A stretch of DNA of 64,000 bases from Patescibacteria group bacterium (GTDB taxonomy: Bacteria; Patescibacteriota; Patescibacteriia; UBA9934), in assembly GCA_038064675.1 (NCBI GenBank), contig JBBTSM010000003.1, forward strand, positions 38,663 to 102,662. Direction: 5' to 3'. Position numbers and translations under genes: made by a program. The notes under the pieces are model-generated. The model saw nothing but the letters and a program-made list of their open reading frames with translations. It made no database searches and was not told where the DNA came from. How positions within the stretch are numbered: the first letter of the stretch is position 1; every line of letters starts with the position of its first letter. This document shows positions 1 through 64,000 of this stretch, piece after piece.

Positions 1-706
1 CTAAAAGAAAAAGCCAGTTTTGCGAACGGACGATTTCCACAGGAATGCCACCAACAAGAATGGATGGAATAACAACGGTATAAAAAATGCGCGCCGCGTC
101 GGAGTACAGTGCTGACGGATAGAGACTTGGAGAAAGGAATGACTTATACAAGCTCATCGCGATCGAGTCTCCATCAAGCAGAAAAAACGCCGGAAGTTGC
201 GAAAGAATACTCATCGCGACCGTGATTGCTGCGCCAGGAATGATTGCGAGGAACATCATTCCAATCATCTCAGGCGTTGCCTGAATCTTTACTGCATACA
301 GCACAAGAAGTATTAACCCGAACACAGCGTCACCAAGTGCGGCAACGTCAGTCTTGCTCGTCAGTACGCGCCACAGAACCGTATTCGGCGAAAGCAAGAT
401 TCCATCAAACGATGCATCTGCTACGTATTTATTGATCCACGGCGCACCTCCAAAAAACGCAAACGCAAGACCGAATGTGATTGTGCCAAATCCAAGAAGG
501 CCAACGGAGTCCCATACATCCCAGCCGTTCACCGTGCCGAACGTGGTAAAGAAAATCGCCCACACCGCAACAAACGCACTATCATTTATCATCATGCCAA
601 ACACCTGCAAGCCAAAGGCGATACGATTTTCCAAAGCAGCACGAAGATTCGTCCTCCATGAGAGTACTGCGACGGCCCATTCATGGTGTAGTGTTTTCAC
701 GAACAT
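1..706 (-). CDS. ABC-2 family transporter permease, partial (continues beyond window start)
   Basis: Own reverse-complement translation from ATG at 706..704 gives a polytopic membrane protein (MFVKTLHHEWAVAVLSWR...GLLGFGTITFGLAFAFFGG...). It sits 1 nt downstream of the neighbouring permease stop (708-710), in the same operon as the ABC ATPase. Confidence 0.5.
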   Translation of the reverse strand, partial: MFVKTLHHEWAVAVLSWRTNLRAALENRIAFGLQVFGMMINDSAFVAVWAIFFTTFGTVNGWDVWDSVGLLGFGTITFGLAFAFFGGAPWINKYVADASFDGILLSPNTVLWRVLTSKTDVAALGDAVFGLILLVLYAVKIQATPEMIGMMFLAIIPGAAITVAMSILSQLPAFFLLDGDSIAMSLYKSFLSPSLYPSALYSDAARIFYTVVIPSILVGGIPVEIVRSQNWLFLL

Positions 707-707
707 A

Positions 708-1568
708 TTATCCGCCATTTACTGCAACGCGCTTCATTGCAAGATGCCACATCAATCCAACCACACCAGCCATAATCATCATCCACAATGCCTGTGATAC
801 AAAGAGGAACGGCGCGTGATGGAGAAAATCTGGAGTGAACGCCTGTGAAAATGCCATCATCGCACCGAACGGCGACCATTCCGCAATGAGCCGAAGAGCG
901 TTCGGGAACAAAACGATTGGTACAAACGCCCCACCAACAATCATCACGAGCTTATCAACGATCCACATCACTGGCATGGAATTTTCAATCCAAAATGCAC
1001 TAAGGCCGACGCAGATAAACACCATAACAGAAATAAAAATCCCAAGGACAAATAAACCAACCGTGGTCAGAAACCATACCGGGGTCGCATGCACTTCTGG
1101 CGCACCAACATACACCATAAGAAAGGAAAAGTTCACCACAAGCTGCTGGCCGAGCATCGGAATTTGCTTTCCAAGTCGGTGCGCAACACGCCACAACAAA
1201 TAATGCATCGGCTTCACAAGCCGCACCTCAATACTCCCGTCTTTCACGTCATCAGAAATGTCTCGAAAAATATATCTGGTTCCAACGCCCCAATACACAG
1301 AATACATCGCCAACGACCATAACACCGTCGCGAGATTCATTCCACGAACAGAGGCGGTGCCGATGCTACTCTGGTACACCGAAAACAAACCAAAAAGCGT
1401 GACGATGGTGCAGCCCAACGAAAAGACGAGCGGAAGCAACCGTTCGGTGGTCGATCGTGCCGCTAACTGTACGATCGTTACAAACGTTCGGAGACTATTT
1501 TGCCGCGGCATACACAGAGGCAATAACCTCTTCAAGGGTTGGATTGGAAATATCCAAGTCGTCAACAT
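708..1568 (-). CDS. ABC-2 type transporter permease
   Basis: 286-aa ORF with multiple hydrophobic helices. It overlaps the 3' end of the upstream ABC ATPase gene in operon arrangement. Confidence 0.6.
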   Translation of the reverse strand: MLTTWIFPIQPLKRLLPLCMPRQNSLRTFVTIVQLAARSTTERLLPLVFSLGCTIVTLFGLFSVYQSSIGTASVRGMNLATVLWSLAMYSVYWGVGTRYIFRDISDDVKDGSIEVRLVKPMHYLLWRVAHRLGKQIPMLGQQLVVNFSFLMVYVGAPEVHATPVWFLTTVGLFVLGIFISVMVFICVGLSAFWIENSMPVMWIVDKLVMIVGGAFVPIVLFPNALRLIAEWSPFGAMMAFSQAFTPDFLHHAPFLFVSQALWMMIMAGVVGLMWHLAMKRVAVNGG

Positions 1569-2478
1569 CGTGCTGCTGCATCAACGTGCCGATAACATCG
1601 TTCACACGGTGCTTTGTGGTATCAATATCAAACGTAACCGCGCGATCGTGACGCACAATCTGCTTCGCTCCGATGAGTGAGAAGTCCTTTGCATGGTTCC
1701 CAAGATCTGCCCGAACATGCTTCACGGTAAAATATCGTTGTTGCAATGCCGCCGTTGATTCGTCAATGATGATTTTTCCATGATTCACAATAACCGTCCT
1801 GTCACACAGCGCCTCAATGTCACCAGCGTCATGCGATGTAAGGAATAGCGTCACGCCCTCCTCCTTACACAGTGTGTTCAGCACGTCTCTCAGCGATTGT
1901 TTTGCAACCACATCTAAGCCGATTGTTGGTTCGTCAAGAAAAATAATCTCCGGCTTGTGCAAGAGCGACGCGGCGATCTCTGCGCGCATACGCTGCCCAA
2001 GGGAGAGCTTCCGAACAGGTCGATCAAGAAATTCCTCCAGCGCGAACATCGACGAAAGCTGCTTTGCCCGACGACGAATCGCCAACGCCTTCATTCCATA
2101 CATCACACCAAAGAGCTCGAACGAGTCCGCAACGGGAAGATTCGCGATCAGTTGCGATCGCTGACCAAAAAGCGTTCCAATCTTGTATGAAAGCTCGCGT
2201 CGATCGCCAGTAGGATTCAGCCCGGCGACCCGCACATCTCCCGACGTTGGATGGAGAATGCCGGTCATCATTTTAATCGTTGTCGATTTTCCTGCACCAT
2301 TCGGCCCAATGAACGCTAATCGCTCGCCGCGTTCAACGGTGAGTGAAATGTTATCCACGGCATGAATAATTTTCTTATCAGGGCGCCAAAAGTTCTTCCA
2401 CGCGCCATACGCAGGATTCCGAATGATGGTAGAAAATGATTTCGAAACATTCTCAAGAACAATGTGATTCCTTGCCAT
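1495..2478 (-). CDS. ABC transporter ATP-binding protein
   Basis: Walker A GPNGAGKST, ABC signature LSLGQRMR, Walker [13 protein letters not shown]. Confidence 0.9.
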   Translation of the reverse strand: MARNHIVLENVSKSFSTIIRNPAYGAWKNFWRPDKKIIHAVDNISLTVERGERLAFIGPNGAGKSTTIKMMTGILHPTSGDVRVAGLNPTGDRRELSYKIGTLFGQRSQLIANLPVADSFELFGVMYGMKALAIRRRAKQLSSMFALEEFLDRPVRKLSLGQRMRAEIAASLLHKPEIIFLDEPTIGLDVVAKQSLRDVLNTLCKEEGVTLFLTSHDAGDIEALCDRTVIVNHGKIIIDESTAALQQRYFTVKHVRADLGNHAKDFSLIGAKQIVRHDRAVTFDIDTTKHRVNDVIGTLMQQHDVDDLDISNPTLEEVIASVYAAAK

Positions 2479-2480
2479 AT

Positions 2481-5060
2481 TTACAACCCAAACGGTGGCT
2501 CTGCTGGCGCTGCGGTTCGAAGCGCCGCTGTGCCCGAACGTGCATACATTTCGTCTTCAACCTCCTGCCGATCGCGGCCATACATGAGACGAGAGATCTG
2601 TTTCAATCCATCTGCCATGTCCTTGCTTCCCTTAATTGGAGGATCAGCCTTCAGTGTGAATGGTTTTTCCTGACTTCCGTTCACCAACACCTTTGCACTC
2701 CACGTCCACGCAGCCGCATTCATCAAATCGTACGGACTAAATGTTGGTTCGAAAATCTTTCCTAACACCTCTGTATCATCCGGACCAACTTTTGCGACCA
2801 GGAATGATCCGACGTTTCCAAGCACCGCATCGCGAATCTTTGTATCCCCGTTCTTCACCAACTGACCCATGTACTGGTGTGCCATCACCAAACTCAAACG
2901 ATATTTGCGTGCCTCGGAAAGAATCGTCGCGATTGATGGATTCACGAAGTTCTGGAACTCGTCGATGTACAGCACAAAATCTTTACGATCCTTTTCTTCC
3001 GTATCACCACGGGTAAACGCCGCAATCTGTAACTTCGACACCAAGATTCCTCCAATCAGCGCTGTACACAATTCGCCGAGCTTTCCCTTGCTCAAGTTGA
3101 CGATGAGAATCTTTCCAGAATCGAGAATGTCGCGGAAATTAATCGAACTCTTCTCCTGCGAGATGATTGGACGAATAAATTCGTTGTTCACAAACTCGCT
3201 GAACTTCGACGTAATATATGGAACCATGTTCGCGAGCGATCCTTCGCCGCCCGCCTTCTCCGCCTGCTTCTCCCAGAAATCCACCACTAAACGACTCTTA
3301 CACTTCGACAGTTTCATCTTTCGGTACGCGTCGTCTGTCAGCACCTTCGCGATTTCGATCAGTGTCGAGCCACTGTTCGGATCATCCATCAATAGCAACA
3401 TCGCGTTGCTCACATACTGAATAAACATTGGACCACCCGTTGCTTTCAAATCGTACAGCTGATCGAAAATCGCCAACATCTCGTTCACCACTTTCGTTTT
3501 CTGCTCTGGGAATTCTGGATCAAACTCCAACATGTTCAAACCGAACGGTCGCTCAATGTCGCCAGGATTGAAGTAAATCACATCGTCGATACGATCCTTT
3601 GGTACCAATCCCAAACACCCTTCAGCCAAGTCACCATGCGGATCAATCACCGCAACGCCAAGACCATTCGCAATATCCTGCGCAACAAGATTTTGAATGT
3701 ATTCCGATTTTCCGGAACCTGTTTTACCAATAATGTACAAATGTCTGCGACGATCCGCGATGCCAAGACGTACAACGGTCTCTTTGCTGCGATAGATGTT
3801 TGTCCCAATGCGCAACCCTTCTGTTGGCATATTGAGCGGTGCTGGTGCGATGCGCGCAAGCATCCACCGAATGTTCGGCGTGTCGGTAGACGGCAACGGC
3901 ATGTGCCACAATCCCGCCATCTCTTCCGTGTTCAAAACGATAGAATGCTTCTCGGAGAATCTGCGGTAAATAAAATCCTTCAAGATGCCATCTTTTCCGC
4001 GAGGAATTACTTTCGTGAATGAATTTCCAAATTCGTAAATGTTAAATTGGTTGAACGCAGAAAACACGTTGTCGAGGTACGACTTCGCGATGTCTGGCGT
4101 AGAGCCACATGCGATGATGCGGATATTCGCCTCCATGCCAGCCTTTGAGATTTTATTCTCAATACCCTCCAACATCTTCGTTTCCGCCTGGCTGAGCTTG
4201 CGATCCTTTCGTTTCTGTTCTTCTTTTTCCTTAGATTCCTTTGTGCCAAACCAGCCGGAAAAGAAGTTTCCACCATGTTCAGCCTCGTGCAACGTCATGC
4301 CCTCTTGCATATGACGAACAATCTTTGCGCCTCTATCACGCCAACCATGATGCGTTGCCCGAATAATGTATTGAATTGCCACGCCATCAGCATCCGCCAC
4401 CTTCGACATCGCGTTTGTGAGCGGATTCAAGGGATCGCTCTCAAGGTCCTTATACGTCTTTACCGGGAACACACTACTCCGCTTCAACGTAACATAGCCA
4501 CCAAGCATCGTGCCCTGTGGCGAGAACATGTTGTAATCCAATACTTCCTCAAATTGCGCGTCGCTCCACTGTGCGTGTAATTGCTGCTCAAAAAACGCGC
4601 GCATGTTTTTTGGAAGCGTTACGTAAAACGTCACCAATTTTTTGTGCGCAACAATTTCCAGTGCAACAGCGTCAGAACGACCAAAAAACCACGCAGAAAT
4701 ACCATGATGAGGTTTTAAGCCACCAATTGCCGCGTAAATTCCCTCTGCCATCGCAATATGTTCCTTGATCTGCGACGTTGCCTCATTTTGTTTTGCGTCT
4801 TCCTGATTACGGAATCGTGGAATTGTCACCATCAACGTAATGGTTGAATCTTCCCCGCCACGCAAGTGGCTTTGCGCGATAAGTCGAGAACGAATAAACA
4901 ACACCATTGCGGCGGCAATGCCCACAACGGAAGCAACAATGAAGAGCATCGGAAGAATGTCGCTCAACGACGACGTTGCAACAGCCGGCGACAACGTTGG
5001 AGCAAGGTCGTCCAGCCCGTATGGATTTGATTTTGCAAGGGCAAGAAGCGTATTCAGCAC
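2481..5060 (-). CDS. TraG/VirD4/TraD-like type IV coupling protein family P-loop ATPase (T4SS/conjugation-associated)
   Basis: 859 aa with an N-terminal TM helix (MLFIVASVVGIAAAMVLFI), Walker A IIGKTGSGKS, Walker B-like VLYIDEFQNF and a downstream AHQ motif. Family assignment (T4CP versus VirB4/FtsK-like) is uncertain. Confidence 0.5.
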   Translation of the reverse strand: MLNTLLALAKSNPYGLDDLAPTLSPAVATSSLSDILPMLFIVASVVGIAAAMVLFIRSRLIAQSHLRGGEDSTITLMVTIPRFRNQEDAKQNEATSQIKEHIAMAEGIYAAIGGLKPHHGISAWFFGRSDAVALEIVAHKKLVTFYVTLPKNMRAFFEQQLHAQWSDAQFEEVLDYNMFSPQGTMLGGYVTLKRSSVFPVKTYKDLESDPLNPLTNAMSKVADADGVAIQYIIRATHHGWRDRGAKIVRHMQEGMTLHEAEHGGNFFSGWFGTKESKEKEEQKRKDRKLSQAETKMLEGIENKISKAGMEANIRIIACGSTPDIAKSYLDNVFSAFNQFNIYEFGNSFTKVIPRGKDGILKDFIYRRFSEKHSIVLNTEEMAGLWHMPLPSTDTPNIRWMLARIAPAPLNMPTEGLRIGTNIYRSKETVVRLGIADRRRHLYIIGKTGSGKSEYIQNLVAQDIANGLGVAVIDPHGDLAEGCLGLVPKDRIDDVIYFNPGDIERPFGLNMLEFDPEFPEQKTKVVNEMLAIFDQLYDLKATGGPMFIQYVSNAMLLLMDDPNSGSTLIEIAKVLTDDAYRKMKLSKCKSRLVVDFWEKQAEKAGGEGSLANMVPYITSKFSEFVNNEFIRPIISQEKSSINFRDILDSGKILIVNLSKGKLGELCTALIGGILVSKLQIAAFTRGDTEEKDRKDFVLYIDEFQNFVNPSIATILSEARKYRLSLVMAHQYMGQLVKNGDTKIRDAVLGNVGSFLVAKVGPDDTEVLGKIFEPTFSPYDLMNAAAWTWSAKVLVNGSQEKPFTLKADPPIKGSKDMADGLKQISRLMYGRDRQEVEDEMYARSGTAALRTAAPAEPPFGL

Positions 5061-5113
5061 AGAAAATAATGTTATTAGGGCTTTCTCATTTGAGACTATT
5101 TTCGATGAACCAG

Positions 5114-5185
5114 GAGCAAAGTTCGCGAGACGTACTTCATGTGTACGTTGAGCGAATTTGCGACGCAGTGAGTCGAAAAGAGGCC
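5114..5185. repeat. structured intergenic repeat, family X/Y copy 1 (~72 nt)
   Basis: About 80% identical to 14801..14873. Shared core cgtacttcatg(t)gtacgttgag forms a CGTAC/GTACG hairpin, flanked by gcaaagttcgc ... gcgaatttgc complementarity. Confidence 0.6.
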
Positions 5186-5198
5186 AAATGAGGAAGTC

Positions 5199-5714
5199 CT
5201 ATTGGTGAGCCGATTCTGCGAACATCATAACGCGGTCGGTTTTAATCTTCATTTCTTGTTCCAAGAAGTATTTGTTGATCCCCGGCAAGCTTCCAAGCCA
5301 TTCCATCACCAATTTCCACACCTCCTTCGCTTTGGCCTTTCCGAAAATGATCATGTCTGTAATTTTGTTCGCGATTTCCTCCCCTTTCTGACGAAACACG
5401 AGCTGACGATCCTTCGGCAGCGCTTTATACGTATCGCCAAGACCGTCGGAAAGAATTTCTTCAACATCCTTGAGCATCTTTGCGCGAGGATCAGTGGCAA
5501 CCTGCGACGGCGCCGCACGCTGAGCTGTCTGCTGTACAGGAACCGCGGCACTGATCGCCGCCTCATTCTGCTGCGGAGCAACGCTCGTTTCACGCTCAAC
5601 AGAAGACTCCACCCCGCCAGTAGCTGGTGTTTCTGCTCGTGGCAGGATATTCGAGACGCGTTCAAGTTCGGGCATGACACCATTATACAACATCGGAAAA
5701 TCCCCGAAATTCAA
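5199..5714 (-). CDS. hypothetical protein
   Basis: 171-aa ORF in the minus-strand gene array. No recognisable motifs. Confidence 0.45.
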   Translation of the reverse strand: MNFGDFPMLYNGVMPELERVSNILPRAETPATGGVESSVERETSVAPQQNEAAISAAVPVQQTAQRAAPSQVATDPRAKMLKDVEEILSDGLGDTYKALPKDRQLVFRQKGEEIANKITDMIIFGKAKAKEVWKLVMEWLGSLPGINKYFLEQEMKIKTDRVMMFAESAHQ

Positions 5715-5748
5715 AAGCCCCAGACCTCTGTTCGGCCCGGGGCATTCT
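5712..5748 (-). terminator. rho-independent terminator downstream of cysS
   Basis: Minus-strand reading gives GCCCCGGGCC gaacagag GTCTGGGGC followed by TTTTGAATTT. Confidence 0.5.
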
Positions 5749-5751
5749 GCT

Positions 5752-7149
5752 TTACCAAACCTCCTTCAGTTTCTGCCCGCTTGGCGTGTCGTCGATGTCA
5801 AAGCTAAGCTTTAACACTTCGTCCCGTAACTCATCGGATTTCTTCCAATCCTTGTTCGATCTTGCCACTTCGCGATCGGTGACCAGCTTCTCGACAGCGC
5901 TCGGAATCGCTAATGGTCGGGCAACAACATCTTCCAGCGCAAGGCCGAGAATTTCGTCCATCGCAAGGAGCGTCGCCGATTTCACTGAACGCTCCATTGA
6001 TACGTGATTGAGTACGCCGTAAAAGATCGCGAGTGCGCCGGGCGTGTCGAGATCGTCGTTAATGTGTTCCATGAACTGCACCATAGATTCCGCATCTGCT
6101 TCGCTCGGCTTCGGCAAATCGCGAACCGCGTTTCGAATATTCCCGAGTGCGATGTGCGACGCCCCAACCGCATCCCACGTGAAGTTCTGCGGCGTTCGAT
6201 AATGTGCGCCGAGGATAAAGAGACGGAAACTCAAGGGATGAATCTTATGCGCCTCCAGATCGGCAACCGTATACGTATTGTTCAACGACTTACTCATCTT
6301 CCCGCCATCAATCTGCAGGAATTCATTATGCATCCAAAAATTCGCTTCAAGACAGTTTCTTGCGGCAAGTGTCTGCGCGATCTCGTTTTCATGATGAACC
6401 GCAATGTGATCGATTCCGCCAGTGTGCACATCGAATGGAACGCCGAGATATTTCTCGCTCATCGCAGAGCATTCAATGTGCCAACCCGGAAACCCAACGC
6501 CCCACGGCGATTCCCACTCCATCTGTCGCTTCTGGGTTGCTGCGTCCGAGCTCGGCGACGGTGAAAACTTCCACAGTGCAAAATCTGACGCATTCTTTTT
6601 GTCTCCAATTGATACGCGAGCGCCACCTTCTTTCTCATCGAGCGACTGCCCGGAAAGCTGGCCGTACGATGAAAGCTTAGACGTATCGAAATACACTCCA
6701 TCCGCAATCGTGTACGTGTAGCCATTCTTCTCGATCTCCTGAATCATCGCGATCTGTTCGGCGATGTGATCAGTTGCCTTCGGGCTGACATGCGGCATGA
6801 GCATGTTGAACCTTTTCATGTCCTCAAAGTAGAGCGCCGTATATTTCGCTGCGATATCCCACGCACTCTCCCCGGTTTTCTCACTCATCATCTGCAGCTT
6901 CTCCGCACCACCGTCAAGATCGCCAACCAAATGTCCAACGTCGGTAATATTAATGGCCTGCGTTACCGCATAGTCGTTCGCCTCAAACATTCTGCGCAGC
7001 GTATCCGCCATGAGGAACGCACGAAAGTTTCCGATGTGTCCACGACCGTAGACCGTAAGACCGCAGCTGTAGATTCCCACTTTTCCCGGCACCAATGGCG
7101 CAAAGGCCTGTTTTTTTCGCCCAAGCGTATTGAAAAGATGAATCGCCAT
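5752..7149 (-). CDS. cysS: cysteine--tRNA ligase
   Basis: HIGN(F) class I motif region, KMSKS motif (KMSKSLNN), length 465 aa. Confidence 0.95.
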   Translation of the reverse strand: MAIHLFNTLGRKKQAFAPLVPGKVGIYSCGLTVYGRGHIGNFRAFLMADTLRRMFEANDYAVTQAINITDVGHLVGDLDGGAEKLQMMSEKTGESAWDIAAKYTALYFEDMKRFNMLMPHVSPKATDHIAEQIAMIQEIEKNGYTYTIADGVYFDTSKLSSYGQLSGQSLDEKEGGARVSIGDKKNASDFALWKFSPSPSSDAATQKRQMEWESPWGVGFPGWHIECSAMSEKYLGVPFDVHTGGIDHIAVHHENEIAQTLAARNCLEANFWMHNEFLQIDGGKMSKSLNNTYTVADLEAHKIHPLSFRLFILGAHYRTPQNFTWDAVGASHIALGNIRNAVRDLPKPSEADAESMVQFMEHINDDLDTPGALAIFYGVLNHVSMERSVKSATLLAMDEILGLALEDVVARPLAIPSAVEKLVTDREVARSNKDWKKSDELRDEVLKLSFDIDDTPSGQKLKEVW

Positions 7150-7162
7150 AGATGGGAGGAGT

Positions 7163-7414
7163 TTAGCAGATCGCTCCCTCTTCTCGCAATCGTGTTTCTT
7201 TTTGTGCGGCTCCGCGGTTGTACCCGCCCAACGCTCCGTCTGATCGAATCACACGATGGCACGGGATATCGGAATTGAAATTCGTTTTCATTATTGCTCC
7301 AACCGCACGAGACGCCTTCGCGTTCCCTGCGGCAATCGCAACGTTCTTGTACGACATCGTACTGCCCTTCGGAATCTTCGCGACGACAGCGAGCACGCGA
7401 TCTCGAAATGTCAT
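7163..7414 (-). CDS. MGMT-family (Ogt/Ada C-terminal-like) methylated-DNA-protein-cysteine methyltransferase DNA-binding domain protein
   Basis: 83 aa containing the PCHRVI active-site cysteine motif of O6-alkylguanine alkyltransferases. Confidence 0.7.
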   Translation of the reverse strand: MTFRDRVLAVVAKIPKGSTMSYKNVAIAAGNAKASRAVGAIMKTNFNSDIPCHRVIRSDGALGGYNRGAAQKETRLREEGAIC

Positions 7415-7420
7415 ATCCGA

Positions 7421-7891
7421 TTATGCCGTGACATGCTGCATCGCCCTGATCTTCTGTCGTTGATAGCGGCCCTCGAGTGTTCCTTGCGCCAAGATGTGAC
7501 CTTCCATTGCCTCTTCGATCACCTGACGTGGTGCGCCGTGGCCGATGTCGAGAATACAATCGAGCGCGTAGCCGATGAATCGATATTCATGTTCACCAAC
7601 TCCTGGACATGGGCCGCCGTATCCAACCTCGCTAAAATCGGTCTCACCTTCACGTGCGCCTTGTGGAACGCTGTTCTCGCGAATCACTCGCGTGGTTGGT
7701 GCAATGTTCCACACACTCCAATGCAACCAGTTACCAGAAGGCGATGATGGATCATCTACCAAAACCGCAATACTCTGCGTGTCTCCAGGAACGTCGTCGA
7801 ATACGAGTTCTGGATTCACATCCTTCCCATCGCAAGTATATTTTGCGGGGATCATCTCACCACTGAAGAACGCTGGAGACGTGACACGCAT
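7421..7891 (-). CDS. YbhB/YbcL family phosphatidylethanolamine-binding (PEBP/Raf-kinase-inhibitor-like) protein
   Basis: MRVTSPAF...IPAKYTCDG...DPSSPSGNWLHWSVWNI matches the bacterial PEBP signature. Confidence 0.8.
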   Translation of the reverse strand: MRVTSPAFFSGEMIPAKYTCDGKDVNPELVFDDVPGDTQSIAVLVDDPSSPSGNWLHWSVWNIAPTTRVIRENSVPQGAREGETDFSEVGYGGPCPGVGEHEYRFIGYALDCILDIGHGAPRQVIEEAMEGHILAQGTLEGRYQRQKIRAMQHVTA

Positions 7892-8027
7892 AGATGTCGA
7901 TGACTAGTGACGGCGCACAAGATCGTCATGAAGCGCGATGATGTGTTGCATTGTACAAACGCATGAAGAAAGCGTGAAGCACAACCATCCACATGTGCAC
8001 CACTCACTTGACGAGAAATATTTTCAG

Positions 8028-8066
8028 CGAAATCGAAAACGCGGCCCGTTGCGTTGGGCCGCGTTT
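8028..8066 (-). terminator. rho-independent terminator downstream of 8097..8480
   Basis: AAACGCGGCCC gttgcgtt GGGCCGCGTTT hairpin with a T-run on the minus strand (TTTTCGATTT). Confidence 0.55.
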
Positions 8067-8096
8067 CGTCTGCAATGCACCGTGAAGAGCATGCAA

Positions 8097-8480
8097 TCAC
8101 ACCGTCTGAACCAGCACGAGACGAGGCCGCGACAACGCATTCGTCTTACACCGAGCAACGGCGATCGCCGAAGGATCATTCACGATCACATCCATCTCGT
8201 GATAGTTCGGATCGGTACGCTGCGCGTCCGCGACGTTGCGATACGCGAAAATGATCCGCGACCCCATGCCGAGCATCTCACGAATCTCCTCAAGGTTCGC
8301 GCCCTTGCCGAAGCTGGCCAGGGTGAGCGGCGCGATTCCACTCCCGACGCGGAGCCGAACCCACTCTCGTGTCGCGTCTTTTTCCACGACCACATGGAAC
8401 TGGTGTAGGCTGGGATCGCGAGAAGACGATGGCAGAAGAAAGTCGTCGTAACCGACGACGGTGCCGGTAAACTCGAACAT
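8097..8480 (-). CDS. hypothetical protein
   Basis: 127-aa ORF followed by a terminator. No recognisable domain. Confidence 0.45.
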   Translation of the reverse strand: MFEFTGTVVGYDDFLLPSSSRDPSLHQFHVVVEKDATREWVRLRVGSGIAPLTLASFGKGANLEEIREMLGMGSRIIFAYRNVADAQRTDPNYHEMDVIVNDPSAIAVARCKTNALSRPRLVLVQTV

Positions 8481-8581
8481 GTGAGCCTCTGCGGAGTGGT
8501 AGGGCCAGAACAGGCCCCGGTGGGATGTGTCGTCCAGATTGGACAGGTCACGCTATCACAGTATCAGAAAAAGTTGAAGGT

Positions 8582-9037
8582 TTACCAAATCTTCCACCAC
8601 GGCTTCTTTGCTTGTCCGTCGCTCATTTCGCTCAAGGGTAATCCCGAGCGCTCACTTCGCTCGTTCTCCTGCTCCGGCTCCACAAACTTCACCCACCCGT
8701 CAATTCGGCGCATCTCCTTCTCGATGGTTGGCCCTTCATATTCACCGCTGTGCATGTGATTCGATCCGTACGACGGCTTCTTTTGGTCCAGGTGGAGGCT
8801 AAAGGTCACTTCGTCATTCTTATGATCAACATACAAATGGAATCGCGGATAAAACTCCCCCGTCAACCGCAACACAAAACTGCTTTCCCCACTCTGCGGA
8901 TCCGTAAACGCCGAATACCCCGCCTTCCGCAGAACGGCCAACGGGCTGTGCATGACGGCTTTGTCGTAGGTAACTTTCATAATCCAGAAATCAATCGATC
9001 CTAATGGCGCATCCGCTTGTTCCCGTATATTTACCAA
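8582..9037 (-). CDS. hypothetical protein
   Basis: 151-aa ORF. It overlaps the 5' end of the downstream HNH gene by 47 nt, so the true start is possibly an internal Met. Confidence 0.4.
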   Translation of the reverse strand: MVNIREQADAPLGSIDFWIMKVTYDKAVMHSPLAVLRKAGYSAFTDPQSGESSFVLRLTGEFYPRFHLYVDHKNDEVTFSLHLDQKKPSYGSNHMHSGEYEGPTIEKEMRRIDGWVKFVEPEQENERSERSGLPLSEMSDGQAKKPWWKIW

Positions 9038-9734
9038 TAATAATGCCTACAGAACAAACGAATTGGCAATCGGTCATTCGAATATTATTCTCATCGACCC
9101 TCATCTCATTATCATGGATCGAGACTGAATGTTCTTTGAATCTCAAAGTACCACGATCAATCACGAGTTTGTTTGGAACAACAAAACGCATCCGAATGAG
9201 AAACTTTCCGCGCCCCGCTCTCAGTGTAAGTTGATTAGTTTGAAATTCGATGTCCCATGGATCCATTGAATACACAAGTTCATTCTCACGAATCGCCAAT
9301 ATTAGCTCACCCTTCTCGTTAAAAAGCCTAACATAAAGCAAAAGAGTTTCACCATCTGACTTGTAGCCGATGATAGGCTGATCTTCAATGATTAAAGGAA
9401 CCTGTGTTTGAAAAATATTTCCACCCAGCACGGTCACCAAATTACCACCGGCGTAATTCAAAAAGTAAGGCTTGCTAATTCCTTTCTGAAGATTGTAAGG
9501 ATTGGAGTTAGCGTTCCTTACAGCATTTCGCGATAGAAGCTTATTCGTAACCTGCTTATGATGAGAGTCGCATAGAAGAGTAATATCTTCCTCGCGATGT
9601 TCTTTGGTATTTGCCCAACCGTTCATGTGATCGTATTCGTAAAGCGGAATGCCACAAATAACGCATCCAAAGCCACATCGCGTCCTGATATTACGAAGCA
9701 TTGCATCAGGTATTTTTGGGCGAGATTCTTTCAT
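8991..9734 (-). CDS. HNH endonuclease domain protein with uncharacterised C-terminal domain
   Basis: N-terminal CGFGCVICG...YEYDHMNGWANTKEH...LLCDSHHKQ (C-x2-C ... H ... C ... HH) HNH motif. About 150 aa follow with no recognisable motif. Confidence 0.6.
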   Translation of the reverse strand: MKESRPKIPDAMLRNIRTRCGFGCVICGIPLYEYDHMNGWANTKEHREEDITLLCDSHHKQVTNKLLSRNAVRNANSNPYNLQKGISKPYFLNYAGGNLVTVLGGNIFQTQVPLIIEDQPIIGYKSDGETLLLYVRLFNEKGELILAIRENELVYSMDPWDIEFQTNQLTLRAGRGKFLIRMRFVVPNKLVIDRGTLRFKEHSVSIHDNEMRVDENNIRMTDCQFVCSVGIIIGKYTGTSGCAIRID

Positions 9735-9776
9735 TACTTGAGTGTAACAAAAAAGAACCGCGGAGGCGATTCTTTT

Positions 9777-9852
9777 TGGTCGGACTAGCGGGGCTCGAAC
9801 CCACGACCTCGTCGTCCCGAACGACGCGCGCTACCAACTGCGCTATAGTCCG
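9777..9852 (-). tRNA. tRNA-Pro (anticodon CGG)
   Basis: Hand-folded cloverleaf. Acceptor CGGACUA/UAGUCCG with C1:G72, D-stem GCGC, anticodon stem CGUCG/CGACG with loop UUCGGGA, T-arm GUGGG-UUCGAGC-CCCGC, discriminator A and CCA encoded. Confidence 0.85.
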
Positions 9853-9957
9853 ATATTGGTGATTGTGACGCAAAGATAGTACTCCCGGTGTACATCTCGA
9901 TTCAAGCAGTTGCGAAGTGCACATTTTTCAGTTACTCTTTTCGGGCACCGGAAATCC

Positions 9958-10045
9958 GGAAGGGTCGCATAGTGGCCTAGTGCGCACGCCTGGAACGCGT
10001 GTATACCGCAAGGTATCGAGAGTTCGAATCTCTCCCCTTCCGCCA
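9958..10045 (+). tRNA. tRNA-Ser (anticodon GGA), class II with long variable arm
   Basis: Acceptor GGAAGGG/CCCUUCC. Anticodon stem CACGC/GCGUG with loop CUGGAAC. 16-nt variable arm UAUACC-GCAA-GGUAUC. T-arm GAGAG-UUCGAAU-CUCUC. Discriminator G and CCA encoded. Confidence 0.85.
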
Positions 10046-10048
10046 GAA

Positions 10049-10079
10049 AAGGACAACCGAATCGGTTGTCCTTTTTTTA
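10049..10079. terminator. bidirectional rho-independent terminator
   Basis: GGACAACCG aat CGGTTGTCC hairpin flanked by an A-run upstream and a T-run downstream. It serves tRNA-Ser (+) and the small minus-strand ORF ending at 10097. Confidence 0.7.
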
Positions 10080-10096
10080 TCGAAAGCTCTCAAGTT

Positions 10097-10428
10097 TTAT
10101 TCTGAGGTTTCTTCACCGCCCTGAAACCTTTCGTTATAATGATTCATGACTTCGTCAATAGAAGCGTCCCAAGGCATGACCGTAACAACAGTTTCACTAT
10201 TGAGAGAGACATTTATCGGTTGTCCCACCCTCTGAACAATGGCGAAAACTTTTACCACACAGTCTCGAACATCCTCACCACCTCGAGCGGTATATACATT
10301 ATCAACAATACCCTCTGCCGAACTCGAATAATTTAATGGCCCACGATAAATTTTCAATGGCACTTTTTCCACTTTCGGAGGAACGGGAGACTCAAACGGG
10401 TTAGACATATCCGTAAGTCTACATGACA
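10097..10428 (-). CDS. hypothetical small protein
   Basis: C-terminal part of the 10097..10651 ORF. The upstream portion overlaps a tRNA gene and is rejected. Candidate starts are at 10428 or 10407. Confidence 0.3.
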
Positions 10429-10491
10429 TATCCCGGAGAGTGTCTTGTTGGTTGTGGAAAAGCATCCTACACTTCTCCCGACATTCTTCTC

Positions 10492-10596
10492 CGAGCCGTA
10501 GCGCAGTGGTAGCGCGCTTGCATGGCGCTCGACGAGCTGAGCTAAGCGAGGAGAGTGTGCAAGAGGTCGTGGGTTCAACCCCCATCGGCTCGACCA
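10492..10596 (+). tRNA. aberrant 105-nt tRNA gene with ~30-nt insertion in the anticodon loop region (intron-like); identity undetermined
   Basis: Canonical acceptor stem CGAGCCG/CGGCUCG (C1:G72), D-arm GCGC-AGUGGUA-GCGC, T-arm GUGGG-UUCAACC-CCCAU, discriminator A and CCA encoded. The anticodon stem halves CUUGC (10517-21) and GCAAG (10559-63) are separated by 37 nt instead of 7. Confidence 0.5.
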
Positions 10597-10636
10597 GAAC
10601 GTCACTCTTCATGAGTGATTTTTTGTTTGTTTCTTT

Positions 10637-10665
10637 TTGACATTTCCTCATTTCTCTGCTATATT
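10637..10665 (+). promoter_or_regulatory. sigma70-like promoter (TTGACA-N17-TATATT)
   Basis: Consensus -35 TTGACA at 10637-10642, a 17-nt spacer and -10 TATATT at 10660-10665, upstream of the small ORF at 10724. Confidence 0.55.
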
Positions 10666-10723
10666 CTTCGGTCGAGTGGGAGCGTTCCGCTACCCCTCAC
10701 AGCCCCACAAGGAGGGGGTTCAC

Positions 10724-10924
10724 ATGTTGACGACGATCTTGAATTACGCCATGGAAGGCTGCTTCGGACTTACGACGTTTTTCCTCTGGCTCCAGGCGGC
10801 CATCCAGTGGTCCCGCGAGGAGCAGATCGGAGCCCTGAAGAAGGGCTGCGTCGTGGCCATGCCCGCCTCCCTCCTGATCTACATCATCTTCGACCTCGGG
10901 GCGCACTACGGCTCCGTCAACTAG
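10724..10924 (+). CDS. small hydrophobic protein (66 aa)
   Basis: ATG preceded by a strong SD AAGGAGGGGG at 7-nt spacing. The product MLTTILNYAMEGCFGLTTFFLWLQ... is hydrophobic. A consensus promoter lies upstream. Confidence 0.45.
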   Translation: MLTTILNYAMEGCFGLTTFFLWLQAAIQWSREEQIGALKKGCVVAMPASLLIYIIFDLGAHYGSVN

Positions 10925-11019
10925 CTCGCGCATCCGCGAAGCGACGAAAGCGCCCCCGCGCCGTCGCCGACCCGGGTGCGCTTTCGTTTTATCTTCTCTA
11001 TCCTGCTATCATCCCTTCC

Positions 11020-12267
11020 ATGCAATTCGACGATTCAACTCAGTTCGACGTTATCGTCATCGGCGGTGGCGCTTCCGGGCTTATGGCTGCCGCAACCGCA
11101 GCAAGCCGAGGGAAGCGGGTTTTGGTACTCGAAAAGAATCCGGAGTGTGGGCGAAAGTTATCGATCTCTGGCGGTGGACGATGCAATATTACGAACGCCG
11201 AATTCGACAAACATCTGTTTACCGATCATTACGGCGATGCAAAGAAGTTTTTGCTTTCCGCGTTTTCTACCTTTGGCCCGCAAGAGACCTTTGACTACTT
11301 CAATTCACGCGGCCTCGCGTTCGTCGTTGAAGATCGCAAGCGCGCATTTCCCGTCACACACTCAGCTCTCGATGTGACGAATCTTCTCCTCGCTGAGTGC
11401 AAGAAGCACGGAGTTCGGATTCAAACATCGTCTCCTGTTCTCAAAATTGATTTCTTCGAGAACGAGATTCTTTCGGTGTCGACCAAAAATATTACGTACA
11501 CCGCCACTTCGTATATTTTCGCCACCGGCGGGTCTTCGCATCCAGAAACAGGATCTACTGGCGATGGATTTCCATGGCTTTCGAAGCTCGGTCACACCGT
11601 CGTTACCCCAACGCCATCGCTTGTTCCGCTTGCGGTTCGCGAACGCTGGGTCACCGATCTTCAAGGAATCACGCTCAAGGACGTAAAGATTTCATTCACG
11701 GTGGATGGGCGAAAAGCGTTCAACAAAAAGGGATCGATTCTGTTTACGCACTTCGGAATCTCCGGCCCAACGGTGTTGCATTCCGCAAAAGGCGTTGCCG
11801 ATCTGCTTCCCGAAGGTGAGGTTATTGCGCATCTCGATCTCTTCCCCACACTCGACGACGGCACACTCAGCCGAAACCTCGTTGCGCTTTTTGATGCGCA
11901 CAAGAACACGATGATCAAGAATGTGTTTGCAGGCATGCTTCTCACAGGAATCGTGAATCGATCGTTAATAGTCGCCGGCATCGATCCCGATGCCCAGGTA
12001 AACAGTGTAACGAAAGAACAGCGAGTACGCCTCGTCAGAGCACTCAAAGATCTCTCATTCCCCATCGACGGTTTGCTCGGCATGGATAAAGCGATCATTG
12101 CCGACGGCGGCGTACCGCTTTCCGAAGTATCGATGCAGACGATGAAGAGTAAGGTCGTCATCAACCTTTTCCTCACCGGCGACCTCTTTCACATCGTCCG
12201 CCCCTCCGGCGGCTATTCCCTCCAACTCTGCTGGACCACGGGATTTCTTGCAGGAAGCGCAGCGTAA
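11020..12267 (+). CDS. HI0933-like NAD(P)/FAD-dependent flavoprotein (BaiN/aminoacetone-oxidase family)
   Basis: Start MQFDDSTQFDVIVIGGGASGLMAAATAA (Rossmann GxGxxG) followed by ...LEKNPECGRKLSISGGGRCNITN, the family signature. The 10615 upstream extension is rejected. Confidence 0.85.
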   Translation: MQFDDSTQFDVIVIGGGASGLMAAATAASRGKRVLVLEKNPECGRKLSISGGGRCNITNAEFDKHLFTDHYGDAKKFLLSAFSTFGPQETFDYFNSRGLAFVVEDRKRAFPVTHSALDVTNLLLAECKKHGVRIQTSSPVLKIDFFENEILSVSTKNITYTATSYIFATGGSSHPETGSTGDGFPWLSKLGHTVVTPTPSLVPLAVRERWVTDLQGITLKDVKISFTVDGRKAFNKKGSILFTHFGISGPTVLHSAKGVADLLPEGEVIAHLDLFPTLDDGTLSRNLVALFDAHKNTMIKNVFAGMLLTGIVNRSLIVAGIDPDAQVNSVTKEQRVRLVRALKDLSFPIDGLLGMDKAIIADGGVPLSEVSMQTMKSKVVINLFLTGDLFHIVRPSGGYSLQLCWTTGFLAGSAA

Positions 12268-12310
12268 CATCTAGCGCTCGGCACCATATATATGATGCAG
12301 AATGCGAGAT

Positions 12311-12331
12311 CGGCAGCACGTGCTGCTGCCG
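12311..12331. terminator. bidirectional terminator hairpin between convergent genes
   Basis: CGGCAGCA cgtg CTGCTGCCG perfect hairpin. Confidence 0.5.
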
Positions 12332-12338
12332 ACGTAGG

Positions 12339-12974
12339 TCACCACACTTCAACGATAGGCCCGTAGTAGTTCTCACCGCTCAGCACGTGCGATGAGCCGT
12401 CCGAATACCACAGCCAACCGAAACGTCCGAGTAGCATGTCGGGGTACTCTCCAGTCCCCGCTCCGGCGGTGTTCACGGTGAGCGCGAGCTCGGCAGATTC
12501 ACCGCCAGAGATGAGGACACCAATCTCCCCGTCCCCCTCCCATTCGAACTCGTCGCTGCCCTCACCGTGGTTCACCTCGAGCGACACGTTGTTCGCCACG
12601 GGAACTTCACTCGTGCCGATCCGGAGCGTGACGCCTCCCTCCTCCAGAAGGTTGGACGTCGGCCACCCAACCGCCGCCTCGTCGCCGCCCAGAATGGCCA
12701 CAGCGGCCGAGAAAACCGTGAGCGGCGGACATTCCGGATGAATCACCGAAATCACGAAATTCGCGATTTCGGTATGCTGGTCCGGATACAGGTCCGTACT
12801 TTCCAGGTCGATCGAAGCCAGCGTCGCTTCGTTGACCAGCTCAACGACCGAACCGTCGCCAGCCGAAACCGGATACCGACAAGGATCATCGTACGACAGC
12901 CCAGCTTCCGGTTTTTCACCGGGAACCGAGGACAGCTGAACGTCCGAACATGCAAGGAGCAGAGTCAAAAACAT
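12339..12974 (-). CDS. putative secreted lipoprotein, hypothetical
   Basis: N-terminus MFLTLLLACSD has an L-L-A-C lipobox-like signal. 211 aa with an acidic body. Confidence 0.55.
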   Translation of the reverse strand: MFLTLLLACSDVQLSSVPGEKPEAGLSYDDPCRYPVSAGDGSVVELVNEATLASIDLESTDLYPDQHTEIANFVISVIHPECPPLTVFSAAVAILGGDEAAVGWPTSNLLEEGGVTLRIGTSEVPVANNVSLEVNHGEGSDEFEWEGDGEIGVLISGGESAELALTVNTAGAGTGEYPDMLLGRFGWLWYSDGSSHVLSGENYYGPIVEVW

Positions 12975-13043
12975 CGTATCTCCACGAACAAAGAAGTATA
13001 GCAGAATTTTTGGTTAAAATCAAGAATATTCCGCAAATCCTTG

Positions 13044-13072
13044 CGAAAAATGCCGTTCCATGCTATTCTTTC
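13044..13072 (+). promoter_or_regulatory. candidate sigma70 promoter (TTGCGA-N17-TATTCT) with long 5' UTR ahead of DEAD-box helicase
   Basis: Hexamers seen in sequence. The implied ~170-nt leader is typical of cold-shock helicase genes. Confidence 0.3.
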
Positions 13073-13245
13073 GTTGCTTTGATTCGTCCTCAGAGGCGAA
13101 TCTGTCCGTTGCGCCACGTGCGCAGTCGACCGGATTTCTGTCCACCATCGGTGAAACGAGAAATCAAGCATTCTATTCAAGAGAGCTTGCTGCTGATTTC
13201 TATCGTTTCCGATTGAATCCTTCACGTTCTCACTGACATTTTTTC

Positions 13246-14703
13246 ATGTCCGACACAAACTCTGCCGCGCAGAACGGCTTTGAGGGACTTGGCATCGCGC
13301 CAACACTCCTTGAAATTCTGAACAAACACGGGTTCTCAACCCCAACCCCAATTCAGCATCAGTCCATCCCGGTCGCAATCTCCGGAAGCGACGTGATTGG
13401 TATTGCGCAAACGGGTACAGGAAAAACCCTCGCGTTCGGTATTCCAATGATCCAGCGCCTCGCCCAGTTTAAGGGCCGTGGATTGGTCATTTTGCCTACC
13501 CGCGAACTTGCATTGCAGGTGGACGAAAACCTCAAAAAGATTGGCGCAGGCATCGGCATGAAGACCGCCGTCCTCATTGGTGGCGCTTCGATGCATCTTC
13601 AAAAGAAGGCACTTCAAACAAAGCCGCACGTCATCATCGCAACCCCAGGTCGTCTTATCGATCACCTTGAGCAGAAAACGATTCGTCTCGACGACGTGAA
13701 GGTTCTCGTTCTCGATGAAGCTGACCGCATGTTGGACATGGGTTTTGCTCCACAGATTGCGAAAATTCTTGCAACCGTGCCAAAGGATCGCCAAACGCTC
13801 CTTTTCTCTGCAACCATGCCACTCGAGATTGTCCGTATTGCCAACACCGCAATGCGCACACCAGTTCGTGTGGAAGTGGCCCCACAAGGCACACTTGCAG
13901 AACGCGTGGAACAGGAATTGATCTTCGTCCCAAAACACGACAAAGAGCGCTTGCTCGAATTGTTGCTCAAGGAGCAAGAAGGAACCGTCCTCGTGTTCTC
14001 TCGCACCAAGCACGGCGCAAAGAAGATTGCTCGCGCAGTCCATGCTATGGGCTATACCGCGGATGAGCTGCATTCCAATCGATCGTTGGCACAGCGCAAA
14101 GCTGCACTGGAAGGCTTCAAAACCGGAAAGTATCGTGTTCTTATTGCCACCGACATCGCAGCTCGTGGAATTGATGTGAAGGGCATTGCCCTCGTCATTA
14201 ACTACGATTTGCCAGACAATCCAGACGACTACGTTCACCGCATTGGTCGAACTGGTCGCGCCGGAATGGCCGGAAAGGCAGTCAGCTTCGCAACGCCAGA
14301 TCAGCGTGGCGACGTGAAGGGCATTGAACGCGTCATCCGCGGACTCATCCCATTGAAGCCTGTGCCAAAAGTGCTTCCAGCGTACCGCAACCTTCCGCCA
14401 GTTGAGCGCGACAACGATGCGCATGCTCGCGGCGGCCGCAACGCGAAAACCTACGGCGGATCCACAACGTATCCCGGAGAAAAGCGCTACGGCGCAGCAC
14501 CAAGTGGCCACGCGCCACAAAAGGCGTATGAGAAGCAGTATCACGATCGCGCAGCAAAGCCAGTGCCACAAGGCCAGCATCGCGCAAAGCGATACGACGT
14601 CAGCACAGCGTCGGCTACGCCATCGGCTCCTGCGCAACAGCCATACATCGCGCCAACTGCGAATCAGTTCGCCCCAGCGGCTCCTCGCAAATTCCGAAAG
14701 TAA
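13246..14703 (+). CDS. DEAD-box ATP-dependent RNA helicase
   Basis: Q-motif region, Walker A AQTGTGKT, DEAD box VLDEADRMLDMGF, SAT, HRIGRTGRAG. The C-terminal basic/low-complexity extension is typical of DeaD/CshA. Confidence 0.95.
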   Translation: MSDTNSAAQNGFEGLGIAPTLLEILNKHGFSTPTPIQHQSIPVAISGSDVIGIAQTGTGKTLAFGIPMIQRLAQFKGRGLVILPTRELALQVDENLKKIGAGIGMKTAVLIGGASMHLQKKALQTKPHVIIATPGRLIDHLEQKTIRLDDVKVLVLDEADRMLDMGFAPQIAKILATVPKDRQTLLFSATMPLEIVRIANTAMRTPVRVEVAPQGTLAERVEQELIFVPKHDKERLLELLLKEQEGTVLVFSRTKHGAKKIARAVHAMGYTADELHSNRSLAQRKAALEGFKTGKYRVLIATDIAARGIDVKGIALVINYDLPDNPDDYVHRIGRTGRAGMAGKAVSFATPDQRGDVKGIERVIRGLIPLKPVPKVLPAYRNLPPVERDNDAHARGGRNAKTYGGSTTYPGEKRYGAAPSGHAPQKAYEKQYHDRAAKPVPQGQHRAKRYDVSTASATPSAPAQQPYIAPTANQFAPAAPRKFRK

Positions 14704-14800
14704 GGAAACAAAGAACGCAGCTCAGAAATGAGCTGCGTTCTTTTGTATCGAGTTGAATCGATACGGATTTTTCCAGTTGCGACGAGTTTGGGTGCGCGAC

Positions 14801-14873
14801 GAGCAAAGCTTCCGAGGCGTACTTCATGGTACGTTGAGGAAGTTTGCGATGGCGCAAGCCCAAAATCGACCAA
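14801..14873. repeat. structured intergenic repeat, family X/Y copy 2
   Basis: About 80% identical to 5114..5185 and lies between convergent genes. Confidence 0.6.
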
Positions 14874-14887
14874 CTGGGAAATTCGCT

Positions 14888-15667
14888 CTATTTTGCCTTC
14901 GCAATTGCGTCGTCAATCATCTTCTTCATGCTCGCGTATGGAACTGCACCGGAAACGAGCGTTCCGTTCACGTATGTTGCCGGAGTTCCGCTCACGCCGG
15001 CAGTTCGACCGGAAGCTGAGCCTGCGTCCACAACACTCTGATACTTCGCTGTGCTCACACAATCCGCGAACTTCTTGGTGTCGAGATTGAGGTCGGACGC
15101 GGTCTTGTTTACGTATGCCGTTGCCGTTGCTGCGTCGCTAGAAAGATTTTCCGTCTGGCCCGCGTACATTGCGTCCGCAAACTCCCAGAACTTTCCCTGC
15201 TCACTTGCACATTCACTTGCGAGAGCGACCGGAACCGCATTTGGATGGAACGACAATGGGAAATGACGATAGACCCACGCGACCTGGTCGCCGTAGTCCT
15301 TCACAATCTGCTGCATGGTTGGATCGTGCTTGCCGCAGTATGGGCACTGGAAATCCGAGTATTCCACCAATACCACCTTCGCCTTCTTGATATCACCACG
15401 GATGTGATCGGCGCTTGTCACTGGATCAAGCTTGCCTGCTGGAGCCGCAGCAGCTGCAACCGGTGCTGTTGCAGCAGCAACCGACGGGGCCGCCGCAGCA
15501 ACCGCGCTACCGCTCGAAAACGCTGAGAAATTGTTCATGAGCAGAATCATTGCCATTCCGCTCACCAAACCGAACGAGAACATGGTTCGTGGGTTTCCAT
15601 CAAGGAATCCAGGAGTCGTGGACTGAATTGGCGTGGACGTTGGCATTTCGTTCCGTTCATCAGACAT
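14888..15667 (-). CDS. DsbA-family thioredoxin-fold protein, membrane-anchored
   Basis: CPYC active-site motif (DFQCPYCGKH), N-terminal TM segment and Ala-rich linker. Confidence 0.85.
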   Translation of the reverse strand: MSDERNEMPTSTPIQSTTPGFLDGNPRTMFSFGLVSGMAMILLMNNFSAFSSGSAVAAAAPSVAAATAPVAAAAAPAGKLDPVTSADHIRGDIKKAKVVLVEYSDFQCPYCGKHDPTMQQIVKDYGDQVAWVYRHFPLSFHPNAVPVALASECASEQGKFWEFADAMYAGQTENLSSDAATATAYVNKTASDLNLDTKKFADCVSTAKYQSVVDAGSASGRTAGVSGTPATYVNGTLVSGAVPYASMKKMIDDAIAKAK

Positions 15668-15697
15668 ACGAAGATATTACAGTTCGAAGCAAGTTTA

Positions 15698-16456
15698 TCA
15701 GCTCCGGCACTTCTTTGCGCCTCTTTTTATCCACATTATGAAGAAGATGCCGATTCCGAAAAAGACAATGGAAAAGTACTGCCCAGGGGTTAGTCCGAAG
15801 TAACGCACATCAATGACGCGTAAGAAATCGAGACCGAAGCGCGTTGCGCCGTACCAGATCGAAAACACGGCGATATAGATTCCAACAGGACGCTGCTTTC
15901 TCGACAGCCACAGAAACACCATCGCGAGCACACATGCATTCACCGATTCGTATAATCCAAGATCATGCCGCACAACACCGTCGGGATACTGCACGCCGAG
16001 CAAGAAGTGCGTTGCGGTTCCGGGATGGTCGTGAATAAGAAAACACCCAATACGTCCAATCCACATCCCAAACGGCATACCGAACGCAACAATATCGGTG
16101 TACCGAAGCAGATCAACTTTCCGATGACGCAAATACAGAATGCCCGTTATCGATGCAACGACGAAGCCGCCGTAAATCGATAATCCACCTTTCCAGATCT
16201 CGAACACTTCGGTGAAGTGCGCCGCGTAATATCCAGGATCGTAAAACAGTACGTGACCAAGTCTTCCACCAACCATTCCCGTAATCGCCACCCACGTCAG
16301 CATGTCCCACACAATTTGCGGATCATCCCCGCGCTGCTTCGCAAGTCGTGCCGCCATGAAAGCGCCGAGGAGAAAGCCGAAGGCAACGAACAAACCCCAG
16401 ACGTGGAGAGTGAGAGGGCCAAGGGAGAAGATTGTGAGGGAGAAGTATGGGATCAT
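15698..16456 (-). CDS. lgt: prolipoprotein diacylglyceryl transferase
   Basis: 252-aa polytopic membrane protein with Lgt signature regions (GGRLGHVLFY..., IGRIGCFL..H). Confidence 0.9.
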   Translation of the reverse strand: MIPYFSLTIFSLGPLTLHVWGLFVAFGFLLGAFMAARLAKQRGDDPQIVWDMLTWVAITGMVGGRLGHVLFYDPGYYAAHFTEVFEIWKGGLSIYGGFVVASITGILYLRHRKVDLLRYTDIVAFGMPFGMWIGRIGCFLIHDHPGTATHFLLGVQYPDGVVRHDLGLYESVNACVLAMVFLWLSRKQRPVGIYIAVFSIWYGATRFGLDFLRVIDVRYFGLTPGQYFSIVFFGIGIFFIMWIKRGAKKCRS

Positions 16457-16923
16457 ACCAAAGCCCCCTCCGACTCCCCCATAAATGGGGGAGAGATATC
16501 ATCGAGCGTTCGTTCGATCGTTTTGATTACAGATACGGGGCTGTTCATAATTTCTTCGTTTCGGATTCGGAGGATGGCGTAGCCAGCACTCCTTAAATAC
16601 TCCTCACGATCTTCATCGTACTTTTTCGCGGCGTCAGAATCATGGACTGATCCGTCGATTTCAATAACGAGCTTCGCCTCATCACAGTATAAATCAACAA
16701 TGTAGAGCCCAATTCCATGTTGACGACGAAACTTCTTCCCACGAACCCTTCTCATTCGCACTAAATTCCAAAGAATCTTTTCCGCCGGAGTTTCGTTTGC
16801 TCTTAAATCACGCTGTCGTTCAACATACTTCGCGAGACCGCGAATTCGATCTCCAATAACCCGAAGCTTCCGATATGACTTCTCTCCCCCATTTATGGGG
16901 GAGTCGGAGGGGGCTTCGATCAT
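16453..16923 (-). CDS. DUF559 (Vsr-like very-short-patch-repair endonuclease fold) domain protein
   Basis: Core ...ETPAEKILWNLVRMRRVRGKKFRRQHGIGLYIVDLYCDEAKLVIEIDGSVHD...YLRSAGYAILRIRNEEI matches the DUF559/Vsr-like family. The first ~20 and last ~12 codons are encoded by the inverted repeats. Confidence 0.75.
   Translation of the reverse strand: MIEAPSDSPINGGEKSYRKLRVIGDRIRGLAKYVERQRDLRANETPAEKILWNLVRMRRVRGKKFRRQHGIGLYIVDLYCDEAKLVIEIDGSVHDSDAAKKYDEDREEYLRSAGYAILRIRNEEIMNSPVSVIKTIERTLDDISPPFMGESEGALV
16461..16496. repeat. 36-bp inverted repeat, left arm (GC-rich palindromic element family)
   Basis: aagccccctccgactcccccataaatgggggagaga. Its exact reverse complement is at 16881..16916. It contains the internal hairpin CTCCCCCAT-aa-ATGGGGGAG. 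Confidence 0.9.
16881..16916. repeat. 36-bp inverted repeat, right arm
   Basis: Perfect reverse complement of 16461..16496. Confidence 0.9.
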
Positions 16924-17372
16924 AACGCCCCCAGCACCACCAATGCCCGCTTAAACTCGGCGATTGCTTTTTCTGCTTGCGCGATCTTCAACTCCGATCC
17001 TGCTTCGTGAACCAGAGTATTTCTGAGCGACCGTGCCCAGAAGGTTCGCTGGAGGTCGTGATATTTCCTGCTCGCAAACTTTAATCGCTCCCCCGTCGTT
17101 GTTCCTGGAAACGATTTTGCTTTTAATGCAAGGTCGAGCACTGCGTCGGCCTGGATAATCGCCAATCGCAGACTCATCACGTCGCCACGACGAGCGAGAT
17201 CTTCAACCGCCTTCCAGTGCTTCGATACATTGTCTCGTTCACTTCCAAATCTCCATCGCCGCATCGCCCGCCGAAGCCACACCGTCGCCATCAGCAGAAA
17301 TACAAAACCGACGGCGCCGATGACCACGTACGGAAGTACGGCTGATGCCATCGATGCAACGTCGGTTTTCAT
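16920..17372 (-). CDS. hypothetical membrane-anchored protein
   Basis: 150 aa with one N-terminal TM helix (VVIGAVGFVFLLMATVW). 4-nt overlap with the downstream ORF start. Confidence 0.45.
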   Translation of the reverse strand: MKTDVASMASAVLPYVVIGAVGFVFLLMATVWLRRAMRRWRFGSERDNVSKHWKAVEDLARRGDVMSLRLAIIQADAVLDLALKAKSFPGTTTGERLKFASRKYHDLQRTFWARSLRNTLVHEAGSELKIAQAEKAIAEFKRALVVLGAL

Positions 17373-17374
17373 AG

Positions 17375-18802
17375 TTACGATGCGTTATGCAATCCTTCAA
17401 ACGCCGCAGCGACCTGGAGAACTCTATTGTCATCAAAACTCTTTCCAAGCACCTGCAACCCAACCGGCAAACCGTGCGCTGTGCCGCAAGGAACGGAAAT
17501 TCCCGGAATACCAAGAATGTTTGCGGAGACAGTGAATACGTCGGCAAGGTACATGGAGACTGGGTCGTCCATCTTTTCGCCAATTCCCCACGCAACGATC
17601 GGTGACACTGGGCCGACGATGACGTCAACATTCTTCAGTGCAGCATCAAACTCCATCTTCATCGCCGCACGAACCGCAATCGCCTTCTTGTAGAACGCAT
17701 CGTAGTAACCGGCGGACAGAATGAACGTCCCCAACATGATACGACGCTTCGATTCTGCCCCGAATCCTGCGCCGCGAGCGGATCGGTAGCTTTCTTCGAT
17801 TGCGCCTTCCCCACGATTGCCGTAGCGCATACCGTCAAAACGCGCCAAGTTGCTACTCGCCTCTGCTGGCTGAATAATGTAGAATGCCGGTAATGCATAC
17901 GGCGCAAGCGGCAACGACATATTCACGATTTCTGCTCCGCCGCTCTTCAGCGTGTCGATCGCCTCATGAATCCTCGCCGCGACATCTTCATCCATGCCGT
18001 CGATAAAATATTCCTTTGGCACGCCGATACGAACGCCGGCGAGACTTGATGAAACATTTTCCGAAGCCGGGTCATCAAGAACAACCGACGTTGCATCGTG
18101 AGAATCCTTTCCCTCGATCACCGACAACACGATCGCGATGTCCTCAACGGTTGTTGCGATCGGGCCTACCTGATCGAGGCTTGATCCATCCGCAATGATT
18201 CCATATCGCGAAACACGTCCGTAGGTCGGTTTCATTCCAACAACACCACAAAGTGACGACGGCTGGCGAATCGAGCCGCCAGTATCTGAACCAAGCGCGG
18301 CAGGAATCATTCCCGCGGCAACAGCCGCCGCAGATCCGCCCGATGTTCCACCAGGAACCTTCGACGTGTCATGCGGATTCTTCGTCACATGAAACGCCGA
18401 TGATTCGGTGGACGACCCGAAAGCAAACTCATCCATGTTCGTTCTGCCAATAATGATGGCGCCAGCTTCCTGCAGACGAGTGACGACGGTTGCGGTATAC
18501 GTCGCACGATAATCGGCGAGCATCTTTGAACCGGCGCTTGCGATGTGACCCATGACAAGCATGTTGTCTTTGAGCGCGATCGGAACTCCAGCCAATGGAA
18601 GGTCAGCCTCACCAACTGCGATACGAGCATCAACCTCCCTCGCTGCCTTCCGTGCGTCGTCGGCAAATACTTCGAGGAACGCGCCAATCTCACCATCCTT
18701 TTCTTCAATTCGACGAATCGCCTCATCGACAATCGATTCAGCTGTCGCCGATCCTGCATTCACCGAATCTCGAATTGATTTTACGGTCCAGTTGGTGGTC
18801 AT
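17375..18802 (-). CDS. gatA: Asp-tRNA(Asn)/Glu-tRNA(Gln) amidotransferase subunit A
   Basis: Amidase signature [12 protein letters not shown] and catalytic Ser/Lys regions. 475 aa. Confidence 0.95.
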
Positions 18803-18805
18803 AGA

Positions 18806-19090
18806 TTACGCAGCGAAAACTCCAGGAACTTCCATCGCACCGCCAACCTGCTTTGGAAACGCGGCAACAACCGCATCGCGCTCTGCACGAGTTGAAGTAA
18901 TGACGTCGTCGCGCAATACATTCACCGCATCGGTAAGATACGCCTTCGCGTCAACGCCCGATGTGTCGACCTCTTGCAGCTTGCTGATGTACTCCAAAAT
19001 ATCCGGTAACTGACGCTGCAACATCGCCTTTTCGTCGTCGGTTAACTGTAATTTGGCTAACATTGCTAATCGGTTGATATCAATATCCAT
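18806..19090 (-). CDS. gatC: Asp-tRNA(Asn)/Glu-tRNA(Gln) amidotransferase subunit C
   Basis: 94 aa immediately upstream of gatA with a GatC-like pattern (LAKLQLTDDEK...LEYISKLQEVDTSGV). Confidence 0.8.
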   Translation of the reverse strand: MDIDINRLAMLAKLQLTDDEKAMLQRQLPDILEYISKLQEVDTSGVDAKAYLTDAVNVLRDDVITSTRAERDAVVAAFPKQVGGAMEVPGVFAA

Positions 19091-19093
19091 AGA

Positions 19094-21370
<2,277 letters not shown>

Positions 21371-21532
21371 TCACTAAAATCTAGAATCGACCACCCCGCT
21401 CTCGCTGGAAATGTCTTCCCGCCTCCGTTCCCATCCCAACCCCTCCAAGGGTCAGGTTCATTCACCCTTCAACGCCAAACGCCCCGATCAAAGATCGAGG
21501 TGTGTGGGCTCGCCGAAAGGGGAATCTTACCG

Positions 21533-22336
21533 CTACCCCAAAAGACCGAAGTACCAAGTAACAAAGGAGTTTCCAAAGAAAAGGGCAATAAATGTACCAA
21601 TCACCATGAAAGTGCCGAATGGGACGTGACTGCGGAGGTCGCGACGGCGGAAGAAGATGAGGTAAAGGCCGAGCAATGCGCCGATGGCGTAGGCGGTGAG
21701 AAGGGCGAAAATCCCGAGCTCAGGACCGAGTAAGAAGCCCATCACCATTGCTAAGCGAATGTCTCCCCCTCCAACCCAGGTTCCGCGAGAGGCGATGTAT
21801 TGGACGGCGAAGAATGCGCCAAGAAGGAATCCTCCGAAAAGCATCGTCAATGGATCAACGCCCATCACCGCGTTCAGTGAAAGCGCGATGATCATCGCGG
21901 GAACAGACAATCGATCCGGAATAATGCTCGCACGGTAATCGAACATAAAAATCGGCAAGAGCAACATCGCGAGCAAACCGTTGCGGAGGAACAATCCCAT
22001 TGCGTCGGATGCGTCGCGCGCGAAGAATGGAATATTCGAATCCTGAGTAACAATTTGATACGCAAATGCCATGAACAACAGTGCCATTACAATCTCAAGC
22101 GCTGGATACTGCCAAGGAATCACAGACTTGCACATGCGGCATTTTCCCTGCAGTACGATGTAGCTAATCAATGGAAAATGATCCTTTGCATGCATCGGCC
22201 TTGCACACGTCACACATTTTCGTCGTCCAGCCGTAAATTCCAAACCGTCTGGCGTACGCAACATGAAAATGTTCACGAATGCTCCGCATACTAAGCCGAG
22301 CACTCCTGCAACAGTAATAATGGGAAACAGCGGCAT
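21533..22336 (-). CDS. pilD: prepilin peptidase (type IV leader peptidase, A24 family)
   Basis: N-terminal C-x2-C ... C-x2-C zinc-binding domain (CVTCARP...CRMCKSV) followed by a polytopic membrane domain. Confidence 0.85.
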   Translation of the reverse strand: MPLFPIITVAGVLGLVCGAFVNIFMLRTPDGLEFTAGRRKCVTCARPMHAKDHFPLISYIVLQGKCRMCKSVIPWQYPALEIVMALLFMAFAYQIVTQDSNIPFFARDASDAMGLFLRNGLLAMLLLPIFMFDYRASIIPDRLSVPAMIIALSLNAVMGVDPLTMLFGGFLLGAFFAVQYIASRGTWVGGGDIRLAMVMGFLLGPELGIFALLTAYAIGALLGLYLIFFRRRDLRSHVPFGTFMVIGTFIALFFGNSFVTWYFGLLG

Positions 22337-22339
22337 AGG

Positions 22340-22825
22340 TTAGAGTGCGGCGCAGGTGCCAGCCTTAAATCCGTCCTCGCTTAAACAATCGAGGCCCTTC
22401 GCAACTCCAAGCAACGAATTCCCGCCTTCAAGCTCGAACTGGATGCGATACGAATCTGCGGTACCGCTGTAGCAATACACATCACTCACCCCGCCACAGG
22501 CCACAAGCTCACCAAGACCTGCCGCTGGCGGGATCGTGACAACGGAAAGATACGGCGTTGGGCCGTTGGACGAACATGGCGCAGCAAATCCTTCCGGTGA
22601 CAGACATGCCGTCAGCGCCTGACCGAGCGGAATCGCTTCAGCTGCAACAGGATACGAACTGTGATTCTGGAAATACATTTCCAGTGCCATCTGCAGCTCG
22701 CGAACGTTCGCAAGGCGCGTCACGTCACGCGTATGGCTTCGGGCCGAGAGCACCGCGTAGCCCGACACCAGGCCAATGACACCGATGATTGCACCCATGA
22801 TGAGAATTTCTGCGGTTCGTGTCAT
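22340..22825 (-). CDS. type IV pilin-like protein (putative)
   Basis: Short N-terminal hydrophobic segment with Glu (TAEILIMGAIIGVIGLV), Cys-rich C-terminal half, location between pilD and pilM. The prepilin motif is non-canonical. Confidence 0.45.
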   Translation of the reverse strand: MTRTAEILIMGAIIGVIGLVSGYAVLSARSHTRDVTRLANVRELQMALEMYFQNHSSYPVAAEAIPLGQALTACLSPEGFAAPCSSNGPTPYLSVVTIPPAAGLGELVACGGVSDVYCYSGTADSYRIQFELEGGNSLLGVAKGLDCLSEDGFKAGTCAAL

Positions 22826-23205
22826 AGAGAGAGAAAGTTATGCAGCCGCTCGGCAACGTTCCGCGGCGTGTGATGCGTTGTAAGAATAATATCATCTGCG
22901 CCGGCAGCATGCAGCGCATTCACAAAATCACTGCTCGCTTTTGCCGCAAACACAACAATACGTAACGATTTCATCGTGGGCTGCTTACGCAGCGCACGGA
23001 CATGGGTTGCAACATCGTCGTGCGATCCGACACTTCCACTATCGATAATGAGCAACGCAGCGTGCAGGCGAATTGCTCTGCGCTCAAACTCCGCAATTTC
23101 CGGCACAAGAACCACTTTCGCAAAGCGTTCTAGATGACGTTCATACACCGCGCTCAGCGCTGCGTGCGTCGTCACCAACACAATTGTTGGCCTTGCAGTC
23201 GTCAT
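22822..23205 (-). CDS. CheY-like receiver-fold protein, atypical
   Basis: About 120 aa with a receiver-like pattern including LLIIDSG (candidate phospho-Asp). The acid-pocket residues are not conserved. Confidence 0.45.
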   Translation of the reverse strand: MTTARPTIVLVTTHAALSAVYERHLERFAKVVLVPEIAEFERRAIRLHAALLIIDSGSVGSHDDVATHVRALRKQPTMKSLRIVVFAAKASSDFVNALHAAGADDIILTTHHTPRNVAERLHNFLSL

Positions 23206-23211
23206 ATCCGT

Positions 23212-24321
23212 TTACTTGTCCTTTTCCGGCACCACACGCATAGCTAAGCCAATCGCCACTGCAAGCCGACTTCCCACTTCGTCTAACACGCCGCGCGATT
23301 CTGGTGGTGTTGCAATACGCGCCCAAGGATCACCAACATACACATTCGTATTCAACGTATTTGTCATCGCCGCATCAATCCCTGCAAGCGCCGCAGAGCC
23401 ACCCGTTAAGATTACCTTATCGACAGGCATAGGGCGCTGCGTGTTTTCCTGAAGGTTGATGTCGACTGCGTATTTCACCTCGTGCAGCAACGGCTTGATT
23501 GCCGCAAGAATCGCTGGAGGCATTGTGGAGCTGGCGCCGAGCGTTAAATCCTTTTTTGTTGCCTCTGCTTCTGGCAACCCAATGCTCATCGCGCTCGAAA
23601 GCGCCTCGGTTACCGCACCGCCGCCAGATTTAATTCCCCTCGTCAAATACGGAACGCCACGCTCGGCAATAAGAATGTTTGTACGATCGCCCCCAATATC
23701 CACGATCATGGTTTTCGCGTTGTCTTTGCCGATAAGCGATCGCATCAAGGCGAACACCTCTGTCTCAAGGGAGATGAGCTCGATCTTCGCGAGCGCAAAC
23801 ACCGCAAGATATTTTTCGACGAGCGCTTTTGGTGCAGCAGTCACCTGCACGCGAACCGTCTTCACCTTCTGCTCCGCCGGAGCGTCTACAGTAGGCGCGC
23901 CCTCCTTCGGCAAAAAATCTTTGTCGATAATATGCGAGTCGATAATCATTTCGGAAACCGGCAAAGGCAACAATTTTCCCGCCTGTGCTTCCACCACTGG
24001 ACGAATATCGTCCTTCGCGGACTTTGGAGTAGGAATGCTGATAATCGCGTGAAACACGCTTTGTGCTGGCAACGATGCAACCGCCTTCGTCGCCTTCATG
24101 CCGCTTGCCGTAATAATGCCACGCAATACTTCTGCGAGTTTCTTTGGTTCATCAATGGAGAGTGCAGAAGCATCCCCGCCAAACGGAACGTCGGCATAGC
24201 CGTACGTTACCAATCGAATCCGTCCAGCATCTGGCGCAAGCTCCACAACCTTCAAACCCGTGGTGCCCAAGTCTACGCCAAGCAACGCCTGCGAAACTTC
24301 CTCTTTTTTTGCTCCAAACAT
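23212..24321 (-). CDS. pilM: type IV pilus assembly protein PilM (actin-like ATPase)
   Basis: MFGAKKEEV..LGVDLGTTGLKVVEL start typical of PilM. Start moved to 24321. Confidence 0.85.
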   Translation of the reverse strand: MFGAKKEEVSQALLGVDLGTTGLKVVELAPDAGRIRLVTYGYADVPFGGDASALSIDEPKKLAEVLRGIITASGMKATKAVASLPAQSVFHAIISIPTPKSAKDDIRPVVEAQAGKLLPLPVSEMIIDSHIIDKDFLPKEGAPTVDAPAEQKVKTVRVQVTAAPKALVEKYLAVFALAKIELISLETEVFALMRSLIGKDNAKTMIVDIGGDRTNILIAERGVPYLTRGIKSGGGAVTEALSSAMSIGLPEAEATKKDLTLGASSTMPPAILAAIKPLLHEVKYAVDINLQENTQRPMPVDKVILTGGSAALAGIDAAMTNTLNTNVYVGDPWARIATPPESRGVLDEVGSRLAVAIGLAMRVVPEKDK

Positions 24322-24342
24322 ATAGGGAAAGTATAGCACGGA

Positions 24343-24361
24343 GGTGTTAAAGCTTAGCTTT
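24343..24361. repeat. REP-like palindromic repeat copy 1 (gtgttaaagcttagctttg)
   Basis: Contains the AAAGCT-t-AGCTTT palindrome. Three copies flank the RAYT-like gene. Confidence 0.7.
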
Positions 24362-24403
24362 GACACCGTAACACTGATCAAATCTCCCAAATAATTTGAA
24401 GAT

Positions 24404-25042
24404 TCAAATGTTAAAGCTTAGCTTTGCCATATCACGATGTGGGATCCAGGATCTCACAAATTCTAGATACTCTTCTGGCGGTATGAGTGATGCCAAAAAT
24501 TCTGGATGAATAATGGGATCGATTGTTTTACCGATGTAATGACGAAAACTTGACCATGGATACTCAAGAAGCTTTTCAAAACGACCTTCGCTATCAGCGA
24601 ACAGGTCGAGTTGATTCAGATGAACGTAACGTGTCGAATGAAGAAACTGACGATCGTCCTCGATCAAAACAGACTTATACGATGATTCGAATAAGGATCC
24701 GGTCCGATCGTATTTTCGATTAAAGTACTTCGTGTACCCCGTACCAAGTCGCTGCATAAACCTCGCAACACCATCATCAGCGATCTGTTTCACGATAAAG
24801 TGAACGTGATTATTCATCAATGTGTAACAAATGATCTCGACCAAAGGAGTCGTCGAACGTAGCGGATGACTGCCGTCTTCTCCGAGCTCAGGCTTCCTTG
24901 CGATCACTTCATCGTCGTTGAATAGAATGCAACCTCGAAGAAATCGACGTCGATCCTCATCACACAGAAAGGTATCCCGCCGATCAACTCCACGGTTGTA
25001 AATATGGTAATAACAGCCCGCTACCATCGGAGTAACACGCAT
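24404..25042 (-). CDS. IS200/IS605-like Y1 HuH transposase family protein (REP-associated tyrosine transposase-like)
   Basis: HuH motif NHVHFIV, downstream GTGYTKYFN (candidate catalytic Tyr region), 212 aa, bracketed by REP-like palindromes. Confidence 0.7.
   Translation of the reverse strand: MRVTPMVAGCYYHIYNRGVDRRDTFLCDEDRRRFLRGCILFNDDEVIARKPELGEDGSHPLRSTTPLVEIICYTLMNNHVHFIVKQIADDGVARFMQRLGTGYTKYFNRKYDRTGSLFESSYKSVLIEDDRQFLHSTRYVHLNQLDLFADSEGRFEKLLEYPWSSFRHYIGKTIDPIIHPEFLASLIPPEEYLEFVRSWIPHRDMAKLSFNI
24409..24426. repeat. REP-like repeat copy 2
   Basis: tgttaaagcttagctttg. Confidence 0.7.
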
Positions 25043-25066
25043 AAAAGATTGATTTTCCTACTCTGA

Positions 25067-25085
25067 GTGTTAAAGCTTAGCTTTG
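25067..25085. repeat. REP-like repeat copy 3
   Basis: gtgttaaagcttagctttg, immediately upstream of the RAYT-like gene start. Confidence 0.7.
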
Positions 25086-25504
25086 TTTTTCACCCCATCC
25101 AACGTTTCATTCACCAGCGCGTCGGCGGCAGTATTTTGTTCGCGGAACACATGAGAGAATGTCGCTTTCCTGAATTTCGTTCGGAGATTGTGCACCTCAA
25201 GGAACCGCTTAGCGATTTCGGCATTTTTCACACGGTAGATACCGTTAATCTGCTTCACCGCCAGCTCGGAATCGAGGCGAACATCAATTTCCTCATATCC
25301 AAGATCGAGCGCCTTTTGTAAACCAATGATGATACCGGTGTACTCTGCTTGATTGTTCGTATCGATCCCAATGTACTTCGCGGCATCAGCAACGCGCTCG
25401 CCCTGCTCTCCGGCCGCCGATAACACAAAAAGAACTGCGGCGCCAGCAGCAGGCCCCGGATTTCCTCGACTCCCCCCGTCGGCGTACATTCTCACTTTTT
25501 TCAT
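25070..25504 (-). CDS. rnhA: ribonuclease HI
   Basis: YADGGSRGNPGPAAG...QAEYTGII..L...E..VRLDSELAVKQ pattern of RNase H. Start MKKVRMY at 25504 forms an ATGA overlap with the recJ stop. Confidence 0.85.
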   Translation of the reverse strand: MKKVRMYADGGSRGNPGPAAGAAVLFVLSAAGEQGERVADAAKYIGIDTNNQAEYTGIIIGLQKALDLGYEEIDVRLDSELAVKQINGIYRVKNAEIAKRFLEVHNLRTKFRKATFSHVFREQNTAADALVNETLDGVKNKAKL

Positions 25505-27201
25505 AATCGAATGTCTACGATTCTGCATTGTACATCCTTCCGCCCATTCCATTCGTTGATTCCTGGTTCGTAGGCAATATCAATCTGACGTCCACGAACC
25601 AGCTCCTCCGCTTTGTCGCCCATGCCAAACCCAATCATCTTACTTACCTTTCCAGCATCATCAAGCACGGTGAGCCGAAGATGCGTCCCCGTTGATCCCA
25701 TCGTTTCCGCAATCATCACCGTCAATTTCAACGCAGCAAATATTGGCGGGCGATTCCCTTCGCCAAATGGCGCACACGCATTGAGTTCACCAAGAGAATC
25801 GATCGTGAACGTTGACGGCGTGACGACTGCATCGATCGGCAGTGTCACCGACGGCCCGTTCGCACCAAACTTCGATCGCGCAAACACATTCATCTGGGTT
25901 CGGAACTCGTGAACGTCGTCCATGGTTCGTACCGACAAACCACACGCCTGAGGATGCCCGCCTTTCTTAATGAAAATATCGCCACACGCATTCATCGCCT
26001 CCACAAGGTGGAGACCGCCGGCCGTGCGACCGCTCCCCACATAATGATCGCCAACTTTCGTGAGCGCGAATGCTGGCAACGCAAAATCGTTGACAAGACG
26101 CCCAGCGATGAGGCCAACGATTCCCGGCAACCACGCGTCGCTCGCAACAACTAACACATTGCACTGGTCGTCGATCATGCTCTTCGCGATCTGCTCCGCC
26201 TCCTTGTACGAATCTTTGAAAATCGACTGACGCTCCTTGTTCAACGATTCAAGTTTTGTTGCGGCAACCTCCGCAGCCTCGGCAGTTTGTGCCGTAAGCG
26301 TATCGAATGCGAGCTTTGCACTCGACAATCGGCCCGCAGCGTTGAGCCGAGGCCCAATGCGGAATCCGATTGCCGTTGTATCGATCGTCCCGAGATCGGT
26401 GCCGGACATTGTGAGCATTGCACGAAGGCCAGGTCGGCGCGTCTTATTTAAAACCTGCAACCCAAATGTTTCGAGCACACGATTCTCTCCAAGAATCGGC
26501 ATCACATCCGTCACCGTCGCTATGGCAACGAAATCGAGAAACCATTTTTCGTAGCCCTCGGGAATATCGGAGCCTCGATTCCGAGCTTCATGGATTAACG
26601 CCGATGCAAATTTGAATGCAACGCCCGTTCCGCACAATGTTTTGTTTGCATATGTCTCACCCGGTGCCAGCGGATGCAGCACGATGGCGTGGCCTGGAAA
26701 ATGCGTGCCCATTTGGTGATGGTCACAAATAACAACATCAATTCCCGCCTCGAATGTGCGATCGAGCTCCAGTCCATTTGCGATTCCGCAGTCCACCGTG
26801 ACGAGAAGCTTCTTCTTCTCGTCGATGAAGCGCTCGATGGTATGCATCGCAACGCCGTATCCATCTTTCTCACGATCCGGCAGGAATACCTCGACGTTGA
26901 AAGTGAAACTCATCTTGTCTGTAATGTATCGCAACGCCTCAAACAACAATGCCGATCCGGATACGCCATCGGCATCGTAGTCGCCGTGAATAACGATCGC
27001 ATCGCCACGTTCCAGTGCACCGAACATCGCCGCAACCGCCTTTGGCATCTGCGTAAAGTCGAACGGCGAATGCGTGTCGCGCTCCCAATCGGGATACAAA
27101 AAATGCTCGCGATGTTCTACCGCAACACCTCGATTCACTAAAAGCTGCGAAACAAGGTTGTCCTCGCTCCGCGGCGCGATGTTCCATGCAATCGTTGCCA
27201 C
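25501..27201 (-). CDS. recJ: single-stranded-DNA-specific exonuclease RecJ
   Basis: DHH motifs (GDYDADGV, VVICDHHQ) and DHHA1 region. 566 aa. GTG start. Confidence 0.95.
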   Translation of the reverse strand: MATIAWNIAPRSEDNLVSQLLVNRGVAVEHREHFLYPDWERDTHSPFDFTQMPKAVAAMFGALERGDAIVIHGDYDADGVSGSALLFEALRYITDKMSFTFNVEVFLPDREKDGYGVAMHTIERFIDEKKKLLVTVDCGIANGLELDRTFEAGIDVVICDHHQMGTHFPGHAIVLHPLAPGETYANKTLCGTGVAFKFASALIHEARNRGSDIPEGYEKWFLDFVAIATVTDVMPILGENRVLETFGLQVLNKTRRPGLRAMLTMSGTDLGTIDTTAIGFRIGPRLNAAGRLSSAKLAFDTLTAQTAEAAEVAATKLESLNKERQSIFKDSYKEAEQIAKSMIDDQCNVLVVASDAWLPGIVGLIAGRLVNDFALPAFALTKVGDHYVGSGRTAGGLHLVEAMNACGDIFIKKGGHPQACGLSVRTMDDVHEFRTQMNVFARSKFGANGPSVTLPIDAVVTPSTFTIDSLGELNACAPFGEGNRPPIFAALKLTVMIAETMGSTGTHLRLTVLDDAGKVSKMIGFGMGDKAEELVRGRQIDIAYEPGINEWNGRKDVQCRIVDIRL

Positions 27202-27202
27202 A

Positions 27203-27301
27203 CTAGTATCCTAACTGGCTCATCGATGCCAACATCGACACCATCACCAAAAGTGCAACAACGGCCCAGAACTTCTTCGTGTATTTTGAATTGAATTTCA
27301 T
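27203..27301 (-). CDS. candidate small hydrophobic peptide (32 aa) immediately upstream of recJ
   Basis: Own translation MKFNSKYTKKFWAVVALLVMVSMLASMSQLGY. Its stop lies 2 nt before the recJ GTG. Unsupported beyond the ORF. Confidence 0.2.
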   Translation of the reverse strand: MKFNSKYTKKFWAVVALLVMVSMLASMSQLGY

Positions 27302-27327
27302 GGCCACAGCGTAACAACGATCCGCGT

Positions 27328-27987
27328 TTGCGTCATTGGGAGGTGGGGATGAACCGCTACTTTGAAACGAACTCCAAAAACTGCTACTGTCTCTCTGCTA
27401 CATACAGGAGTGCCATGGCAGACAGCGCATCAGCAACGCAATACACGAAAATCTACGAAGGGACGGATCATCGACTCGGCAAGATCATCGTCTGTATTGA
27501 GGGAAAGCATGATCTTGACGACGACACACTCGTCGTACTCGATCACGTCTTCCGCGCGTTCCAACTGGTAAATGAAACTGTTCATAGTATCGACGACCCG
27601 GAAATGGAGGCGTGGTACATCTCGCTCGCAAAGTCGTACTTCTACGTGACCACCGGTACCGTGGTCACGTCGGAAAATCAACCGACCAATGAAGACATCG
27701 GGGACAGCAGCACCTGGCGACTCGACGTTCCGGAGTACGGCGTCGTGATCATCGAGCCCTGCGGCGCAGTGGAATACAATGACGATACGTGCCAGATTTT
27801 CGTATCGCATCCCGGGCAGGGCGTGTACCTCGTGATCCTGCTAGAGATCATCGACACGAACCCGCTCACGTTCCGTTCCGTAGACCTACAGGACAAGGAA
27901 CTGTGCGACGGGATCATCAACGGCTACCTCCTCGAGATCGGGGCCGTTGAAGTAGAGAAAAACGCGTCCAGCGCCGATGACAACTGA
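27328..27987 (+). CDS. hypothetical acidic protein (GC-rich plus-strand cassette)
   Basis: 219-aa ORF, possibly starting at the MADSASATQY internal Met. Followed by a GCGCCGCC-stem terminator. Confidence 0.45.
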   Translation: MRHWEVGMNRYFETNSKNCYCLSATYRSAMADSASATQYTKIYEGTDHRLGKIIVCIEGKHDLDDDTLVVLDHVFRAFQLVNETVHSIDDPEMEAWYISLAKSYFYVTTGTVVTSENQPTNEDIGDSSTWRLDVPEYGVVIIEPCGAVEYNDDTCQIFVSHPGQGVYLVILLEIIDTNPLTFRSVDLQDKELCDGIINGYLLEIGAVEVEKNASSADDN

Positions 27988-27993
27988 ACGACG

Positions 27994-28024
27994 AGCGCCG
28001 CCACCCGTACGGGGAGGCGGCGCT
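27994..28024 (+). terminator. terminator hairpin, GCCGCC-stem family
   Basis: GCGCCGCC acccgtacgggga GGCGGCGC followed by cttcgacatttgggt. Confidence 0.4.
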
Positions 28025-28038
28025 TCGACATTTGGGTA

Positions 28039-29886
28039 CTACCGTTTCAACACCTTCATGTACGCCTCGCTTGGGATGTCTACGGAGCCGACGCCCATCG
28101 CAAGCATTTTCTTCTTTCCCTTCTTCTGCTTCTCCAGCAACTTCAACTTTCGCGTCGCGTCACCACCGTACAATCCGGCAGTCACGTCTTTTCGCATTGC
28201 AGAAATGCGTTCGCTGGCCACCACTTTTCCCCCGATCATCGCCTGGAGTTTGATGACGAATTGCTGACGAGGGATGCTGTCCTTCAAGATTTCGAGCACA
28301 CGACGGCCAACGCGCTCGGCTTCGTTCCGATACACAATCATCGCAAACGCATCCACGTTGTCGTCTGCAACAGAAATGTCGAGTCGGCACACATCGGCTT
28401 CGCGATACACGAATACATCGTAGCTCATCGACGCATACCCGCTTGATGCGCCCTTCAACTTATCGTTGAAATCGACGATGATTGCCGACAGTGGAAGTTC
28501 GTAGTGAATGAGCGCACGCCCTTCGGAGAGATAGTCCGTATTGATGTAAATTCCTCGGCGATCCTGTGCAAGCGACATCACATTTCCGATCGAATCGACC
28601 GGTGTAATGATATCCACCTTCGCCCACGGTTCGTCGATGTGATCGATGAAACTCGGGTCTGGTAAATCGAGCGCGCTTTTGACGATGTCATAGGTCGAAT
28701 CGGACCTATTGGACCTATACACATGATAGGCAACACTTGGCAGTGTTACCACCAAATCAATGGTGAATTCCCTACTCAATCGCTCCTTCAAAATTTCAAG
28801 GTGGAGCATGCCAAGGAATCCACAACGGAAACCATAGCCGAGCGCTGGCGAATGTTCAGGTTCGAACACGAGCGCCGCGTCGTTGAGCTTCAATCGGTCC
28901 ATTGCGTCGCGAAGCGCACCGTACTCGTCGCCTTGTGCTGGAAAAATTCCCGCGAACACCATTGGTCGAACTTCGCGATATCCCGCCAACGATTCAACGT
29001 GTTCGGTAACAGGCGCAACAGTCATCGTGTCTCCAACACGACATGCGCGAATATCTTTAAGTCCAGTAACAATGTATCCGATCTGTCCGGTTTCGAGCTC
29101 ATCAAGTGGAGAAAACTTTGGTGTGAGCGCGCCGATCTCGAGGATTTCTCCGTCGGCATCTGTTGCGAGCAGCTTCAGCTTGTCGCGTTTCTTAAACGTT
29201 CCGTCCATCACGCGAACGTATGCCACAACACCTTTGTAGTCGTCGTAAGCCGAATCGAAAATGACGGCGCGTGGCGGTTTCGTTTCCGATCCTTCTGGCG
29301 ACGGCACACGGTCGATGACGGCGTCGAGAAGCTCGCGAACACCAGCGCCAGTTTTTCCCGATACTTCCAAAATCGAATCCGGATCGCAACCCAAAAGCTT
29401 CACGAGCTCGGCCTTGCGTGTTGGCACGTCGGCCGCTGGAAGATCGATCTTGTTGAGTACTGGGATGATCTCAAGATTTTCTTCAACAGCGAGGTACAGG
29501 TTCGCGATGGTCTGTGCCTGAACGCCTTGCGTGGCATCGACCAGGAGAACGGCACCGTTTACCGACGCGAGCGACCGACTCACCTCGTAGTTGAAGTCGA
29601 TGTGGCCTGGGGTGTCGATGAGGTTCAGCGTGTAGTCCACGTCGTCCTTTTTCCAGACCATTCGGGCCGGAGCAAGCTTGATGGTAATTCCCCGTTCTCG
29701 CTCAATATCCATGGAATCGAGCACCTGGTCCTTCATGATGCGTTTGTCGATGGTGCCAGTCACCTCCAAAAGACGATCCGAAAGCGTGGACTTTCCGTGG
29801 TCGATATGGGCAATAATGCAGAAATTGCGGATGTTTTTCTGTGGGACAGGCATAGCGGCAGGGCTTGGGCCGTATTGTACCTTCAT
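28039..29886 (-). CDS. lepA: translation elongation factor 4 (LepA)
   Basis: G-domain AHIDHGKST, DTPGHIDF, NKIDL. 615 aa. LepA C-terminal domain. Confidence 0.95.
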   Translation of the reverse strand: MKVQYGPSPAAMPVPQKNIRNFCIIAHIDHGKSTLSDRLLEVTGTIDKRIMKDQVLDSMDIERERGITIKLAPARMVWKKDDVDYTLNLIDTPGHIDFNYEVSRSLASVNGAVLLVDATQGVQAQTIANLYLAVEENLEIIPVLNKIDLPAADVPTRKAELVKLLGCDPDSILEVSGKTGAGVRELLDAVIDRVPSPEGSETKPPRAVIFDSAYDDYKGVVAYVRVMDGTFKKRDKLKLLATDADGEILEIGALTPKFSPLDELETGQIGYIVTGLKDIRACRVGDTMTVAPVTEHVESLAGYREVRPMVFAGIFPAQGDEYGALRDAMDRLKLNDAALVFEPEHSPALGYGFRCGFLGMLHLEILKERLSREFTIDLVVTLPSVAYHVYRSNRSDSTYDIVKSALDLPDPSFIDHIDEPWAKVDIITPVDSIGNVMSLAQDRRGIYINTDYLSEGRALIHYELPLSAIIVDFNDKLKGASSGYASMSYDVFVYREADVCRLDISVADDNVDAFAMIVYRNEAERVGRRVLEILKDSIPRQQFVIKLQAMIGGKVVASERISAMRKDVTAGLYGGDATRKLKLLEKQKKGKKKMLAMGVGSVDIPSEAYMKVLKR

Positions 29887-30041
29887 TTTTTCATTTTTGC
29901 CTATTCCCGATCAAACGCTCGTGGTTTGCCTTTTTTCAAATTTTCTGCTAATATTGGACGTTTCCTCTGCGGGCAATCCCAGCAAAAGGAACGAAAAAAA
30001 CAGTGCTCAGTTCTTCAACTTCTCACCAGGAGGCTCCACCA

Positions 30042-30616
30042 TGGGCCACCCGCGCACCGCCGAACAGACCTCCTGGCCCCCTGGCCGGCACCAAGTCCGT
30101 GTTCGACCAAGAAAAGAAAAACCGAAGCGGCGGCGTACGACACCGCCGCTTCCCCCACCGACGACCCTCTTCCTCGTTCCAGACTTGCCGCAGGCGCCAG
30201 CTGTCAACGAGGGTCCGTGGGGAGTGGAATGGACCGAAGTCCAACGGTCCATCGCGGAACGAGCGGTAGAGACCGTGGGAGATGCGGCCAACAAAGCCGC
30301 GACAACCGTCTTCCTGCTGATCCTGGAGTTTCAGCGGACAGACGATTCAGCGACAGAGCACGGCAAGAAGCTCCTCGGCGCACTCCATCGGCTGCTCGAC
30401 TCTTACATCACCCGGTGCAGCGCACTGGATGTGATGAAAAGAATCCACGAAATCGGAGATCGACTCCGACTAGATGGATATTCCGAAATCCTGGACTGGA
30501 GCGCCACCGCAAGATTCGTGGTTCAGAAGGTGTACGCACAGGGCTACGTCGCCGCGCTCGGACAGGCCGAAGCAGCAGTCCCAAGAGCGTTCACTTCCCG
30601 CTCACACCGCCCGTGA
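30042..30616 (+). CDS. hypothetical protein (GC-rich island)
   Basis: ATG preceded by SD CAGGAGG. Pro/Arg-rich N-terminus. The 29678 upstream extension is rejected because it overlaps lepA. Confidence 0.4.
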
Positions 30617-30752
30617 CACGTACGCAAAGGCCTTCGACTCTTCACGGAGTTCGAGGGTCTGGCTGTTTTTAGCATCCAATTTGAACAAGCGGATCAATTT
30701 TGATAGTATTCCTCGTCACTTCAGCCAACGCTGGAGGACGAAAAGGAGAAAC

Positions 30753-31301
30753 GTGCTACGCGATAAACCACCCCTCGGCGTCTACGAAGCAGTAACGGAG
30801 GGCCTCGATAGGCACCTCCGACGCCAGATTGGCGACCTCATCAACATTCCGTGGAAAAAAATCGGACGCCTTGAGGTCTGGCAGATTCTGGAGTCTCCCT
30901 ACGCAACCGGACCGGACTTGATTGCCGGCCCAACGCCAGGTCAGTTCCGGAGTATCCGTAAAAAGCTCTCCGCCGTTCACTCTCGGCTGACGCCCCGAAC
31001 CCTCATCACTCGCCAGCTCAAGGAGCACCTGAGTATCGAACCCAGCGAGCGAGATCCAATGGAAGTCGGTGTCACCTGGCGAGTCGAGCAGACTCTCGTC
31101 CCCGTGCCATGCCCCGAAGGCAAGGCTCTGGAAGGCGAAGAGACACCCACCGCACAAGAGATGCGACTGGTGGTGGACAACCTCCGTCACGTCCACGTAC
31201 TCGCCGCGTACGACCGGCTCGTCTCGCTCTACGAGCTCATCGACCGCAACCCTGTTGCCGCGGCCATCATCGTGAACGAATTGAAGCGGCTCGACTACTA
31301 G
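30753..31301 (+). CDS. hypothetical protein (GC-rich island)
   Basis: GTG start preceded by AAGGAG. 182 aa. Followed by an imperfect hairpin/T-run. Confidence 0.4.
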   Translation: MLRDKPPLGVYEAVTEGLDRHLRRQIGDLINIPWKKIGRLEVWQILESPYATGPDLIAGPTPGQFRSIRKKLSAVHSRLTPRTLITRQLKEHLSIEPSERDPMEVGVTWRVEQTLVPVPCPEGKALEGEETPTAQEMRLVVDNLRHVHVLAAYDRLVSLYELIDRNPVAAAIIVNELKRLDY

Positions 31302-31319
31302 TCACTACAAACGCGCAAC

Positions 31320-31362
31320 GCGGTTCGACCACGCAGGTCGAGCCGCTCGTCGTTTTAGCTGA
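31320..31362 (+). terminator. candidate terminator
   Basis: GCGGTTCGACC acgcag GTCGAGCCGC (1 mismatch) followed by TCGTCGTTTT. Confidence 0.3.
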
Positions 31363-31459
31363 GTTTCATCACGGAACGACACTCGTCTTCCAGCGCAGCA
31401 AGCGCCACAAGCACGAGAAGAATTCGCATGGAGAAACGGAGATTATGCCCGTGCGCCGG

Positions 31460-32065
31460 CTATCCAGCGCCTGCATCACACGGAAGATCAACGCTCGCAA
31501 CCCCGACGGTCGCACAATCGTCACCAACCCAAAGGTGAAGCACGCCGTAGCAGCGCGACGCTCCGCGCGCGGACGGATAAACGTCGGGTCCGGACGTGGT
31601 TTCTTCCGCACGAATCATCGCCGCGGAAACTCGATCGAAGACGTCATCGGGCGCAAGGCGAATGAACGCTGCAAACGCCGGTGATGCAAGAACGGAGATG
31701 TCCGAGATGCCTGGCTGGAGGACGAGCGCGTCGATGTAGACGAGCTGACCGCTCTGATGCTCTCCGAGGTTGAGCACGTCAACGAAGCGAAGTGCATCAA
31801 CCATCCGACGGAACAGCGTAAGCGCATGTTGCGTCTGCGACCATTCTTCGGATTTAAGCGGATGAATGGGGATGCGCAGCGCCACGCAGTCGTTGCGTCG
31901 CTCGAGCCCGTTTTCGCCAATCACGATCGATCCACGCGTTTCTGCATCGATCAATACCCACGCACGAAGCGTCCACGTTGCAAGAATTTCGGAACCATCT
32001 GCACGCAACGACAGCGTCGTCACCCGCGGCGGATTCGGCTCCATCATGCACGGCTGAAAAAACAT
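31460..32065 (-). CDS. hypothetical protein
   Basis: 201-aa ORF upstream of mnmA. No recognisable motif. Confidence 0.45.
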   Translation of the reverse strand: MFFQPCMMEPNPPRVTTLSLRADGSEILATWTLRAWVLIDAETRGSIVIGENGLERRNDCVALRIPIHPLKSEEWSQTQHALTLFRRMVDALRFVDVLNLGEHQSGQLVYIDALVLQPGISDISVLASPAFAAFIRLAPDDVFDRVSAAMIRAEETTSGPDVYPSARGASRCYGVLHLWVGDDCATVGVASVDLPCDAGAG

Positions 32066-32085
32066 CTTTCACCTCCCAAAAAAGC

Positions 32086-33240
32086 TTAGCACGAAATCAC
32101 TCCACTCCCAATAAGCTCTTCTCCACGATAAAATGCAATGAATTGCCCAGGTGCGACGGCGCGTTGAGGAGAAGAAAAGTGAACAACAAATGCAACGGAG
32201 AGCGATGGGGTCAGGTCTTTACCTTTTACTTTTTCAATAACACATTCTGCCAATGGCTGCCGGTATCGGATCCTCGCCATGATCGGCTCACCGATCGCAT
32301 GGTCGATTGCGCCAGGAATGGTTTCGCTGATGTTCGTCGCGACAAGATCCGATCGGAACAGTGCCGGATCATCGGCTCCAACGGCAACAATCACTTCGTT
32401 TGTTTCCGGCCTGCGATCAACAACATATAGCGGCGTGCCTCCGCCGATTCCTAATCCCCCACGCTGGCCGATAGTGTAAAACTCGAATCCACGATGCTTG
32501 CCGAGGACTTTCCCCTCAGTCGTCACGATATTGCCGTCATGCGGCGTAATACGAGCCTCAAGAAACTGTTGCATGTCTACTTGACCAACGAAGCAAATGC
32601 CTTGGCTGTCTCTCTTTTGGGCAGTGGGCAAGTGGGCAAGCTGGGCAAGGCGCCGAACCTCGGCCTTCTGCAAGTCACCGATGGGAAAGAGTGATCGCTT
32701 CAACTGATCCTGATTCAGCTGACACAAGAAATAGGTTTGATCTTTATTTTCGTCGAGGCCGACGAGCAAGTGAGCAGAACCTTCCCCCTTACCCCCGCTC
32801 TCCTCGCCCGCCGCAGCTCGTCGAGCGCCTTCGTAAGGAGTGGGAGTGTCATCAACCCTTCGCGCGTAATGGCCAGTCGCAATGAAATCACAGCCGAGCT
32901 TATCGGCTTCCTTCAAAAACAAATCGAACTTCATGTACTTATTGCACAGCACGTCCGGATTCGGTGTTCGTCCGGCTTTGTATTCGTCAATCATGTATTC
33001 GTACACCTTCGATCGGTACTGCTCCTCAAAATCAAATGTATAAAATTTCAATCCCAACTGCCCAGCAACGCGCATTGCATCACGTCGCTCTCGTCGCCAC
33101 TCGCACTCCTCGCCGTCGTCGTTCGTGCTCCAGTTTTTCATGAAGCCACCAATCACCTCGTATCCTTGTTCCAACAACAACACCGCAGCAACGCTGCTGT
33201 CCACGCCGCCAGACATTCCAAGGAGAACGCGCTTCGCCAT
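32086..33240 (-). CDS. mnmA: tRNA 2-thiouridine(34) synthase MnmA
   Basis: PP-loop SGGVDSSVAA, catalytic Cys regions, CDFIATGHYARR. Contains a ~20-aa repeat-derived insertion. Confidence 0.95.
   Translation of the reverse strand: MAKRVLLGMSGGVDSSVAAVLLLEQGYEVIGGFMKNWSTNDDGEECEWRRERRDAMRVAGQLGLKFYTFDFEEQYRSKVYEYMIDEYKAGRTPNPDVLCNKYMKFDLFLKEADKLGCDFIATGHYARRVDDTPTPYEGARRAAAGEESGGKGEGSAHLLVGLDENKDQTYFLCQLNQDQLKRSLFPIGDLQKAEVRRLAQLAHLPTAQKRDSQGICFVGQVDMQQFLEARITPHDGNIVTTEGKVLGKHRGFEFYTIGQRGGLGIGGGTPLYVVDRRPETNEVIVAVGADDPALFRSDLVATNISETIPGAIDHAIGEPIMARIRYRQPLAECVIEKVKGKDLTPSLSVAFVVHFSSPQRAVAPGQFIAFYRGEELIGSGVISC
32781..32846. repeat. degenerate GC-rich palindromic element inserted in-frame in mnmA (encodes ...TPTPYEGARRAAAGEESGGKGEGS...)
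   Basis: cttcccccttacccccgctctcc ... gccTTCGTAAGGAGtgggag. Shares the TTCGTAAGG core with the ligA and uvrB copies. Confidence 0.5.
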
Positions 33241-33345
33241 ACAAAAGTAAAAGGTAAAGACCTGACCCCGTTATTACGTCACGTTACGTCATTAGATATT
33301 CCAAGGAGAACTTTCTTTGGCATACAATGCGTCTATAGTGTACCG

Positions 33346-33443
33346 GAATGCCCAGATCCTGAGCGCATGCGAAGGATCCCGAGTGCGCCCAGATGGAACC
33401 TTCACGCATCTGACAGAGACCCTTCGCATACGCTCAGGGTCTA
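33346..33443. repeat. structured intergenic repeat, family A/B copy 2
   Basis: See 21176..21278. Here the H1 loop cctgagcgcatgcgaagg is complementary to the later ccttcgcatacgctcagg (1 mismatch). Confidence 0.65.
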
Positions 33444-33454
33444 ACGACGCATGA

Positions 33455-34135
33455 TTAGCGCGCGAAAACCTCAAGCTCCGGCTCTGCGACCGCCGTAATC
33501 CGTTCCTTCGTTACCGGCTGATCAAAACTCAACGATCGCGCCATAAGTGCAAGTGCCGTTGATCCGTTCGGAAGTTGAATCGCCGCTTTTGCTCCGTACT
33601 TCATGTCGCCAACGATCGGCGATCCAATCGACTGCATTGCGACACGAATTTGATGCGACCGACCGGTCTTCGGCCTCACCTCGATGAGCACGCGACCATC
33701 GTCGAATTTCTGTATCGCCGACCATGCTGTTTCTGCGTACTGCGATCCTGAAACTTCGTGATCAAATGCCTTCGTCGTATTGTTCGTTTCGTCTTTGACT
33801 AGCCACTGCTTTACGATTCCCGAATCACCGACCGCGCGATCGGACGCTTCGACGACCGCCCAGTAGATCTTTTCAACAGCGTGCGTTCGGAACTGATCAC
33901 TCAATCGCGCCGATCCTTTGCTCGTCTTCCCAAACACCACAACTCCCCCAACCGGCCGATCAAGGCGGTGAATAAGGCCAAGAAACACATTCCCAGGCTT
34001 ATCGTCGCGTTGTTTCAAAAAATACCGCACCTCGTTAATAAGCGTGGAGTCCCCGGTTTCGTCCGCCTGCACCAACATGCCGTGCGGTTTTTGCACGGCA
34101 ATCACGTGATTGTCTTCGTAAAGGATTGGAACCAT
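33455..34135 (-). CDS. RluA-family pseudouridine synthase
   Basis: Catalytic motif HRLDRPVGGVVVFGKT. No S4 domain. 226 aa. Confidence 0.85.
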   Translation of the reverse strand: MVPILYEDNHVIAVQKPHGMLVQADETGDSTLINEVRYFLKQRDDKPGNVFLGLIHRLDRPVGGVVVFGKTSKGSARLSDQFRTHAVEKIYWAVVEASDRAVGDSGIVKQWLVKDETNNTTKAFDHEVSGSQYAETAWSAIQKFDDGRVLIEVRPKTGRSHQIRVAMQSIGSPIVGDMKYGAKAAIQLPNGSTALALMARSLSFDQPVTKERITAVAEPELEVFAR

Positions 34136-34328
34136 AGATTGTAAAATGTCACTAAATAGTCTAGCATCCTCAGGTCACCAAGGAGAAATCGTGACCGACT
34201 TCGACCGGCGGAACGCCATCAACCCCCGTTTCGTTCCCTCGTACTGCGACAAATGTGGTGAATCTATTCGCCTCTAGAAAGAAGGCGACGACTGGAATCA
34301 ATTCACCTGCTCCCTGAATGCGAGCCAT

Positions 34329-34769
34329 ATGCGGTGGATCCAGTCGCCGTCGGTGGCGTACGCCGTGCTACTCGACGAGCTCGACCAGACGTACATCATG
34401 GAGCGCGCCATTCTGCCGGCTATCGGTGGCTGGTGCTTCTCTGGCGGGTACACGGACTATGGCGAAACCGCCGCGGAAACCATCGTCCACGAAACGTCCG
34501 GTAAAGCCTGCATTCGCATCGTTGGGAAGAAAGCGAAGTACCTCGGCCAGTGGTTCGAGCCCGGCCCCGGTGTGACGGTGATCGGGGTTCTCGTTCGCAT
34601 CAAGACTGCGGACGTCGACCCCTTCGTGCCGAACAAGGAAGCAACTGCTCGACGTGAGGTGAACCTCTGGGATCTGGAACCGGAGATTCTCGCCTTCAAT
34701 AGCAACCGGCTTGCGCTAGCCGCAGCTCGAGAGGTCGTTCGGAAGGAGCGTGCGTTCGAACATCCGTGA
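34329..34769 (+). CDS. NUDIX-fold protein with degenerate Nudix box
   Basis: GGWCFSGGYTDYGETAAETIVHETSGKA aligns to the Nudix box GgW.fPGG...GEt..ea..RE..EEtG, with RE to HE and EE to TS substitutions. Confidence 0.6.
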   Translation: MRWIQSPSVAYAVLLDELDQTYIMERAILPAIGGWCFSGGYTDYGETAAETIVHETSGKACIRIVGKKAKYLGQWFEPGPGVTVIGVLVRIKTADVDPFVPNKEATARREVNLWDLEPEILAFNSNRLALAAAREVVRKERAFEHP

Positions 34770-34785
34770 ATCATCACGCCACGCG

Positions 34786-34832
34786 ACGCCGCCTCCCAGT
34801 ACGACCTGGTGGGCGGCGTTGGTCGTTTATAT
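34786..34832 (+). terminator. terminator hairpin, GCCGCC-stem family
   Basis: ACGCCGCC tcccagtacgacctggt GGGCGGCGT followed by tggtcgtttatat. Confidence 0.45.
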
Positions 34833-34842
34833 AAAATGGAAC

Positions 34843-34893
34843 GTTAAAAAACAACGATGCGCTGCGTTGGGCGTTCCCCAACACAGCGCATCA
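34843..34893 (-). terminator. rho-independent terminator for 34899..35255 gene
   Basis: GATGCGCTG ... CAGCGCATC 9-bp stem followed on the minus strand by GTTGTTTTTTAACG. Confidence 0.5.
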
Positions 34894-34898
34894 GCTTG

Positions 34899-35255
34899 TC
34901 ACCCGTGAAGGAACTCGTCCGGAACGGCGTCCACGTCGTCGAGCATTTCGTCGAGCGTGACGACAGACGCGCCGATTACGCCGCAGATGTGGCTCACACA
35001 GAGGAACTCATTCCCAACGGTTGGCACGTGGTAGTACGTCAACATTCGATGCTCTTCCGGTTCTACCAGGCCTTCGATAGGGTCGAGCAACGCAGTGAAC
35101 GAACGCGTTCCCGGCGCGAGTACGACGGCGTAGTTGTACGATTCACCGCTCACGCGATGAATACACTCAGCGATTCTTTCCACGGCAGACAAGATGCCGT
35201 AGATATTCCCCACCGGAATCTTGATCTCGCGATCATGAATCATCACTGCCGACAT
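34899..35255 (-). CDS. hypothetical protein (GC-rich island)
   Basis: 118-aa ORF with its own terminator. No recognisable motif. Confidence 0.45.
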   Translation of the reverse strand: MSAVMIHDREIKIPVGNIYGILSAVERIAECIHRVSGESYNYAVVLAPGTRSFTALLDPIEGLVEPEEHRMLTYYHVPTVGNEFLCVSHICGVIGASVVTLDEMLDDVDAVPDEFLHG

Positions 35256-35710
35256 TTCACACCCCGGTGATTTGCGAGCGCCCCAGCTTCCAACCGCTGC
35301 TCTTCACGAGCGTCGCACACCCAGCAGCGACAGTCGTCGCTCTCGAGGTCGCCCACGCCACAGGTCGTGCAGTGCACCACCCGCAACGTCCGTGCGTTTG
35401 CGACGAACTCCTCCATGGGCACCTCGCGCCCGTTCTGAAGAGCGATGAGCCCGACGGACCGCGCGGCGAGGTACACATCCAACATCGTGATGAACGGCGC
35501 GGCGCGCTCGTAGCGCAGGCCAGCGTCGAGATCGAGCCGACGTGCGACGAGCGGACCGACACCTGCCAGCACGAACTCATCGGCAAAGGTGAGCATGAGC
35601 AGACGGAGCCGGCCGATCTGCACCAGAGGGACGAGCCGCGAAGGGCCGTCAACCTCGGAAAAAATCAGTGAACCAGCAATATCAGGAACCACACCCAGAC
35701 CAATAAGCAT
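35243..35710 (-). CDS. hypothetical protein with C-terminal Cys-rich (zinc-ribbon-like) motif
   Basis: 155 aa, C-terminal HCTTCG...CRCWVCD. Overlaps the downstream gene by 13 nt. Confidence 0.45.
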   Translation of the reverse strand: MLIGLGVVPDIAGSLIFSEVDGPSRLVPLVQIGRLRLLMLTFADEFVLAGVGPLVARRLDLDAGLRYERAAPFITMLDVYLAARSVGLIALQNGREVPMEEFVANARTLRVVHCTTCGVGDLESDDCRCWVCDAREEQRLEAGALANHRGVKCRQ

Positions 35711-35766
35711 CCCTTATCCTCCATCATGAAAGGGAACGAATAGTATACACGAAAATCGAAAAAGGG

Positions 35767-38424
35767 CTAGAGCGCGGCGGCTTTTTCTACAGAAATCGTC
35801 CCGCCTTTGTGATAAATGACCGTATCCCGACGGCCAACGTCGCCCTGCAAAATGCGCTCGGCAATGAGGTTCTCCACTTTATCCTGCAGCACGCGGCGCA
35901 ATGGACGCGCGCCAAACTTTGGGTCGTAACCTTGGACAGAAAGCTCGTGCACCGCGTCGTCATCAATCTGAAAGTTGAGCCCTTTTGCCTTCAGCCGTTC
36001 CTCGATCTTCGCAACCATAAGATACGTAATCGCCGCAACGTCGTCTTGCGTGAGCGGTGAGAACACGATCACATCGTCGAAACGATTGAGGAATTCTGGA
36101 CGATACACTTGGCGAAGTTGGTTCTCCATGAGCTCCGATTTCACCGCCGCGAGATTCGTCCCTTTCTGCACCTCGTCTTGAATGTACTGCGTTCCCGCGT
36201 TTGATGTGGCAATAAGAATGACGTTCGTGAAATCGATCATGCGACCAAGGCCGTCGGTTAAACGACCATCATCCATCACCTGCAAGAACAAGTTCAAAAT
36301 ATCGGGATGCGCTTTTTCCAGCTCGTCGAGAAGCAACAACGTGAACGGCGTTTTGCGAATCGCTTCTGTGAGCAGTCCAGCCTGGCCGTTGCTGCCGATC
36401 AGCCGCGCGACCGATGCTTGGTCTTGGTATTCGCTCATATCGAACCGCACCATAGCGTTCTCGCTACCGAAATACACTTCCGATGTTGTTTTCGCGAGCT
36501 CTGTCTTTCCCACACCCGTTGGCCCGAGGAATAGGAAATTCGCAATCGGTCTGCTGCCGGACCGAAGTTCGGTTCGTGCTCGGCGCAATGCTGACGACAC
36601 TGATGAGATCGCGGCTTCCTGACCAATAACCCGTTCATGCAGTCGCGATTCCAGTTGCAACAACTTCTGACTCTCGTCTTGCGAGATTGACGTCACTGGA
36701 ACCTTTGATTGTTCGGAAACGCGCGCAGCAATATCTTCCCGTGTTACCCAAACCAATCCTTGCGTTCGCGGCTTCTTTCCCACGTCGAGTGCAGCTTCAC
36801 GAGCGACGGACAACGCAGAGGTCGGCAACACAATGTCATGAAGGTATCGCGCAGCAAGATCAACGCACGCGGCGACGGCGTGATACGTAAATACAACGTT
36901 ATTCGTGTTCTCGATTCCTCCGATGTGGGATTCGAGAATGCGAATCGCGAGGTTGCGATCAGGTTCGTCAATCGCGATGCGCTGCAGTTTTGGTCCAAGG
37001 CTCGATCGCTCAAGCTTCTCCGTATATCCTCCCGGCGTTGCCGTCGCAATCACAAACGTGTAACCCTTCTCCAGTTCACCGGCGAGAATGGATGAGAGGT
37101 CAATCGATCCCCCAACGCCAACGAGCTCGTGAATATTTTCGATAACGAGAATAATGTTTCCACTCGCCGCAACTTCAAACAGCGCATACAGGAATCGTTC
37201 CTCCGCGCCGTTCCCGCCTTCAGCGCTCACGATGTGCGAAACGTTCATGCGGAGCAATCGCTTGTCCTTCAAGATATTCGGAACACGCTCCTCAACCATC
37301 AGTTGCGCAAGACCTTCAATCACCGCGCCTTTTCCAACGCCCGGGCTTCCGACGAGCACAACACTCTGGCTGCCGCCTTCAATCGATCGGAGCAATGCTT
37401 TCATCTCCATGTCGCGGTCCACACAGAACTCCGACCGGCCATACACGGCGTTCTTCGTGAGGTCGTCGGTAACATTATCAAGAAACGGCGTTGCAACCGC
37501 AGTGTATGCGCGGTCCATGTTGCCTGTTGGCTTGAATCCTGCCGCCTTACGGAAATCCTGATACCTCCGGCGCAATGCGTCTTGAATACGCAACCATGCA
37601 ATCGTATTCATCGTCGCATCACGATCCGCGCCCACCGCAAACATGACTTCTTGCAAAAATGGATCCGCGTCGTATGCCGCAGCAAAACACTCGAGCCCAG
37701 ACACGTGTTCGGATCCGAATGTTGCTGCGCTAAAAAATGCATCGCGAACAATACCGATCGCCGTATTTCCAAACGACGTCTCCCCCGTTGGAAGCGGAGC
37801 CATCTTGCGACGAAGCGGATCGATCACCGACGACAAGCTGATGCCGAGACGCGCAAAGAGCACGCGAACATCGCGATCTGCCGTGGATGCGGCGAAGATG
37901 TGCATCGCCATCACGTCCGCATGATTGGACTTCTTCGCAAGCGCGTATGCTTCCTCAAAAAGCGCAACGGAATCCGACGCCATCGCACAAAACATTCCCT
38001 GCTTCCGGCTTGCGGCGCCGAGCGATGGAATAGACGTCTTCTCTGGTACACCGTTTCGGGTTTTTGGAATGGTAACTGTCGCATCCGCAATCACTCGCGT
38101 TTTGTACCATGCGTAACACAAGGAAAGAACGCCGAGCCAGAATGCAAAAAGGTCTCCGTGCGGTGTAAGCCAGAAATCCGAATCAAGAACATCGGTTGCG
38201 TGAATGGTCACGACACCGATTACAAAGACAATAAACGAAACAAGAGCAGCACCAACTCCAATCCACCGAAACATCTTTGCAATACCGTGCATGCGTTTCC
38301 GATACGCAATCGCATCGGCGTTCATCACGCCGTCCCAATACCAAAATGTTCCGTCGATTAACACGCCAGGAATGCCCGACGTCTGCGCCTCACTTTCCTG
38401 GATAAGGGAGAGATCGAGGCTCAT
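35767..38424 (-). CDS. ClpA/ClpB-family AAA+ ATPase with N-terminal transmembrane domain
   Basis: Two AAA+ modules. The first Walker A is atypical (GSPGVGKG). The second is canonical (LGPTGVGKTELAK, LLLDELEKAH), followed by the ClpB_D2-small region (FDDVIVFSPL, GARPLRRVL). The N-terminal ~300 aa carries TM helices. Start reassigned to MSLDLS at 38424. The upstream 140 codons of the long ORF are rejected. Confidence 0.8.
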   Translation of the reverse strand: MSLDLSLIQESEAQTSGIPGVLIDGTFWYWDGVMNADAIAYRKRMHGIAKMFRWIGVGAALVSFIVFVIGVVTIHATDVLDSDFWLTPHGDLFAFWLGVLSLCYAWYKTRVIADATVTIPKTRNGVPEKTSIPSLGAASRKQGMFCAMASDSVALFEEAYALAKKSNHADVMAMHIFAASTADRDVRVLFARLGISLSSVIDPLRRKMAPLPTGETSFGNTAIGIVRDAFFSAATFGSEHVSGLECFAAAYDADPFLQEVMFAVGADRDATMNTIAWLRIQDALRRRYQDFRKAAGFKPTGNMDRAYTAVATPFLDNVTDDLTKNAVYGRSEFCVDRDMEMKALLRSIEGGSQSVVLVGSPGVGKGAVIEGLAQLMVEERVPNILKDKRLLRMNVSHIVSAEGGNGAEERFLYALFEVAASGNIILVIENIHELVGVGGSIDLSSILAGELEKGYTFVIATATPGGYTEKLERSSLGPKLQRIAIDEPDRNLAIRILESHIGGIENTNNVVFTYHAVAACVDLAARYLHDIVLPTSALSVAREAALDVGKKPRTQGLVWVTREDIAARVSEQSKVPVTSISQDESQKLLQLESRLHERVIGQEAAISSVSSALRRARTELRSGSRPIANFLFLGPTGVGKTELAKTTSEVYFGSENAMVRFDMSEYQDQASVARLIGSNGQAGLLTEAIRKTPFTLLLLDELEKAHPDILNLFLQVMDDGRLTDGLGRMIDFTNVILIATSNAGTQYIQDEVQKGTNLAAVKSELMENQLRQVYRPEFLNRFDDVIVFSPLTQDDVAAITYLMVAKIEERLKAKGLNFQIDDDAVHELSVQGYDPKFGARPLRRVLQDKVENLIAERILQGDVGRRDTVIYHKGGTISVEKAAAL

Positions 38425-38840
38425 AGCGAAAGAATTGACGTTGCATGAAACAAGATGAATGCAACCGCGATTCCTGGGAGCGCGACATAAAACGCGAAAA
38501 TTCCGAGAACGATGGCTGCAACGATAATCGTCACGAATCCGCGGCCCACCACATTCACCAAGCGCATAAACACGCTGATGATTCTGCTTTGCCAGTCGTA
38601 CCGGCCAAACATCGGCACAAACATATTCCTTGCCCACGTCATCACCCCAATGCTTCGAACATACCCCTGCACAAATTCCATTGCGTATGTTGCGGCACGA
38701 AGCAATCCCTTTCCGTACCACCACGCAGGGAAACGCAAAATATCGCCGCCCAATTCCCAAAGTAATCCCGCTCCATTCCCTCCTTGTGCACCTTGCATAT
38801 GGTGAGATTGTAACATGGCTTCGTTGAGCGAAATGAGCAA
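38421..38840 (-). CDS. small membrane protein, translationally coupled (ATGA overlap) to the Clp-like ATPase
   Basis: 139-aa ORF in a different frame from the rejected extension, with a hydrophobic C-terminus (FVTIIVAAIVLGIFAFYVALPGIAVAFILF). Confidence 0.5.
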   Translation of the reverse strand: MLISLNEAMLQSHHMQGAQGGNGAGLLWELGGDILRFPAWWYGKGLLRAATYAMEFVQGYVRSIGVMTWARNMFVPMFGRYDWQSRIISVFMRLVNVVGRGFVTIIVAAIVLGIFAFYVALPGIAVAFILFHATSILSL

Positions 38841-38957
38841 TCAACGATTACGCCTTAAGCGAATTGAGCGAGTGAAATACGAATCCGGCTCAGACCATCG
38901 CTCAATTCGCTCGCGCATCGCGCTCGCTCAAGGGTAATCCCGATCGCTCATCGTCAC

Positions 38958-39329
38958 CTACTTCATCCCAATATACGCGCTTGCTTCTTTATCAAGAAGG
39001 AGAACAAGTGAAATAATCGGCAACAACGAAAGTGCTCCACCGCCGCAAACAATCTGCACAATCAGCGAAACAAACGCTGCTGTTGCCCAGTTTTCCTTGC
39101 GAACCTTGATGGCGTTCAGCACAATCCACGGTAAACCAATAGTTGCTGCGAGAGCGATGAGGAAAAGAACTGCTCCCAAGACCATAGCGGGAAGCGGCGG
39201 CATTTCCTGTGCCCCACCAAAGGCGAGAAAGAGAAAGAATGCCGCACCGATCGCTAAAAAGAACAGTGGAATCGCCATCTGAATAATCGTCAACGTCCGC
39301 ACGATACTAATGCGTTTTACGAGTGTCAT
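38958..39329 (-). CDS. hypothetical small membrane protein
   Basis: 123 aa with 3-4 predicted TM helices. Confidence 0.5.
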   Translation of the reverse strand: MTLVKRISIVRTLTIIQMAIPLFFLAIGAAFFLFLAFGGAQEMPPLPAMVLGAVLFLIALAATIGLPWIVLNAIKVRKENWATAAFVSLIVQIVCGGGALSLLPIISLVLLLDKEASAYIGMK

Positions 39330-39331
39330 AG

Positions 39332-39679
39332 TTAATCCTTCTTAAAGCTTACTTTAAAGACTGGAGCCCATTTCACGTTCATGTCGTCCACAATCTCCAC
39401 TGGGAGCTGTTGCACATACATGTTCAGCGCGATGTCTGCTAACAAAATTGTATCAGATTGAATATCCACCTTCAGTTCCTCGATCTTTCCGGTATCTGCA
39501 TCCCGTCCTCGAGCTTCATTCTCGATGCTCTTCTTTTCCGCCTTCAATGTTTCAATCTTCTCCAAAATCTCCATGTAATGCGCATTGTTCCGCAATTCGT
39601 CCTGGAACGATCGCACCATTTCCCGCTTTTCCTTCTTCTTCTTGGTGAGTCGAGAGTGAACTTCTTGGAGCTTTGGCAT
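39332..39679 (-). CDS. hypothetical coiled-coil protein
   Basis: 115 aa, Lys/Glu-rich heptad-like sequence. Confidence 0.45.
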   Translation of the reverse strand: MPKLQEVHSRLTKKKKEKREMVRSFQDELRNNAHYMEILEKIETLKAEKKSIENEARGRDADTGKIEELKVDIQSDTILLADIALNMYVQQLPVEIVDDMNVKWAPVFKVSFKKD

Positions 39680-39722
39680 AAAAGGAATTTGGAGAATTCT
39701 AAGTGCGAATATCTTATCATGT

Positions 39723-40052
39723 TCACGGCTTCATCTCATCTGCGGTGTCGAGAATCATTCGCTTCGTGAATCCTCCGCGCTTTTCTGCACGTTCGTGTTT
39801 TGCCTTCAGCACGTCTTCGAAGGTGGATCCTTTCGACTGCGCCATGGCGTCGATGACTTCGAGAACGACGGCGAACTCAGTGAGCGATGGATTCGCAAGA
39901 GATTCGGCGACCTCTTCTGAAAGCTTTTCACGCAACAGTCGATCGTATTCTGCGTCGTCGGCAACATGCCACGTCGCCGATTCTCCGCGTCCAATGATAA
40001 TCTCAGGAATGTTATCGCGAACAAGTTTTCCAAACTGAAGTGTTTTTGTCAT
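39723..40052 (-). CDS. MazG-like / all-alpha nucleoside triphosphate pyrophosphohydrolase family protein
   Basis: KLVRDNIPEII ... EVIDAM ... EKRGGF pattern of PRA-PH/MazG-like NTP-PPases. Start at internal Met 40052 (ATGA overlap with the upstream gene). Confidence 0.55.
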   Translation of the reverse strand: MTKTLQFGKLVRDNIPEIIIGRGESATWHVADDAEYDRLLREKLSEEVAESLANPSLTEFAVVLEVIDAMAQSKGSTFEDVLKAKHERAEKRGGFTKRMILDTADEMKP

Positions 40053-40270
40053 AGACTTTCGATAAAACGGAAACGTGGAACCGACTCTCCGTTTACGACG
40101 ACGTTCTCCGCAAACATTGCTGCTGGCCGAACCCATAAACCGATCAATCCCGTATCGCCGTCAACATGCCTGTAAACTACATGCTCTTCCAACGTCTCCG
40201 AATGTCGGGCAACGCCAATCACCTCGCACCGTCCGCCCTTATAGTGGATGTAAATTCCTGGGATGATCAT
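40049..40270 (-). CDS. DUF1653 domain protein
   Basis: GIYIHYKGGRCEVIGVARHSETLEEHVVYR ... WVRPAAMF ... RFRF matches the DUF1653 pattern. 73 aa. Confidence 0.6.
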   Translation of the reverse strand: MIIPGIYIHYKGGRCEVIGVARHSETLEEHVVYRHVDGDTGLIGLWVRPAAMFAENVVVNGESVPRFRFIESL

Positions 40271-40737
40271 ATCGTTCGATGAAATGCGTAAGATTGCTGA
40301 TTATATTCGCTGGTGGAATACAGTCGAATTCCAAAATCTTGCCAAAGCGCAAAATAGGAAATCCCAACATCGAGCGCCAATCGACTACACACCGTGCAAT
40401 ACGGTTCTCCGGATTGTAGTATTTCTCCTGCGGTATCGACTCTCGTAAAATATAACGTCGATCCTACAATCTCATTCGGATGTGTCCTAAGCGCGTCCAT
40501 AATGGATCGCCATTCGGCATGAATGCAGCACGTCTTGTCTGACTTTTTCTTTTTCATCCAATCATAGTCATCAATTTCACACGTTCGCTGATCTTCGCCA
40601 TTTCCCGCCGGCGAATTCCATCCTTCACCGATAACGAGGTCGTTGTTCACAATAACTGCCCCACACAAATCCTTCCCACACGTTGCGTGCGTTGCCACTT
40701 GTGCAGCAAGAGAAAAGTAGTGTTCATGATTGATCAT
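40267..40737 (-). CDS. dCMP/cytidine deaminase family zinc-dependent deaminase
   Basis: Zinc-binding CIHAE and PYCTVC motifs. N-terminal region resembles ComEB-type dCMP deaminases. ATGA overlap with the DUF1653 gene. Confidence 0.8.
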   Translation of the reverse strand: MINHEHYFSLAAQVATHATCGKDLCGAVIVNNDLVIGEGWNSPAGNGEDQRTCEIDDYDWMKKKKSDKTCCIHAEWRSIMDALRTHPNEIVGSTLYFTRVDTAGEILQSGEPYCTVCSRLALDVGISYFALWQDFGIRLYSTSEYNQQSYAFHRTI

Positions 40738-40740
40738 ATG

Positions 40741-40872
40741 TTATTCAGAAGCAATCCATTCAACGGAACCATGAATTCTACCGTCATCGCAGAAAAGATT
40801 CTCTAGTGTCGCGAGCGTCATTCGCTCGCCGCAAGCAACAGCAGAAATCGCCTCTGATTCGTTAAACGGCAT
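40741..40872 (-). CDS. candidate small ORF (43 aa)
   Basis: Own translation MPFNESEAISAVACGERMTLATLENLF... Its stop lies 3 nt before the deaminase start. Weak. Confidence 0.2.
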   Translation of the reverse strand: MPFNESEAISAVACGERMTLATLENLFCDDGRIHGSVEWIASE

Positions 40873-40947
40873 AGTCGAGGCATCAAATCAGAATAATCAT
40901 CATCATGTTACCAAAAGACTGCCCTATTGGCAGTCTTTTATCCTCAC

Positions 40948-41367
40948 CTATTTCTGCACGGTAATCGTGATATCGTGCGTCATTGGCTGAACAACCTTCA
41001 TGCTGGCAACCATATGATCCCAATACGGTGGGTTGAGATTTTCCCAACGACGGACGTTGACGGTACTGCCATCCGATGAAAAATGCGCTTCTGGCGTTGG
41101 ATCTGGAATAGCTTCTGTAGGACAAATAAGATACGCGTTTCCAGCGCCAGGACCAAGTCGACACGTATCCGGAATCTCAAATTCAACAATTCCACCAATC
41201 GTGACGGTCTGCCAGTCAATCGCCGACGACGCCTCGTCGTCCACCGGAATACCGATATTGTCACTCACGCCAAGATATCGTGCGGTGAAGAATCCAATCA
41301 CCATCGCCACCACTGTCATTGCCACACCAATCAGCACACCCTTCCACACAAGAGATTGCTTGATCAT
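40948..41367 (-). CDS. hypothetical membrane-anchored protein
   Basis: Single N-terminal TM helix (VWKGVLIGVAMTVVAMVIGFF). 140 aa. Confidence 0.45.
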   Translation of the reverse strand: MIKQSLVWKGVLIGVAMTVVAMVIGFFTARYLGVSDNIGIPVDDEASSAIDWQTVTIGGIVEFEIPDTCRLGPGAGNAYLICPTEAIPDPTPEAHFSSDGSTVNVRRWENLNPPYWDHMVASMKVVQPMTHDITITVQK

Positions 41368-41394
41368 ATGCACACAGCATAGCACGAAAAAAGA

Positions 41395-43977
41395 TTAAAA
41401 ATCTCTCATGGCTACAACCGCAATAATATCTGAGAGATTGAACACTTCTTCCGCATCTTTCAATAACAATTGTGGTATGAACTTTTGCAATTCAGCACGC
41501 ACACCAATAATAATCGCCCCTCTGTCGGCACCCAATTCGAGAGCAGCTAACGCCTCATCATTCGCATCAACCTCTGCAGGAATCTTTTTCCATACGTTCA
41601 GGTACATTGGTATCCAATCATTACGGGATTCAGATTTTGCTCTTACTCCTATTTTCGTCCAAACATGTTCTACACGACGACGCAGATCCGCAATTATTCC
41701 GCGAATTCGTTCTGGGCGAAGGTCTTGAGCGGCAAGCTCAACTTGAACAGCACGAACCGCTTCAGTCAAACTCGGAATATGTTTTTCATATAATTCCGCC
41801 AAAGCCTTTTCTTGATCAGTTGGCTTATCTTTTGACTGAGTCTTTGGTTTAGCGCCTAACGTTTTCAATTCGCTAATCACGCCACGTAACGCATCAACTT
41901 CATCAACAAAACCAGCAAGCAATTCCGGAGTCATCTTCTCGGCCTCAGTGAGCTTCGCTTCGGAAGCTACAGAAACATGTTTTATTGTATTTTTTGGCAC
42001 AGGTGCCACTTCAGGTTTTTTACCCCTTGTAAAGGCATCCGCTAATTGATGTGTAGTAAGAACGGCTGACGGATGTCCCGAAACGTTCATGCCCTCTAGT
42101 GTTGTACTTGCGTTCGATGCGACATGATCGAGTGTCGGTTGGGATTGGGGTTTGCTCTGCGTGCTTCTTGGTTGTGCTAAACCATTTGCAACCTCTACGT
42201 CCTCTCTTCTTGGACCCGCCCCCGTCACACCGTTCCAATCGTAAGAAAGGTATCCATACTCTCCTCCCCCTCCTTCGCCGCCAAACAGCGTACCAACGCC
42301 CCGTTCGTTCACCAACCCATATCCGGTCTGTTCTTTTCTATCTCTAACCTCTTGCCAACGAATACACCAATCTGGTTTTTCAACAGTGGCAACAATAAAC
42401 GGATTTCTACCAATCGCAGTTGGAAGATTTCCATCTAATGGAGAGAGCCCCTCACATTGAACCGTATTACTGTATCTACTCCCAAGATTAATGGGAGGTT
42501 TAATACCAACAACCGGCTTGTCGCCCGGCAAAAAGAGCTTCTCTCCTGCTACTTTTTCACCAAAACCCTCACCCGGCTTTCGTCCGAATTTCTCAAAGAT
42601 CTCTGGCTCAACCCCATGGAGAAACCACGGAGCTGGTGTTGCCGGAGCCTCCATCGCCTTTCGGAGCGCACCCTCAGCTTCAGCTTGTGTTTTTCCCACG
42701 ATCACTTCTACTTCCCTACGTCCCCTTAACGTTTCTTCAATGTTGGAACGCAGTTGCTGAATGTAATCGCGGTATACCTGGATGTCTGCACGCAAAGATT
42801 CTCTATTCTCAGACCGCCTGTCTACACTCGGCGCAACAGTAGCCACACGTGCCGAGCGTGCTCGCACATGAAGCGCTTCTATTTCTTCAGAAAGCTCATG
42901 AAACGTTGCGCTGATCTGGCGTCTTTCATTCCACTCAGCATTCAATTCTTCAAGTTTTGCAGCGTCATCTACACGCCATCGATCTTCATACGTTTTCCGT
43001 ACATCCTCGAGTGCTTGGCGATATTGAGAGCGCCATCTCTCGGGTTCAGTAAATATTCTCCCATCAATCTTTAGATTGACAATGGGATCATGCCCACTCA
43101 AGATTTCCTTGAGCGTCTTTTTCCGTTCTTCAAGCAATCTGCTTCGTATTTCTTCAGCAGTATCCTCTGGAGCCTTACCGTGTTCTGATAGGAAAAACGA
43201 CTTCCTCCCACCGGGTAAACCCGGAATCCACATCAGAGGACGTTCATCTTTCGGCGCCAACCCAACCGTCAAAAAATACTGGATAACTGTTGTATCACGG
43301 TAGCCGCCAGTCTCAAACGTATCGCCATGAAAGCTCGAGGTAGCCCGTTCCTGTCCTCTTCCTTCTTTTGAATCAACGGACAGCTCTCCCGGCGCTTCTA
43401 AATCAACAATATCTGCACGAATACTGGCTATAGTCCTTTCTTGTTCTTCTATGTCTCGTTCAATAGTGGCTCTTGCTAAGTTCTCAGGATTTGGAATGAG
43501 CAAACGCGCCATTTCCAATACCCTTGCTTGCACCGCCGTGCTCAGCAGATCGAATGTTTCAGTAAGCTCCGGAAGTCCTGTGTGCGAAATCCACACAATT
43601 TCCTCCGGATATATTGCTCCCGGAATATCATCGAATTCCAATTCTACACAGACTGATTGATCTTTTGCCACGATTCTTTCTGTAAGATGCGTTTTCCAAT
43701 GCGTTGAGAGACGTGCTTCTTCAGATGAAATTTCTTTAACGCCCTGTGGGTACGTCAGTGCTATGCGGTCGCTACGTAACGTCGTAACGCTCTGTGGCTC
43801 ACCAAAGGTATCAAAGAAGCTTGGACCAGCAGCATCCAGGCGCCTTTCCCATAACCACTTTGTGCGCTCGTCCATCGATACGCCTTCTAAACCTCGAGGC
43901 ATGTTCCTTGTATTGACTGGATTCGGCATAGAATTGAAATATACTTTGTATTGTACCAAATCCTCGTTGCGACGCAT
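41395..43977 (-). CDS. large hypothetical protein (860 aa), no recognisable domain
   Basis: Long uninterrupted ORF, coiled-coil-rich (RSNIEETLRGRREVEV...), with a Gly-rich stretch GGEGGGGEYGYLSYDW. No signal peptide or TM helix. Confidence 0.7.
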   Translation of the reverse strand: MRRNEDLVQYKVYFNSMPNPVNTRNMPRGLEGVSMDERTKWLWERRLDAAGPSFFDTFGEPQSVTTLRSDRIALTYPQGVKEISSEEARLSTHWKTHLTERIVAKDQSVCVELEFDDIPGAIYPEEIVWISHTGLPELTETFDLLSTAVQARVLEMARLLIPNPENLARATIERDIEEQERTIASIRADIVDLEAPGELSVDSKEGRGQERATSSFHGDTFETGGYRDTTVIQYFLTVGLAPKDERPLMWIPGLPGGRKSFFLSEHGKAPEDTAEEIRSRLLEERKKTLKEILSGHDPIVNLKIDGRIFTEPERWRSQYRQALEDVRKTYEDRWRVDDAAKLEELNAEWNERRQISATFHELSEEIEALHVRARSARVATVAPSVDRRSENRESLRADIQVYRDYIQQLRSNIEETLRGRREVEVIVGKTQAEAEGALRKAMEAPATPAPWFLHGVEPEIFEKFGRKPGEGFGEKVAGEKLFLPGDKPVVGIKPPINLGSRYSNTVQCEGLSPLDGNLPTAIGRNPFIVATVEKPDWCIRWQEVRDRKEQTGYGLVNERGVGTLFGGEGGGGEYGYLSYDWNGVTGAGPRREDVEVANGLAQPRSTQSKPQSQPTLDHVASNASTTLEGMNVSGHPSAVLTTHQLADAFTRGKKPEVAPVPKNTIKHVSVASEAKLTEAEKMTPELLAGFVDEVDALRGVISELKTLGAKPKTQSKDKPTDQEKALAELYEKHIPSLTEAVRAVQVELAAQDLRPERIRGIIADLRRRVEHVWTKIGVRAKSESRNDWIPMYLNVWKKIPAEVDANDEALAALELGADRGAIIIGVRAELQKFIPQLLLKDAEEVFNLSDIIAVVAMRDF

Positions 43978-44033
43978 GACTAATCCGTGTAATGGTTTTC
44001 AGGTTCAAAATAAAAAGTTACGCACGCAATTTT

Positions 44034-44498
44034 CTACCGCACACGCTGCCGATCGTAGCCAAAATGCACTTCATCAATAAGCTCAATTCGCGTTGGACGA
44101 AGCACGTACCATTGGTGATCTTCGAGAACGACGAAATCCCCAGCAGGCTCTGGCTTATTTCGTTTCCGGAAGTGCTTCACCACAATCTCGCGAGGCACAG
44201 AATCGATTACCTCCGCCACTCCACTCATCTGCACCCCACGATCCGGCTCCCCCGGCCTCATCGTCGCCGTTATCGCTGCCGCGACATTCGGATTCTTTAC
44301 GATCGCCAACGAATGCCTTCGATTCACCGAACTCATCCAATACACACTGAACTCATCGTCATGAACAAAAATCACATCCGCCACCCAAACGCCCTCCTCA
44401 TCGGAAACGCCGAGGGACATCAAATATGAAGAATCGAGGGCCTCGTGTGTAAGAGCAATAAGATCATTCATACCTTCGTGGAACAAGCGTCGCACCAT
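44034..44498 (-). CDS. PNPOx-like FMN-binding split-barrel family protein (putative)
   Basis: 154-aa pattern reminiscent of the general-stress-26 / pyridoxamine-phosphate-oxidase-like fold. Low specificity. Confidence 0.35.
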   Translation of the reverse strand: MVRRLFHEGMNDLIALTHEALDSSYLMSLGVSDEEGVWVADVIFVHDDEFSVYWMSSVNRRHSLAIVKNPNVAAAITATMRPGEPDRGVQMSGVAEVIDSVPREIVVKHFRKRNKPEPAGDFVVLEDHQWYVLRPTRIELIDEVHFGYDRQRVR

Positions 44499-45087
44499 TC
44501 TGATACGCCTTCATGAAGTGATCTATAGAAACACGATGGCCTGGTCGCGGGGGCAGGCCAGGATCGTGAAAAGTAACTTCGTCACCTTGAATGTCGTACA
44601 CCAAGATTGCGTGTCCAGCGTTATTGTCGACACCGTGCAAAATACCGAAATGCACGAATGCGATAATAAAATACTCCTGAAGCATCACTCGCATCTGTTC
44701 CGCGCTCAATGCCTGAATCGCGAGTAAACCTGCATCGATCATCTCTTGAGCGTCTTTGTGTTCTCGTTCGAATCCCGGCGTCGCATGTGCCTCTTGATCT
44801 GCTACCCATTTTTCATTCCCCCGATAATACTCAAGTAAATACTCGTGACTATTTTTTACAAACTGATGATAATCAAAATTCGTCCAGTATTTTGTTCCGG
44901 GGAACATTCCATTCAGATTGATGATGCTTCTCGGCGGCCATGTATATAGTCCAGGCGTAAATCCCGTTATTGCGTTCGCTTCTTCCCACGAAATCTGTTT
45001 TCCCAACGCCTCACACACCATTCGAATACACGCCTGCGAGCAATGCAGGTCATCGGGAAGATTGGAGTAGAAGGCTGGTTCGAGCAT
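44464..45087 (-). CDS. papain-like cysteine peptidase family protein (C39/BtrH_N-like), putative
   Basis: Candidate catalytic Cys in CSQACIRMV and His in GHAILVYD, about 130 aa apart as in papain-fold enzymes. Confidence 0.35.
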   Translation of the reverse strand: MLEPAFYSNLPDDLHCSQACIRMVCEALGKQISWEEANAITGFTPGLYTWPPRSIINLNGMFPGTKYWTNFDYHQFVKNSHEYLLEYYRGNEKWVADQEAHATPGFEREHKDAQEMIDAGLLAIQALSAEQMRVMLQEYFIIAFVHFGILHGVDNNAGHAILVYDIQGDEVTFHDPGLPPRPGHRVSIDHFMKAYQNGATLVPRRYE

Positions 45088-45123
45088 AGGTTTTCCGACA
45101 GATACAAACCTGTCTTGAGATAT

Positions 45124-45450
45124 TTATCCATTTGCCAAAACAAATCGTACGACCTTCATCATCGAATTCCAGTCCACGCCGCCGTCGTAATACCCCTGAT
45201 ACGTTGCAAGCATGATTTCGTTGTTCTCAAACGGTTCGTGACCAAACCGATCGCTTTCTGAAACAGCGTGAAAGGGCTTTTCTGAAATTTCTACCACTCG
45301 GGCATGTCCAAAAATCTTTCCGTCCTCATAACATAATCGCAATTTGTCACCGACAGAAATATTTTTGTCATCAAAGAATCTCCATGTAACCGTTTTCGTT
45401 CCCGCAAGAATCATGTCAGCGAGTTCTTTCCGAAACTTCAGTCGTTTCAT
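45124..45450 (-). CDS. ASCH (PUA-like) domain protein
   Basis: RLKFRKELADMILAGTKTVTWR, the N-terminal ASCH signature. 108 aa. Confidence 0.65.
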   Translation of the reverse strand: MKRLKFRKELADMILAGTKTVTWRFFDDKNISVGDKLRLCYEDGKIFGHARVVEISEKPFHAVSESDRFGHEPFENNEIMLATYQGYYDGGVDWNSMMKVVRFVLANG

Positions 45451-45453
45451 ATC

Positions 45454-45762
45454 TTACTCTAAGGAATACACATCAATTACCGGCTCTTCGTACGGATGAA
45501 CCGCCTTGATCGCTGCGATGATTCCTGCAACGCCTTCGCGAGTACAACTAATTTCGATTCGCTCCTCCTCGACCACTTCCAATGTTCCGACCTCGCCGAT
45601 CGCCGGATTCGCACCATCAAGCGGCAAGAATCTTCCAACCCCTTTCGTTGAGAAACTGCAGTATCCATAATTCCCCACACGATCGAGTCCCGTCTTTCCG
45701 ATCGTATCACGAACAATATCGGCGTGAGTGACGGGAACGGTGACGATGAGCTTAAGATTCAT
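45454..45762 (-). CDS. small PII/CutA/Nif3-insert-like fold protein (putative)
   Basis: 102 aa ending ...AIKAVHPYEEPVIDV, which recalls the HPYE motif of the CutA1/Nif3 insert domain. Weak. Confidence 0.3.
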   Translation of the reverse strand: MNLKLIVTVPVTHADIVRDTIGKTGLDRVGNYGYCSFSTKGVGRFLPLDGANPAIGEVGTLEVVEEERIEISCTREGVAGIIAAIKAVHPYEEPVIDVYSLE

Positions 45763-45771
45763 ACGTCTATT

Positions 45772-46659
45772 TTAAACTCCCACGGGGGTCAAGGCGCTAT
45801 TTAGCAAGGTGGCGCTACAGACTTCAAAATCCGAAAAATCTGTCATAGAAAAGTCTGTTGCCTTTGGCGAGAAATACGCCACGCTAACCGGAGCCTGCTT
45901 CATAAAAAAACAGAATGTCTCTTGCGTAACCGGACATTTTGATGGGTCTGGGCTTTCTGTTAAAGGCGAATGATGAGTCAGCATCCGCCTCACAATCCAA
46001 ACTACACAATCGGCAACTTGCAACATCAACGATTCATTCGATGGGACATAATGAAGATTGCTCATCAAAAATACAGCCCTTGATTCAAAATCAAATTTCG
46101 AAACACGCGATCTCCCTCCGCTCGAAGAGATTGAGCGCCAGGCAACCATATTGGACAGTAAAGCAGAAACTTCTCGCTCATCTTGAGAGCTCGCGTCTTC
46201 TTTCCCGTTCATTTTGTCGAAAATCAAAATCCCATTTTGATTTGCCGCCGCTAGCTTGTACTCAAGAATATGAATCATCGCGTGCGCGGCCATCTTCTTT
46301 TTCTCAAACTGGATTTTTGGCTCCAATCCTTTTTGTTTCACATCAATTCCCAAAACAAGCGGGCACGACATCTTTGACAGTAGCTGAAGCAGCTCTTCGA
46401 AAAACTCCTTTACGACCTTTACGTCTCTAGCGCCGCTCATCGCCGCGTTCCAGAGCTCATGAGCATGGATCTCATTCTTGCTCCAATCGCTAATCCCCAA
46501 TTTGTGGTTTACGAGCTCCGCGAACATTCGCTCAAGATGATGATACTTATTCTCGTGAACCATGAGACCCCCAAAAATGATATAAGGGCCGTCACTAAAA
46601 ATTCCCGATCCATCGGTCTTAAAGTTAATACCTGATTCGTCCGTATGTACTAAAAACAT
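45772..46659 (-). CDS. DUF3800 domain protein
   Basis: N-terminal HTDESG and C-terminal LQVADCVVW resemble the DUF3800 conserved motifs. Confidence 0.6.
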   Translation of the reverse strand: MFLVHTDESGINFKTDGSGIFSDGPYIIFGGLMVHENKYHHLERMFAELVNHKLGISDWSKNEIHAHELWNAAMSGARDVKVVKEFFEELLQLLSKMSCPLVLGIDVKQKGLEPKIQFEKKKMAAHAMIHILEYKLAAANQNGILIFDKMNGKEDASSQDEREVSALLSNMVAWRSISSSGGRSRVSKFDFESRAVFLMSNLHYVPSNESLMLQVADCVVWIVRRMLTHHSPLTESPDPSKCPVTQETFCFFMKQAPVSVAYFSPKATDFSMTDFSDFEVCSATLLNSALTPVGV

Positions 46660-46662
46660 ACA

Positions 46663-49497
46663 TTATTTCCCATGACACTTCTTGAACTTCTTTCCGCTTC
46701 CGCAATAACATGGTTCGTTGGGACGAGGTTTCTTGGAAACTGAATCACCTGCGAGAGATGCTTCGCTTTCGCTCAGCATGACTGAGTCGGATGGAGAAGC
46801 GGGATTCGATTCGGCTACTGCCGACTGCCCACTGCCTACTGCCCGACTCGGCACATCAATCACCGTTGTATCGCCGCTGGATTGCTGCGAGAGGAATTGC
46901 ACTGCATTACGGATCAGCTGCGGAGCGTTTTCCATGATGTGCTTTGCGGCGAGGTGTTGGTCGATGATTTTGAAGAGATTGTAGGCAACTTCGCGGCCGA
47001 GTTCGGAACGCATGGCGTTATACAGACGGTAGGATTCGCGTTTGTATTCCACGAGAGGATCGCGCTGAGCGTAGCCTTGAAGACCGATGGTACGGCGCAA
47101 GTAGGTCATGTCATCAAGGTGCTGCATCCACAGCGTGTCGTTGGCGCGCAGCAAAATATTACGCTCAAGCGCCATGAGGTGCTTTGCGTCACCAAATTTT
47201 TCCACGGCACCGTCGTATGCGCGGCGGATTGCACCATTCACGACTTCGATAACATGAGTTCGCTGATGCGCGAGCTTTTCTTTGTCGATGGACAATGCTC
47301 CGAGCTCCTCGCGAATTGCCGACGACTCTGTCTCTTCGAGTTTCACGATCGTACTGAGGCTCTCAACGATTTCCTGCGGATCCCAATCAGGCTTTCCTGC
47401 AGCTTCATCCTCGACGAAGTCTTTCGGCACATCGGCCTCTGCCTTGCTTGTATGGAAGAACACCACGCGCTCGATTTCCTTCTCGATAATTGTATGGACG
47501 AGTTCGTGCGCCTTTTCCTCGCTCTTCATCACTTCCTTGCGCTCGTTGTACACGGCAGTGCGATGCTTATTCAGCACGTCGTCGTATTCCAACACGTGTT
47601 TACGCGTATCAAAATGGTGGCCCTCCACGCGCTGCTGGGATTTTTCGAGCGCCTTTGTGACCATCTTGCTTTCAATTGGCGTTGCGTCGTCAATGCCAAG
47701 TTTATCCATCATGCCCTTCACGCGATCGCTACCGAAGATACGCATCAAATCGTCGTCGAGTGACACAAAGAACTGCGTGCTACCCGGATCACCCTGTCGG
47801 CCTGCGCGACCACGAAGCTGATTATCAATACGGCGTGATTCATGACGCTCTGTGCCAATCACGTGCAACCCGCCGAGCTTCTTCACCTCTTCTGCCATTG
47901 CCGCATCAACCGGGTTTCCTCCAAGCAGAATGTCCACACCACGACCAGCCATGTTTGTGGCGAGCGTCACGGCGCCTCGTCGTCCGGCCTGTGCAATGAT
48001 TTCACCTTCACGCTCGTGATTCTTCGCGTTGAGTGTGTTGTGAATCACGCCCGCTGCGGTGAGAAACTTCGAAAGCGACTCGTTCTTATCAATAGACACG
48101 GTTCCGATGAGCACTGGTTGTCCGATTTCGTTCAAACGTTTCACTTCCTCAACCACCGCCATCCACTTTCCCATTTCATTTTTGTAGATACGATCTGGCA
48201 AATCTTTGCGCCGTGCTTCGTGGTTCGTTGGAATCGTAACAACATCAAGTTTGTAAATCTTCGCAAACTCCTCGGCTTCCGTGCTAGCAGTTCCGGTCAT
48301 TCCAGAAAGCTTCTCGTACATGCGGAAATAGTTCTGGAACGTAATGGTTGCAAGCGTCTTGCTCTCGCGTTGAATTTTTACGCCTTCTTTTGCTTCGATA
48401 GCCTGATGAAGGCCTTCCGAATATCGACGGCCCTCCATGATACGACCAGTAAATTCATCCACGATCAGCACTTCGCCGGTACGAACAACATAATCGCGAT
48501 CCACCTTAAACAAGGAGTGTGCTTTTAACGCCTGCTCGGCATGATGCACCATCGCCAACCCTTCTTCGTACAAATTCTTGACGTTCAACAAGCGTTCCAG
48601 CTTTTGCAAACCATTTTCGGTAAACGTGGATACGCGCATCTTCTCGTCAATGTTGAAATCCTCACCCTCAACGCAATTCTTAATGACGTCGGCGAATCGA
48701 TAGTACAGATCCGTCGATTCCTGCGCTGCCGCAGAAATGATCAACGGTGTACGCGCCTCGTCGATAAGAATCGAATCGACTTCGTCCACGATTGCGTAAT
48801 GTAATCCACGCTGAACAACTTCCTCCGCGCGGCTCGCCATGTTGTCGCGCAAGTAGTCGAAACCAAATTCATTGTTCGTGCCATACGTGACATCGGCAGC
48901 GTACGCTTCCGATCGACTCACTGGACGAAGCGAATCGGATGCGACATGGAATCCTGCAACCGTCTCCGCGCCTTCTGCTGGAACTTCGACTTTAAAATCC
49001 GCATCGTACACGTAACCACTTTCGTGCTGAATACACGCAACAGTTAATCCGAGCGACGCAAACACACGGCCCATCCACACAGAATCGCGCTTTGCCAAGT
49101 AGTCGTTCACCGTCACGAGGTGAACGCCCTTTCCGGTAAGCGCATTCAAGTACGTCGGCGCCGTTGCCGTAAGCGTTTTCCCCTCACCCGTTCGCATTTC
49201 GGCAATTGCGCCGCGGTGCAACGTGAGCCCGCCCATCATCTGCACGTCAAAATGCCGCTGGCCAAGCACGCGCTTACTCGCCTCACGAACCACAGCAAAG
49301 GCCTCGTGCGCCATGGAATCGAGCGTTTCTCCATTTGCCAGCCGCTCACGGAACGCCTGTGTTTTTGCCTTTAACTCGTCGGCGGAAAGCTTTTGAAGAC
49401 CTTCTTCAAAGGCGGCGATCTTTTCTGCGTCTTTCCGAAGACTTTTAACAATTTTTGCGTTTGGGTCACCGAAAATCGTGGAAAGGGAGAAGGCCAT
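46663..49497 (-). CDS. secA: preprotein translocase ATPase SecA
   Basis: DEAD-like motor motifs and the C-terminal zinc-binding CYCGSGKKFKKCHG. 944 aa. Confidence 0.95.
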   Translation of the reverse strand: MAFSLSTIFGDPNAKIVKSLRKDAEKIAAFEEGLQKLSADELKAKTQAFRERLANGETLDSMAHEAFAVVREASKRVLGQRHFDVQMMGGLTLHRGAIAEMRTGEGKTLTATAPTYLNALTGKGVHLVTVNDYLAKRDSVWMGRVFASLGLTVACIQHESGYVYDADFKVEVPAEGAETVAGFHVASDSLRPVSRSEAYAADVTYGTNNEFGFDYLRDNMASRAEEVVQRGLHYAIVDEVDSILIDEARTPLIISAAAQESTDLYYRFADVIKNCVEGEDFNIDEKMRVSTFTENGLQKLERLLNVKNLYEEGLAMVHHAEQALKAHSLFKVDRDYVVRTGEVLIVDEFTGRIMEGRRYSEGLHQAIEAKEGVKIQRESKTLATITFQNYFRMYEKLSGMTGTASTEAEEFAKIYKLDVVTIPTNHEARRKDLPDRIYKNEMGKWMAVVEEVKRLNEIGQPVLIGTVSIDKNESLSKFLTAAGVIHNTLNAKNHEREGEIIAQAGRRGAVTLATNMAGRGVDILLGGNPVDAAMAEEVKKLGGLHVIGTERHESRRIDNQLRGRAGRQGDPGSTQFFVSLDDDLMRIFGSDRVKGMMDKLGIDDATPIESKMVTKALEKSQQRVEGHHFDTRKHVLEYDDVLNKHRTAVYNERKEVMKSEEKAHELVHTIIEKEIERVVFFHTSKAEADVPKDFVEDEAAGKPDWDPQEIVESLSTIVKLEETESSAIREELGALSIDKEKLAHQRTHVIEVVNGAIRRAYDGAVEKFGDAKHLMALERNILLRANDTLWMQHLDDMTYLRRTIGLQGYAQRDPLVEYKRESYRLYNAMRSELGREVAYNLFKIIDQHLAAKHIMENAPQLIRNAVQFLSQQSSGDTTVIDVPSRAVGSGQSAVAESNPASPSDSVMLSESEASLAGDSVSKKPRPNEPCYCGSGKKFKKCHGK

Positions 49498-49841
49498 AGA
49501 TGGCCAAATTGTGCCAGAACTCAGCCGATTTCACAAGGAAAGAATGTTGACGAAGAGCCGGAAATGCGCTAATCTTAGCGCGCACGTCGAAGTCCGTGGG
49601 CAACGATCGATCCTCCGGAGTCACGCATGTTCCTCTTTCCGGTGAACTCGATCAACATCAGCAACTCCAAGATCGACGGCTGCGTACTCACCGGCAGTGC
49701 CATCGACATCGGCGAGTTCTTCCTCACCATGCCGAAAGCAAGATCCTAGCCCCAACGACGCGCGCCGCCTCCCCTTCTTGGGTCGAGGCGGCGTGGTGCG
49801 TTTTAGGGTGTCAATCGTTGACGAAAGCCTAAAAATATACA

Positions 49842-50183
49842 ATGATCAAAGCGCCAATGGCAGGAGTCCATGTGAGTATCGTAGAACAAATTCAGAGCAA
49901 TCGAGTCCGGTACGCCGGTGGGAAGGTCCGCATTCTCCAAAACAGCGGACGGACGGAAGTCGACGGCACCATCGCCAGGATTCTCGTGGAGGGCATTTTC
50001 CTCTGTGTCGTCGAATCGACGCGAACGGTCAGCGAAGACTGGGGCGTAACCTGGAAAGAGTCAGGGCCCGAAACCACCACCGTCCCACTAGCCAACGTTC
50101 AGTTCGATAGCCTGGGAAACATCCTCGCGACGAACCCTCCGTCGATCATCCGCCTCACGCTGTCGCCCGTCGCAGCACCCTAG
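49842..50183 (+). CDS. hypothetical protein (GC-rich plus-strand cassette)
   Basis: 113-aa ORF followed by a GCCGCC-stem terminator. Confidence 0.4.
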   Translation: MIKAPMAGVHVSIVEQIQSNRVRYAGGKVRILQNSGRTEVDGTIARILVEGIFLCVVESTRTVSEDWGVTWKESGPETTTVPLANVQFDSLGNILATNPPSIIRLTLSPVAAP

Positions 50184-50213
50184 CCGTCCGCCCGCCGCGG
50201 ACTGCTCAACGCA

Positions 50214-50255
50214 ACGCCGCCTTCCTACCGGAGGGCGGCGTGTCTGTTTTATTCG
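50214..50255 (+). terminator. terminator hairpin, GCCGCC-stem family
   Basis: ACGCCGCC ttcctaccggag GGCGGCGT followed by gtctgttttattcg. Confidence 0.5.
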
Positions 50256-50599
50256 ATGATTTCTGGATCGAGACCCTTCTGACCAGAGTCGTCAATACGA
50301 ATACGATGATATTCTGTACGCCATGAAGCGCCGTCCTTGGGGAAGAGCAATACTTTTACGAAATATGTATCACGCGTAACACCGGTTACCCAATAGATTC
50401 CTTTTTCGTGAATCGGCGGATACCCGTCTCGCGTGAACCAATGATTGTGCAACGATGTTGAAACGTACCAGCTCATGTCTTCGTTGCCACCGGATTGATT
50501 CCAGTCACCGTCAACAGGACTTGGCCAAAATATTCCGAATACTGCCAAGACAATCGTTATGCACATTGCTCCGAGAACGTACTTTATCATTTTTTTCAT
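50249..50599 (-). CDS. hypothetical membrane-anchored/secreted protein
   Basis: N-terminal hydrophobic segment. 116 aa. Confidence 0.45.
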   Translation of the reverse strand: MKKMIKYVLGAMCITIVLAVFGIFWPSPVDGDWNQSGGNEDMSWYVSTSLHNHWFTRDGYPPIHEKGIYWVTGVTRDTYFVKVLLFPKDGASWRTEYHRIRIDDSGQKGLDPEIIE

Positions 50600-51114
50600 A
50601 ATGCTTCTGGTAAATACGGAACGAATTGCTCACTAAGATACTGATAGATCTTAACAAATCGATCCTGATCCTCATCAACAACAGCCATTCCCCAAACATG
50701 AACATCCGTATCGCCCCACGAAAGATCGTATCCGGTGTTGTCTCCATCAAAAAATTCTGAATCTGTCGTACGTATTCTGTCTGCTCGATGTTGCCGAAGG
50801 TATGCGTAGAGTAATGCCGTTTCCTGTTCGCTCAACGTAAATTCCACACGAGAATCCTTCGGAATCGATTCTTCGGCAGACCAAGAACGCGCAGTACCGT
50901 GGCTTCCGCGAAGAATCACCTCATCGCCCTCTGGCTGCATTCCGCCACCGCTTTGCCATGTGAGAACGAAATCTTGAGGCATGCCTTGTGGAAGCGACGT
51001 GGCCGGAAAAAGTACAAACCACAACAGGCCTCCACCAATCAACAGCACGAATAGCGCACCAACAGCCACACGAAATACGATTCGTTGGGAAAACGCCATA
51101 TCACTACGATACAA
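50596..51114 (-). CDS. hypothetical membrane-anchored protein
   Basis: 172 aa with one TM helix. 4-nt overlap with the downstream gene. Confidence 0.45.
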   Translation of the reverse strand: MYRSDMAFSQRIVFRVAVGALFVLLIGGGLLWFVLFPATSLPQGMPQDFVLTWQSGGGMQPEGDEVILRGSHGTARSWSAEESIPKDSRVEFTLSEQETALLYAYLRQHRADRIRTTDSEFFDGDNTGYDLSWGDTDVHVWGMAVVDEDQDRFVKIYQYLSEQFVPYLPEAL

Positions 51115-51388
51115 ACCAAAGCGCAGACTGAATGAATGTTGCCGGTTGCTTTTGGAATACTGTTCCGCACTGACTGCAAGACATTGTCACAAAACGCTTC
51201 CAGGTAAACACTGGAACACCAAACACATGGATCGCATTCCATTCCTTTTCTCGTTTTGCTGAGGCTACAGCGCCACACGCAGAACACGATTGTTTCGTGC
51301 GCAAGGAATACATTGGCTTCTTTCGCTCAACAACGGAAATAAACGCTGCAAAAAGTCTTGCTATTGGCATATGCAGTCTCGATATCAA
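51104..51388 (-). CDS. hypothetical zinc-ribbon protein
   Basis: Two C-x2-C pairs (CSACG ... CSQCG). Confidence 0.4.
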   Translation of the reverse strand: MISRLHMPIARLFAAFISVVERKKPMYSLRTKQSCSACGAVASAKREKEWNAIHVFGVPVFTWKRFVTMSCSQCGTVFQKQPATFIQSALWFVS

Positions 51389-52806
51389 CGAATCAAATTC
51401 CTCGCGACACGATCAACATCCCCCGCACCCATCACAATCACCACGTCGCTTTCTTTGATCATCGATCGCAACATCGATTCAGCCTCGATGAGATCTTTTA
51501 CATAATACCCTTCTTTTGGCGGAGTCGCCGATGTCATCGCCGCGTCGAGCAATGTTTTGCTGGTCACTGCAGCATCGGATTCCTCCGTTCTGCCAAGCAC
51601 ACCGTAAATTTCAGAGAGGATCAGTACATCCGCACCGCCGAACGATTGCGCAAAATCGTCGAAAAGTTCTTTCGTCCGATTGTGTTGATGCGGCTCGAAA
51701 AGCAACACAATTCTGCTTGTAGGAAAAAATTCTCGCGCACCCTCGAGTGTTGCTTTAACTGCCGTTGGATGATGGCCGTAGTCCGAGATAATCTGCGCGC
51801 CGTTGAATATTCCGACACGTTCGAACCGTCGCCAAATGCCAGTGAACGACGCGAGGGATTCGAGTATCTTCTGCAAGCCGATACCGTATTCGAGCGCAAC
51901 CGCTTTCGCCGCAAACGCGTTCATCATATTGAACAGGCCTGGAATACCGAGCGTGAGCGTTCCGAGTTTTTTCGCCTTATGAATCGCACCGTCTTGTTCA
52001 AGGATATCGAGTGATTGCGTACCGTTCGCAAAATACCGATCGACGTTTGGTAACGGATCGTCCCATGACGTGAAAGCGTGTTGCATAAGTTCGTATCCGT
52101 AGATTCCGATGCGTGCGCTACCGTCTCCACGGTAAAAACATTTCTGCTGATCCTTCATGGTCATCCACACCGTCTTCTGTGTTTGTCGTCCAAGCTGGCC
52201 AAACATCGCCTCAACGTCGGCGAGATCTTTATAGACGTCAGTGTGATCGAGCTCAACATTGGTAATGACGGTTGTTTCTGGGAAAAGTTTCAACACCTTT
52301 CGGAGGTATTCATCACCCTCAATGATCATAATGTCGCTTTTCCCGACTGCGACATTTCCATACTTCCACCCCGGCACGATCGATCCAACGAATACGGTCG
52401 GATCACATCCAGCATCGATAAAAATCTTTCCCGCCATCGCCGTCGTTGTCGATTTTCCGTTCGTTCCCGTGATACAGATCGTCCGATAGTCCTTTGAAAG
52501 CTCACCGAGGAAATCGAAATGCCCCATCTGCGGAATGTTTCGCGATGTCGCCGCAGCACGCTCAGCATTCTCGGCGGTCGCTGCCTCGGTGTACACGACA
52601 AGGTCGGTCTCCGATGGAATGTTCGATGCATCCTGACCGATCGAGACGGGAATTCCGAGTTCGACGAGGCCATCGGTAATCATCGACTGTTTCGCATCGC
52701 TCCCAGAAACCGAAATGTCTTTTGCGAACAAAAACTTCATCACGCCACTGATGCCAATACCTCCAGCGCCGATACAGTGCACGTGACGATACGAATCCAG
52801 TTGCAT
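51385..52806 (-). CDS. murC: UDP-N-acetylmuramate--L-alanine ligase
   Basis: Mur ligase motif GTNGKSTTTAM. 473 aa. Confidence 0.95.
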   Translation of the reverse strand: MQLDSYRHVHCIGAGGIGISGVMKFLFAKDISVSGSDAKQSMITDGLVELGIPVSIGQDASNIPSETDLVVYTEAATAENAERAAATSRNIPQMGHFDFLGELSKDYRTICITGTNGKSTTTAMAGKIFIDAGCDPTVFVGSIVPGWKYGNVAVGKSDIMIIEGDEYLRKVLKLFPETTVITNVELDHTDVYKDLADVEAMFGQLGRQTQKTVWMTMKDQQKCFYRGDGSARIGIYGYELMQHAFTSWDDPLPNVDRYFANGTQSLDILEQDGAIHKAKKLGTLTLGIPGLFNMMNAFAAKAVALEYGIGLQKILESLASFTGIWRRFERVGIFNGAQIISDYGHHPTAVKATLEGAREFFPTSRIVLLFEPHQHNRTKELFDDFAQSFGGADVLILSEIYGVLGRTEESDAAVTSKTLLDAAMTSATPPKEGYYVKDLIEAESMLRSMIKESDVVIVMGAGDVDRVARNLIR

Positions 52807-52808
52807 AC

Positions 52809-53219
52809 CTATGCTTCAATTTCATTTTCAACCGCAATGCCATCATCACTATCTTCTTCCTCTTCTTCTTCGTCGCTCAATACTTCGTCTTCCACACCTT
52901 CGGCGCGAGCATCCATCATTTTCTCTTTCTTATCAATCAATTGACGCTTCACGTCGTCCTTTGCTTCGTCAATTGCGGCATACAAATCATCACGCTCTGC
53001 ATGAGCCCGAACCACGTCTCCGAGTACGACAACGTTCATCTCAGCAAAAAACACATCACCCTTATTATGATGCTCGCTCGTTTTTCCAACCTCTACTGCA
53101 ACGTCGCACGGATCAAATCTCTTTGTAAATCGGGAGATACCCTCAACCCTTTCTGTGACGTAATTCCGAATGGCATCCGTGAGCTCAATGTTTGTTCCCT
53201 GGATTTCGGTAATGCGCAT
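52809..53219 (-). CDS. hpf: ribosome hibernation promoting factor (S30EA/RaiA family)
   Basis: MRITEIQGTNIELTDAIRNYVTERV... matches the HPF/YfiA fold. Acidic C-terminal tail. Confidence 0.85.
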   Translation of the reverse strand: MRITEIQGTNIELTDAIRNYVTERVEGISRFTKRFDPCDVAVEVGKTSEHHNKGDVFFAEMNVVVLGDVVRAHAERDDLYAAIDEAKDDVKRQLIDKKEKMMDARAEGVEDEVLSDEEEEEEDSDDGIAVENEIEA

Positions 53220-53296
53220 ATGGGGGAAAGTAAAAGGTAAAGACCTGACCCCTTAGTTATACCTCGAATAACGAATCGATCAATACGGTTATCCTC

Positions 53297-54265
53297 CTAG
53301 AATCCAACATGCATCACTTCTTCTTCTAAATTCACACCGACTTCTGCAGCCACATGTTTCTTTACTCGCGTCACAAGGCGAAGAATATCCTCTGCCGTTG
53401 CGTGGCCTTTATTTAAGAGGAAGTTTCCGTGCTGCAATGAAACCTCTGCATCCCCAACAGCCGTTCCTTTTAAACCGAGTTTTTCGATAATCCATCCTGC
53501 AGGAATGCGCTTGCGATCGATGAATTCTTGAGGAATATCGTACGCTTGTTGTAACTGTGCAATTTGGGCGTGATCAGTCCACTCAAAGTTCTTGAACATG
53601 CATCCCGCAGACGACGCACCAAGTGGCTGTGTTGCTTTGCGGCCAGCAAGATTCTTTTCAATCTGTGCGAGAGCGGTATCCCGATCACCGACCTCGAGCT
53701 TAAGAACGACATCAAGTACAACGTCGTCGTTGCCGATCTCTTTCAGCACACTGTGCCGATACGCAAAGTGCAAATCGTCATTCGACAACTCGAGGATCGT
53801 TCCCTTACGAAGTACACGAACTGATTCAATCGAATCTCGCATCTCGCCACCAAAACATCCAGCGTTTCCGCGAACGGCACCGCCGATGGTTCCCGGAAGC
53901 GACACCGCCCATTCAAAACCACGCAACCCAGCTTCCGCACTCGCTCGCGCAGCAGCAGAAGAGATGACACCGGCCTCGGCGAATACGTGATTCCCCTCTA
54001 CACGCATCGCGCGATTCGCCGCCTTAATGATGAGGCCCGAAAAACCCTCGTCCGATACGAGCGTGTTCGATCCACCACCAAGAAGAACATATTCCACCGC
54101 AAAGTCCTGCGCCATGTTCACGGCATCGACGAGGTCCTGCATGCTTCGCGCCTCCACAAACCATTTCGCCGGTCCGCCGATGCGAATATTGAGATGCTTC
54201 CCCAACGGTTCATGCTCCTTGAACTGCACCCCGAACCGTTCACGGAATTTATCGGCAAGAGTCAT
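53297..54265 (-). CDS. murB: UDP-N-acetylenolpyruvoylglucosamine reductase
   Basis: FAD-binding PCMH-domain pattern (GGGSNTLV), MurB C-terminal region. 322 aa. Confidence 0.95.
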   Translation of the reverse strand: MTLADKFRERFGVQFKEHEPLGKHLNIRIGGPAKWFVEARSMQDLVDAVNMAQDFAVEYVLLGGGSNTLVSDEGFSGLIIKAANRAMRVEGNHVFAEAGVISSAAARASAEAGLRGFEWAVSLPGTIGGAVRGNAGCFGGEMRDSIESVRVLRKGTILELSNDDLHFAYRHSVLKEIGNDDVVLDVVLKLEVGDRDTALAQIEKNLAGRKATQPLGASSAGCMFKNFEWTDHAQIAQLQQAYDIPQEFIDRKRIPAGWIIEKLGLKGTAVGDAEVSLQHGNFLLNKGHATAEDILRLVTRVKKHVAAEVGVNLEEEVMHVGF

Positions 54266-54267
54266 AC

Positions 54268-54588
54268 TTATCGACGAACGAACGACTTTTCAACGCGAGT
54301 CATTGTTTCCATTTCTTGATCTGCGAGCTTGCGATCAAGATAATCTTTCGTCACCATTTCATTTCGAATTCCTGCAATCTGGCGATCAACCGCATCAAAA
54401 CGATCATCCGTGGAAGACGAGAGCATGTGAATGGCATCCATAGCCTCTTCGTGTAAGGCGTCCATTTTCTTCTCGAGACCGTCAAAGCGGCCTTCAAGTC
54501 CATCGAAACGTCCCTCAAGTCCGTCGAAACGTCCCTCAAGTCCGCGAATCGCGTTCAAGATATCTTTTGTGGATACTTCAGGTTCCAT
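54268..54588 (-). CDS. hypothetical coiled-coil protein with tandem GLEGRFD repeats
   Basis: Three tandem 7-aa repeats encoded by tandem 21-nt DNA repeats. Confidence 0.5.
   Translation of the reverse strand: MEPEVSTKDILNAIRGLEGRFDGLEGRFDGLEGRFDGLEKKMDALHEEAMDAIHMLSSSTDDRFDAVDRQIAGIRNEMVTKDYLDRKLADQEMETMTRVEKSFVRR
54479..54541. repeat. 3 x 21-bp tandem repeat (ccNtcgaaacgNccctcaagt) within coding sequence
   Basis: Seen directly. Units at about 54479, 54500 and 54521. Confidence 0.7.
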
Positions 54589-54669
54589 ATGGCAGCTAGA
54601 GTAGCATAAATATCCGACAAAACGGAATTCTTCACAGAATTGCGCAAAACGTCTATCCTACGCACATCT

Positions 54670-55917
54670 ATGATGACTTTTTCCCACGACACAGAAATTG
54701 CTCAAGCCATGCAAAATGAGCTCGAACGGCAGCGTCACGGATTAGAAATGATCCCTTCCGAAAACTTCGTTTCTGAAGCGGTGCTCGCTGCGCTCGGAAG
54801 CGTCGCGACGAATAAGTACGCCGAAGGCTTGCCAGGCAAACGCTACTACGGCGGATGCCTGCACATCGATGTGATTGAATCCATCGCCATTGAGCGCGCA
54901 AAGAAACTCTTTGGCGCAGAACACGTAAACGTACAACCACACTCTGGCGCGCCAGCAAACAACGCCGTGTACGCCGCGCTTCTTCAGCCAGGCGACACCG
55001 TTCTTGGCATGGATCTTTCTCATGGCGGACACCTCACCCACGGCCATCCAGTTACCGATGCCGCGAAGCGCTACAACTTCCTTCGGTACAAGACGACCGC
55101 AGACGGCACGATCGATTACGAGGAAATCGAAAGCCTCGCACGCGAGCACAAACCAAAGATGATTCTCGTCGGATATTCTGCGTACACTCGTGAAATCGAC
55201 TACGCTCGTATTGCGAAAATCGCCACTGAGGTAGGGGCGCTCACAATGGCAGATATCGCACACATCGCCGGTCTCATTGCTGCAGGTGAAATGAACAATC
55301 CTGTTCCGCTCTTTGATGTCGTCACCACAACCACACACAAAACGCTTCGCGGCCCACGCGGTGGAATGATTATGTGCAAGGAAATTCACGCGAAGGCCAT
55401 CAACAAATCAGTGTTCCCTGGTTTGCAGGGTGGACCACACGAAAATGGCATTGCTGCGAAAGCCGTCGCATTCGGCGAAGCGTTGCAGCCAGAGTTTAAA
55501 GAATACGCAAAACGCATTCGCGCCAATGCAAAAACGTTGGCAGACGAGCTTTCAAAGCGCGGATTCACACTCATGTTTGGTGGAACCGACAATCATCTTC
55601 TCCTCATCGACGTCAGCACAAAGAACGTTACTGGAGCACAGGCTGAAACTGCACTGGACGCTGCCGGGATTACCGTCAACAAGAACATGATTCCAAATGA
55701 TCCACGTGGACCGATGGATCCATCCGGAATCCGCATGGGCACACCAGCGATTACGACCCGCGGCTTAAATGTTGAGCACATGCCCATCATCGCCGAATGG
55801 ATTGACCGCGCGATTCTCAACCACGCCGATCCTGCTATGCTCAGAAGTATCGCCGACGATGTTCGGAAGCTGATGTCGGAATTCCCGTTGTATCCAAATC
55901 TCAAATACACAGCTTAA
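54670..55917 (+). CDS. glyA: serine hydroxymethyltransferase
   Basis: [14 protein letters not shown]-lysine region [13 protein letters not shown]. Start moved to MMTF (54670). Confidence 0.95.
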
Positions 55918-55989
55918 AGCCTCACTCGCCCATTTTGCCCAAGGCGTAATCGCCGATCGCTCAAGCGTAGCGATCGCTCATTCTCCAGT

Positions 55990-56832
55990 ATGACCGAAAT
56001 TCTCAACGGGAAAATTCTCGCAAAAACCATTCGCGACAAAGCAAAGATTCGCGTGGAAGCCATGGAGACGCCTCCAGGTCTTGCCGTTATTTTGATTGGC
56101 GAAAATCCTGCGTCGCAGCTGTATGTTCGCCTCAAGGAAGTTGCGGCAAAGGAAGTAGGGATCTACGTTGAGCGCCATGAATGCCCGGCGGACATCAGCA
56201 CGAAAGACGCTATCGCGAAAGTTCAAGAGCTCAACGAGCGCAACGACATCAACGGCATCTTGGTACAGCTTCCGCTTCCTGGCGGGCAGGATACGGACGC
56301 CATCATCAGTGCGATTATGCCAATCAAGGACATCGACGGCTTCCATACGGAAAACCGCCGCCTTCTTCTTGCGAGTACGCCGAACCTTGTTCCGCCAACC
56401 GCGCTTTCACTCATGCGACTCATTCAAGCAACGCGCATACCACTTCGCGGAAAAATCGCCGTTATCCTGGGCAACTCGCAAATCTTCGCTGAACCAATCA
56501 TCGAGCTCCTCCGCGACGCTGGTGTTGCAGCAACATTCGTTCCAAAAGATACCGAAGGCCTTTCTGCCATTACTCGCGCTGCCGACATCCTCATCGTTGC
56601 CGTCGGTATCGCAAACTTCGTCACCGCCGACATGGTAAAGCCATCCGCCGTCGTCCTCGATGTTGGCGCCAACAAATCTGGCGATAAAACCATCGGCGAC
56701 GTTGCCGCCGACGTCATCGGCCAGGCCGGATTCATCTCCCCCGTCCCCGGCGGCGTCGGCCCACTCACCGTGGCGTATCTTTTGCTCAACGTGATTAAAG
56801 CGATGGAACTGCAGGAGAGATTGAGAGGATAA
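55990..56832 (+). CDS. folD: bifunctional 5,10-methylene-THF dehydrogenase/cyclohydrolase
   Basis: YVRLK, PVPGGVGPLTVA motifs. 280 aa. Confidence 0.95.
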   Translation: MTEILNGKILAKTIRDKAKIRVEAMETPPGLAVILIGENPASQLYVRLKEVAAKEVGIYVERHECPADISTKDAIAKVQELNERNDINGILVQLPLPGGQDTDAIISAIMPIKDIDGFHTENRRLLLASTPNLVPPTALSLMRLIQATRIPLRGKIAVILGNSQIFAEPIIELLRDAGVAATFVPKDTEGLSAITRAADILIVAVGIANFVTADMVKPSAVVLDVGANKSGDKTIGDVAADVIGQAGFISPVPGGVGPLTVAYLLLNVIKAMELQERLRG

Positions 56833-56835
56833 AAA

Positions 56836-56860
56836 ACTGCGAGCCGTTTGGCTCGCAGTT
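56836..56860. terminator. bidirectional rho-independent terminator between folD and uvrA
   Basis: ACTGCGAGCC gttt GGCTCGCAGT flanked by A6 upstream and T7 downstream. Confidence 0.75.
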
Positions 56861-56863
56861 TTT

Positions 56864-59380
56864 TTATTTCAAATACTTCCGCAAATACCTTCCCGTGTGA
56901 CTCTTCGGCATTCTCGCGATGTCTTCTGGGGTGCCGACGCCGACGACGGTGCCGCCAAGGTCGCCGCCCTCTGGGCCCATGTCGATAAGCCAGTCGGCGG
57001 TTTTGATGACGTCGAGGTTGTGTTCGATGACGATCATAGAGTTTCCCTTGTCCACGAGACGATGAAGCACGTCGAGAAGTTGTTTTACGTCGTCAAAGTG
57101 CAAACCGGTAGTTGGCTCATCGAGGAGATACAAGGTCTTCCCTGTTTGTCGCTTCGAGAGTTCCGATGCAAGCTTCACGCGCTGCGCCTCGCCACCAGAC
57201 AATGTTGCTGCAGATTGGCCAAGTGTGACGTACGACAATCCAACCTCGTTCAACGCCTTCAACTTATCGGCGATCTCGGAAATATCTTTAAAGAATGGTT
57301 CAGCCTCCTCGATGGTCATATCGAGCACTTGGCTGATGTTCTTTTCTTTATAAACGACCTCGAGTGTTTCGCGGTTGAATCGCTTTCCCTTACACACTTC
57401 GCACGTGACATACACCGTTGGCAAGAAATGCATTTCGATTTCAATCTCACCGTGACCCTCACAGTTTTCACATCGGCCGCCAGGAACGTTGAAACTGAAT
57501 CGACCAGGCTTATAACCGCGGAAACGCGCCTCTTCCGTTGCGGTGAAGAGCTCACGAATCGGCGTCCATGCGCCGGTGTATGTTGCAGGATTCGACCTCG
57601 AAGTGCGGCCAATCGCGCCCTGGTCGATGAGAATTGCTTTATCGATGTATTCCACGCCTAGGACGGACTTTGCGGCGCCAGGAGTGTCTTTTCCACCGTA
57701 CAACTTCTTCGCGATCGACTTATACATTACGTCGTAGGCCAAGGTCGATTTCCCCGATCCCGAAACACCCGTCACACAAATGAATCGACGCAACGGGAAG
57801 TCGACATCGATGTTCTTGAGATTGTTTTCAGTAGCTCCTCGGACTTTAATCGCGCCGACCGAGCTATCGCGTCGCTCCTCGGGGACCTCGATTTTCGCAT
57901 CACCACGAAGATACGCCGCAGTACGAGACTTCTTATTCTGGAATACTTCCGGAGTCTTTCCTTCCGCTACAACATATCCGCCGTGCTTTCCGGCTCCTGG
58001 ACCAATCTCCACCATGTAATCCGATCGACGAATCGTATCCTCATCATGCTCAACGACGAGCACCGTGTTCCCGATATCGCGAAGATGTTCAAGGGTCTCG
58101 ATGAGCCGTTCGTTGTCGCGTTGGTGCAGTCCGATTGTTGGTTCATCGAGAACATACAGTGCGCCCACCAGGCTCGATCCGATTTGCGACGCGAGACGAA
58201 TGCGCTGTGCCTCGCCACCGGAAAGCGTTCCTGCGGTTCGATTCAGCGTGAGGTAATGCAAGCCCACATCGAGCATGAAGGACAATCGCGACTCGATTTC
58301 TTTAAGCACGGCACTCGCAATGGTTCGCTCACGCTCGCTCAATCCGAGTTCGAGGAAGAACGTTACTGCTGCGTCGATCGACATCGATGTCACATCTACG
58401 ATCGATTTCCCGGCGATAAAAACGGACAGCGCCTCTTTCCGCAATCGATCTCCATGACACGTTTCGCAAGGCTCCGATGAAAAGAGATCGACCGTTCCCA
58501 AGCCCGAACACGCAGCGCATGCGCCGTATGGGCTATTAAATGAAAATAAACGAGGCTCGATATCGGGAAACGAGAATCCACAATCAACACAGCTAAACTT
58601 GGACGATAACAATCGTTCTTCCTTGCTCGGCATGACGGCAATTGCGAGATCGGAACCTTGCGCCAGGGCCTTTTCTAACGCTTCGCTTAATCGCTGACGA
58701 TCATCTTTCTTTGGCGACAGCAACGAGCTCGCTGGCAGCGTGTCGATGACAACTTCAATGGTGTGTTGCTTGTATCGCGACAACTCGATCTTCTCGCTTA
58801 ATCGATAGAGTTTTCCGTCGACACGCACTTTTGCAAAACCACTGTTGTAAAGATCGTAGAGCAATTGGTAGTACTCCCCCTTTCGTCCACGAATGATCGG
58901 GGCAAGAATCAATACTTCGTCACCCGATTTCAGCTTTGCGATCCCTTCAACATCACGGATGACGATGTCGGACATTTCATCAACCGTGAGTTTCTCGATC
59001 TTCTTATGACAGTTCGGACAAAATGGCACGCCAATTCGAGCGTACAACACACGAAGGTAATCGTAGATCTCAGTGATGGTCGCAATCGTGCTTCGCGGAT
59101 TTCGTGAATGCGCTTTCTGATCGATACTAATTGCCGGAGACAAGCCTTCGATCTCATCAACATCCGGCTTCTGCATCTGCCCCAAAAATTGCCGAGCGTA
59201 GGCGGACAATGATTCTACATACCGACGCTGACCCTCGGCAAAAATCGTATCGAACGCCAAACTCGACTTTCCGCTTCCAGATAATCCCGTAATACAAATC
59301 ATCTGGTTTCGCGGAAGCGACACCGTAATATTCTTCAAATTGTGCTGACGCGCACCTTTGACGACAATGTGATTGAGCAT
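56864..59380 (-). CDS. uvrA: excinuclease ABC subunit A
   Basis: Two ABC ATPase modules ([28 protein letters not shown]), zinc-finger cysteines, signature LSGGEAQR x2. 838 aa, which is shorter than E. coli UvrA. Confidence 0.95.
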
Positions 59381-59389
59381 AGATGCAAT

Positions 59390-61459
59390 TTACTTTCCGC
59401 GAGATCGCTTCCCTTTCTTTCCCTTCTTCATTCCCAACAACTCTTTACTCAACAACGCGATTTCATCTCGCAGAATCGCCGCGGTCTCGAAGAGCAAGTT
59501 TGCCGATGCTTTGTCCATTTCAATTTCCTTCTCACGAATCGCCTCCTCAATCTCCATCGGCGTTGCGCCAATTTCGATGTCGAGAATCTTTGATGTGTCG
59601 GCCTCAAAATTCCGATCGAGTTCTGCGCGAATGTCTTTAATCGTCTTGATAATCGTTTGCGGCGTGATGCCGTGCTTGATGTTATGTGCGATCTGGATAG
59701 TACGACGACGTTCAGTTTCCTTCAGCGCCCTGTCGAGCGATCCTGTCATTTTATCGGCGTACAGAACAACCAAACCGTTCACGTTACGCGCCGCACGGCC
59801 GATAGTCTGAATCAACGACGTTTCCGATCGCAAGAATCCTTCCTTATCCGCATCGAGAACACCGATGAGCGAAACTTCTGGGAGATCGAGACCTTCGCGA
59901 AGCAAGTTCACTCCAACCACAACATCGTATGTTCCCCGTCGGAGCTCGGATAAGATAGTAATTCGATCCAAGGTTTCGACATCCGAGTGCAAATACGCAA
60001 CCTTCATTCCGCCTTCTTTGAGGTACGTCGTCAAATCCTCCGCCATCTTCTTCGTCAGCGTCGTCACCAACGCTCGCTCACCTTTTGTAACACGGTCCTT
60101 AATGCGCTCGACAATATCGGCGACTTGGCCCGGGAAAGGACCCCCTCCGACTCCCCCTTCGTAAGGGGGAGCGTTGTCGGTCTGCGTTACTGGCAGCACC
60201 AATGTTTCTGGATCGACCAATCCCGTTGGACGAATAATCTGTTCAACGATCTTTTCCGATGTTTCCCTCTCAACCACTCCAGGCGTTGCTGAAACGTAGA
60301 CAGTCTGACCGATCGTCTTATCGAACTCTTGGTATGTTAACGGTCGATTATCCTTTGCCGATGGAAGACGGAATCCGAAATCGACCAACGTCTGTTTTCG
60401 GGCCTGATCACCGGCGAACATACCACCGATCTGTGGGAGCGTGACGTGTGATTCGTCGATAATCGTCAAGAAATCCTTCGGGAAATACGACAGCAACGTG
60501 TGTGCCGGTTCACCAACGCGACGGCCGTCGAAGTGACGGGAATAGTTTTCAATTCCGCTACAGTATCCAACATTCCGAATCATCTCGATGTCGTATCTCG
60601 TACGTCGAGTTAAGCGTTCGGACTCTAAAAGCTTTCCCTCGATTTCGAATTCCTTGAGTCTATCAGCGAGCTCGGCTTCAATATCACGGATCGCGCGTTC
60701 CCGTTCGGCGGAATCGGACATGAAATGTTTCGCCGGAAAGAACCACGCATCCTCATTTTGTGTAAGGATTTTTCGCGTCACTTTGTTCAGCGCAAAAATT
60801 TCACGCACCGCATTGCCCTCAATAACAATGCGATACACCGTTTCATCGCTCGGCGGCATCACCTCGATGACATCACCGTTCGCGCGGAAGTGACCACGGG
60901 TTAAATCAGCATTCGTTCGCTCGTACTGCATCGCCACGAGCTGACGGAGAAAATCTGCACGATCGATCCGATCGTTCACTCGGAGATGAAGAACCTCGCG
61001 CTTGTACGCTTCTGGCGAACCCAAGCCGTAAATACAACTCACCGATGCAACCACAATGACATCGCGCCTCGATAACAACGACTGCGTTGCAGCGTGGCGC
61101 AATCGATCGATCTCCTCGTTAATCTGCGCGTCCTTTTCGATGTACGTATCTGTTCTCGGCATGTACGCCTCTGGCTGGTAGTAGTCGTAATAGGAAACGA
61201 AGTACGACACCGCATTGTCTGGAAAAAAATCGCGGAATTCGGAACACAACTGCGCGGCAAGGGTTTTGTTGTGCGCGATGACGAGCGTCGGTTTCTGCAC
61301 ATTCTGAATAACATTCGCCATCGTAAAAGTTTTTCCCGAACCCGTAACACCAAGAAGCGTCTGCCGATGCAGACCGTCCTTGATCCCATCGGTGAGATCC
61401 GCAATTGCCTTCGGCTGATCGCCCGCTGGAGAATATTTTGAGACGAGATTGAATGACAT
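59390..61459 (-). CDS. uvrB: excinuclease ABC subunit B
   Basis: Helicase motifs (GVTGSGKT, DESH), UvrB interaction domain, C-terminal basic tail. Contains an in-frame palindromic-element insertion. Confidence 0.95.
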   Translation of the reverse strand: MSFNLVSKYSPAGDQPKAIADLTDGIKDGLHRQTLLGVTGSGKTFTMANVIQNVQKPTLVIAHNKTLAAQLCSEFRDFFPDNAVSYFVSYYDYYQPEAYMPRTDTYIEKDAQINEEIDRLRHAATQSLLSRRDVIVVASVSCIYGLGSPEAYKREVLHLRVNDRIDRADFLRQLVAMQYERTNADLTRGHFRANGDVIEVMPPSDETVYRIVIEGNAVREIFALNKVTRKILTQNEDAWFFPAKHFMSDSAERERAIRDIEAELADRLKEFEIEGKLLESERLTRRTRYDIEMIRNVGYCSGIENYSRHFDGRRVGEPAHTLLSYFPKDFLTIIDESHVTLPQIGGMFAGDQARKQTLVDFGFRLPSAKDNRPLTYQEFDKTIGQTVYVSATPGVVERETSEKIVEQIIRPTGLVDPETLVLPVTQTDNAPPYEGGVGGGPFPGQVADIVERIKDRVTKGERALVTTLTKKMAEDLTTYLKEGGMKVAYLHSDVETLDRITILSELRRGTYDVVVGVNLLREGLDLPEVSLIGVLDADKEGFLRSETSLIQTIGRAARNVNGLVVLYADKMTGSLDRALKETERRRTIQIAHNIKHGITPQTIIKTIKDIRAELDRNFEADTSKILDIEIGATPMEIEEAIREKEIEMDKASANLLFETAAILRDEIALLSKELLGMKKGKKGKRSRGK
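60141..60171. repeat. GC-rich palindromic element inserted in-frame in uvrB (encodes NAPPYEGGVGGGP)
   Basis: ccccctccgactccccc + CTCCCCCTT-cgt-AAGGGGGAG. The 17-mer ccccctccgactccccc is identical to the DUF559 inverted-repeat arm at 16465-16481. Confidence 0.75.
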
Positions 61460-61579
61460 ACGAAAAATTCGCCCGAGAGTTGGCCTCTAGGGGTACGTAT
61501 AAGAGAATGTGAGTCGATCATACCAAACAAACGCCGAACGGACAACCGATATCCACAGAAGTGCTACAATCCCGACAGT

Positions 61580-62437
61580 ATGCGTTTCAAGCTGTTCCAA
61601 AATTTGAATAGACTTCGAATTGTAAGGGACATTTGTCCGTTACCAGGGTTTCCGTCGCACGATGCATCTCTCTGGAAAGGGCGAGCAACGCTCACGCAGT
61701 TCCCCATCATCGAACACGCAAACGGCTATACCGTCACGGATTTCAAGAATCGTTTCATCACGTGGCACAGAACGTTTACCAGCGATCATCACATTCCCGA
61801 TCTCGAGTCGAAGAGCTTCATTCATATTCACGAATGGATTCCTCCGACGTATGTCAAAAACGTTCCAGGATTCTTTTCCTTCAGCATGGACCATTTTGAG
61901 GCGGTCACCATTCTCACGCCAGAGCCGACCAAGCTGTGGAGTTCGCAGGCTCGCAGACACCTTTCATCAGCAAAGAAACATCCCGATCTCAAACTTCGCT
62001 TCGGCACGATCGATGAAATGGCGAACATGCTGCCGACATCGCAGGTTCCGAAATCTCTCCATCAAACATTTCTCGACTTCGCCAAGCGCCACACCGCCGC
62101 ACATCCTGAAGACGTCGAAGTCCTTATCGCGACACTCAACGATCAGCCCGTTGCGGGATTCATCGCAGGCTACTGCCTTGAGGCAAAAGAAAGTTCCTAC
62201 CTCGTTGGCTGTTTTACCGGCGACGGCGGCAAGGTTCACGCCATGGTTGCATTGGTTGCGTGGTGGTTTGAACGATGCGCAGCACGAGGCATGGTGCACG
62301 CAAACTTTGGCGACATCGTCGGCCCACAACCATTCCCCTTTGACGACTTCATCGGCTACTCCAACTTCAAAACCCACTTCAACATCCATCGCGTATGGAT
62401 GCCGGGCAGCAGATGGAGCGTCTCCTTATCGTTCTAA
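61580..62437 (+). CDS. hypothetical protein
   Basis: 285-aa ORF. No confident domain (weak resemblance to an acyltransferase fold). Confidence 0.45.
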   Translation: MRFKLFQNLNRLRIVRDICPLPGFPSHDASLWKGRATLTQFPIIEHANGYTVTDFKNRFITWHRTFTSDHHIPDLESKSFIHIHEWIPPTYVKNVPGFFSFSMDHFEAVTILTPEPTKLWSSQARRHLSSAKKHPDLKLRFGTIDEMANMLPTSQVPKSLHQTFLDFAKRHTAAHPEDVEVLIATLNDQPVAGFIAGYCLEAKESSYLVGCFTGDGGKVHAMVALVAWWFERCAARGMVHANFGDIVGPQPFPFDDFIGYSNFKTHFNIHRVWMPGSRWSVSLSF

Positions 62438-62851
62438 TTCCTTCACGACGCTCTTTTCCAAATCAACCAGGTCAAGCACTTCTTTCATTCGCGACAAATC
62501 CTTGACATCAAGTTCTTTTACCAGCAACTTCTTCTCAACGCGCTCAATCATCCGAAGAATCTGTGTGATTTCCTGCTCGGCAGTAACGTTCACTTGGAAG
62601 TCGAGCTCTTCTCGAAGGTCTGCGATCTTCGCAGCGCGATTCTGGCTCACCAACACGATAATCGACAAGAAGATTGCTTCAAGCGACACCACCATTGTTA
62701 ACATACCGTACGGATACGGATCGAACGGCGCAAATCCAGGAATCACGTGCGAATTCGCAATAATCCATGCGAGGAATACCACAGCGTTCAATGTAAAGAA
62801 CGCGATCGTCCCAAATGAGTCCGTCAGAAAATCCGCAATGCGCTCGCTCAT
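62426..62851 (-). CDS. DUF1003 family membrane protein
   Basis: SERIADFLTDSFGTIAFF ... FDPYPYGMLTMVVSLEAIFLSIIVLVSQNR matches the DUF1003 pattern. Start at internal Met. Confidence 0.7.
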   Translation of the reverse strand: MSERIADFLTDSFGTIAFFTLNAVVFLAWIIANSHVIPGFAPFDPYPYGMLTMVVSLEAIFLSIIVLVSQNRAAKIADLREELDFQVNVTAEQEITQILRMIERVEKKLLVKELDVKDLSRMKEVLDLVDLEKSVVKELER

Positions 62852-62964
62852 GCTGCGCTTGCGATTCATTTCCGCAGAAAACACCGGCATGCGCCGCTTC
62901 ACCCCGCGAACCGTAGTTCGCCCCCTCCTATTTTGCGACATAGATGCCTTAAGTGTATCACGGC

Positions 62965-63825
62965 CTACAGTTCAGATCGCATGATCTCAACCGCAATCGG
63001 TCCAGCCACATACGGCGCAATCAGATACGGATTGTAAAAGATACCAATAGCTTCTGGCGTGGTGTAAAAGATCGCATCGTCGATATAGCGATGTGTCTGC
63101 TCGTCTGTTGGGTTCGCTACATACGCATTGAACTCGCTCAACGATTCTTCGAACAACTGATCTGCATTATTGTCGATAAGCCATTGTTTTTCTTTTACCT
63201 CGAACGCAGTGAGTCTTGTCGAGCCGATGATGTCGCGCAACGAAAGCTGCTTTCCCGTCTTCACATCAAAGTTCAAGAACAGCTGCGTGATATTCGGATG
63301 TGCGCCACCTTGATTCAAGTAGTTCGATAATCCAATCGAAAGAATCCCATTCGCATTCTGCTTAATGTCATAGCCAACTTCGCTCGTCCACGCTTGCTGA
63401 GCGGATTCGATTGGGTCATCCATCTGTGCGACGAGATCGGTAAGATCCGCTTTGCACGACGACACGAAGCTTGTTGCAGCGTGATCGAGATCCTCGTCAC
63501 CATCGGTGGTGAGAAATTCCTTTACCGATACAGTAATCTGCGCATTGATCGAATCCTGAATAACCGTTAGGGCACCAGATACGTCCTCAATCTGCGGATA
63601 GAGCAATTTCACGTCGCACCCGCCAGTCCCTTCAACATCCTCATGACGCGTCTGAATCACTTCACGGAACGTAAGATCCTTTCCGGCGGCAACATTCACG
63701 AGGTAACCATCTTGCGGATCAAGCTCAGGAAGATCTGCCTCCCATTGTCGAAAAAGGAAGTATCCCCCAGACGTAAGCACCACCACAACTGCCAGGCTTA
63801 ACACAATATTGCTCAGATTCTTCAT
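62965..63825 (-). CDS. DUF3298/DUF4163 (RsiV-like) domain secreted protein
   Basis: Signal/TM anchor plus the ...GGAHPNITQLFLNFD... pattern characteristic of DUF3298. Confidence 0.55.
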   Translation of the reverse strand: MKNLSNIVLSLAVVVVLTSGGYFLFRQWEADLPELDPQDGYLVNVAAGKDLTFREVIQTRHEDVEGTGGCDVKLLYPQIEDVSGALTVIQDSINAQITVSVKEFLTTDGDEDLDHAATSFVSSCKADLTDLVAQMDDPIESAQQAWTSEVGYDIKQNANGILSIGLSNYLNQGGAHPNITQLFLNFDVKTGKQLSLRDIIGSTRLTAFEVKEKQWLIDNNADQLFEESLSEFNAYVANPTDEQTHRYIDDAIFYTTPEAIGIFYNPYLIAPYVAGPIAVEIMRSEL

Positions 63826-63860
63826 ATGAAGGAATCCTAGCAGATCCTGACGAGAAACAA

Positions 63861-64000
63861 ACGTTACTTTGTGGAAAGAATCCCGTCAGCAACATCGAGC
63901 GCGGATTCCACATTTGTCGGATTCCTCATAAAACTTCCATGGTCTCCCGTCGCATCGTCAATAAACAAAGGCACAGTGGCTCCAAATCCTTCGAGGATAT
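63861..64000 (-). CDS. hypothetical protein, C-terminal fragment (continues beyond window end)
   Basis: Own translation ...GFGATVPLFIDDATGDHGSFMRNPTNVESALDVADGILSTK with stop at 63861. Confidence 0.3.

Follow-up and report, generated by a model that had tools for sequence, protein, structure and literature searches.

The stretch of 64,000 nt analysed here (the window) belongs to a Patescibacteria genome and contains a tRNA-shaped gene of 105 nt whose anticodon loop is occupied by about 30 additional nucleotides. These nucleotides are homologous to a piece of mnmA coding sequence located 22 kb away. The feature is real and looks unusual, and its most likely reading is an ordinary one, namely a disrupted tRNA gene restricted to a single lineage. 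A short intron not belonging to group I would, if true, be without precedent in bacteria; the evidence points instead to a disabled tRNA, and the view that the insert is a recognisable intron is not supported. What is useful here is that the insert can be traced to mnmA and that such a gene may lead to misannotated Patescibacteria tRNA sets. The main features are, in window coordinates:

10492..10596 (+): tRNA-shaped gene of 105 nt with encoded CCA, detected with Rfam RF00005 and ARAGORN -i, identical in five assemblies
10517..10563 (+): anticodon arm, a CUUGC/GCAAG stem enclosing 37 nt, predicted to fold into one long irregular hairpin
10524..10555 (+): insert core, GGCGCTCGACGAGCTG-AGCTAA-GCGAGGAGAG, homologous to mnmA (27/32)
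10601..10629 (+): terminator-like hairpin and T run (intrinsic type), starting 5 nt after the CCA
10445..10473 (+): weak promoter-like sequence TTGTTG-17-TACACT, ending 18 nt before C1, read by eye
9777-9852 (-): tRNA-Pro(CGG) with C1:G72
32086..33240 (-): mnmA, tRNA 2-thiouridine(34) synthase (Pfam tRNA_Me_trans, E 1.8e-75; named MnmA, MEK7632653.1)
32798..32829 (-): presumed source of the insert, the mnmA stretch coding for GARRAAAGEES (aa 138-148), GGCGCTCGACGAGCTG-CGGCGG-GCGAGGAGAG

Anatomy and identity of the tRNA-shaped gene

The Rfam tRNA model RF00005 (gathering score 29) matched window positions 10492-10593 (+) over model positions 1-71 with 55.1 bits (E 9e-11). This score falls between those of two normal neighbouring tRNAs (64.5 and 53.0), notwithstanding the insert, which places 34 nt where the model expects four loop nucleotides. 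The acceptor stem (CGAGCCG/CGGCUCG) contains C1:G72 and the Watson-Crick pair A3:U70 (A3 at 10494, U70 at 10590) and is followed by A73 and a CCA encoded at 10594-10596. The D arm (GCGC-AGUGGUA-GCGC) is succeeded by G26, the variable loop reads AGGUC and the T arm GUGGG-UUCAACC-CCCAU. The body (CGAGCCG...CGGCUCGACCA) is free of decay. Every stem pairs, and U8, A14, G18G19 and G15:C48 are present along with the T loop and the CCA, so that both the cloverleaf and the conserved core of a tRNA are in place. What the 105-nt gene lacks is a 7-nt anticodon loop with a 3-nt anticodon, the halves of the anticodon stem, CUUGC (10517-21) and GCAAG (10559-63), being separated by 37 nt (10522-58). A search for a perfect 5-7-5 hairpin within 10508-10570 yielded none, only four candidates each with 4/5 pairs, which rules out alternative cloverleaf registers and a long variable arm. 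The initial annotation, made from the sequence before this analysis, had described canonically folding acceptor, D and T arms with C1:G72, A73 and CCA, stem halves 37 nt apart and the lack of an alternative 5-7-5 anticodon hairpin, and all of this agrees with the letters and with the Rfam match.

ARAGORN with default settings did not call the gene. With introns allowed, the program reported a 75-nt tRNA with a 30-nt intron and, by default, the identity Thr(AGU), while fixing the intron at position 37/38 gave Ala(GGC). GGU is a further possible join. Two of these anticodons, GGC and GGU, had been proposed before as depending on the splice point, and AGU adds a third. Genes of this type are thus missed by default ARAGORN and receive one of three identities (Thr-AGU, Thr-GGU, Ala-GGC) under intron-aware settings, and misassigned tRNAs can distort estimates of the tRNA complement and of the completeness of Patescibacteria genomes.

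The promoter-like hexamers upstream of the gene score under the threshold of the promoter scanner. A comparable hexamer geometry precedes the neighbouring genes for tRNA-Ser (TTGCGA-17-TACTCT) and tRNA-Pro (TTGAAT-18-TACTAT); judged by eye from the sequence, the odd tRNA may resemble its neighbours in this respect.

The identity of the tRNA is mixed. Its anticodon arm, CTTGC-ATGGC...T-GCAAG-AGGTC, equals the tRNA-Ala(GGC) arm of two distant bacteria (L010, L011) and is thus of the Ala(GGC) type, and the closest match of the spliced form is tRNA-Ala of E. coli, with which it shares 79.7% identity over nt 8-75. The universal alanine determinant G3:U70 is replaced by A3:U70, and the earlier argument that this pair speaks against Ala holds. 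Features of tRNA-Pro are C1:G72 together with A73, both also present in the neighbouring tRNA-Pro(CGG), whose C1:G72 had been pointed out correctly, as well as G37, which is Pro-like and occurs in every reconstruction. The parts outside the anticodon are about 77% identical to tRNA-Pro(CGG) by hand count. ProRS needs a G at position 36 (PMC10404621). The gene has G35, followed at position 36 by C or U in every reconstruction. With A3:U70 and either C36 or U36, no aminoacyl-tRNA synthetase identity set is satisfied, and the gene was probably not a standard decoding tRNA even prior to the insertion. Whichever reconstruction is chosen, it joins C1:G72 and A73 to an anticodon for Ala (xGC) or Thr (xGU), and it misses the cognate identity elements; in these respects it resembles the tRNA-ProX group (tRNA-ProA/ProT/ProN; PMC10404621). 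However, the latter are characterised by A33, A34, A15:A48 and G21 in place of U33, G34, G15:C48 and A21 in the odd tRNA, which moreover belongs to another phylum, has an interrupted loop and is not adjoined by a ProRSx gene (proSx).

Distribution and genomic setting

The source contigs derive from 0.1-µm filtrates of Hainich groundwater. Five independently assembled contigs (L001, L002, L003, L049, L119) agree without a mismatch over up to 460 nt (392 nt for L049), and therefore the insert is real and an assembly artefact can be dismissed. The five assemblies represent one population with zero sequence diversity, due to which neither purifying selection nor decay is measurable. Relatives (flavoprotein 83-88% identical) do not carry the odd tRNA next to their orthologue of the flavoprotein gene. 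When 185,579 species genomes were scanned for this anticodon arm carrying an insert of 22-52 nt, no homologue emerged; the output consisted of two chance hits and two ordinary tRNA-Ala(GGC) genes containing internal duplications. The two duplicated genes lie in metagenome-assembled genomes (L010, 1860-2040 (-), Saprospiraceae; L011, 510-680 (+), Actinomycetes) and contain tandem duplications of 30-40 nt, which are either real disruptions of tRNAs or long-read assembly errors. A scan of JGI metagenomes for the same D and T arms with an excess of 12-42 nt returned 105 loci; all except L049 were archaeal or eukaryal-type intron tRNAs (Ala-UGC, Arg-UCG, Thr-UGU, Met-CAU and others), and L049 was the same population again. 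Viral contigs, phage genomes (BLAST) and searches with the spurious antisense ORFs did not contain a homologue either.

A second aberrant tRNA was detected in one relative (L007, 1524-1600 (+), Logan ERR14949475), where it adjoins the same flavoprotein gene (83% identical). It has an acceptor with G3:U70, the Ala determinant, A73, an encoded CCA and a 6-nt anticodon loop (UUGUCA), with one mismatch in the anticodon stem and another in the T stem; Rfam assigned 46.6 bits, and ARAGORN reported a tRNA-??? with a 2-nt anticodon.

Genes flanking the locus include those for a NAD-dependent DNA ligase, SecA, Mur ligases, UvrAB, Lgt, MnmA and type IV pili. Judged by the names of its nearest database proteins, the window belongs to Patescibacteria and probably to Paceibacteria. 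The odd tRNA itself is placed between a divergent orphan ORF and a 66-codon ORF; upstream there are tRNA-Pro(CGG), tRNA-Ser(GGA) and an HNH-like gene, and a stretch of lower GC content is close by. The neighbouring ORFs are orphans without a Pfam match, proSx is not among them, and a homologue search with the orphan neighbour protein returned nothing useful. The HNH-like gene (8994-9734 (-)), which adjoins the tRNA cluster within the lower-GC stretch (about 0.40-0.44), codes for a protein of 247 aa with an N-terminal HNH-like motif and matches the phage family phrog_6544 (E 1.7e-43), a family of unknown function. The 66-codon ORF directly downstream (10637-10924 (+)) has a GC content of 0.62, lacks a family match and is preceded by a near-consensus promoter-like sequence (TTGACA-17-TATATT, with TG upstream) and a strong ribosome-binding site. 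One public annotation contains a protein of 171 aa that runs antisense over the odd tRNA (10097-10651 (-); P0001; L119 10001-10516). Its N-terminal part stems from translating the tRNA gene and is an artefact, and the remaining ORF of 122 aa has no homologue beyond its own cluster. In 10 kb more of this genome, the only new find was a tRNA-Trp.

Homology with mnmA and the origin of the insert

Between the insert core (10524-10555) and the mnmA coding strand (32829-32798), 27 of 32 positions are equal. The match consists of exact arms of 16 and 10 nt at equal spacing, and only the 6-nt loop of the hairpin differs. In control searches, the best of 2000 shuffled inserts reached 24/32 anywhere in the window, whereas six out of 3000 32-mers taken at random from the window reached at least 27; these six are taken to sit in the dispersed repeats of the window. 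Outside the 32-nt core, the similarity of the flanks was not significant (p about 0.4-0.6). The motif occurred at two loci in 822 kb of sequence, to which this genome contributed about 75 kb and relatives roughly 85 kb, and was not encountered in viral contigs or in 10 further kb of this genome. Read in the mnmA frame, the insert version would code for ARRAELSEES.

In MnmA, the source stretch lies within 21 aa (aa 132-152) that remain unaligned between two matched blocks when the protein is compared with the solved MnmA 9hlv; for three more solved MnmAs, the hit table gave the same block start. This 21-aa stretch (32785-32847 (-)) is of low complexity, TPTPYEGARRAAAGEESGGKG, and its middle is the portion shared with the tRNA insert. 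A related species (L122) with an MnmA 89% identical possesses the same mnmA stretch with identical arms and the loop TAGCGG, while the odd tRNA is missing from its 21-kb locus. Hence the mnmA copy is the older one, and, judged from these comparisons, the tRNA insert would most simply be a derivative of it. The mnmA stretch is predicted to adopt the same hairpin shape, which would explain why the insert looks structured inside the tRNA. In mnmA this hairpin is not more stable than shuffled sequence (z +0.61).

Several other origins were tried. A 10-nt repeat between the start of the insert and the 3′ end of the tRNA (GCTCGACGAG / GCTCGACCAG) might indicate an internal duplication, but the mnmA match covers the same letters and explains them better. 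A reading of the insert's reverse complement as a D arm (TAGCTCAGCT) was discarded, as G18G19 and any continuation are missing. A REP copy mobilised by a RAYT-like gene was likewise rejected, as only an 8-nt core (AGCTAAGC) is common to the insert and the 21-nt REP-like repeats of the window, which was treated as chance.

The window contains other short repeats. The 21-nt palindromic REP-like repeat TGTTAAAGCTTAGCTTTGACA was found at 5796-5816, 24345-24365, 24409-24429 and 25068-25088, and three of its copies flank a Y1/IS200-like (RAYT-like) transposase gene (24404-25042 (-)) that is also present in L122. A repeat of 88 nt (81% identical) is located upstream of ligA (21189-21276) and of mnmA (33355-33442), partly or wholly outside likely coding regions and without an Rfam match; its copies fold as long hairpins (z -5.8 to -7.5 on one or both strands), so that either a MITE-like element or a structured RNA is conceivable. 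Shorter dispersed repeats connect 8628-8654 with 38924-38950 (27 nt, 96%) and 33244-33276 with 53227-53259 (33 nt, 91%). Since these repeats link distant loci, the tRNA/mnmA pair is not alone in sharing a short patch.

It is considered probable, if not strongly so, that an accessory tRNA gene acquired an ectopic copy of mnmA sequence in its loop and thus became a non-decoding tRNA-like RNA or a pseudogene. The starting point would have been a tRNA gene in a variable part of the chromosome with a perfect body and mixed identity, combining a Pro-like top half with an Ala(GGC)-type arm. A patch of 30-32 nt may then have been copied at the DNA level from the hairpin-forming mnmA stretch into the anticodon loop, probably by template switching or ectopic repair seeded by the shared GG(C). 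As the copied stretch is itself an imperfect palindrome, it would stack on the anticodon stem as a long helix, by which the 7-nt loop was presumably lost. Due to the terminator and the weak promoter-like hexamers, the RNA is probably still transcribed, and the intact acceptor/T half makes it probable that its ends are processed. Such an RNA could not decode and would be a tRNA pseudogene or an inert tRNA-like RNA, not an intron-containing tRNA. If so, the locus offers a clean, datable case of a short templated insertion between distant loci of a reduced genome.

The surroundings with orphan ORFs, an HNH-like gene and a lower-GC stretch fit this explanation, as does the decayed tRNA at the same flavoprotein gene in L007. 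Together with the mixed Pro/Ala-like identity, the aberrant L007 tRNA suggests that variable regions of these genomes gather non-canonical tRNAs. Like tRNA pseudogenes of bacterial accessory regions, the gene violates the rules for the anticodon loop and for identity, lies in a variable region and is restricted to one lineage. Unlike them, it has an undecayed body and is interrupted by a single structured patch of 30 nt that can be traced to mnmA of the same genome. The undecayed body, the Rfam score between those of the two neighbours and the terminator directly after the gene count against the pseudogene reading. Furthermore, the central 6 nt of the insert are wholly unlike mnmA while the arms are exact. 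This is the pattern of a conserved hairpin with a free loop and would not be predicted by simple copying, unless the source was another mnmA allele.

The same pattern, arms kept and loop differing between the tRNA copy and two mnmA versions, would also be expected of a functional, non-decoding tRNA-like RNA whose arm serves as a binding site or decoy. Its intact acceptor/T/D core would allow processing and perhaps charging or binding by proteins that handle tRNAs, and the binding site or decoy would be the long arm with its tandem G.A pairs. The target of such a decoy may be an anticodon nuclease or a factor that also binds the mnmA mRNA hairpin. Pseudo-tRNAs with regulatory roles exist in Bacillus cereus, and the pristine cloverleaf with its tertiary-interaction nucleotides, the gene's own terminator and promoter-like hexamers and the predicted coaxial lengthening of the anticodon stem by the insert are in line with a function. 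On the other hand, the gene occurs in one population only, without an orthologue in any search, and a partner gene is not evident nearby. The RNA carries a sense copy of mnmA and cannot pair with the mnmA mRNA, and the mnmA hairpin itself is no more stable than its shuffled versions. A functional RNA is therefore possible but unlikely.

It is also conceivable that mnmA (in frame, at a surface loop) and the tRNA loop each acquired the 32-nt hairpin separately as a small mobile palindrome, in which case the tRNA insert would not have been copied from mnmA. Measured against the canonical genes, the shared sequence falls within an insertion in both hosts (in the tRNA loop, and in the 21 aa of MnmA unaligned to the solved protein), the arms are exact and the loop varies across all three versions, and the genome contains other short palindromic repeats and a Y1/RAYT-like transposase. 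Such an element would resemble the palindromic elements of Rickettsia, which are found in protein and RNA genes alike, measure about 100-150 nt and are present in many copies. The likeness concerns a palindrome situated in frame in a protein gene and inside a structural RNA gene; the core of 32 nt and the two copies known set the present case apart. The restriction to two loci in 822 kb, with none in the viral contigs or the further 10 kb, makes mobility quite improbable, all the more so as a target-site duplication is not visible, the similarity stops at 32 nt and the REP-like repeats beside the RAYT gene are of different sequence.

The intron question

The predicted minimum-energy fold presents the insert as a coaxial extension of the anticodon stem. 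It comprises an AUG bulge (3 nt, 5′ strand), a GCGCUC/GAGUGU helix, two tandem G.A steps and a GAGCUA loop, with an energy of -19.7 kcal/mol (z -2.66) for the anticodon arm. An intron of the archaeal type should form a bulge-helix-bulge (BHB) motif, hBHBh', in which a 4-bp helix lies between two 3-nt bulges, one on each strand, and cutting restores the 7-nt loop. An exhaustive scan in both arrangements did not reveal a motif compatible with a 7-nt loop or a mature tRNA. In the canonical 37/38 register, one of four central pairs is formed (hand pairing), the 3′ junction is inside a helix instead of a bulge, and the sole 3-nt bulge is on the wrong (5′) strand. When 73 distinct intron-bearing tRNAs were scored identically, the odd tRNA departed furthest from the canonical geometry, and its best-scoring register (k=1; 4 central, 0 outer and 0 inner pairs) is irrelevant. 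The scoring is an imperfect control, as it recovered the full motif at 37/38 in nine tRNAs and, by a looser criterion, in 12/73; the clear archaeal examples from the metagenome scan do carry the full motif.

The insert shares with archaeal and eukaryal BHB introns its length (13-41 nt in the 72 other distinct intron tRNAs from metagenomes), its site in the anticodon loop and the partial pairing of anticodon-loop letters with the insert. It differs from them in lacking hBHBh', the bulge on the 5′ strand at the anticodon stem and the helical 3′ junction being a mirror arrangement, as well as in its bacterial host, its missing conservation and the lack of an endonuclease among about 38 window ORFs. 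Bacterial BHB introns have not been reported (PMC13011429). Since neither arrangement of bulges fits and the gene also fails in comparison with the other 72 tRNAs, an archaeal BHB intron was rejected.

Patescibacteria tRNAs are unusually rich in introns, all described ones belonging to group I (PMC13011429). These are self-splicing ribozymes with lengths of more than 200 nt in the supplementary examples of that study (Nakagawa et al. 2026, PMC13011429). The odd tRNA has in common with them the phylum, the anticodon loop as target, the trouble caused to standard tRNA finders and boundaries that are ambiguous by 1-2 nt and alter the called anticodon; unlike the supplementary examples, it has an insert of 30 nt without a catalytic core and without an Rfam match. 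A group I intron should contain the core P3-P9 and typically exceeds 200 nt. A search of Rfam at E<10 over the gene did not return any other family, neither Intron_gpI nor a ribozyme, and a remnant of a group I intron or a small ribozyme was excluded on account of both the length and this result.

A genuine short intron could be removed by an unknown bacterial route, for instance by endonucleolytic cleavage and subsequent RtcB-type ligation, which would leave a tRNA that combines a Pro-like acceptor with an anticodon for Ala (GGC) or Thr (GGU/AGU). It fits this idea that the insert measures exactly 30 nt in each reconstruction that restores the 7-nt loop, and that the body is intact with an encoded CCA. 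Moreover, tRNA introns are abundant in Patescibacteria, even if those described are of group I (PMC13011429), tRNAs of Lak megaphages contain unexplained introns (PMC6784885), and Ala or Thr anticodons do occur naturally on Pro-acceptor tRNAs (PMC10404621). Yet the insert shows only a 3-nt bulge on the wrong strand and a base-paired 3′ junction in place of a BHB, is shorter than a group I core without matching a ribozyme family, is not conserved and appears to be a recent copy of a coding region, and neither EndA nor RtcB (splicing endonuclease and ligase) was found by Pfam among the about 38 window proteins. Considering also that BHB introns are without a bacterial report (PMC13011429), this explanation is very improbable. 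A more far-reaching outcome, either a new and very small palindromic insertion element of Patescibacteria (in frame in an MnmA loop and in a tRNA anticodon loop) or a true short intron that locks a mistranslating Pro-acceptor tRNA with an Ala or Thr anticodon until its removal, is quite improbable.

Thus the initial annotation was right about the anatomy, a tRNA body with a loop insertion of about 30 nt in a bacterium, and about the insert being too short for group I. Its suggestion of an archaeal-type or other short intron found no support in the search for a BHB fold restoring the 7-nt loop. It is further weakened by the confinement of insert-bearing homologues to one population and by the match of the insert to mnmA.

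Two of the metagenome contigs (L091, L081) contain archaeal-type tRNA-Met(CAU) genes with introns of 37-41 nt and an encoded CCA, which exemplify the canonical pairing between anticodon and intron. Neither passed the strict BHB scoring, and in both the 5′ part of the intron pairs perfectly with the anticodon loop.

Follow-up and report, generated by a model that had tools for sequence, protein, structure and literature searches.

In the window analysed here (the whole 64-kb stretch of DNA from a Patescibacteria group bacterium), a gene for a DUF559-family, Vsr-like endonuclease sits between a 150-amino-acid open reading frame (orf150) and lgt, and its two ends are built from inverted repeats. 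The locus raises the question of whether such a gene is a resident of the junction or an arrival, and of what its repeats have to do with the nuclease that they frame. The reading we favour, and hold to be probable, is that window positions 16458-16917 are a compact mobile insertion, and that the DUF559 nuclease would be what moves both the element and its derivatives.

An insertion at the orf150/lgt junction

The features of the locus are as follows, in window coordinates.

16458 to 16917, minus strand: inserted element proper, 460 bp (arm, body of the DUF559 ORF, arm), missing at the empty sites of relatives
16918 to 16924, no strand: direct repeat GATCATA, upstream copy, read from the sequence
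16451 to 16457, no strand: direct repeat GATCATA, downstream copy, read from the sequence
16881 to 16916, minus strand: 5' terminal inverted repeat (gene orientation), from repeat search, hairpin folding and conservation among eight copies
16461 to 16496, plus strand: 3' terminal inverted repeat, exact reverse complement of the 5' arm, on the same bases
16453 to 16923, minus strand: ORF of 156 aa for a DUF559 / Vsr-like PD-(D/E)XK endonuclease, from Pfam, PDB and fold matches

The perfect 36-bp inverted repeats that the preliminary description placed around the gene are present: the 36-mer AAGCCCCCTCCGACTCCCCCATAAATGGGGGAGAGA occupies 16461-16496 on the plus strand and is matched by a perfect reverse complement at 16881-16916. 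Even with up to 3 mismatches allowed, the window has only these 2 matches (0 matches in 100 shuffles), and pairing at 95% complementarity extends over 42 nt (16461-16502 with 16875-16916). The gatcat reported outside both arms is likewise there, as part of what is actually a 7-bp direct repeat, GATCATA, or TATGATC in gene orientation. In its upstream copy the 150-aa ORF ends and the DUF559 gene starts (ATG), and in its downstream copy the DUF559 TGA meets the lgt ATG, in each case as an ATGA overlap. The arms had been placed 2 nt from the lgt start and from the upstream stop, whereas the true distances are 4 nt (start codon at 16454-16456) and 3 nt (stop codon at 16920-16922). On the minus strand, the junctions read:

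GCGTT ATGATC / GAAGCCCCC...GGGGGCTTTGG T / ATGATC CCATAC

The element itself brings neither a start nor a stop codon. Its ORF is open through both arms, with start and stop codons inside the duplicated junction sequence; since TATGATC stands on both sides, the duplicated ATG and TGA act as the element's start and stop, and all three genes thus remain translationally coupled. Each arm supplies about 12 codons, i.e., aa 3-15 from the 5' arm (APSDSPINGGE) and aa 143-155 from the 3' arm (SPPFMGESEGA), such that the earlier estimate was right for the C-terminus (~12) and too high for the N-terminus (~20).

Relatives with the same gene order, among which the preliminary description had proposed to look for empty sites, provide them. 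In three (L205, L206 and L207), the element is missing, and the 150-aa ORF and lgt share an ATGA that holds the stop of the one and the start of the other (...GGGGGCGYT ATGA TYCC...; empty-site sequence GGGGGCGYTATGATYCC), with the sequence of the 7-bp direct repeat in single copy; the 150-aa ORF of the window is 84-91% and 69% identical to those of the empty-site relatives. The same junction is filled in L003, L006 and L215, whereas closer relatives are empty. These relatives are filled or empty, and do not keep the repeat as ordinary DNA with no signs of mobility. A site with the doublet alone was never seen at the lgt junction, the arms and gene being gained or lost there as one unit. The element is therefore mobile, by its insertion/empty-site polymorphism and by the duplication that accompanies it. 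Only one full-length copy exists in the 64-kb window; homologues of 47-55% identity occupy Wzy_C/GT4 and trx/trxB junctions, with those at Wzy_C/GT4 also flanked by TATGA (5 bp), and the three occupied junctions have little in common beyond (T)ATGA.

This is the setting in which to judge two static accounts of the locus. Were this a resident Vsr-type repair gene whose palindromes stabilise mRNA or act as REP-like terminators, its Vsr-like fold and the stable arm hairpins (-8.9 and -8.8 kcal/mol; z-scores -3.6 and -3.3) would be expected, but the gene is cleanly missing in close relatives, its arms lie inside the ORF with no run of T after them, it has no cytosine methylase as a neighbouring partner, and ligA and uvrB are interrupted by the same motif (see below). 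A scan of 16300-17100 against Rfam returned no known RNA families. We give this account practically no credence, and the contrary view of the preliminary description, that of a mobile element, is borne out by the empty sites, the 7-bp duplication, and the homologues at other gene junctions.

Very improbable as well is a programmed-inversion switch, in which the 36-bp inverted repeats would flip the cassette to turn the nuclease on and off. Perfect inverted repeats could support flipping, and Milman et al. (2023) found 'DUF559 domain-containing protein' enriched, with an odds ratio of 14, among predicted programmed-inversion targets; this enrichment is attributable to the flanking repeats described here. 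All close copies (8/8), though, are co-oriented with both neighbouring genes, no invertase was found within ~3 kb, no recombinase Pfam family shows up in the flanks, and flipping would leave both the empty sites and the duplication unexplained.

Arms, solo copies, and gene-less doublets

Across eight copies, few parts of the element are as well conserved as the arms, whose mean pairwise identity is 0.75-0.91 vs 0.45-0.6 for most of the body; compensatory changes preserve the hairpins, and the arm-encoded N- and C-termini are present in all close homologues. The 5' arm carries CCCCCTC-CGA-CTCCCCC-ATAAAT-GGGGGAG at 16884-16913, and the 3' arm its counterpart at 16464-16493. Since the hairpin stem (CTCCCCC) mirrors the first box (box1, CCCCCTC), the arm would qualify as an intrastrand-triplex (BoxC/PIT) motif. 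Under the criterion applied, i.e., a third-strand block mirroring the pyrimidine stem of the hairpin (parallel to the purine stem) and then the hairpin itself, the window contains exactly four motifs, namely the two arms and two solo copies:

20582 to 20614, plus strand: predicted solo triplex motif of type B, CTCCCCC-CGA-CCCCCTC-loop-GAGGGGG, in-frame in ligA
60141 to 60171, plus strand: predicted solo triplex motif of type A, in-frame in uvrB, encoding NAPPYEGGVGGG

All four show 0 mismatches to the mirror rule (7/7 mirror positions) and have the spacer CGA. Among 233 hairpins from 80 DUF559 loci, the mirror relation fits 82 and a direct copy 27. Judged by sequence, arms and solo copies alike are thus predicted to be BoxC / PIT / 'TM' intrastrand-triplex motifs. 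A 17-mer of the arms, CCCCCTCCGACTCCCCC, had been said to recur inside uvrB, and it was found there at 60141-60157, sharing the CGA spacer; the ligA copy (20582-20614) and the mirror relation between box1 and stem had both been overlooked.

The solo copies are polymorphic between relatives. That in ligA adds 9 aa when compared with E. coli LigA, and the 30-nt insertion is missing from ligA of L216 and L217, for each of which a motif search over 20 kb found no motif. The uvrB copy adds 18 aa in comparison with solved UvrB structures. Another lies inside the GT4 gene of L004, with a spacer that differs from the arms of that same genome, and is missing in L209. Doublets laid out like the arms of the element and having no gene between them account for 40 of the 129 motif instances among the matches listed, and are spread over many phyla. 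A+B arms are found in L004, L209 and L212 and in gene-less doublets (Andersenbacteria, Gallionella), and the window pair is A+A.

The association of DUF559 with such repeats holds family-wide. Across 80 metagenomic loci of unrelated DUF559 genes, triplex motif density is 1.98 per kb at gene ends vs 0.10 elsewhere (~20x), and inverted repeats with a score of at least 13 flank 36 of 57 DUF559 genes, whereas 114 shifted controls gave none and 72 neighbouring genes gave 2. The linkage of gene and arms recurs in different phyla with very different arm sequences. The suggestion that endonuclease and palindromes form one system therefore stands as an association, given this enrichment together with the doublets and the polymorphic solo copies, whereas movement catalysed by DUF559 is what we infer from it. 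Our literature search found no paper linking DUF559 to BoxC/PIT/TM repeats.

The association could also be read in reverse: the repeats would be primary, moved by host replication or repair or by some other enzyme, with DUF559 as a passenger or as a domesticated 'guardian' nuclease acting on such structures, its gene lying between two repeats by chance. The repeats are indeed far commoner than DUF559 genes, with such a gene adjoining the motif in 1 of the 119 motif-bearing genome loci among the matches listed (at most 8 kb each), and Holder et al. (NAR 2015, PMC4666352) tie the repeats to local rearrangement without a mobility gene. Some ~38% of complete E. coli genomes are without the ycjD region yet have extra short matches elsewhere, which would probably be motif copies; for ycjD itself, a clean empty site was sought in E. 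coli and not found, strains without the gene carrying the eefRABCD operon there. In addition, no convincing target duplication was seen at gene-less doublets or near the more distant DUF559 loci. We nonetheless consider the reversed order improbable, as the arms and gene come and go together at the lgt junction, their linkage persists in several phyla despite very different arms, and the ORF is built for reading through the arms.

The nuclease and a proposed route of movement

The only ORF of the element encodes a protein matching DUF559 (PF04480; E = 3e-33 over aa 35-140; 114 bits vs a cutoff of 20.6), its further Pfam matches being limited to MTES_1575 and DUF2726. In the PDB it matches 3HRL (E = 1e-30; Foldseek TM-score 0.89) and the homing endonuclease I-Bth0305I (3R3P; E = 1e-4), to which its fold is similar; the second fold match has a TM-score of 0.75. 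By sequence comparison, the family-invariant residues D77, E88, D90, H94 and D103 are retained. An AF2 model is confident for the core (aa 30-143) and gives a pLDDT below 50 for the arm-encoded tails, such that the Pro/Gly-rich peptides contributed by the arms are predicted to be disordered. DUF559 is, to our knowledge, a very large family to which no function has been assigned.

A fold of this kind calls to mind a free-standing homing endonuclease gene, one whose product would cut the empty orf150/lgt allele in other cells of the population and that would be copied in by recombinational repair (intron-less homing), with the arms incidental or regulatory. Besides the fold and sequence match to I-Bth0305I, this account has in its favour the patchy filling of the junction among relatives and a discordance between DUF559 similarities and host grouping. 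Copies at the lgt junction are 55-62% identical, compared to up to 88% for the flanking Lgt, and the flanks are mosaic, the window gatA and orf150 being nearest to those of L206 and the lgt to that of L205. Each locus also has its own deep DUF559 lineage, as homing would have it, a pattern also compatible with an old, resident gene that is now and then lost precisely. But homing predicts neither terminal inverted repeats nor a target duplication, leaves unexplained both the high conservation of the arms and the gene-less doublets and solo arms across phyla, and needs a long specific site, whereas the occupied junctions share little apart from (T)ATGA. It is in our estimation unlikely.

To return to the mobile insertion that we favour, the features of a transposon with terminal inverted repeats are present (36-bp repeats, 7-bp duplication, empty sites), and no DDE, HUH, serine, tyrosine or DEDD transposase is encoded. 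A nuclease gene framed by inverted triplex repeats and inserted at a stop/start overlap suggests that the DUF559 family is the missing partner of the BoxC/triplex repeats. In the model that we propose, the nuclease would recognise the structured (hairpin or triplex) ends of the element, and would cut both the element-flank boundaries and a short target around TATGA, here the ATGA in which the end of the 150-aa ORF and the start of lgt overlap by 4 nt. A staggered cut of the target followed by host fill-in repair would give rise to the duplication of 7 bp (TATGATC), and the host would finish the insertion by ligation or repair. The ATGA junction could be brought back by precise loss. Solo arms and inverted-arm doublets would be gene-less derivatives of the element, i.e., the dispersed BoxC/TM repeats themselves. 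We know of no route by which a hydrolytic PD-(D/E)XK nuclease could carry out strand transfer on its own, and of no precedent for a nuclease-only transposon. The single full-length copy in the window, the scarcity of motif loci with an adjoining DUF559 gene, and the mismatched spacer of the L004 solo copy weigh against the model too. DUF559 is scarce in phages and plasmids (3 phage and 29 plasmid records), which makes the classical vectors a less than obvious route.

A broader proposal can be advanced tentatively, as a possibility that falls short of our main reading: DUF559 proteins, including E. coli YcjD, may be the mobilising nucleases of BoxC/PIT/TM repeats, and may define a new class of mobile element. 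Such a class would use structured hairpin or triplex ends instead of a conventional transposase, and would be translated straight through, thus fitting ATGA junctions or in-frame positions within restriction-modification genes, ligA, and uvrB.

Relation to known systems

Knowledge of BoxC/PIT/triplex repeats in E. coli goes back to the early 1990s; these repeats are found in hundreds of genomes and coincide with rearrangement hotspots (PMC4666352, with earlier BoxC work and the PIT work of Hoyne and Maher cited therein). No mobility gene, whether transposase, integrase or other, was found near them, and E. coli copies were reported to be always intergenic (PMC4666352). The motifs described here resemble these repeats in having a third-strand box that mirrors the hairpin stem, short loops, a G/C-rich composition, types A and B, inverted A+B doublets, a distribution over many phyla, and a tie to local genome variability. 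They differ in that two copies here form the terminal inverted repeats of a nuclease gene for which there are both an empty site and a duplicated target, and in that solo copies lie in-frame within essential genes.

The preliminary description had likened the system to RAYT and its REPs. RAYT is an HUH/Y1 enzyme, which covalently cuts and rejoins single-stranded DNA. As in RAYT/REP-REPIN systems, one gene lies between inverted structured repeats that are also dispersed as singlets and inverted doublets, with the doublet the likely mobile, non-autonomous unit. REPs are extragenic, however, while the repeats of the element also lie in-frame within genes, and the element protein is a hydrolytic PD-(D/E)XK nuclease. 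Since it is not of the HUH/Y1 (IS200/IS605-type) kind, the comparison is one of analogy and not of family membership.

Other systems share parts of the picture. I-Bth0305I, which resides within a group I intron, has the same Vsr-like (EDxHD) catalytic domain, and free-standing homing genes have in common with the element a small nuclease gene found in some related genomes and missing from others at exactly one position between conserved genes, but they are without terminal inverted repeats, target duplication, or gene-less derivatives. Insertion sequences with terminal inverted repeats and their MITEs display inverted ends, short target duplications, empty sites, and short gene-less derivatives, whereas the element has no transposase of a known class, measures only 460 bp, and relies on the target for the start and stop codons of an ORF open through both ends. 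Rickettsia palindromic elements, for which we know of no recognised protein partner, are likewise short palindromic repeats lying in-frame in coding genes as a tolerated peptide loop, but belong to an unrelated sequence family.

Linking DUF559 with the BoxC/PIT/triplex repeats would (i) give each a testable role, (ii) predict a nuclease that recognises non-B DNA ends, (iii) explain why DUF559 genes score as 'programmed-inversion targets', and (iv) offer selfish DNA a means of lasting in very compact genomes, at a stop/start overlap or in-frame, with operons and essential genes left unbroken. (v) The idea is also testable in the model organism E. coli, the DUF559 homologue of which, YcjD, is encoded by a gene with BoxC copies at its 3' end.

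Insertion at the orf150-lgt junction

The DUF559 nuclease gene lies between two arms, the 36-mer AAGCCCCCTCCGACTCCCCCATAAATGGGGGAGAGA (16461-16496) and a perfect reverse-complement copy of it (16881-16916), as the preliminary description had reported; the inverted repeat is extendable to 42 nt at 95% complementarity, and no third match to the 36-mer occurs in the 64-kb window at ≤3 mismatches, nor any in 100 shuffles. That description was otherwise correct, save that its distances from the arms to the neighbouring genes were off by 1-2 nt and that the repeat supplies about 12 codons rather than about 20.

Features of the orf150-lgt region
15698-16456, lgt, neighbour of the DUF559 ORF
16451-16457 and 16918-16924, plus strand, direct repeat GATCATA (TATGATC in gene orientation)
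16453-16923, minus strand, DUF559 ORF between the arms, 156 aa (Pfam E = 3e-33)
16458-16917, element proper (arm, gene, arm), 460 bp
16920-17372, orf150, 150-aa ORF neighbouring the DUF559 ORF, no Pfam family

In gene orientation the junction reads GCGTT ATGATC / GAAGCCCCC...GGGGGCTTTGG T / ATGATC CCATAC; the start and stop of the ORF are the ATG and TGA of the duplicated junction, and the 460 bp of the element contain neither. Syntenic loci reached via homologues of orf150 (L205, L206, L207/L208) have the gene order ligA-gatC-gatA-orf150-lgt-dsbA-DEAD, and the DUF559 gene is absent from all three. At these empty sites orf150 and lgt overlap by stop and start codon (...GGGGGCGCT ATGA TCCC...), and comparison of their junctions with that of the window gives a single TATGATC (7 bp) versus two around the element. 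The segment is an insertion, having inverted ends plus a target duplication; arm, gene and arm have been gained or lost as one whole unit, bearing out the earlier proposal of a mobile element.

Flanking-protein comparison separates two host groups (64-82% identity between them): group A is filled in the window and empty in L205 and L206 (73-94% identity within the group), and group B is filled in L003 and L215 and empty in L207 (71-89%). L006 is likewise filled but was left out of the flank comparison, its contig being too short. Pairwise identity among the DUF559 copies at this junction is only 55-62%, except for L003 vs L006 (78%); L003 and L215, with Lgt proteins 88% identical, carry copies 55% identical, and the copy of L215 is nearer to that of the window (62%) than to that of L003. 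Set against L205 and L206, the flanks are mosaic over window positions 15698-18802, gatA and orf150 being nearest L206 (94% and 91%) and lgt nearest L205 (85%, vs 76% for L206), a pattern suggestive of recombination breakpoints close to where the element inserted. The junction pattern fits either repeated invasion of one junction or an old insertion followed by precise losses and local recombination.

Homologues of 47-55% identity (P0005, P0008, P0010) occupy the junction of Wzy_C with a GT4 glycosyltransferase, once more an ATGA overlap; those in L004 and L212 have TATGA on their flanks. P0012 (about 51%) lies between thioredoxin and thioredoxin reductase. Programmed inversion of a cassette may be considered here, as DUF559 is over-represented in a set of predicted inversion targets (PMC9881135), an enrichment that we attribute to the flanking repeats; however, orientation is that of both neighbours in 8/8 copies, with neither the opposite orientation nor a recombinase seen among these copies and their flanks.

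Complete DUF559 units with arms were also observed in-frame within restriction-modification genes, namely a type IIG Eco57I/MmeI-like methylase-nuclease (L026:2852-3402), an HsdM N6 methylase (L016:913-1362), and an HsdS specificity subunit (L011:2999-3475), with the host reading frame open on either side of the insert. On a Synechocystis sp. B12 plasmid (L221:1440-2080), a DUF559 gene with triplex-motif-like arms sits immediately upstream of a BREX PglX methyltransferase gene, a further case of such elements adjoining defence or methylase genes. The DUF559 gene of Picosynechococcus PCC 7002 plasmid pAQ6 (L220:1400-2060) has shorter-stem variant clusters on either side (e.g., CCCCCAGAATGGGGGTCAGGGGGC), in direct and not inverted orientation.

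The arms as triplex motifs, and solo copies within genes

The arm-encoded termini are kept in all close homologues (N-terminus APS[DI]SPINGG; C-terminus SPPFMGE.EGA or SPSIYGGARGG), and the arms rank with the best-conserved DNA of the 8 copies (mean pairwise identity 0.75-0.91, with most of the body at 0.45-0.6 and the catalytic core at 0.73-0.81); they accompany the gene and are under selection. In L004 the arms are unlike each other (CTCCCCCAT/ATGGGGGAG vs CCCCTCCAT/ATGGAGGGG), each folding its own hairpin via compensatory changes. The outer box CCCCCTC of each arm is the mirror image of the hairpin 5' stem CTCCCCC and would thus be parallel to, and Hoogsteen-compatible with, the purine stem GGGGGAG. 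Judged by sequence, the arms are built like the BoxC / "potential intrastrand triplex" (PIT) / TM motif, for which Holder et al. described 23 copies in E. coli K-12, occurrence in >260 genomes, types A and B, inverted doublets that are always A + B, and association with local rearrangement (PMC4666352). Those authors state explicitly that they found no mobility function nearby, be it a transposase, an integrase or another, whereas the window arms frame a DUF559 gene.

A simple detector of this design, run over the 64-kb window, returned exactly four motifs, 4/4 with a perfect mirror and a CGA spacer: the two arms and two solo (single) copies.

Solo motifs in the window
20582-20614, within ligA, type B
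60141-60171, within uvrB, type A

The uvrB copy, where a 17-mer of the arm does recur at 60141 as previously noted, adds 18 aa compared with solved UvrB structures. The ligA copy adds 9 aa compared with E. coli LigA; at the DNA level it is a 30-nt insertion missing from L216 (GatA 94% identical to that of the window) and L217, and no motif of this kind occurs in 20 kb of each. L004 has a further, third copy, which lies in-frame within the GT4 gene adjoining its DUF559 and is missing from the L209 homologue. Two more G+C-rich perfect hairpins in the window (8037-8066 and 30124-30152; stems of 10-11 bp) do not match the triplex-motif design.

The nuclease and its possible role

Profile searches of the PDB matched the DUF559 protein to 3HRL (E = 1e-30) and to the catalytic domain of homing endonuclease I-Bth0305I (3R3P; E = 1e-4). 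In the AlphaFold model, aa 30-143 are predicted with confidence (TM-score 0.89 to 3HRL, about 0.75 to 3R3P), with the tails encoded by the arms (aa 1-29 and 146-156) at pLDDT <50, and the acidic and His residues invariant in the family are retained. Apicomplexan and ciliate mitochondrial ribosome subunits (9i05, 9g6k, 6z1p) were also among the best fold matches.

We infer that DUF559 would recognise and cut the structured ends, with insertion completed by host repair and ligation; the main objection is that no strand-transfer chemistry is known for a hydrolytic nuclease alone. Intron-less homing of the nuclease gene may instead be at work, with which both the fold and the patchy same-site pattern agree, but this would leave the inverted repeats, the duplication, and the gene-less copies unexplained. 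DUF559 may also be a passenger or guardian.

Association of DUF559 with triplex motifs

Across 80 metagenomic DUF559 loci (38-59% identity, many environments), flanking inverted repeats with a score ≥13 were found at 36/57 DUF559 genes, 0/114 shifted positions, and 2/72 neighbouring genes (score ≥18: 25/57, 0/114, and 0/72, respectively). Triplex-motif density was 1.98 per kb at DUF559 gene ends versus 0.10 per kb in the remainder of these loci, the latter being mostly coding, so that the enrichment is lower when intergenic DNA is the reference, a point that the gene-boundary control covers. The upstream 8-mer matched the mirror of the stem at ≤1 mismatch in 82/233 hairpins and a direct copy of it in 27/233. 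The motif was present on at least one side in 42 of the 56 loci with both flanks available and on both sides in 21, its orientation biased inward. Across phyla, the DUF559 unit is linked with a repeat family having gene-less derivatives, upholding the association of nuclease and dispersed palindromes proposed from the window. Repeat and protein family are each already known; no paper tying DUF559 to triplex repeats was found in the literature searched, a body with most subscription journals outside its coverage.

A wider scan of one genome per species with the pattern CCCCCTCCNNCTCCCCC-N4-9-GGGGGAG matched at least 119 loci, those listed including Gallionellaceae, Bacteroidales, Patescibacteria, Planctomycetota, Chloroflexota, and others. 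Among the 119 matches listed, DUF559 adjoined the motif in only one locus (L180); 40/129 motif instances were inverted doublets with a short spacer, the layout of the element minus its gene, and 45% lay in open frames ≥250 aa (random positions, 72%). In four Gallionellaceae loci (L128, L122, L097, L134), triplex doublets are nested in a longer palindromic unit, CCCAGATAATCCATTAGCC...GCCTAATGGACAATCTGGG, possibly a second repeat family of larger size.

In E. coli K-12, a BoxC-like motif forms the end of the DUF559 gene ycjD; next come a remnant duplicate of the ycjD 3' end and, beyond it, a canonical motif, CCCCTCGCCCCTCTGGGGAGAGGGTTAGGGTGAGGGG (L218:2200-2430; NC_000913.3, about 1351200-1351430). 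Replacement of the eefRABCD efflux operon by ycjD between sapF and fabI has been described for phylogroups A, B1, and C, and independently for ST69 and ST182 (PMC12817139, 2026). The full K-12 ycjD region is present in 3346/5426 complete genomes, with the eefRABCD operon at that site in the rest.

Follow-up and report, generated by a model that had tools for sequence, protein, structure and literature searches.

Two nested short hairpin repeats probably carried in-frame by the extra loop of a Patescibacteria MnmA

In-frame "selfish" palindromic elements are a textbook curiosity of Rickettsia. REP elements are short palindromes of another kind, extragenic and with a conserved GTAG head, and together with the genes of RAYT Y1 transposases they form REPtrons. 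Stem-loops can also be the targets of mobile elements, such as the IS110/IS1111-type insertions into REPs and the class C group II introns found after terminators. Homing endonuclease genes do not usually have, at their borders, hairpin terminal inverted repeats that spread alone. The Rickettsia palindromic elements (RPEs) themselves were reportedly described by Ogata and colleagues in 2000, and they are summarised, with a length of about 100-150 bp, in a MITE review (PMC10969869). By analogy, RPEs would be the closest known counterpart of the palindromic elements (PEs) considered here, which come from a groundwater bacterium of the CPR/Patescibacteria; we found no published account of palindromic elements inside the coding genes of CPR bacteria. 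One of these elements lies in mnmA, and we put at roughly 70% the probability that the extra loop of this MnmA consists of two nested short hairpin repeats carried in-frame.

MnmA is the tRNA 2-thiouridine(34) synthase. In the 64,000-nucleotide stretch of DNA that was analysed (hereafter the window), its coding sequence runs from 32086 to 33240 on the minus strand and encodes 384 residues, as supported by the open reading frame and by Pfam and PDB matches. The product has the Pfam domains PF03054, PF20259 and PF20258 (tRNA_Me_trans), the SGGVDS motif and Cys99/Cys216, and phmmer aligns residues 3-382 with the solved proteins 2hma, 9hlv and 2der (E 1e-87 to 1e-95), so that homology extends over the PP-loop N-terminal, central and C-terminal domains. 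A Patescibacteria MnmA at NCBI is 100% identical to it and is found on five contigs from three sources. Around the extra segment, the translation reads GHYARRVDDTPTPYEGARRAAAGEESGGKGEGSAHLLVGLDENKDQ. Residues 3-131 and 153-382 match contiguous residues 9-137 and 139-362 of a solved MnmA, and the alignment to the Escherichia coli protein (2der) breaks at the same point. Because these alignments split at residues 132-152, about 20 residues must be extra. The short loop RRVDDENGVAHLL of most close orthologues agrees with this, which bears out the lengthening of about 20 residues proposed in the preliminary description. The unaligned block, referred to below as the composite insert, covers 32779..32847 on the minus strand (gene nucleotides 394-462, residues T132-G154), and the net gain is 20 residues over the ancestral loop DDENGVAHLL. 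In the AF2 model the insert follows strand 126-130 and precedes strand 156-160, forming the tip of a predicted beta-hairpin, and confidence is low in the insert alone (pLDDT 56-62). Many differing inserts occur at this same loop in orthologues, and on this modelled structure it would be a tolerant surface loop. Whether the extra segment is a conserved feature of MnmA had been set beforehand as the test of its origin by insertion, and it is not conserved: orthologues have either an empty loop or different inserts.

The window holds four strong PE copies plus the one in mnmA, and more copies occur in related contigs. The consensus, ACTCCCCCTCC-TTACGAA-GGAGGGGG-YNR-GGGGGAGGTG, is a C-run/G-run palindrome of ~39 nt, and individual elements measure 33-39 nt, or 10-14 amino acids. 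An intact type A copy lies in-frame in ligA (20579..20617, minus strand), with a perfect 10-bp hairpin and a corresponding gap of 12 residues relative to solved LigA. Its type B equivalent in uvrB (60137..60175, minus strand) encodes NAPPYEGGVGGGPF, has a perfect 9-bp hairpin and accounts for a gap of 18 residues relative to solved UvrB. Both were matched by a PE profile built from 10 copies and searched with nhmmer. The two remaining copies, also with perfect hairpins, form the ends of a DUF559 endonuclease cassette and encode the termini of its protein; the other three of the five are inside coding sequences. The peptides added include NAPPYEGGVGGG in UvrB and TPTPYEG..GGKGEG in MnmA, and the ligA, uvrB and mnmA copies all appear as gaps against solved homologues. 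This is a multi-copy palindromic family which, in the manner of RPEs, adds a family-specific peptide in-frame to unrelated conserved genes. At the few junctions inspected no target-site duplication was evident, and the exact ends of the element were not definable.

The mnmA segment had been described as a degenerate PE copy, an older insertion decaying while its frame was kept. The DNA does retain both of the PE pieces on which this was based: CCTTCGTAAGGAGTGGG at 32828-32844, which recurs with one mismatch in ligA at 20598-20614 (two matches, against 0.07 expected by chance), and CCCCCTTACCCCC at 32784-32796, which is weak alone since 12 of 100 shuffles do equally well. When the intact segment is searched with the profile, it gives a half-length match (E=1.4, model positions 2-20). 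Once nucleotides 32798-32827 are removed, the match becomes full-length, with 16.8 bits and E=3e-4 in the window. Because the complete element returns after the removal of 30 nt, the resemblance to a PE is real but the segment is composite. Reading along the minus strand, the 5' part of a type A PE, ACTCCCACTCCTTACGAAGG, comprises the left arm, the loop and the start of the right arm (32828..32847; 19/20 identical to the ligA copy); it is followed by a 30-nt block, CGCTCGACGAGCTGCGGCGGGCGAGGAGAG, with a predicted hairpin (32798..32827), and by the 3' part of the PE, CGGGGGTAAGGGGGAAGGT, made up of the remaining right arm and a G-rich tail (32779..32797; model positions ~21-35 after block removal). 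The block adds 10 codons, encoding roughly ARRAAAGEES. Derivation from the same PE as in ligA and uvrB therefore stands, but it is the nested block, and not gradual degeneration, that lengthened the segment and abolished its hairpin.

It is very unlikely that a single old PE copy simply degenerated here through point mutations and small indels, with the frame maintained by selection. Such decay would fit the substitutions in the PE parts, which are 32/39 (82%) identical to type A copies without the block and have one stem mismatch, and the mnmA copy is indeed more altered than those of ligA and uvrB, as had been noted, their 9-10-bp hairpins still being perfect. Decay does not account for the exactness with which the removal of 30 nt restores a full-length PE, nor for the similarity of these central 30 nt to a tRNA insert described below (51 bits, against a background of 14), and between sister lineages silent sites have diverged far faster than the segment. 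No mnmA carrying a PE without the nested block was found, so the order of the two insertions is deduced from the in-silico deletion.

The block's sole other detectable site is a tRNA gene 22 kb away from mnmA. This gene (10492..10593, plus strand) scores 55.1 bits with the Rfam tRNA model, for a gathering score of 29, and carries the hairpin block in its anticodon loop at 10524-10557, where according to the model 34 nt replace four loop positions, an excess of 30 nt. The homologous region in mnmA is 32796-32829. The two copies are identical at 28/34 positions, including runs of 16/16 and 10/10 in register, and a covariance model of the block gives both 51.2 bits. The next match in the window reaches 14 bits, and the search of the window yielded no copies beyond those of mnmA and the tRNA. 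In three sequences the stems are identical, with two tandem G-A/A-G motifs kept in each, and the 6-nt loop is variable (AGCTAA, CGGCGG and TAGCGG). Both targets are G-runs in the 3' side of a DNA hairpin, ..AAGG-N-GGGG and ..AUGG-N-GU. A metagenome scan with a 23-base block pattern found the same tRNA locus alone, on the independent Hainich groundwater contig L127, and scanning the viral collection gave no match. With a 20-base pattern, the genome-contig scan returned more than 120 chance matches, from genomes of high GC content; Patescibacteria gave none. As the block is known from two genomic sites, to which the metagenome and viral scans add none, it is at most a putative repeat family, and its mobility is inferred.

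Almost no credence can be given to the view that these similarities arose by chance or through faulty assembly. The shorter PE piece is insignificant by itself, and by our estimate an exact 16-mer shared within 64 kb would not be significant either. Against this, the 17-mer match was expected 0.07 times, the 16- and 10-nt runs match in register, and the covariance-model and profile scores hold. An assembly artefact is countered by the identical MnmA protein on five contigs from three sources, by the composite in a second species-level lineage, and by the tRNA locus in an independent contig.

The interrupted tRNA has a complete cloverleaf, an encoded CCA and its own terminator, a predicted hairpin at 10601-10619, and for these reasons it is unlike a decayed pseudogene. 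ARAGORN missed it in this position. A tRNA with 30 extra nucleotides in the anticodon loop does not decode unless it is processed. The known tRNA introns have a different architecture: group I ribozyme cores exceed 200 nt, and archaeal-type tRNA introns have a bulge-helix-bulge at the exon-intron junctions. An archaeal-type or group I intron was ruled out by structure and by size (30 nt). In the predicted fold the anticodon stem simply continues into the insert, interrupted by a single 3-nt bulge that is confined to the 5' side; there is no bulge-helix-bulge, and searching 9700-10700 with the Rfam intron families gave no match. No account of short tRNA inserts in CPR was found in the literature. 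An orthologous tRNA without the insert was sought in two relatives upstream of a conserved flavoprotein gene, and the tRNA was absent altogether; since the relatives have no tRNA at the orthologous place, no empty site was seen.

The block might also be a one-off templated repair patch instead of a mobile element: filler DNA, or a short tract of gene conversion, copied once between the locus of the tRNA and a break in the fragile PE hairpin of mnmA, with GG/GGC microhomology as the primer. There are only two copies in the 64 kb and the scanned collections, GG(C) is common to both junctions on the 5' side, and hairpin repeats are plausible break sites. We consider a patch unlikely all the same: five of the six loop positions differ between the mnmA and tRNA copies while the stems are identical, which looks like a structurally constrained hairpin and not a one-off copy, and the tRNA must first have gained the block, at a site never seen empty.

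In a sister lineage (89% amino acid identity), the mnmA loop contains the same composite. This indicates, on the alignment of the two genes, that the composite predates the split from the sister or was shared with it. The two inserts are identical at 65/69 nucleotides (four differences, 6%), for 29-33% differing third codon positions in flanking mnmA. Within the insert only 1/23 third positions differs, and all four changes alter amino acids. Because 4/69 nucleotides differ against a silent-site divergence of ~30% in the flanks, the segment is not decaying freely, and the proposal of an old insertion falling apart does not fit. Either the composite is under nucleotide-level constraint or it is younger than the lineage split, as far as this comparison can suggest. 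A purely passive-passenger model does not predict an insert so well conserved at nucleotide level.

Selection could in principle act on the composite or on its nested hairpin as RNA or DNA, the hairpin being a protein-recognised module, a regulator within the mnmA mRNA, or a mini-intron that proteins splice out of the tRNA and perhaps of the mRNA too. The near absence of third-position changes, the invariant stems with variable loops in three sequences, and a well-formed tRNA that cannot decode unless processed would all fit a function of this sort. We nevertheless regard it as quite unlikely. The predicted folds do not outperform shuffled sequences (z = -0.7 to -1.6), the geometry is not bulge-helix-bulge, compensatory double changes were not seen, and the low divergence would follow just as well if the composite had recently spread from one lineage to another. 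Thermodynamics thus gives RNA function no support, the hairpins of the mnmA and ligA mRNAs being no better than shuffles. A bolder and highly improbable variant makes the 30-nt hairpin a mini-intervening sequence of bacteria, a structured module that would invade hairpin targets and then be either removed from RNA by protein-dependent cutting and ligation or read through in-frame. If so, excision would give back an intact tRNA, and perhaps an intact mnmA mRNA, and the invariant stems and silent sites would reflect recognition by the machinery.

The reading of two nested repeats in a permissive loop is consistent with what has happened to this loop elsewhere. Inserts of at least three kinds are present in 12 of the 34 closest orthologues, and in a neighbour-joining tree without support values the filled and empty loops are interleaved, the window MnmA grouping with one empty-loop and one type B sequence, apart from the type A clade. 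DNA alignment places type A PE copies at the same loop in the orthologues P0027 and P0018, and in P0017 the two end-peptides of the DUF559 cassette stand back to back (APSSSPINGGE..SPPFMEGSGE). From these sequences, several repeat types have entered the MnmA loop independently in related Patescibacteria. A ~39-nt PE member occupies the tip of the modelled MnmA surface beta-hairpin in-frame, and related lineages have gained other repeats there on their own. Such recurrent colonisation of one protein loop in related lineages makes it possible to separate effects of target and tolerance from common descent.

A candidate for the mobiliser of PEs, as judged from sequence association, is the DUF559 cassette. 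It lies at 16453..16923 on the minus strand and encodes a Vsr-like PD-(D/E)XK endonuclease (Pfam DUF559, E=3e-33). Its ends, AAGCCCCCTCCGACTCCCCCATAAATGGGGGAG, match the type B PE and form a 42-nt inverted repeat (16461-16502 and 16875-16916) that is 95% complementary. They encode the N and C termini of the protein, and these termini are kept in homologues. Cassettes with the same ends are found in three gene contexts, and the loop change of the L130 cassette is matched at both ends. In its different contexts the gene fits so tightly into an operon of conserved genes that start and stop codons overlap. As with MITEs, short PE copies have their termini in common with a longer gene-carrying element present at different loci. 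What links DUF559 to PEs is sequence association. The literature yielded neither a transposase nor a homing activity demonstrated for DUF559, which is not known to transpose or cleave DNA, nor any association of DUF559 with repeats, and the cassette end had no match in the viral collection. That hairpin-bounded DUF559 cassettes act as autonomous partners to a new element class, one that seeds in-frame insertions across Patescibacteria proteomes, can be put forward tentatively, as an idea somewhat more likely wrong than right.

A model can be proposed from these data. A ~39-nt PE sits in-frame at the tip of the modelled MnmA surface beta-hairpin. A second hairpin of 30 nt would then have landed in the 3' arm of the PE and destroyed the PE hairpin; the resulting structure is seen directly, the event is deduced from it. 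The composite is older than the split from the sister lineage or was common to both, and is far better conserved than the surrounding silent sites. Finally, PEs may be related, as non-autonomous copies, to the terminal inverted repeats that bound DUF559 cassettes, and these cassettes may seed or mobilise them. Genic copies would persist solely where their length, the reading frame and the permissiveness of the loop let the enzyme go on working.

The Rickettsia-like phenomenon of in-frame PEs is seen here in a CPR/Patescibacteria bacterium from groundwater, with much shorter elements. The DUF559 cassette offers a definite candidate for the mobilising enzyme that has long been missing, and with it a first clue to what a large domain family of unknown function may do. 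The nested hairpin ties an insertion in a protein gene to an interrupted tRNA anticodon loop, and its silent-site conservation is unlike passive junk. Repeats of this kind inflate and diversify CPR proteins, and they mislead gene callers and tRNA finders, as with ARAGORN here.

Compared with known systems, PEs are like RPEs in being a dispersed palindromic family, in-frame in unrelated housekeeping genes at positions predicted to suit the fold, in a small-genome bacterial host and with no known transposase. They differ in that they are hosted by Patescibacteria, that one protein loop was repeatedly occupied across lineages, that one copy holds a nested second repeat, and that an endonuclease gene cassette has the PE sequence as its terminal repeats. 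At 33-39 nt they are set apart from RPEs proper by length, and no homology is expected.

Like the elements of the REP/RAYT system, PEs are short (20-40 nt), imperfect, dispersed palindromes, with a nuclease-type gene between two inverted copies. Unlike REPs they are genic, and the gene they bracket is a DUF559 PD-(D/E)XK endonuclease and not a Y1 transposase. The window does have a Y1_Tnp-like gene (24404-25042), bracketed by a different 21-nt palindrome, TGTTAAAGCTTAGCTTTGACA, unrelated to the PE. A REP/RAYT mechanism was rejected, as the Y1_Tnp-like gene and the PE-flanked gene do not share a palindrome and the location is not extragenic. The likeness to MITEs (PMC10969869) is that the ends of the cassette are found again as short, non-autonomous copies, and that the end-peptides of P0017 stand as an internal deletion would leave them; unlike in MITEs, most genic copies are a single end and not a pair, no target-site duplication is seen, and DUF559 is not a known transposase. 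Free-standing Vsr-like/PD-(D/E)XK homing endonuclease genes share with the cassette the small endonuclease gene wedged into operons in varied contexts, but the cassette is bounded by hairpin inverted repeats that are also found alone. Finally, like stem-loop-targeting elements, the nested block lies both times in a hairpin-forming target, a PE arm and a tRNA anticodon arm; unlike them it is just 30 nt long, encodes nothing of its own and is known in two copies.

The mnmA ORF (32086..33240, minus strand) encodes a 384-aa MnmA containing ...GHYARRVDDTPTPYEGARRAAAGEESGGKGEGSAHLLVGLDENKDQ...; NCBI has an identical protein, annotated as MnmA of a Patescibacteria MAG (5 contigs, three sources). In a structure-database search, residues 3-131 and 153-382 align to contiguous residues of the solved MnmA chains 9hlv, 2hma and 2der, and residues 132-152 (~20) have no counterpart in them. 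In the AlphaFold model (mean pLDDT 84.7), this insert lies between strands 126-130 and 156-160 and, at pLDDT 56-62, forms the principal stretch of low confidence in the N-terminal domain. The preliminary description had proposed an extra segment of about 20 residues retaining DNA pieces of the palindromic element, and both the structural gap and a recurrence in ligA bear this out. The pieces are located at 32828-32844 and 32784-32796: the former occurs a second time in ligA with one mismatch (0.07 matches expected by chance), while the latter, taken alone, has no significance.

Four perfect-hairpin copies of the element are present in the window: one in ligA (20579-20617; coding strand ACTCCCCCTCCTTACGAAGGAGGGGGTCGGGGGGAGGTG, 13-letter peptide), one in uvrB (60137-60175; CTCCCCCTTACGAAGGGGGAGTCGGAGGGGGT, peptide NAPPYEGGVGGG), and a 42-nt inverted pair (16461-16502 and 16875-16916). 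The ligA and uvrB copies appear as gaps of 12 and 18 residues, respectively, against solved homologues. Two mirror-related subtypes, equal in length and register, can be distinguished by their arms (CCCCCTCC/GGAGGGGG in type A, CTCCCCC/GGGGGAG in type B) and their tails (GGGGGAGG and GGAGGGGG, respectively).

On the coding strand, the mnmA insert (32779-32847, minus strand) consists of three successive parts, ACTCCCACTCCTTACGAAGG, CGCTCGACGAGCTGCGGCGGGCGAGGAGAG and CGGGGGTAAGGGGGAAGGT. The outer parts match the type A copies that occupy the same MnmA loop in the orthologues P0027 (ACTCCCCCTCCTTTCGAAGGAGGGGGCAAGGGGGAGGTG) and P0018. Against an element profile built from ten copies, the native segment gives only a half-length match (E=1.4). 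In-silico removal of 32798-32827 produces a full-length one (model positions 1-35 of 39, 16.8 bits, E=3e-4), and the element then shows 32/39 identity to intact type A copies. The same arrangement is seen in the peptide, TPTPYEG[ARRAAAGEES]GGKGEG in the window MnmA vs TPPPFEGGGKGEV in P0027. Because the match goes from half to full length after this deletion and the outer parts are of type A, the segment is, as judged from its sequence, an element of moderate divergence that a discrete block of 30 nt (10 codons) interrupts. The block rules out a single copy blurred by mutation, so that of the "degenerate copy" first described, the element origin stands and the mutated single copy does not. The best explanation, to which we assign a probability of about 0.7, is a nested pair of hairpin repeats, inserted in frame in a permissive and repeatedly targeted MnmA loop.

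The nested block has a second copy in the window. A repeat search pairs 32777-32829 with 10524-10576, inside a tRNA gene (10492-10593, plus strand; Rfam tRNA model, 55.1 bits for a gathering score of 29) that is undetected by ARAGORN. The core of the block and the tRNA insert share 28 identities over 34 nt, as a 16/16 run, six variable positions and a 10/10 run. The predicted fold of both copies is one and the same hairpin, in which an outer stem of 5-6 bp leads through two symmetric GA/GA internal loops, separated by a single C-G pair, to an inner stem of 3 bp; the variable part is the 6-nt loop that closes it. A covariance model of this hairpin scores 51 bits for both copies and finds no other in the window above 14 bits. 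In the Rfam alignment, the anticodon loop of the tRNA has 34 nt for 4 model positions, hence 30 extra nt. The acceptor end is Pro-like (C1:G72, A73), as in the neighboring tRNA-Pro(CGG), CCA is encoded, and a terminator-like hairpin follows at 10601-10619. The anticodon loop reads AUGG[31 nt]GU, which we take to resemble the AUGGGGU of E. coli tRNA-Pro(GGG); the anticodon arm presumably resembles that of E. coli tRNA-Ala(GGC). An identical locus exists on an independent groundwater contig (L127), and the gene was not found at the corresponding place in two relatives. One possible reading of both insertions is that 31 nt took the place of a single nucleotide flanked by GG and G, on the 3' side of a hairpin; two cases give no more than a hint of a common target. 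The block would have originated either as a mobile hairpin or as a templated patch.

Across 45 aligned MnmA orthologues the usual loop is RRVDDENGVAHLL, and 12 of the 34 closest carry an insert at exactly this position. These inserts are type A elements (the window, P0018, P0027), type B elements (P0002, P0011, P0022), a different palindrome, "VIPAQAGIQ" (P0003, P0009, P0012, P0013), or others (P0019, P0024). The VIPAQAGIQ palindrome is ATCCCCGCGCAGGCGGGGAT, and a relative also has it close to where secA ends (L006:1501-1521). In an NJ tree of 329 gap-free columns, built without support values, filled loops are scattered among empty ones; the window MnmA clusters with P0006 (empty) and P0002 (type B), apart from the type A pair P0027/P0018. 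Given this scatter, the loop has been hit repeatedly and independently. Conservation of the segment as protein across unrelated MnmA sequences, which the preliminary description had named as refuting it, is not seen. Two further MnmA loops (near residues 40 and 340) behave alike, and the P0027 mnmA gene contains three element copies, one in reverse orientation.

The 90%-identity cluster of the window MnmA has two sister-lineage members (89% aa identity) with the same composite, DDTPTPYEGARRAVAGEESVGKGGGLAHLL. The element was compared between the two lineages in its mnmA copy, ligA lying beyond the end of the sister contig (L133). Between the lineages, 4 of the 69 nt of the composite are changed (94% identity), compared with 81% identity over the rest of the gene. 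Divergence at third codon positions is 29-33% in the 100-150 nt on either side, vs 1/23 inside the insert. All four insert changes alter the peptide, two of them fall in the 6-nt loop of the nested hairpin, and the stems of this hairpin are invariant in all three known sequences. For a neutral insert as old as the lineage split, the probability of four or fewer differences is ~1e-7. The composite is thus either constrained at the nucleotide level or arrived in both lineages after their divergence, and for this reason an older insertion decaying under selection for frame is an inadequate description.

A third repeat, AAAAGTAAAAGGTAAAGACCTGACCCC, is found at 32207-32233 (minus), 33243-33269 (plus) and 53227-53259 (plus). 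One copy lies inside the MnmA C-terminal loop (EKVKGKDLTP), 7 residues longer than in the sister lineage, and another, of 27 nt and perfectly complementary to it, precedes the mnmA start codon by 2 nt; because of this complementarity, the 5' leader of the mRNA could pair with the 3' part of its coding region. The first 10 mnmA codons occur twice (33211-33244 and 33294-33327). The relic start (ATG CCA AAG AAA GTT CTC CTT GGA ATA TCT, with a stop four codons later) is 83 nt upstream of the current one, with repeat DNA between them; in the sister lineage, only 7 nt separate the pseudouridine synthase gene from mnmA. A MITE-like repeat of 88 nt, with terminal inverted repeats of ~24 nt (GATCCTGAGCGCATGCGAAGGATC...), occurs immediately upstream of ligA (21189-21276) and upstream of mnmA (33355-33442), the copies being 81% identical; it was not found upstream of mnmA in the sister lineage. 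Read-through of this repeat adds ~70 upstream codons to the mechanical ligA ORF (19094-21310, minus), whose true start, by homology to solved LigA, is likely the ATG at 21100 (MIKAEAKV...). Within mnmA, a patch at ~32600-32650 (residues 193-210) has only 45% nt identity to the sister gene and is made of 8-9-nt CTTGCCCA-like tandem units, the conserved helix VREIAREHKLPVAEKK becoming VRRLAQLAHLPTAQKR at unchanged length.

The inverted element pair (16461-16916) brackets a 156-aa DUF559 ORF (16453..16923, minus; Pfam E=3e-33), a Vsr-like PD-(D/E)XK endonuclease whose first and last ~12 residues come from the repeat sequence. These termini persist in homologues of 48-60% identity (N-terminal APSDSPINGG; C-terminal SPPFMGESEGA or SPSIYGGARGG). 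At the DNA level, three homologue cassettes (L128:1612-2103, L129:1030-1497, L130:2439-2924) have the same ~33-nt inverted hairpin ends, the loop variant ATAACT being present at both ends of one. All are squeezed between their neighbors, with start and stop codons that overlap; the flanking genes are Wzy/glycosyltransferase, thioredoxin/thioredoxin reductase, or those of the lgt context also seen in the window. As its neighboring operon genes differ among genomes, the DUF559 unit looks like a small mobile cassette. The uvrB type B element is essentially one cassette end with a different loop, and in the P0017 MnmA the two end-peptides directly follow each other in the C-terminal loop, the arrangement that internal deletion of a cassette would leave. 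This supports the grouping of cassette ends and solo elements into one family, and makes DUF559 a candidate mobilizer of the palindromic elements, a link for which no literature report was found.

Similarly, literature searches returned no account of coding genes in CPR bacteria that contain palindromic elements, or of CPR tRNA genes with short inserts. In size, and because they bracket a nuclease gene, the present elements are REP-like; they lack, however, the extragenic location and the RAYT partner that define REPs. A Y1_Tnp (IS200/RAYT-like) gene does exist in the window (24404-25042, minus; Pfam E=2.6e-7), but a REP/RAYT mechanism is unlikely because this gene is flanked by a different palindrome of 21 nt (TGTTAAAGCTTAGCTTTGACA; 24345-24365, 24409-24429, 25068-25088, and also 5796-5816), an arrangement also seen in the sister locus (L133). 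This gene and its palindrome may be a REP/RAYT-type pair that has no relation to the C/G-run element. Of the known systems, the Rickettsia palindromic elements (RPE) come closest, a repeat family found in frame in unrelated genes at fold-compatible positions (PMC10969869). The present elements fall outside the RPE family, since they measure 33-39 nt instead of ~150 bp and belong to a different phylum, but they work alike.

Follow-up and report, generated by a model that had tools for sequence, protein, structure and literature searches.

REP/REPIN elements, as reported by Nunvar (2010) and by Bertels and Rainey (2011), combine a short hairpin and a conserved 5′ tail that is single-stranded, occur as many solo copies and as inverted doublets, and have a RAYT gene that reportedly lies between two inverted REPs matching the genome's own repeats. 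Rickettsia palindromic elements (RPEs) are found in-frame in unrelated housekeeping genes, where they add a surface peptide to the product, and no transposase gene of a known class accompanies them (PMC10969869). The EDxHD (Vsr-like) homing endonucleases, with I-Bth0305I as their prototype, are selfish nuclease genes that reside in conserved host genes, the same site being occupied in diverged genomes (PMC3239194). In the 64-kb window, by which we mean the whole stretch of DNA analysed here, the uvrB gene carries an insert whose family shares features with these systems. We read this insert as a solo copy of a small mobile element, the tail-hairpin, which a DUF559 nuclease would mobilise, and give this explanation as a whole a probability of about 0.6. 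We take the family to be mobile and MITE/RPE-like, and it is probably the Vsr-like DUF559 nuclease that mobilises it. The features are listed in Table 1.

Table 1 Tail-hairpin copies of the window, their host genes and the target of the DUF559 cassette.
Feature	Position	Strand	Remark
DUF559 cassette, 460 bp, between hyp150 and lgt	16458..16917	-	empty sites in L123-L127
Cassette arm, 3′ end of gene, 42 nt, tail outward	16461..16502	+	95% complementary to other arm
Cassette arm, 5′ end of gene, 42 nt, tail outward	16875..16916	-	
DUF559 (Vsr-like PD-(D/E)XK) ORF	16453..16923	-	continuous through both arms
Target-site duplication copy TATGATC	16451..16457	-	DUF559 stop + lgt start (ATGA)
Target-site duplication copy TATGATC	16918..16924	-	hyp150 stop + DUF559 start (ATGA)
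Empty hyp150/lgt junction sequence …GCGTTATGATCCCGTAC…			
ligA host gene (NAD-dependent DNA ligase)	19094..21100	-	insert in adenylation-domain loop
Solo arm in ligA, 42-nt block …CCTCCCCC-cga-CCCCCTCC-ttcgtaa-GGAGGGGG…	20576..20617	+	
uvrB host gene	59390..61459	-	insert at residues 428-441
Solo arm in uvrB, 42-nt block AGGACCCCCTCCGACTCCCCCTTCGTAAGGGGGAGCGTTGTC	60137..60178	+	DNA alignment with L120; 120-homologue protein comparison
Shared 17-mer mirror repeat (tail, linker, 5′ stem arm) CCCCCTC-CGA-CTCCCCC	60141..60157	+	
uvrB hairpin CTCCCCC(TT)-cgt-(AA)GGGGGAG	60151..60171	+	loop-closing complementarity across copies

The module is composed of a pyrimidine tail, a linker of 2-3 nt, a stem arm that mirrors the tail, a loop and a complementary purine arm. 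It is 30-42 bp long and GC-rich, all six of its reading frames are free of stop codons, and the encoded peptide is rich in Pro, Gly and Ser. A structure-aware scan for mirror tail plus hairpin found exactly four copies in the window, namely the two DUF559 arms, the uvrB copy and the ligA copy (20584-20612), and none in 30 shuffles. The 17-mer CCCCCTCCGACTCCCCC is present exactly at 60141-60157 (+), 16464-16480 (+) and 16897-16913 (-), and 100 dinucleotide-preserving shuffles contained no match to it with up to two mismatches permitted; the CTCCCCC-N-GGGGGAG hairpin was found at only three window positions (16474, 16884 and 60151) versus 0.00 expected. The preliminary description had placed a palindromic element in-frame in uvrB at 60141-60171, with a loop different from that of the DUF559 copies, and both statements are borne out, the former by translation of the ORF through the element and the latter by the loops, which read TTCGTAA in the uvrB copy and ATAAAT/ATTTAT in the two that flank DUF559. 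The 17-mer identity with the left DUF559 arm that it reported is also real, with 16464-16480 as the correct coordinates in place of 16465-16481, and the shuffled-sequence controls agree with its view that this identity is unlikely to be due to chance. Its assignment of in-gene and nuclease-associated copies to one family is likewise sustained by a 17-mer and hairpin shared beyond chance, and gains further support from the absence of both the solo insertions and the DUF559 unit in close relatives, from the gene-less inverted doublet that relatives carry at the same uvrB site, and from the position of the uvrB insert in a predicted coil.

The hairpin of the uvrB solo arm has a predicted dG of -11.4 kcal/mol (z -3.3), and covariation of the hairpin, including loop-closing complementarity, was seen across copies. 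Furthermore, the tail co-varies with the stem arm, its mirror relation being kept when the stem changes (20 of 116 observed, compared with 7.2 +/- 2.1 expected and 2 for direct repeats), and at the T/A position every variant complies with triplex pairing (T.A-T and C+.G-C, or A.A-T and G.G-C). As in H-DNA, CCCCCTC-CGA-CTCCCCC is a perfect mirror repeat with a homopyrimidine strand and a short spacer; unlike H-DNA, this repeat runs into a Watson-Crick hairpin formed by the same strand. The symmetry of the sequence suggests a triplex, and the mirror-plus-hairpin arm may be a candidate for a triplex that forms in DNA naturally and that a nuclease recognises. A G-quadruplex or i-motif was rejected because one strand of a solo arm does not contain enough G or C tracts. 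An Rfam gathering search of the window and ten loci matched only tRNAs, with no family over the element and no intron family.

Pfam and PDB searches identify the product of 59390-61459 as UvrB, and its ORF is continuous through the element, reading ...TQTDNAPPYEGGVGGGPFPGQ..., with the block AGGACCCCCTCCGACTCCCCCTTCGTAAGGGGGAGCGTTGTC encoding DNAPPYEGGVGGGP on the minus strand. The 42-nt block stands in place of 6 nt (Ala-Asp) of empty-site relatives, a net gain of 36 nt; it is absent from a relative with a 96% identical UvrB (L120), and 65 of 120 UvrB homologues have the short linker. The insert lies in the linker between the strand at 418-422 and the helix at 445-458, and a structure model, the check proposed in the preliminary description for a surface-loop location, predicts a disordered coil (pLDDT <50) flanked by two helicase domains. 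At the same uvrB site, the MAGs GCA_943359525 and GCA_943356565 hold a gene-less doublet of two inverted arms, the right one of which has a single mismatch in 32 nt to a DUF559 arm of the window, and GCA_943356565 possesses a DUF559 cassette of its own with closely similar arm variants.

The ligA block is also in frame, encodes a 14-residue peptide and stands in place of 12 nt (GSHS) in the relative L132 (net +30 nt), the empty site being taken from the flank of an Lgt locus. Unlike the cassette, the solo copies of uvrB and ligA showed no target duplication when one was sought, 6 and 12 nt of host sequence being replaced instead. Because both solo copies have the loop TTCGTAA and not the ATAAAT of the resident cassette, they need not derive from that cassette. 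With an in-frame, intragenic, palindromic insert at the protein surface, seen as a coil of pLDDT <50 in UvrB and likewise in frame in ligA, the family resembles the RPEs; however, RPEs measure ~100-150 bp and are limited to Rickettsia, whereas the tail-hairpin of 30-42 bp occurs in many phyla and here in a Patescibacteria MAG, is GC-rich and open in six frames, and has the same sequence as the termini of a nuclease cassette.

This cassette contains DUF559 as its only gene. In five contigs from relatives (L123-L127), DUF559 is missing and hyp150 and lgt overlap at ATGA, whereas in the window the cassette is flanked by the 7-bp duplication TATGATC. Cassettes at a second site (Wzy/GT4) have TATGA or GTATGA at both junctions, and the target duplication is based on two independent sites. 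The cassette, like the solo arms, is an insertion missing from close relatives, and it created the 7-bp duplication at the ATGA stop/start overlap, borrowing both codons: the DUF559 ORF lacks a start and a stop codon of its own, the left copy of the duplicated target providing the ATG and the right copy the TGA. Since the empty site in relatives holds neither arm nor gene, the arms arrived together with DUF559; for the same reason, homing of DUF559 into a pre-existing palindrome was rejected for the hyp150/lgt site. Slippage between cassette arms was rejected as the source of a solo copy, because its product would be a perfect palindrome with two tails in place of an arm with one. Cassettes that share a site in different genomes could also be old, vertically inherited and precisely lost in some lineages, and not recently mobile.

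The terminal inverted repeats of 42 nt with 95% complementarity and the 7-bp target duplication are features shared with MITEs and IS elements, as are the site that relatives leave unoccupied, the derivative that keeps the ends but lacks the gene (the L121 doublet) and the occasional fusion in frame with a host gene. Unlike these, the cassette has no DDE, serine, tyrosine or HUH transposase, its only ORF is a nuclease of ~110-150 aa without its own start or stop codon, and single arms insert as well. To our knowledge, 460 bp is smaller than any known autonomous IS. No transposase was noted in the ORF listings for ~1 kb to the left and right of the cassette.

The flanked ORF matches Pfam DUF559 with an E value of 3e-33, next to MTES_1575 and DUF2726, with neither Y1_Tnp nor Vsr (PF03852) among its matches. 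A role in Vsr repair with a Dcm partner is not indicated, given the lack of a Vsr Pfam match and a neighbourhood of gatA, hyp150, lgt and dsbA. Profile searches with DUF559 matched 3hrl (E 4e-32) and 3r3p, the Vsr-like homing endonuclease I-Bth0305I (E 7e-5), and the family-invariant residues, D77, E88, D90 and H94 among others, are all kept in the window protein. Arm-encoded termini, APSDSPINGG or a variant of it at the N-terminus and/or SPPFMGESEGA or SPSIYGGARGG at the C-terminus, are kept in 11 of the 12 closest DUF559 homologues, the exception (P0012) having a degenerate C-terminal arm only; as these proteins are only 48-64% identical, the arms are better conserved than the DUF559 protein itself. 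The homologous nuclease fold and the habit of occupying conserved host genes at the same site in diverged genomes link the cassette to the EDxHD enzymes, but I-Bth0305I carries additional DNA-binding domains and is housed in a self-splicing group I intron, whereas the cassette has no intron or intein, is translated through, and brings arm-encoded Pro/Gly linkers, inverted repeats and a target duplication. No intein domain appeared in the Pfam results, and the ORF is continuous with the host frame.

Beyond the window, at least 117 loci from many phyla, often within housekeeping genes, matched in an exact-pattern scan. The 31-nt architecture recurs in other phyla, in places with an identical loop, and four upstream C's that were outside the search pattern are present in 77 of 123 copies. 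Long ORFs contain 48 of 130 copies elsewhere. Copies lie within PolA, SecA and PurL (Pfam-confirmed) and within UvrA, MetH and SMC (judged from translations), and a complete cassette was found in frame within PriA and within R-M proteins. A scan of viral contigs gave only two matches, so phages are no obvious reservoir of the element. Tail plus hairpin, solo copies, an inverted doublet (L121) and a single enzyme gene set between two inverted copies that match the genome's own repeats recall the REP/REPIN-RAYT arrangement. The flanked gene differs, however, being a DUF559 Vsr-like PD-(D/E)XK nuclease and not an IS200/IS605-type Y1 transposase (RAYT); moreover, the GTAG tetranucleotide is lacking, copies are often intragenic (as are both solo copies of the window), the core is shared across phyla instead of being species-specific, and a target duplication is present.

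The arms might instead be moved or replicated by another enzyme or a host process, with DUF559 as cargo or as a homing endonuclease that acquired the arms as protective, stop-free linkers, which we consider unlikely. Most copies are indeed solo with no DUF559 nearby: in a tblastn comparison of the window DUF559 with the pattern-derived loci, the gene adjoined only 3 of ~117 solo-type loci, and the rule that every copy adjoins a nuclease was rejected on this ground. Such scarce adjacency fits the prediction for a REP/RAYT-type system, yet is also compatible with independence of arms and DUF559. An independent mover would also suit the unlike loops of the solo copies and the resident cassette, the solo copies without target duplications, and an arm geometry around DUF559 that varies between lineages and is not universal, with tails inward in L022, direct-repeat arms in L077 and other arm types, e.g. 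PSPxGRGxGGEG, flanking DUF559 elsewhere. However, no other candidate gene is flanked by arms in any locus examined, the arm-encoded termini persist in 11 of the 12 closest homologues despite 48-64% identity, the empty site implies that the arms came with the gene, and one MAG holds doublet and cassette with closely similar arm variants.

Alternatively, solo copies could be decay products of cassettes or doublets formed by internal deletion, with inverted arms serving mainly inversion or as regulatory structures, a scenario we judge improbable. It can draw on the inner flank GACAAC of the uvrB solo block, which resembles the GATAAC preceding the right arm of the L121 doublet, on the identical nucleotide position of both before TTCCC, on the 42-nt length of the uvrB and ligA solo blocks, which is that of one cassette arm, and on the enrichment of DUF559 genes among predicted programmed-inversion targets (PMC9881135). 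But numerous unrelated genes across many phyla would repeatedly have had to receive a cassette and then undergo a one-arm deletion, the loop of the uvrB solo copy differs along its whole length from that of the doublet, and UvrB genes with an empty site, which share the ancestral TQTAD, alternate with filled ones in close relatives; furthermore, inversion of an intragenic cassette would put DUF559 antisense in frame and break the host ORF. An origin of the similarity by chance or low-complexity convergence, with a loop rich in Gly and Pro arising within uvrB itself, or through an assembly artefact, is hardly credible, for although C and G runs are of low complexity and UvrB linker length varies among homologues, the zero shuffle matches and the empty-site alignments refute it, an orthologue of 96% identity lacks the block, the same 31-nt architecture occurs in other phyla, and proteins identical to the insert-bearing UvrB and to the DUF559 ORF in other NCBI and ENA assemblies argue against an artefact.

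If the uvrB insert is a mobile tail-hairpin mobilised by DUF559, the structured arm would be recognised by the nuclease, possibly on single-stranded DNA and as an intramolecular triplex of hairpin and mirror tail, and DUF559 would mobilise cassettes, doublets and solo arms in trans. Selection would then filter the survivors to in-frame, tolerated sites; because the module is stop-free and Pro/Gly/Ser-rich, insertions whose length is divisible by three are retained where essential genes encode permissive surface linkers. More tentatively, and at somewhat less than an even chance, we propose that pan-bacterial selfish DUF559 / Vsr-like cassettes invade genes without splicing and that their arms proliferate as in-frame inserts of 30-42 bp. 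With an ORF open at both ends and stop-free arms acting as flexible Pro/Gly linkers, the nuclease would be translated as an internal domain of a host protein or coupled to ATGA junctions, while the arms may fold as hairpin-triplex structures and the solo arms would remodel surface loops of UvrB, LigA, SecA, PolA, PriA and UvrA across phyla.

If true, this would add to introns and inteins a third mode in which endonuclease genes live in genes, and one open to essential genes. It would also amount to a widespread and apparently undescribed mobile-element system, a description of the family not having been found in the literature searched (DUF559, in-frame palindromic elements, CPR insertions). 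Housekeeping and restriction-modification proteins contain many short inserts rich in Pro and Gly and many internal nuclease domains that would thereby be explained, such inserts being a source of trouble for annotation, alignments and structure prediction. Strains of Patescibacteria could be told apart by the insertion polymorphisms. Furthermore, a role would be assigned to DUF559, which is among the larger bacterial domains of unknown function, with 10,153 cluster representatives at E <= 1e-10.

The 17-mer CCCCCTCCGACTCCCCC, which the preliminary description had reported as common to a palindrome in uvrB and the left inverted repeat of the DUF559 gene, is an exact match, its position in the arm being one base lower than described there, and it recurs on the opposite strand. 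A chance origin of this identity is opposed by the shuffle control: allowing up to two mismatches, there were 0 matches in 100 dinucleotide-preserving shuffles. The CTCCCCC-N-GGGGGAG hairpin has three copies in the window and no others (expected 0.00), and a repeat search of the window added a fourth, diverged copy within ligA. A scan of the window for the full architecture (pyrimidine tail, linker, mirror-image stem arm, loop and complementary purine arm; below, an arm) returned exactly four copies, the two DUF559 arms and those in uvrB and ligA, and 0 in 30 shuffles. The uvrB product was identified as UvrB by Pfam and PDB searches, and the element is translated in it as ...TQTDNAPPYEGGVGGGPFPGQ... 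The DUF559 protein of the window has also been recorded in a Hainich metagenome assembly.

Positions of the arms, their host genes and other repeats in the window, with two mirror repeats from other loci
Feature	Position	Strand	Details
DUF559 cassette	16458-16917		460 bp; 42-nt inverted arms, 95% complementary; 7-bp target duplication
17-mer, cassette	16464-16480	+
17-mer, cassette	16897-16913	-
17-mer, uvrB	60141-60157	+
uvrB ORF	59390-61459	-
uvrB block	60137-60178		42 nt; 6 nt in L120
ligA block	20576-20617		42 nt in place of 12 nt in L132
ligA copy	20584-20615		codes for 13 residues; tail-linker-stem CCTCCCCC-cga-CCCCCTCC
L128 right arm			mirror GGAGGGG-cta-GGGGAGG
L121 left arm			mirror CCTCCCC-cag-CCCCTCC
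hyp150	16920-17372	-	150 aa; conserved and syntenic (gatA-hyp150-lgt) in relatives; no match in Pfam
Rfam tRNA call	10492-10593	+	102 nt, 55 bits, model positions 1-71
53-nt inverted repeat	10524-10576 / 32777-32829
88-nt repeat	21189-21276, 33355-33442		81% identical; own terminal inverted repeat GATCCTGAGCGCA…TGCTCAGGGTC
AAAGTAAAAGGTAAAGACCTGACCCC	32207-32233, 33243-33269, 53227-53259		3 copies; two of these, 1 kb from each other, are a perfect 27-nt inverted pair
TGTTAAAGCTTAGCTTTGACA	5796-5816, 24345-24365, 24409-24429, 25068-25088		palindromic 21-mer, 4 copies
TCGCTCAAGGGTAATCCCGAGCGCTCA	8628-8654, 38924-38950		96% identical
42-nt inverted pair	38834-38875 / 55922-55963		related to TCGCTCAAGGGTAATCCCGAGCGCTCA

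Compared with the empty allele of a relative (L120), uvrB has gained a net 36 nt, and no target duplication was recognised between these two alleles. UvrB of the PDB has an 18-residue gap at the insert; among 120 close homologues, 65 have a short linker there (e.g., LVLPVTQTADFPGQ in P0037, 96% identical) and 55 are expanded at the same point. Similarly, L132 reads LKLRGSHSGRIEVRGEV where the window's LigA has a 27-residue stretch, and E. coli LigA also shows a gap. When UvrB of the window was modelled with AlphaFold2 (mean pLDDT 79), residues 428-441 formed a coil between a strand (418-422) and a helix (445-458), with pLDDT <50 at residues 432-439, and the suggestion that the inserted peptide maps to a surface loop is therefore borne out. 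Judged by the alignments with relatives, the uvrB, ligA and DUF559 copies are real insertions of small structured elements that form one family, and disordered linkers tolerate them in frame. Other Patescibacteria carry different palindrome-encoded inserts at the same UvrB linker (GHPREGGDP, SRHCEEGGPDEAI, SWKEGE repeats; homologues P0040, P0049, P0051, P0061, P0062, P0089 and P0132), so the site is a general sink or hotspot for small-element families.

For the cassette it was predicted beforehand, from the window sequence, that the 7-nt direct repeat TATGATC surrounds the DUF559 unit and that hyp150 and lgt ancestrally overlapped in an ATGA stop/start; this ATGA arrangement was found exactly in five contigs of relatives (Lgt 85% and 81% identical). 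The empty site reads ...GGGGGCGT TATGATC CCGTAC... and the filled site of the window ...GGGGGCGT TATGATC G-AAGCCCCC…[DUF559]…GGGGGCTT-TGG TATGATC CCATAC..., a comparison that therefore delimits the 460-bp cassette and its 7-bp duplication. Lacking a start and stop of its own, the DUF559 ORF takes its ATG from the left duplicate and its TGA from the right, and hyp150, DUF559 and lgt thus stay translationally coupled. The site is also filled in L131, a relative more remote from the window (hyp150 70% identical), and empty in relatives nearer to it. Both repeated site-specific gain and an old insertion that was later lost precisely would account for this distribution, and the data do not distinguish recent mobility from long-standing vertical inheritance with such loss.

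Arm-encoded peptides are present at one or both ends of 11 of the 12 closest DUF559 homologues (N-terminal APSDSPINGG or APSISPINGGGP, C-terminal SPPFMGE[SL]EGA or SPSIYGGARGG) at 48-64% protein identity, so conservation is higher in the arms than in the protein. In L131 a 32-nt arm core is identical to that of the window, the DUF559 proteins being 58% identical. A gene-less derivative exists in GCA_943359525 and GCA_943356565, in which two inverted arms, 17 nt apart with no gene between them, occupy the window's uvrB linker position in frame (+78 nt); the right arm of this doublet differs from the window's cassette arm by one mismatch in 32 nt. GCA_943356565 also holds a DUF559 cassette (P0005), its arms being of closely similar variants, between a Wzy-type and a GT4 gene; TATGA is present at each junction, and this site is filled in three related contigs. 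In sequence, the elements correspond to the ends of a cassette whose insertion duplicated its target, and the earlier proposal that solo and nuclease-associated copies form one family is supported by the common sequence, the cassette termini and the doublet. Weaker points are that the cassette duplication is supported by two independent sites, and that the solo copies show no target duplication and a loop unlike that of the resident cassette.

The hairpin is under selection. At least two extra loop-closing pairs occur in 22 of 68 unique loops vs 5.5 expected, and folding of the arms as single-stranded DNA gives a dG of -9 to -12 kcal/mol (z about -3). The 5' tail mirrors the neighbouring stem arm and is not a direct or inverted repeat of it, and among the copies compared a stem change is accompanied by a tail change; for all loci gathered, the counts of stem class vs tail class concentrate on the diagonal. 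An exact mirror tail is seen in 20 of the 116 hairpins outside the main type (7.2 +/- 2.1 by permutation, maximum 15 in 2000 trials), and a direct-repeat tail in only two. Replication-type processes yield direct or inverted repeats, not mirror repeats. Intramolecular triplexes pair as C+.G-C and T.A-T (pyrimidine strand) or G.G-C and A.A-T (purine strand), and a mirror repeat fits these rules; from its symmetry, the arm may fold in this way.

An exact-pattern scan (CTCCGACTCCCCC-N5-9-GGGGGAG, one genome per species) returned at least 117 DNA stretches, with ~5 expected by chance according to our rough estimate from pattern length vs database size. The matches listed include Bacteroidales and Prevotella, Planctomycetota, Terriglobia, Nitrospirales, Chloroflexota, several Patescibacteria classes, Gammaproteobacteria, Streptomyces and one Thermoplasmata MAG; viral contigs gave only two matches to the DNA pattern. 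Among the matches listed, four upstream C's, outside the search pattern, precede 77 of 123 copies, some share the TTCGTAA loop (L014, L035) or the ATAAAT loop (L065, L117) with the window's copies, and 48 of 130 are located 60 codons or more inside stop-free ORFs, in both orientations and several frames. PolA, SecA and PurL are host proteins confirmed by Pfam, and UvrA, MetH, SMC and an RND pump are hosts by translation alone. In a Prevotella MAG (CAJODK010000031, L060 5700-6140) priA contains a complete DUF559 cassette, arms included, translated in frame between the 3'BD and helicase domains. Searched exhaustively with HMMER, the DUF559 core gave 10,153 representatives at E <= 1e-10, and about one third of the best 150 of these are long proteins in which it is embedded internally. 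According to Pfam, it interrupts HsdR, HsdM, HsdS, Eco57I/MmeI-type and Type ISP proteins, and in restriction-modification proteins (in frame in P0291, P0338, P0391, P0344, P0319, P0322, P0351, P0381, P0364 and P0349) other palindrome-encoded Pro/Gly/Ser-rich peptides flank it; in HsdM it is found repeatedly at a single site, between a CLWF…K motif and LFIDAR, with PSPxGRGxGGEG-type peptides on either side.

A multi-copy subfamily with a long conserved 5' flank (ccggatcgactgcgggctgcgcccttgtctCTCCGACTCCCCCTCAAGGGGGGAGtgat) and without the mirror tail occurs in Terriglobia, Nitrospirales and Ca. Versatilivorator (L010, L020, L022, L028, L038-L041, L048, L051, L076, L079 and others). At L022 two such copies lie on either side of a DUF559 gene, tails inward, and at L077 the DUF559 arms are direct repeats; this variation of arm geometry between lineages is a further weak point.

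The cassette ORF matches Pfam DUF559 (E 3e-33), and a profile of its subfamily matches 3hrl (E 4e-32) and 3r3p (E 7e-5) in the PDB, the latter representing the Vsr-like catalytic domain of I-Bth0305I, an intron-encoded homing endonuclease (PMC3239194). The family-invariant residues, D77, E88, D90 and H94 among others, are all present in the window's protein. A 2023 survey found DUF559 proteins enriched among predicted programmed-inversion targets, i.e., flanked by inverted repeats (PMC9881135); our literature search found no account of the arms, of solo copies or of insertion in frame. The DUF559 nuclease would be the mobilising enzyme, and the hairpin with its mirror tail may be the structure that it recognises.

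The element departs from each of four known systems in at least one defining feature. EDxHD homing endonucleases are related to the nuclease, but the cassette is not in an intron or intein. MITE/IS pairs share the inverted ends, target duplication and gene-less derivative, whereas the cassette has no recognised transposase. REP/REPIN-RAYT systems likewise combine solo copies, doublets and one flanked enzyme gene, but the tail-hairpin element has no RAYT and is not confined to extragenic locations. RPEs are also in-frame palindromic inserts, yet differ in size and host range.

Among the other features of the window, the tRNA called by Rfam, which ARAGORN did not report, overlaps one arm of the 53-nt inverted repeat and may represent a tRNA interrupted by an insertion or intron. 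The palindromic 21-mer may serve as an operator or belong to a further repeat family. The 88-nt repeat resembles a MITE and would be a second element unrelated to the arms; one of its copies is located immediately upstream of ligA.
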